NCBI GenBank assembly: GCA_040758355.1
Contig: JBFLWF010000047.1
Span: 1-13,677 of the forward strand
Length of the DNA: 13,677 bases
Source of the DNA: Nitrospirota bacterium
Lineage (GTDB): Bacteria; Nitrospirota; Thermodesulfovibrionia; Thermodesulfovibrionales; Dissulfurispiraceae
Direction of reading: 5' to 3'
Position 1 is the stretch's first letter. Each line of letters begins with the position of its first letter. Under the pieces are notes generated by a model, which searched no databases, was not told the origin of the DNA, and saw only the letters and a list, made by a program, of their open reading frames with translations. The position numbers and the translations under genes were made by a program. Below, one piece after another: positions 1 through 13,677 of this stretch.

Positions 1-1591
1 TTTCGTTTCTTGTGGCTTTCTCGTTAATAAGCAGTACTGCGTTCTCTTTAGGTACTCCACCATATCGAGGGTCGGTGAGTATGCTGTATATCTTTTTCGC
101 ATCTGTTGATGCATACTGAAGATTGGGTATGTCCTGTCTGTTCTTGTAGTCTATGCCGATTACTATTGCAAAGGTGTCTGGACGAGGTGAGGGGAGTTTG
201 TCGGCAGGCAGTTCGTCAACATCGGATTTAATGAATGGAGAAACTTCCTGAGGCAGTTTGGCTACTGTTTCGGGCTTGCCTTTTTTCTTTGCAATAATGG
301 GAGCTATAAGCTGATTCTCTTCCATCAAAGCCTCTGCCGACGCAACGGGAAGGGACAAATCCTTTTCTATGCCCTCCCTCAATACTTTTATTTTTGCTAT
401 CGCCCCCGGAATTAATGTCTTTGCTTTGTTAACAAAATCCATTATCCCTGTTATATCTGCATCGTTCAATTTAAGGATTATATCTCCAATCAACATACCT
501 GCCTTTTCTGCAGGACCACCTGCTACAATTTTTACTGCTTCCGCACCTCTTATCATACCTTTGTTGTAGTCTTTTACCTGTACTCCAACCATCCCTCTCC
601 CACCCCTATATTCCCATGCCTTTTCTTTATCTTCCATAACATAGTAAATGAGGGAAAGGTCATAATTTGTGTCATAATCTGAAGCCTCTTTTGCTTTTTT
701 TATCAAACCAATGGCAGTCTCCATGTCTCCAAGCCCAAGATATGAAAATGCCTTGCCTCTCAGAGCATCTTTTAATAAATCTTTATTTTGGGGCTCAATA
801 TTTTCCAATGCCTTATTAAAATCACTGACTGCTTCGCTAAAACTACCCTTGTGATGTTTAGCCCAGCCTCTACCCCTTAAGGCAGTTTCATCTTTTGGAT
901 TTATCTCCAATGCCCTATTAAAAACCCTTATTGCCTCGTCATAATTACCTTTCTGATAGTAAGACCACCCTTCATAAATGGGCTTTAATCCGCTTAGCAC
1001 TTTAACACCCTGATTGGCTTTATCATATGTTTTTCTGTTCAGCGGCTCGTTTAAGTGTGGCACCTGCTTTGATGCAAGTTCTTTTAGCCCATTTATTGCC
1101 AGATCAAAATCAGCACCTTTATTTAATAATATTTTGACAGTCTCCAGTTGACCATGAAATGCCGCATAGCCTAATGCAGTCATGTCCATATATTTCTCAT
1201 CAGGATTATATCCTTTTTCCAGAAGCCCTCTTACTACATCATTACATCCACCGCCGGCAGCATGATATAGTAATAGCGGACACCGACCGCCCTTACTGAA
1301 TGTCTCATAAGCGTTTTCAATCAAGATTCTATATATTTCATCTCTGCATGTCCGATATTTCATATCAAGAGGGAAGATAGTCAAATCATAAGTAGCTGCG
1401 AGCATATATGCAGTTTGTCCATACTCCTGTTCTTCGCATGCATTGGAGCCCGTAGCCAGCAGGTCTTTAACGGCATTGATATCGCCACTTTGTGCTGCTG
1501 CACCGATAGGTGTCTTATACATGGGAGGCATACACCCTGAAAGAAAAATGAGCAGAGAAAAAATTGAAATAAGTATAGATATTCTTTTCAT
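1..1591 (-). CDS. Lipoprotein with ankyrin repeats, TPR repeats, PDZ domain and C-terminal caspase-like (peptidase C14) domain; 3' end lies beyond the window (>=530 aa)
   Basis: Hand translation from ATG at 1591 (SD AGGAGG at 1599-1604) is open to the window edge. Signal peptide and lipobox: MKRISILISIFSLLIFLSG-C. Ankyrin motifs: TPIGAAAQSGDINAVKDLLATG, TALGYAAFHGQLETVKILLNKGAD. TPR: YYQKGNYDEAIRVFNRALEINPKD. PDZ: GGPAEKAGMLIGDIILKLND. Caspase N-terminus: FAIVIGIDY...LQYASTDAKKIYSIL...VLLINEKATRNE. The catalytic His/Cys fall outside the window. Confidence 0.9.
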   Translation of the reverse strand, partial: MKRISILISIFSLLIFLSGCMPPMYKTPIGAAAQSGDINAVKDLLATGSNACEEQEYGQTAYMLAATYDLTIFPLDMKYRTCRDEIYRILIENAYETFSKGGRCPLLLYHAAGGGCNDVVRGLLEKGYNPDEKYMDMTALGYAAFHGQLETVKILLNKGADFDLAINGLKELASKQVPHLNEPLNRKTYDKANQGVKVLSGLKPIYEGWSYYQKGNYDEAIRVFNRALEINPKDETALRGRGWAKHHKGSFSEAVSDFNKALENIEPQNKDLLKDALRGKAFSYLGLGDMETAIGLIKKAKEASDYDTNYDLSLIYYVMEDKEKAWEYRGGRGMVGVQVKDYNKGMIRGAEAVKIVAGGPAEKAGMLIGDIILKLNDADITGIMDFVNKAKTLIPGAIAKIKVLREGIEKDLSLPVASAEALMEENQLIAPIIAKKKGKPETVAKLPQEVSPFIKSDVDELPADKLPSPRPDTFAIVIGIDYKNRQDIPNLQYASTDAKKIYSILTDPRYGGVPKENAVLLINEKATRNE

Positions 1592-1638
1592 AATCCCGCC
1601 TCCTCTTAATACAACTCTTTGAACTCCTTTATATTGAA

Positions 1639-1647
1639 ATTATATCA
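1639..1647 (-). promoter_or_regulatory. Extended -10 sigma70-type promoter (TGaTATAAT) for the caspase lipoprotein gene
   Basis: Minus strand reads TGATATAAT ~48 nt upstream of the ATG at 1591. The -35 is weak (TTAAAG/TTTAAA). Confidence 0.55.
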
Positions 1648-1720
1648 GGACAATTCCCCATCTTTAAAGGTAATTTTCATGCTCCTTAGCCATAATGTAT
1701 GGATGCAGAGTTCACCTTTG

Positions 1721-1750
1721 TTGTAAATTTTATTACATGGTGTTTATAAT
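1721..1750 (+). promoter_or_regulatory. Sigma70-type promoter for PBP1A (TTGTAA-N18-TATAAT) overlapping the palindrome TGTAA-N6-TTACA
   Basis: TTGTAA at 1721-1726, TATAAT at 1745-1750, ATG at 1757. Dyad TGTAAattttaTTACA at 1722-1737. Confidence 0.5.
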
Positions 1751-1756
1751 GAAAGG

Positions 1757-4081
1757 ATGCGTTTTAAATTAGTTCTCACCATTTCTGTCCTTATCTTCGG
1801 CTTCATAGCAGGCGGGTATCTTGCCATTGCAAAGGGAGTACCCTCAATTACAGAACTGAAAAAATACAGGGCTACAGACGGGACAAAGGTTTACGCAGAC
1901 GATGACACACTGGTAGGTGAGTTCAAGGTAGAAAAGGGCATCTTCGTTCCTTTAAGCAGCGTACCAGCACATCTTAAAAATGCTGTAATCGCAGTAGAAG
2001 ACTCACGATTCTGGCAGCATAAGGGCATAGATTATATCGGAATAGGAAGGGCGCTTATCAAAGATATCATGCACGCAAGCCTTAAGGAGGGTGGAAGCAC
2101 CATTACCCAGCAGCTTGCAAAGATAATGTTCCTGACCCCGGAAAAGACCATTCAGAGAAAGCTTAGGGAGGCACAACTCGCCATAAGGCTCGAAAAAGAG
2201 CTTACAAAAAACGAGATACTGGAGCTTTATCTCAACAGGGTCTATTTCGGACACGGCGCATACGGTATCGAAATGGCATCGAGGCTCTATTTCGGCAAAT
2301 CGGTGAGCGAGATAACCTTGCCAGAGGCGGCACTGCTATCAGGGCTCGTAAAGGCTCCGAACACCTATTCTCCATATAACAACCTCGTGAGATCAAAGGA
2401 GAGGCAGGAGGTTGTGCTTGCGAGGATGGAGGAAGAGGGATACATTAAGCCTTCTGAAAGGGCAGCAGCAAAAAACCATACCATCCATCTTTCATCTCTG
2501 AGGGCAAACACTGATTCATATAATTATTTCCTCGAATACATCAGACAGCAGTTGGAACAAAAATACGGCGTGGAAACAGTATATAAAGGCGGACTAAGGG
2601 TCTATACAACCCTCGATAAAAATGCACAGGCATATGCACAGAAGGCGCTTCAGGAAGGGCTCCGTGAGGTCGACAAAAGAAGGGGATGGAGAGGTCCGAT
2701 AGGACATAAGGACATTGAAGAATCCTCGGGGGGTCTTAAGTCCTTCCTGGGCATCGACGACAAAGATGAGCCGAGGGTGTCTTTTTCTGCATCTGCCGGA
2801 GATATATCCACGGGTGTTGTTGTGTCCGTAAGTCCGAAAGAGGCTGTAATTAAAGCACGGGGAATTTCGGGCAAGCTTATGCTTGCCGATGCAATGTGGG
2901 CAAGCACGGTAATTGACCGCCCATCGGGAAAAATAAGGACAATCAAGAATTTAAAACTCACCGACATACTGAAGAAAGGCGATATTATATGGGTGAAGAT
3001 CAAGAACATATCGGGGAAAAATGTAATGTTCAGTCTTGAACAAGAGCCGGAAGTGGAAGGTGCGGTAGTAGCGATCGAACCAGAGACAGGATTCATAAGG
3101 GCGATCGTCGGAGGCTTTAACTTCACGAAGAGCGAGTATAACAGAGCGGTTTATGCAAAGAGGCAGCCGGGTTCTGCAATAAAGCCGATAATATATGCAG
3201 CAGCCATCGAGCACGGATATACTCCGGCAAGCATCATTAATGACGAGCCGGTCTCCTATCCCGGAGGACCGGGAGGGGAATGGAAGCCTGAAAACTATGA
3301 CCACAAATATTATGGGCCTACCACATTAAGAGAGGCACTCGCATACTCCAGAAATGTAGTGACAGTGAAGCTTGTAGATGCAGTAGGTATTGACAAGGTA
3401 ATATCCTTTGCAAAGGATATAGGCATAGAGGCAGATATGCCGAGGGAATTGACCATAGCCCTCGGCTCCATAAGCGTAACGCCCCTTGAGATGGCAACAG
3501 CTTATTCAACCTTTGCAAACGGCGGCGTCAAAATAACTCCCATAGCAATCAAATATGTCACGGACACAAAGGGTACGGTACTGGAGAGCAATGAGCCGGA
3601 AGGGCTGGAATCAATAACTCCGCAGACATCCTTTTTAATAACATCTATGATGAAGGATGTCATTAACTACGGTACGGGCATGAGGGCAAATATAGGCAGG
3701 CCTGCTGCAGGCAAGACAGGGACAAGCAATGATTATAAGGATGCATGGTTTGTGGGTTATACGCCACAGCTTGTGGGATGCGTATGGGTTGGTTTTGACG
3801 ATATGAGGAGATCCCTCGGTTCAGGAGAGGTAGGTGGAAGGGCGGCAGCGCCAATATGGGCAAACTTCACGAGGAATATGCTCGCCAATGAATCTTCTAC
3901 AGATTTTTCTGTGCCGGAAGGAATAATAAAACTCTCCATAGACCCGCGCACAGGGCTCTTATCTTCTGATGAGTCTTCAGGTGTTTCGGAATACTTCAGG
4001 GAAGGGACACAGCCAAGGGATTACAGCAGCGCTCCTTCAAAGATCGAAAGGGCTGTACCGTCATCGGCCGACTACGATTAG
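1757..4081 (+). CDS. mrcA: Penicillin-binding protein 1A (class A bifunctional transglycosylase/transpeptidase with OB-like insertion)
   Basis: N-terminal membrane anchor. GT51 motifs EDSRFWQHKG, GGSTITQQ, RKLRE. Transpeptidase motifs SAIK (SxxK), SRN (SxN), KTG. Confidence 0.95.
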   Translation: MRFKLVLTISVLIFGFIAGGYLAIAKGVPSITELKKYRATDGTKVYADDDTLVGEFKVEKGIFVPLSSVPAHLKNAVIAVEDSRFWQHKGIDYIGIGRALIKDIMHASLKEGGSTITQQLAKIMFLTPEKTIQRKLREAQLAIRLEKELTKNEILELYLNRVYFGHGAYGIEMASRLYFGKSVSEITLPEAALLSGLVKAPNTYSPYNNLVRSKERQEVVLARMEEEGYIKPSERAAAKNHTIHLSSLRANTDSYNYFLEYIRQQLEQKYGVETVYKGGLRVYTTLDKNAQAYAQKALQEGLREVDKRRGWRGPIGHKDIEESSGGLKSFLGIDDKDEPRVSFSASAGDISTGVVVSVSPKEAVIKARGISGKLMLADAMWASTVIDRPSGKIRTIKNLKLTDILKKGDIIWVKIKNISGKNVMFSLEQEPEVEGAVVAIEPETGFIRAIVGGFNFTKSEYNRAVYAKRQPGSAIKPIIYAAAIEHGYTPASIINDEPVSYPGGPGGEWKPENYDHKYYGPTTLREALAYSRNVVTVKLVDAVGIDKVISFAKDIGIEADMPRELTIALGSISVTPLEMATAYSTFANGGVKITPIAIKYVTDTKGTVLESNEPEGLESITPQTSFLITSMMKDVINYGTGMRANIGRPAAGKTGTSNDYKDAWFVGYTPQLVGCVWVGFDDMRRSLGSGEVGGRAAAPIWANFTRNMLANESSTDFSVPEGIIKLSIDPRTGLLSSDESSGVSEYFREGTQPRDYSSAPSKIERAVPSSADYD

Positions 4082-4087
4082 AGGCCA

Positions 4088-4516
4088 TTAATTCTTCTTC
4101 ATCTTATTAGCTATATAAACAACGCAATCTTCGCAGAGCTTGCCATTCTCTCGATTGCATATTGACCTATTAAGCTCCCAGCAGGGTTTTGTCTTGTCGA
4201 TATATGCGGTGCATTTGTTCCTTTTATCTTCCGAGCAATCGGTAATCTCCCAGCAAGGTGCATATTCGAGGAGCTTCTTTATTCCTTCTATGCTTATCTT
4301 TTTTATATGTATGAGGTCACGTATGCAGGTTAGCCATTTTATGTCATTCTCAGAATAGTATCTGTTCTTGTTGCGTCTTGCAGGCTTTATAAGCCCATGC
4401 TTTTCGTAAAGCCTCAATGTCTGGTCGGTAATGCCTATCAACTCAGCCACGATACCTATGGGGTAAAGGGGCAGTTCCTTTTTGTCCTTATTGTCGAGAC
4501 TCATGCTCTTTTTCAT
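4088..4516 (-). CDS. MerR-family (HspR/GlnR-like) transcriptional regulator with Cys-rich C-terminal double-CW domain
   Basis: MerR HTH: LYPIGIVAELIGITDQTLRLYEKHGLIKPAR..NRYYSENDI. Tail PCWEITDC..C..PCWE..C..CEDC carries 7 Cys. SD AGGGGG upstream. Confidence 0.88.
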   Translation of the reverse strand: MKKSMSLDNKDKKELPLYPIGIVAELIGITDQTLRLYEKHGLIKPARRNKNRYYSENDIKWLTCIRDLIHIKKISIEGIKKLLEYAPCWEITDCSEDKRNKCTAYIDKTKPCWELNRSICNRENGKLCEDCVVYIANKMKKN

Positions 4517-4540
4517 TTATCCCCCTAAAAGCACTTGATA

Positions 4541-4571
4541 ATTGTAACTAATAAAACATGTTTAAACTCAA
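4541..4571 (-). promoter_or_regulatory. Candidate MerR-type promoter TTGAGT-N19-TACAAT with dyad AAACATGTTT in the spacer
   Basis: Plus-strand actcaa at 4566-4571 and attgta at 4541-4546 are 19 bp apart. Perfect 10-bp palindrome at 4554-4563. Confidence 0.45.
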
Positions 4572-4625
4572 AAAAGCAAGTGTTTTATGTCAAATTTTCC
4601 TGTAAATTTTTGTTAACATCCGTAA

Positions 4626-7238
4626 TTACTGCTGCCTCAAAAGCCTCCTGACAAACTCTATCTCTTCCTCTTTTGTATGCAGCCTTTCCATCAATTTCTC
4701 GTCAAGTATCTTCCGCAGTATGTCTGAGTATTCAGGCCCTGGTGTGATGCCGAGGTTCTTCAAATCATTGCCCGTAAGGGCAGGTTTTACATTCCTCAAT
4801 TCCAGAAGGAAGTGGGATATGGCCTTTTTCTTTTCACTATCCCGTGTCAATGCCATGCTGAAGAGAACAGATTCTATATCACGACTCATCAGCAGATGAT
4901 ATATTTCCACAGGATTGCCTGGCTTAAGCCTTCTCAATATCTCTTGTGCAGCATGCAATCCCTTCAATATCTTATCCTTTAACCTCGATGTAACAGAAAG
5001 CCTGTTCAAAGCTAACTCCCTTTCATCCTTGTTAAGCTTATACAAGAGGGCCATGATATAAAGCATGCCCCTGTCATATTTTTCCTTCAGGAAAAGCAGC
5101 TCAAACCATGTGATGGTGTCGTGAACCGACTGAAGGAGTGATTCGATCTCAGGGGAAAAAGAGATCTTCGGATGTATTACCTTCAGCAGTTCATAATCTC
5201 CAAGCCTCTTTAATGCCTTTATGGGATTGGTTTCGTTGAAAGTCAGCATCAGTTCGTCATAAAGCCTCGTGCCTGAAAGCTTCTCGAATATATTCATCCT
5301 GATGGCGGATTTTATGAGGTTCTCTGTATGCTTCGTTAATTTAAAGCCGAACCTCTCTGAAAACCTTATAGCCCTGAAAGCCCTTGTGGGATCCTCAATG
5401 AAGCTCAGATTATGAAGCACCCTTATGACCCTGTCCTTTAAATCCCTCTGTCCTCCAAAGAAATCTATTAGCTGGCCAAAATCCCTTTTGTTCAATTTCA
5501 CTGCAAGGGTATTTATGGTGAAGTCACGCCTGTAAAGGTCCTTTTTTATGGACGATGTCTCCACCTTTGGCAATGCAGCAGGGAATTCGTAATACTCTGT
5601 CCTTGCTGTTGCAACATCGAGCTTGAAGTCTTCCTTTATTACCTGTGCTGTGCCGAATCTTTCATGGGTCGTCACCTTTGCGCCTATCTTTTCTCCCAGT
5701 TTCTTTGCAAAGGCAATACCGTCGCCCTCAACCACAATATCGATATCAAGGTTCTCCTCGCCCCTCAGCATATCCCTCACACAGCCTCCCACAAGATATG
5801 AGCCGAATTTCAGATCATCAGCAACTTCTCCGGCCATCTTAAGAAAATCGTATAAATGGGAAGGCAATTTCTCTTTTAATATTCCCGAAATATTCCTTCC
5901 CAGACCGAGGACAGACTCTCCCACAAGCTCCTTTGCAGAGACCCTGCTCTTTCTCAAGAAATCCTCATAAAGCGCCCTCAATATATCTGTCCTTGTGATT
6001 GCGCCGATTATCCTGTCTCCGTCGAGCACAGGGACAAACCTCTGGTTCTGCTCTATCATGGATGCCTCAACTTCGGATATGGGTACATAAGAAGAGGCGG
6101 TAATGGCATCGGTAGTTGCAAAATCAAGACATTTGCTTTTTCCAAGGCCGTGGAAAAGGGCCTTCTCCACAACCTCCCTCGTCAAAATGCCCATATATCT
6201 GTCCTTCTTAACAACAGGAAGGACATTTACTCCGTATCTCGTCATCATATCCTCTGCATCTCTTATCATACTGTTGTGTTGAATGACGATAACAGGAGTT
6301 GTCATCACATCCCGTGCGCATTTTAAAGGCCGTACATTTTTCTTTAAAGATTCTATGAGCCTTTCTTCAATTATCTCAAAGGGGATATCCTTTATTGTTG
6401 CAGAGGCAGCAGTTGGATGGCCTCCGCCTCCGAAATCAGACAAGACCTGCGACACATCCAGCTCAGCCACCTTGCTCCTTGCAACCATCAGAACCTTATC
6501 GGCCATCCCGACCAAAAGCACAATAGCATCCGTATCCTCCATATCCATAATCTTATGGGCAAGATGTGCCACGTCTCCAAATCCCTCTATCGCACCCTTT
6601 CCTATCTTTATTCTCACGCCATGAATGACAACCTCCCTCAGAGACTGCACAAGTTCATTGAGCAAGGTAAACTCTTCCCTGCTCAACTCTATCTTCAAAA
6701 AATCCGAGACTATATTGAGATTGGCGCCTCTTTTTAGCAGATATGAAACTGCCACTAAATCCCTGGGTGTTGTTGATGCATAGGTCAAAGAACCTGTCTC
6801 TTCGTATATTCCGAGGCACAGTATTGTAGCCTCCATAGGGGTCAACAGAATCTTCTTTTTCTGGATCATCTCTGTAAATATGGTGGATACTGCCCCAACA
6901 TGCTCTATGACCTCTAATTCTCCCCTGATGTCTGACTTTTTAATGGGATGGTGGTCGTAGATATGCACCTTAAGATCAGGCCTTGAGAGGAGTTCCTTGA
7001 GCTGCCCTATCCTGTCCGGATGCTTTGTGTCAACTAATATAAGCCTCTTTACCTTTTCTAAATCTATGTCCTTGAGCTTTTTTATCTCAACGGGATGGAA
7101 TGCATCAACAAAGTCCCTCACCTTCTTTTCGAGGGAGCCAGGAAATACAATCACAGCATCAGGGTATATTTTTTTCGCACCGATGGTAGATGATAGCGCA
7201 TCAAAATCCGCATTTATGTGGGAAGTGATAATGTCCAT
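4626..7238 (-). CDS. DHH/DHHA1 + tandem CBS + class II tRNA nucleotidyltransferase (probable A-adding or CCA-adding enzyme)
   Basis: DHH motifs HINADFD, LVDT, IYDHHP, GGGGH. CBS pair starting at ARDVMTTPV. Nucleotidyltransferase motifs GGCVRD...DIDIVVEG, RRDFTIN, EDPTR. Confidence 0.92.
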   Translation of the reverse strand: MDIITSHINADFDALSSTIGAKKIYPDAVIVFPGSLEKKVRDFVDAFHPVEIKKLKDIDLEKVKRLILVDTKHPDRIGQLKELLSRPDLKVHIYDHHPIKKSDIRGELEVIEHVGAVSTIFTEMIQKKKILLTPMEATILCLGIYEETGSLTYASTTPRDLVAVSYLLKRGANLNIVSDFLKIELSREEFTLLNELVQSLREVVIHGVRIKIGKGAIEGFGDVAHLAHKIMDMEDTDAIVLLVGMADKVLMVARSKVAELDVSQVLSDFGGGGHPTAASATIKDIPFEIIEERLIESLKKNVRPLKCARDVMTTPVIVIQHNSMIRDAEDMMTRYGVNVLPVVKKDRYMGILTREVVEKALFHGLGKSKCLDFATTDAITASSYVPISEVEASMIEQNQRFVPVLDGDRIIGAITRTDILRALYEDFLRKSRVSAKELVGESVLGLGRNISGILKEKLPSHLYDFLKMAGEVADDLKFGSYLVGGCVRDMLRGEENLDIDIVVEGDGIAFAKKLGEKIGAKVTTHERFGTAQVIKEDFKLDVATARTEYYEFPAALPKVETSSIKKDLYRRDFTINTLAVKLNKRDFGQLIDFFGGQRDLKDRVIRVLHNLSFIEDPTRAFRAIRFSERFGFKLTKHTENLIKSAIRMNIFEKLSGTRLYDELMLTFNETNPIKALKRLGDYELLKVIHPKISFSPEIESLLQSVHDTITWFELLFLKEKYDRGMLYIMALLYKLNKDERELALNRLSVTSRLKDKILKGLHAAQEILRRLKPGNPVEIYHLLMSRDIESVLFSMALTRDSEKKKAISHFLLELRNVKPALTGNDLKNLGITPGPEYSDILRKILDEKLMERLHTKEEEIEFVRRLLRQQ

Positions 7239-7244
7239 AAAAAT

Positions 7245-7253
7245 AGAATACCA
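7245..7253 (-). promoter_or_regulatory. Candidate extended -10 (TGgTATTCT) 6 nt upstream of the nucleotidyltransferase start codon
   Basis: Minus strand reads tggtattctatttttATG. There is no SD in the 33-nt gap after glnA. Confidence 0.4.
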
Positions 7254-7271
7254 TAGTTAGAGACCCATATA

Positions 7272-8596
7272 TTAAATATCAAGATACTTCTCTATTTCCC
7301 ACCTTGTCACCTGCATCTTGAATTCATTCCACTCCTTTGTCTTTATATCAATGTACCTGTTGTACAGATGTCTTCCCATGATGTCTTGCATTAATTTATT
7401 GTTTTTCAACTCATTTATTGCCTCATGAAGGGACGAGGGGAGTGTTTCTATGTTCATTGCTGCAAGTCTGGCCTCATCGAATTTGTAGAGGTCTTCTTCA
7501 ACAGGCTCTGACAGGCTCATATTTTTCTCAACGCCGTCAAGCCCTGCTGCGAGCATTACTGCAAAAGCTAAATAAGGATTACATGCAGGATCGGGGCATC
7601 TCAGCTCTATCCTTGCTGAACTGGGTTTATCCTCAAACCAGTGGGGAACCCTCATAAGAGCCGACCTGTTAATCCTCGCCCACGAAATATATACCGGAGC
7701 TTCAAAGCCTGTTACAAGACGCTTATATGAATTAACCGTTGGACATAAAACCGCCATCATTCCCTTAATATGGTTAAGCTGTCCTGCTATGAAATTGTAT
7801 GCAGTTTTCGAAAGCTTATATTTATCTCTAACGTCATAAAATACATTCTTTTTGGTCTTTATATCAAAAAGGCTCTGATGGACATGCATACCCGACCCTG
7901 CCATTCCCATAAGAGGCTTTGGCATGAAGGATGCTATCAACTTGCGCCTCTGGGTTATGGCCTTTACAGCAACTCTCAATGTCAGCAGCCTGTCCGCTGT
8001 AATAAGGGCATCTCCATATTTAAAGTCTACTTCATACTGTCCCGGTCCTACCTCATGATGGGATGCCTCTACCTCTATACCAAGGGTTTCAAGGGCAGCA
8101 GTTATCTCCCTTGTTATGGTATGCGCCTCATCAGTGGCAAGATCAAAATAACCATTGCTGTCCATTGGCGTAATTTTGTCGGTATCGCTCCTGAAAAGAT
8201 AAAATTCAAGTTCAGGCCCCGCGTTATACTCAAGGCCCATATCATGTGCCCTTTTTAAAGCCTTTTTTAATATAAATCTCGGATCACCTTCAAAGGGTGT
8301 TCCATCCGGTCTGTAAATATCACAGATAAGGCGGGCAGCATTTCCATCTGGCGAACTCAACCATGGTATAACAGCATAAGTTGATGGATCTGGTTTTAAA
8401 TAGAGGTCGCTTTCGTGAATCCTCGCAAATCCCTCGATGGAAGACCCATCAAACCAAGCGCCGTATTTTAAAATATCCTCCAGCCGCTGAATCGGTGCGG
8501 CAATCTCCTTAAGACATCCCATAATATCCGTAAACTGAAGATTAATAAAGATTACGTTGTCCGCTTTAGCTTTTTCTAATATTTCCTGGGTTTCCA

Positions 8597-8597
<1 letters not shown>
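7272..8597 (-). CDS. glnA: Glutamine synthetase type I (441 aa, GSI-alpha-like length)
   Basis: Motifs FDGSSIEGF, GPELEFYLF, HHEVGPGQYE, FMPKP..GSGMHVHQSL, NSYKRL, NRSALMRVP, RIELRCPDPACNPYL. The ATG at 8597 overlaps the glnB stop (TGATG); GTG at 8600 is an alternative start. Confidence 0.97.
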
Positions 8598-9917
<1,320 letters not shown>

Positions 9918-9930
9918 CTTACTATCTCCT

Positions 9931-10137
9931 AAATTGAGCGCTTTTGTAAGGCAGGCACTGCTGCAAGACTTTAAAAAGTCCCCGTTCATGTGCATATGAG
10001 AAATTATAGATGCATCATCTATCAAGTATCCAATGTAGTAGATGACGGATACAAGATAAAAGTTTACACAAGTGCGGAGTTTAAAGTCTTTCCGCAGCAC
10101 CTGCCTTACAAATCTGAATATAAAAACCGCTCAACTT
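9931..10137. ncRNA. Rod-like structured element E1 (candidate ncRNA/cis-regulatory RNA or miniature inverted-repeat element); minus strand favoured
   Basis: Nested inverted repeats: TTGAGCG 9934-9940/CGCTCAA 10128-10134; TTTGTAAGGCAGG 9943-9955/CCTGCCTTACAAA 10100-10112; TGCTGC/GCAGCA; AAGACTTTAAA/TTTAAAGTCTT. Further inner stems pair via G-U only on the minus strand. Homologous to 13204-13413. Confidence 0.6.
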
Positions 10138-10168
10138 GGATAAGGCGGGATTGTCTCCCGCCTTATCC
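10138..10168. terminator. Perfect 13-bp GC-rich hairpin downstream of the glutamate-synthase-family gene (terminator or mRNA-stabilising stem-loop)
   Basis: GGATAAGGCGGGA-ttgtc-TCCCGCCTTATCC, 7 nt from the stop codon at 10176. A T-rich tail (tctttattt) follows on the plus strand only. Confidence 0.6.
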
Positions 10169-10175
10169 TCTTTAT

Positions 10176-11750
10176 TTAGTCAAACAGTATCTTCTCTGCC
10201 TCTTCCATGTCTGCTTCCATCACATAGGGTATCCCTGTCACCTCTGCTGCCTCTTTGGTCAGAGAGACAAGATCGTCCCTGTCGAGATGCTTGATTGCGA
10301 ACTTCCTTGCTCCTGCCATGAGCTGCTGGAGTCCGAGTTTGAGCCTGTCCGCGAATGTGTACATGGCAACTGCTCCCCACGGCAGTTTTTCAAAATCCTT
10401 ACCGAATTTGTTTTTAAGCACTTCTGTGGTTATAAATATCCTCTCCGGCACATCACCGTATTTTTTAACCTCTGTGGGCAGTTTGTCCTCCTGCGCCCAT
10501 TTCTGTATGTTCTTGCCCACAAATGCAGGAATCATGAGCGCCCTTCCCATGCACACTGCCTTGAAGAACGGTGCGCCCATTGCCAGTGCCTTGAATATAT
10601 GGTCTTCGAGGGAGAATCCTCCTGCTATGGCGAGGTCAGGGACATATTTGCCCTTTGCCTTTAACTGTGATGCAAACTGATAAGCGATAGACTGCAGATA
10701 GATTGTAGGGATTCCCCATTCGTTCATCATCCTCCACGGGCTCATTCCTGTGCCGCCGCCTGCACCGTCAATGGTTACAAAATCAACGCCTGCATCAGAT
10801 GCGAACCTCAATGCCCTGGCAAGGTCGGTGATCCTGTATGCACCTGTTTTAAGAGACACAAACTTTGCGCCCGCGTCCCTGTAGTGCTTTACTGCCTTTA
10901 CAAAACCCTCATGCTCAACCATGCCGAGCCTTGAGTGCCTTTCGAACTCCTTGAATTCTCCTTCCTGAAATGCCTTCTGGTTTGTGGGATTTTCAGGGTC
11001 AGGGAGCACAATATACCCCTTCTTCTTTAGTTCCAATGCCCTTTCGAGTGTCTTGAGTTTCACCTCTCCGCCGATGTCCTTTGCACCCTGCCCCCATTTA
11101 AGCTCTATGCAGTTTACTCCCAATTTTTCTATGGCATACTCGGCAGAGCCAAGCCTTGTGTCTTCAACATTTTGCTGGAGGATTATTTCTCCGTAGCCAT
11201 TGTACCACTCTTTAAAACACTTGACCCTCCTTTCAAGTTCCGGAGACTTTGTTACCCTGCCTTTTTTAAATTCAGAATTAGTGTCCATCCCGACAACATT
11301 CTCTCCGATAACCACCATAATCCCTGAAATTGCAGCGCCTATGGCAAGCCCTTCCCAATTGTCCTTTGCTATATCGGTTGAGCCCAATGCCCCTGTAAAA
11401 ACAGGCAGGTTGAGCTTCACCTTATGCTTGTTTCCTATCTCTGTTTCTGTGGAAACAACAGGGAATATTGCCTTGTCAGGGTCAGCTTCAACTCCAACAG
11501 CGCCAACACATGTACCCTGAATATTGATGTGCGAATAATCTACCGGATATTTTTTAGTTGCCCCGGCTGTTATTTTTCCGAAGGGCATGGGATATATAAC
11601 CTCTCTGCCCCTGTATGATGATTTTCCGACCTCGCATGGACCGGGACATCCGTCAAGACATACAGAGCATATGCCTGAATACGGCGCCGGATCCGGGACC
11701 CTGTTCCTTGTCCCTGTTGCTGAACTTGCATTTGGTTGACCTTGATGCAT
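10176..11750 (-). CDS. Stand-alone FMN-binding glutamate synthase family protein with N-terminal Cys cluster
   Basis: FMN-barrel motifs IELKWGQGAKDIGGE, VSLKTGAY, VTIDGAGGGTGMSP, LAIAGG, FKALAMGA. N-terminal CSVCLDGCPGPC. SD GGAGG at 11757-11761. No glutamine amidotransferase domain. Confidence 0.9.
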   Translation of the reverse strand: MHQGQPNASSATGTRNRVPDPAPYSGICSVCLDGCPGPCEVGKSSYRGREVIYPMPFGKITAGATKKYPVDYSHINIQGTCVGAVGVEADPDKAIFPVVSTETEIGNKHKVKLNLPVFTGALGSTDIAKDNWEGLAIGAAISGIMVVIGENVVGMDTNSEFKKGRVTKSPELERRVKCFKEWYNGYGEIILQQNVEDTRLGSAEYAIEKLGVNCIELKWGQGAKDIGGEVKLKTLERALELKKKGYIVLPDPENPTNQKAFQEGEFKEFERHSRLGMVEHEGFVKAVKHYRDAGAKFVSLKTGAYRITDLARALRFASDAGVDFVTIDGAGGGTGMSPWRMMNEWGIPTIYLQSIAYQFASQLKAKGKYVPDLAIAGGFSLEDHIFKALAMGAPFFKAVCMGRALMIPAFVGKNIQKWAQEDKLPTEVKKYGDVPERIFITTEVLKNKFGKDFEKLPWGAVAMYTFADRLKLGLQQLMAGARKFAIKHLDRDDLVSLTKEAAEVTGIPYVMEADMEEAEKILFD

Positions 11751-11815
11751 AAAAGACCTCCAATAAGCAATACTTAATTCTTCTGGGCTTGAATTCAGTA
11801 TTAATAACCCAAAAG

Positions 11816-11845
11816 GGCAAAAAAATACCTAAGGTATTTTTTGCC
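11816..11845. promoter_or_regulatory. 30-bp near-perfect palindrome (operator or terminator) between the XRE regulator and the glutamate-synthase-family gene
   Basis: GGCAAAAAAATACC-taa-GGTATTTTTTGCC with one unpaired A, 30 nt after the XRE stop. Followed by CTTTT on the minus strand. Confidence 0.5.
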
Positions 11846-11875
11846 GGAATTCAGATGTTAAAATTTCATTTTCCT

Positions 11876-13135
11876 TTACTGCCATATTACCAGTATCTCT
11901 GCGTCATCACCTCCTTCATTCTTCCACCCTGATGGAAAGGATTCCTTCAGATAGAGACTATCTCCTGAACTTAACCTTTCAGTCCTGCCGTCAAAGGTTA
12001 TCGAAAGGTCTCCCTTCAGGATATGTATAAACTCGGGTGTTCTGCGATAAAAAAAATGCCTGCTTAATGCTTTATGAGCAGGGAAAAGAATCAGCATTGC
12101 AGAAAGCTTTTCTTCGGAGACTATGCGGTACATTTTTACACCATCTTCCACATTTGCAGGAACAGAAACAACCGTCCCTTTCTTAAAAAACCACTGTCTT
12201 ATATCAGGAGTCTTTTCTTCAAGAAAATCACCCGGCCTTACACCAAGGGCATTGCATATCTGCAGAAAGGAACTGAGAGAGGGGCTTATCTGATTATTCT
12301 CCAATTGAGAGATAAAACTGGGCGTAAGCTCAACCTTATCTGCAATATCCTTCTGGCTCATTCCCCTTGACATTCTTAATTCCTTTATTTTGGTTCCGAT
12401 ATCTGTAACCGGTTCTTTTTTAGGCAATGTTATTACAACACCCATGTCAGCAATCTCGTAAAGATGGGGCTTGAACGCATCCCTATTATGCCTGCCGGTA
12501 AGTTTCAATGCCTTTATGTACAGGTTCTCTCTCCTTTTGTACACGTCAAATACAACCTGTGTGATATGTCTGAGGTTTGCCTTGAATTTCTGGCTGTGGG
12601 CATCCTTTTCCAGTATCCAGTAAGCGACTGTATCGAGGTCGTAGAGACGCGGACACATATATGTAAAAAACTTGTATGTATCGTTTTCATCCTCCCAGAG
12701 ATCCTGCATTCCTGTCAGGCTGTCGAATACATATCTTGCTCCGGGGGAAAGGCTGTCCTCTATGGAATTGAGGGCAGATGTGAACTCATCGATATTCCTC
12801 GGATTGGTTATCCTTACGACATTGATATCTTTCGATGACTCGTAGAATCTTAAAAACGTATTATCATTTTTCCCCTTGCCAGATGTGAAGCAATCGATAA
12901 GAATAAAATGCTCAGGAATAAGAAAGCTGTCGAGTTCATGGAGAACGCTCTGCGGAGACCTGTTGAAGCTCACATAAATTACCTTTTGTGAATCATTGAT
13001 GGAACGAATGATGAAGTTCTTTATAAAGATATCATAAGATGTTCCTGCATCGACCTCCCAGACAACATTATCCCCTATGTACAGGGAATCGATAAGCCTG
13101 TCCAGATCGCTTATGCCGGATGATATTTTGCTCAT
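11876..13135 (-). CDS. Transcriptional regulator: degenerate KaiC/RecA-like N-terminal domain + XRE (HTH_3) domain + C-terminal cupin
   Basis: N-terminus ISSGISDLDRLI...YVSF...YVFDSLT (Walker B-like) without an intact Walker A. HTH IGTKIKELR..GMSQKDIADKVELTPSFISQLENNQISPSL. Cupin EFIHILKGDL...LSSGDSLYL...WKNEG. Confidence 0.88.
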   Translation of the reverse strand: MSKISSGISDLDRLIDSLYIGDNVVWEVDAGTSYDIFIKNFIIRSINDSQKVIYVSFNRSPQSVLHELDSFLIPEHFILIDCFTSGKGKNDNTFLRFYESSKDINVVRITNPRNIDEFTSALNSIEDSLSPGARYVFDSLTGMQDLWEDENDTYKFFTYMCPRLYDLDTVAYWILEKDAHSQKFKANLRHITQVVFDVYKRRENLYIKALKLTGRHNRDAFKPHLYEIADMGVVITLPKKEPVTDIGTKIKELRMSRGMSQKDIADKVELTPSFISQLENNQISPSLSSFLQICNALGVRPGDFLEEKTPDIRQWFFKKGTVVSVPANVEDGVKMYRIVSEEKLSAMLILFPAHKALSRHFFYRRTPEFIHILKGDLSITFDGRTERLSSGDSLYLKESFPSGWKNEGGDDAEILVIWQ

Positions 13136-13159
13136 GGTAAACGGTTGCCTTTTGGCATA

Positions 13160-13189
13160 ACTTTATACGATATAAAAAATCCTTGTCAA
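13160..13189 (-). promoter_or_regulatory. Sigma70-type promoter for the XRE regulator (TTGACA with TATAAA at N16 or TAAAGT at N18)
   Basis: Plus-strand tgtcaa at 13184-13189; tttata at 13162-13167 or acttta at 13160-13165. A small dyad TGCC-N4-GGCA (13146-13157) lies just downstream. Confidence 0.6.
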
Positions 13190-13203
13190 GAACGATGACA
13201 GTG

Positions 13204-13413
13204 CCATAATCCGTAAGCATGGATAGCAGGTATGCTCTCAAAGCCTTAAATAATGCGATGAGAAACCGTATTGCCTGTTTTTCTGCTGAATGTAAAAAGT
13301 GATACTGAAGTTGCCCTTAAACAGCGGGAGGGTTCGGCTCTAAGGTATCGCTATTTAAGGCTTTTCGGCACACCTGCTATCCATATATCAGAAAGTTTCA
13401 TTACGGTTTATGG
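13204..13413. ncRNA. Rod-like structured element E2, homologous to E1
   Basis: Nested inverted repeats: CCATAA-t-CCGTAA 13204-13216/TTACGG-t-TTATGG 13401-13413; ATGGATAGCAGGT 13219-13231/ACCTGCTATCCAT 13372-13384; AAAGCCTTAAATA/TATTTAAGGCTTT; GCGAT/ATCGC; AACC/GGTT; CTGTTT/AAACAG. Confidence 0.6.
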
Positions 13414-13428
13414 ACAGCAAGGCCTCAG

Positions 13429-13458
13429 TTGACAAAGAATATCCGCACTTTTTACAAT
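13429..13458 (+). promoter_or_regulatory. Near-consensus sigma70 promoter TTGACA-N18-TACAAT pointing toward the right window edge
   Basis: TTGACA at 13429-13434, TACAAT at 13453-13458. Confidence 0.7.
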
Positions 13459-13491
13459 AAACGAGTTTAGACGGCAAACGGTTACCGTTTT

Positions 13492-13526
13492 AGCGTCTGA
13501 TACCGCATGGTATAGACGCTTTTTTT
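13492..13526 (+). terminator. Intrinsic terminator ~30 nt after the predicted start site (leader attenuator or end of a ~60-nt sRNA)
   Basis: AGCGTCT-g-ATACC-gcat-GGTAT-AGACGCT followed by TTTTTT. Confidence 0.75.
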
Positions 13527-13677
13527 GCCTGCCTAAATATATTATAAAAATAGGCTCATCGTGGAAGAGAGTGGGTAAACCGATGGACTTGAAGCGGTAT
13601 AACATGGCTTCAAATAATGGGGAAAGAGCTTTCAAAGGGGCGAGAAAATCCGTATGATTACCGTATGGGAAAAAATA

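What the first reader, a model, noticed from the sequence alone, without database searches (positions are those of the whole stretch)
9931..13413. Two homologous ~200-nt rod-shaped elements bracket the nitrogen regulators: candidate undescribed structured RNA (or MITE) family
Seen: E1 (9931-10137) and E2 (13204-13413) lie 3.1 kb apart in the same orientation and share one architecture. Each has an outer stem, a strongly asymmetric internal loop (2 x 15 nt and 2 x 16 nt, both bordered by minus-strand TTCWGAT), a perfect 13-bp stem containing GCAGG/CCTGC, a short bulged TGC stem, an 11-13-bp AT-rich stem and a variable apex. The GCAGG-to-CCTGC span is 154 vs 152 nt. The minus-strand 5' arms align: GCAGGTGCTGCGG-AAAGACTTTAAA vs GCAGGTG-TGCCGAAAAGCCTTAAAT. 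Where stem sequences differ, pairing is kept (TTTGTAAG/CTTACAAA vs ATGGATA/TATCCAT; TTGAGCG/CGCTCAA vs CCGTAA/TTACGG), which is apparent covariation. Most stem mismatches are G-U on the minus strand and A-C on the plus strand. No ORF is conserved between the copies. Inference: single-stranded folding has been selected, and both copies precede a regulator gene (nrpR; KaiC-XRE-cupin), so this may be an RNA layer of nitrogen control. Alternatives are a 6S-like RNA pair, or a domesticated miniature IS derivative. The GCAGG-TGCTG-AAAG ends resemble IS5/IS1182-type termini as I recall them (unverified), and I see no clear target-site duplication.
Basis: partly seen in the sequence, partly recalled or inferred. 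Interest (0 to 1): 0.85.

Follow-up and report, generated by a model that had tools for sequence, protein, structure and literature searches.

The report
IS1380-type miniature transposons with inner hairpin
The two rod-shaped elements are copies of a small jumping-DNA repeat present more than 70 times in this bacterium's genome, not a nitrogen-control RNA; the one odd feature is an inner hairpin found between the ends of several different transposon lineages.

Summary
The two hairpins are real, but they are 2 of 73 near-full ~210-bp copies of a dispersed repeat in this 2.77-Mb genome. A congener has the same nrpR locus without either. Copies carry 5-6-bp target duplications: 11 of 49 exact, 0.7 expected. 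E1's outer stem is the terminal inverted repeat of complete IS1380-family elements; E2's matches another IS1380 clade at 11/13. Both meet the MITE criteria. At most 4 of 76 downstream genes are nitrogen-related, Rfam has no match and the genome's 6S lies elsewhere. The inner stem does covary, but it diverges as fast as the unpaired interior, shows no G-U strand bias and shows one arm overwritten from the other, which favours template switching. Unexplained: one inner hairpin sits between the ends of four IS1380 clades and sometimes has none; its core is conserved; copies are oriented 42:10 relative to transcription. No RNA data were available. No earlier scan note on this repeat was found.

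The parts
9928..10139 (.). E1: 212-bp MITE, type-A ends, E1-type interior
   Evidence: 57 near-full E1-type copies in G000; absent at orthologous site in G004
9928..9944 (+). E1 left terminal inverted repeat; 17 of 18 identical to the left end of IS1380 element L155 (9928-9945); its terminal AGG on the minus strand forms part of the AGGAGA upstream of the nrpR ATG
   Evidence: for the ribosome-site reading (inference)
9943..9975 (+). E1 inner hairpin, left arm (variable perfect stem + CAGG + AAGACTTT core)
9976..10079 (.). E1 interior; sequence conserved within the E1 subfamilies, no consensus structure
10080..10112 (+). E1 inner hairpin, right arm
10123..10139 (+). E1 right terminal inverted repeat (decayed, one base short)
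10138..10168 (.). Host 13-bp hairpin after the glutamate-synthase-like gene; T-tail only on the plus strand; a related hairpin exists in the empty G004 allele
13204..13413 (.). E2: 210-bp MITE, type-B ends, E2-type interior
   Evidence: 16 near-full E2-type copies in G000; absent in G004
13204..13216 (+). E2 left terminal repeat CCATAATCCGTAA; best 11/13 to IS1380 ends of the CCTGAATCCGT(G/A)A clade
13401..13413 (+). E2 right terminal repeat
13219..13259 (+). E2 inner hairpin, left arm
13347..13384 (+). E2 inner hairpin, right arm
13198..13203 (+). Left copy of degenerate 6-bp target duplication (ACAGTG)
13414..13419 (+). Right copy of degenerate 6-bp target duplication (ACAGCA)
13160..13189 (-). 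Predicted sigma70 promoter (TTGACA-18-TAAAGT) between E2 and the KaiC-XRE-cupin gene; both boxes also present in G004
   Evidence: consensus match only
13429..13458 (+). Predicted divergent sigma70 promoter (TTGACA-18-TACAAT); E2 sits between the two -35 boxes
   Evidence: consensus match only
8925..9917 (-). nrpR (context)
   Evidence: PF01995, PF08461
10176..11750 (-). FMN glutamate-synthase-domain gene (context)
   Evidence: PF01645
11876..13135 (-). KaiC-like ATPase/XRE/cupin gene (context)
   Evidence: PF06745, PF01381, PF07883

Best explanation
E1 and E2 are independent insertions of non-autonomous miniature transposons (MITEs) moved in trans by IS1380-family DDE transposases. SHOWN: the unit found at one genome's site and missing at another's is the whole ~210-bp element from outer repeat to outer repeat; it is flanked by mostly 5-6-bp duplications; E1's outer stem equals the terminal repeat of a complete IS1380 group present in a congener. 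INFERRED: the transposase binds these ends and inserts the element into AT-rich intergenic DNA; E2 uses a related IS1380 clade whose exact member was not found. The long inner stem is passenger DNA kept paired mainly by arm-to-arm template switching (inferred). Copies survive mostly in one orientation relative to transcription, probably because the other orientation is less tolerated in mRNA or this one aids the next gene (inferred). Any effect on nrpR is a lineage-specific side effect of insertion.
For: 73 near-full copies, 42 of the 49 with clear ends 209-218 bp long. Both are absent from the syntenic locus in G004 at 89-93% identity. 10 of 12 orthologous-locus stretches from relatives gave no profile hit. 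In the reciprocal test, of 55 element rows from G002/G003/G004/G016, 21 were empty in G000, 3 filled, 7 other, 16 without syntenic flanks and 8 at contig edges; the 21 reduce to 17 usable sites, 12 of which have an exact duplication of 5 bp or more. In G000, exact 5- or 6-bp duplications flank 11 of 49 copies (0.71 expected), near-exact 25 (5.4 expected). L102 in G004 encodes an IS1380 transposase (NF033539, 207.5 bits, cut-off 180). Its complete relatives L137, L138, L139, L148 and L155 end in CCTAA(A/G)TTGAGCGATT...AATCGCTCA/CTATTTAGG, with 5-bp duplications at L139, L148 and L155. A 5-bp repeat is listed for IS1247 of this family (PMC3281130 Table 2, passage). The variable stem diverges at 11-13.5%, like the interior (12.7%), yet has 27 compensated double changes against 3.9 expected, while the outer repeat shows none in excess. 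Derived single changes are 28 G-U vs 20 A-C (p=0.31). In copy C22:28790 the right arm has four changes that copy the left arm, including its private substitution.
Against: No IS1380 transposase was found in G000 itself (99% complete), nor the type-A one in G001/G002, so mobility here is past or borrowed. E1 has no recognisable duplication. No transposon with exactly E2's ends was found (best 11/13 among 50 elements with called ends of 80 loci). The inner core is about twice as conserved as the interior (6-7%), has no counterpart in the IS1380 loci tested, and occurs in G003 without IS1380 ends. G006 also has a copy inside the nitrogen cluster, in front of glnA. The orientation bias shows the element is not neutral in transcripts. 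Movement was not shown experimentally.
Confidence: 0.87

Rival explanations
1. The inner hairpin is a separate selfish module, recognised by an unidentified protein or folded during its own movement. IS1380 ends captured it several times, and pairing is selected at the mobility step. This adds to, rather than replaces, the MITE reading.
For: The same inner arms occur between four kinds of IS1380-like ends: A and B; C, resembling the ends in L170/L184; D, sharing TTGCCGATAGAAA with the IS at G004:C60 (L277, L279). In G003 they also occur without such ends and in a head-to-tail triple (L272, L280, L282). The core arms are conserved across unrelated interiors. About 97-bp short forms with similar C-rich loops exist in three subfamilies.
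Against: No autonomous element with these inner ends was found. The IS5 ends in 17 loci plus the resident copy are 1-2 nt out of register and are flanked by YTAR-type 4-mers. The two Y1 transposase loci show no such hairpin beside them. At clean empty sites the junction is at the outer ends. The copies without ends could be products of recombination or loose end recognition.
Confidence: 0.22
2. Inserted copies have been co-opted as general post-transcriptional elements (mRNA stability, RNase III sites, translation), which selects for pairing and orientation; E1 tunes nrpR in this lineage.
For: 42 vs 10 orientation in co-directional gaps (p=9e-6). In complete G003 the bias follows genes rather than replichores (10 vs 0 co-directional among 24 loci; 7 lagging-strand copies, none in the minority class). 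E1 abuts the nrpR ribosome-binding site. The inner stem covaries (0/500 shuffles).
Against: Sites are mostly not shared between congeners. The two window copies are in the minority orientation, and the G006 copy is in the opposite one at another position. There is no strand preference in folding energy (43 of 73, p=0.08) or in derived G-U changes. Template switching can give the same covariation (PMC8794818, PMC5941160, abstracts). Tolerance explains the orientation bias as well as function does.
Confidence: 0.15
3. A conserved nitrogen-specific structured RNA family (riboswitch, sRNA or 6S-like pair), as first proposed.
For: Strong folds, inner-stem covariation, two copies by nitrogen genes here and one before glnA in G006; one further copy precedes an ammonium transporter.
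Against: Absent from the orthologous locus in the closest congener. At most 4 of 76 downstream genes are nitrogen-related; the rest include tRNA synthetases, gyrA, ribosomal proteins, mur genes and groES. 24 of 73 copies have another within 3.5 kb, so pairs are common. No Rfam match; a real 6S lies at C5:2907-3096 (82.7 bits). E2 is upstream of the predicted promoter. The interior has no consensus structure.
Confidence: 0.02

Closest known systems
Bacterial MITEs such as Nezha (cyanobacteria), Chunjie (Geobacter), MITEPye1 (Paracoccus)
   Same: Small, non-coding, terminal repeats shared with an autonomous IS, direct repeats, intergenic, long predicted stem-loops, filled and empty sites (PMC3184786 and PMC11578231, passages).
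   Different: The partner here is IS1380. A second, inner inverted repeat is shared across subfamilies that have different terminal repeats and different interiors.
bcr1 repeat of the Bacillus cereus group
   Same: About 155 bp, non-conserved positions, 5-bp direct repeats, compensatory changes that keep a fold (PMC3184786, passage). It is the closest precedent for a covarying mobile repeat.
   Different: bcr1 is described as cruciform-like and transcribed; here the fold is one rod with an unstructured interior, transcription is untested, and a cognate transposase family is identified. No sequence comparison to bcr1 was made.
IS1380-family elements and their transposable modules (ISEcp1, ISPme1, IS1247)
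   Same: CC-starting terminal repeats, 5-bp duplications; the family is described as misrecognising ends and capturing adjacent DNA (PMC9330008, passages), which could explain capture of the hairpin and ragged ends.
   Different: No transposase is encoded, both ends are kept, and the size is ~210 bp (~97 bp in short forms). No convincing outward promoter was shown.
IS5-family element resident in this genome (contig C87)
   Same: Its ends CAGG(C/G)TGCTGAAAAA resemble the inner arms.
   Different: The inner arms carry 1-2 extra bases, lack YTAR flanks and are not at the insertion junction.
6S RNA (RF00013)
   Same: Similar length and rod shape.
   Different: No model match; the genome has its own 6S gene; multicopy and mobile.

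Membership tests
MITE | Small and without a transposase or conserved ORF | tested here: met
   ~210 bp; a stop-free frame across only 4 (minus) and 1 (plus) of 39 E1 copies and 1 of 5 E2 copies
MITE | Many dispersed, intergenic copies | tested here: met
   73 near-full copies; 1 of 68 scored overlaps a called gene
MITE | Terminal inverted repeats shared with an autonomous IS (E1, type A) | tested here: met
MITE | Terminal inverted repeats shared with an autonomous IS (E2, type B) | tested here: inconclusive
   best 11/13 to an IS1380 clade; no exact partner
MITE | Target-site duplication | tested here: met
   11 of 49 exact vs 0.71 expected; 12 of 17 at sites with an empty orthologue; E1 itself has none, E2 4 of 6
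MITE | Filled and empty orthologous sites | tested here: met
MITE | Mobilisation in trans by the cognate transposase | not testable with these tools
   needs a transposition assay; no IS1380 gene found in G000
IS5/IS1182-derived MITE | Insertion junction at IS5-type ends with YTAR target | tested here: not met
   junctions lie 20-35 nt further out, at IS1380-type ends
6S RNA | Match to RF00013 | tested here: not met
Cis-regulatory RNA motif for nitrogen genes | Conserved position upstream of functionally related genes | tested here: not met
Cis-regulatory RNA motif for nitrogen genes | Covarying base pairs | tested here: met
   12 of 24 pairs with two-sided changes, 0/500 shuffles; related copies inflate this and template switching explains it
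Cis-regulatory RNA motif for nitrogen genes | Transcribed, with ligand or condition response | not testable with these tools
   no RNA holder listed
REP/REPIN with RAYT | Repeat copies flanking a Y1 transposase gene | tested here: not met
   two Y1 loci in G000, read by eye over 1.2 kb each, show no such element

The most novel reading that the evidence does not exclude
The inner hairpin is a hitchhiking module of its own kind: a sequence-constrained rod with no known mobiliser that has been captured between the ends of at least four IS1380 clades, exchanges ends and interiors, can also spread without ends, and whose fold and orientation are selected, either as a transposition intermediate or as an mRNA element laid over dozens of housekeeping operons.
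Probability: 0.2. Interest if true: 0.62.

Novelty: new variant of a known kind. Interest (0 to 1): 0.3.

Why it matters
It removes a false lead: a mobile palindrome can give strong folds and real covariation without being a regulatory RNA, so motif searches in these genomes should mask it. It also gives a tractable set of IS1380-type MITEs with many filled/empty pairs, useful for the IS1380 pathway, which a 2022 review calls not known (PMC9330008, passage). If the inner rod has its own recogniser, it would be a nested parasite of a parasite with genome-wide reach into mRNAs.

Tried and rejected
Rfam on the window (one E=4 chance hit) and on six loci with other copies (no hit on an element at a meaningful score). 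IS1380 transposase in G000: none found. IS5/IS1182 as mobiliser: rejected on register, target and junction. Y1/RAYT: no association seen. Origin of the interiors in IS1380 bodies: only E>0.8 hits in 132 loci; the strong hits in 45 earlier loci were separate copies near an IS. Exact partner for type-B ends: not found in the family, order or 80 metagenome loci; one pattern search failed on syntax. Inner element inserted into a target palindrome: rejected because the empty alleles lack the variable stem. Replication strand as the cause of the orientation bias: weaker than gene direction (38 of 57 in G000; 17 of 24 leading in G003). Conserved peptide: rejected. Expression: no RNA holder listed. 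Contigs of runs X2, X4 and X5 skip E1 or E2, but their E2 junction is nearly the G004 allele, so they are not counted as independent. Literature: no paper on IS1380-derived MITEs or on a MITE in this group surfaced; ISfinder and subscription journals were not searchable, and no supplements were read, so prior description is not excluded. Earlier scan notes: none on this repeat.
Full report
OBSERVATION. Both hairpins are in the sequence as described and fold much better than shuffles on the minus strand (z -8.9, -7.9). They share only the inner arms; their interiors align poorly. Rfam gives nothing. The neighbours are nrpR, a glutamate-synthase-domain gene and a KaiC-XRE-cupin gene, followed by P-II and glnA, all on the minus strand.

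A DISPERSED REPEAT. Iterated nhmmer on the 2.77-Mb genome finds 61 E1-type and 21 E2-type hits; 57 and 16 of them, 73 in all, span at least 140 bases. Of the 49 with both ends well defined, 42 are 209-218 bp long. With my own crude gene calls (2572 genes), 1 of 68 scorable copies overlaps a gene. Copies cluster: 24 of 73 have another within 3.5 kb, against a mean of 11 for random junctions, so a pair 3.1 kb apart is common. Of 76 genes that copies precede, 69 have a Pfam match at 1e-8; at most four are nitrogen-related (nrpR, the KaiC-XRE-cupin gene by position, an ammonium transporter, a FeMo-co-domain protein), the rest being housekeeping genes such as tRNA synthetases, gyrA, ribosomal proteins, mur genes and groES. 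The E1 core matched in 12 of 201 genomes of the class, strongly only within the family (four candidates scored per genome).

MOBILITY. Congener G004 has the same locus at 89-93% identity with neither element. Ten of 12 orthologous-locus stretches from relatives gave no profile hit and one a weak hit (E 0.1). One, G006, has an E1-type copy at a different place, between nrpR and glnA, in the opposite orientation to transcription; I count it as an independent insertion but note it as the best point for a nitrogen link. In the reciprocal test, 55 element rows from G002, G003, G004 and G016 gave 21 empty in G000, 3 filled, 7 other, 16 without syntenic flanks and 8 at contig edges. From the 21 I dropped two duplicate-strand rows, one doubtful mapping (L075) and one site where G000 holds a deleted remnant (L083). 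Of the remaining 17, 12 have an exact duplication of at least 5 bp; several are 5-6 bp at intact ends and some 8-14 bp, mostly with an eroded left end (end shifts allowed, no null). In G000, exact 5- or 6-bp duplications flank 11 of 49 copies (0.71 expected from mismatched flanks), near-exact ones 25 (5.4).

THE TRANSPOSASE. G004 encodes an IS1380 transposase (NF033539 above cut-off) whose left end reads CCCAAGTTGAGCGATTTT and whose right end reads AGAATCGCTCAATTTAGG. Complete relatives (58-86% identity) have the same ends and, in L139, L148 and L155, 5-bp duplications. E1's outer stem aligns to these ends. E2's end matches at best 11/13 a second IS1380 clade, CCTGAATCCGT(G/A)A; its exact partner was not found. 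No IS1380 gene was found in G000. The resident IS5 element resembles the inner arms but is out of register and targets YTAR, and the junctions are not at the inner arms.

COVARIATION. It is real in the inner stem: 12 of 24 pairs show two-sided changes in 59 E1a-type copies, above all 500 shuffles and all slid controls (related copies inflate this). Among 56 copies of one subtype there are 27 compensated double changes against 3.9 expected, in 11 distinct stems; among 23 of another, 6 against 1.3 (4 distant copies set aside); the terminal repeat shows 8 doubles against 7.8. Three results favour DNA-level template switching over selection on an RNA. The variable stem diverges as fast as the unpaired interior (13.5% and 11% vs 12.7% in 36 rows; the row filter lowers the 3' figure). 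Derived single changes are not strand-biased (28 G-U vs 20 A-C, p=0.31, counted), nor is folding energy (43 of 73, p=0.08). In copy C22:28790 one arm has four changes that copy the other, including its private substitution. Template switching is reported to create and maintain such pairing (PMC8794818 and PMC5941160; I saw abstracts and opening text only). Selection is not excluded. RNAalifold finds pairs only in the arms, none in the interior.

WHAT REMAINS UNEXPLAINED. The same inner arms occur between four types of IS1380-like ends, with mixed combinations of ends and interiors, and in G003 without ends and in a head-to-tail triple. The core of the arms diverges at half the interior rate. 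Nine ~97-bp short forms of the E1 type, and similar ones in two other subfamilies, replace the interior with a C-rich loop; whether they are precursors or deletions is open. Orientation is biased 42:10 in co-directional gaps (p=9e-6) and follows genes more than replichores in G003 (crude calls); both window copies are in the minority orientation. Loose end recognition and capture of adjacent DNA are described for IS1380 members (PMC9330008, passages) and could explain repeated capture (inference).

LOCAL EFFECTS (inference). E2 lies between two divergent sigma70-like promoters, upstream of the one that faces the KaiC-XRE-cupin gene, so it is probably outside that mRNA. E1 probably lies in a polycistronic mRNA, since the hairpin after the upstream gene has no U-tail on that strand, and it abuts the nrpR ribosome-binding site. 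A modest effect on nrpR is possible but would be lineage-specific. No RNA run was listed.

COMPARISON. It works like, and meets every criterion testable here for, a bacterial MITE (E1 fully; E2 with an inexact partner). Nezha, Chunjie, MITEPye1 and above all bcr1, which has 5-bp repeats and compensatory changes, are the precedents (PMC3184786, PMC11578231, passages). IS1247 is listed with a 5-bp repeat (PMC3281130, table passage). It is not 6S. Searches surfaced no description of IS1380-derived MITEs of this kind; I saw listings only for most hits, no supplements, and could not search ISfinder. The host's placement in Nitrospirota comes from an earlier scan note and was not tested here.

VERDICT. 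IS1380-type MITE family with a shared inner hairpin: 0.87. Nitrogen RNA: 0.02. New variant of a known kind; interest 0.30.

Noticed in passing
window 13556-13677: End of a multicopy IS that breaks the assembly; 25 contigs carry 13586-13635 and the sequence matches the end of contig C85, whose ORF looks ISL3-like (label recalled, not tested).
   Followed up: partly
window 11820-11842: Near-perfect AT-rich palindrome upstream of the glutamate-synthase-like gene, a candidate operator. No GGAA-N6-TTCC (recalled NrpR consensus) was found from 7001 on.
   Followed up: partly
window 9918-10100, minus strand: E1 is open in frame with nrpR, giving a possible 61-codon extension from a GTG; such open frames are rare among other copies.
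   Followed up: partly
G000:C83 insertion sites: An IS1182-like element with 14 left-end flanks; nearly all lie a few bases from an ACCTCC/CCTCC (reverse Shine-Dalgarno) sequence, so it seems to target ribosome-binding sites in fixed orientation.
   Followed up: no
G000:C8:13953, C1:126352, C13:70747, C3:47036, C44:10326, C27:13848, C29:15465, C57:7734, C55:9166: Several other families of 140-220-bp rods with variable perfect outer stems; some have IS1380-like ends, others different or no terminal repeats.
   Followed up: partly
L071 vs G000:C3:118663-118955; L078 vs G000:C27:13620-14076: Orthologous sites hold an E2-type copy in a congener and a different rod family in G000, suggesting insertion hotspots.
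   Followed up: no
L032, L033, L040, L102 (G004): A 27-bp mini-palindrome (CCTG...CAGG) is inserted in the loops and stems of many G004 copies.
   Followed up: no
L272, L282, L284 (G003): Head-to-tail arrays of the inner hairpin and copies flanked by ~20-26-bp direct repeats, hinting at circle integration or slippage.
   Followed up: no
G000:C9:93834-94025: A second, sub-threshold 6S-model match (34.1 bits, E 3e-5) besides the true 6S at C5.
   Followed up: no
window 11876-13135: KaiC-like ATPase, XRE and cupin domains fused in one protein, syntenic with the glutamate-synthase-like gene and nrpR in several families of the order: a candidate nitrogen regulator.
   Followed up: no
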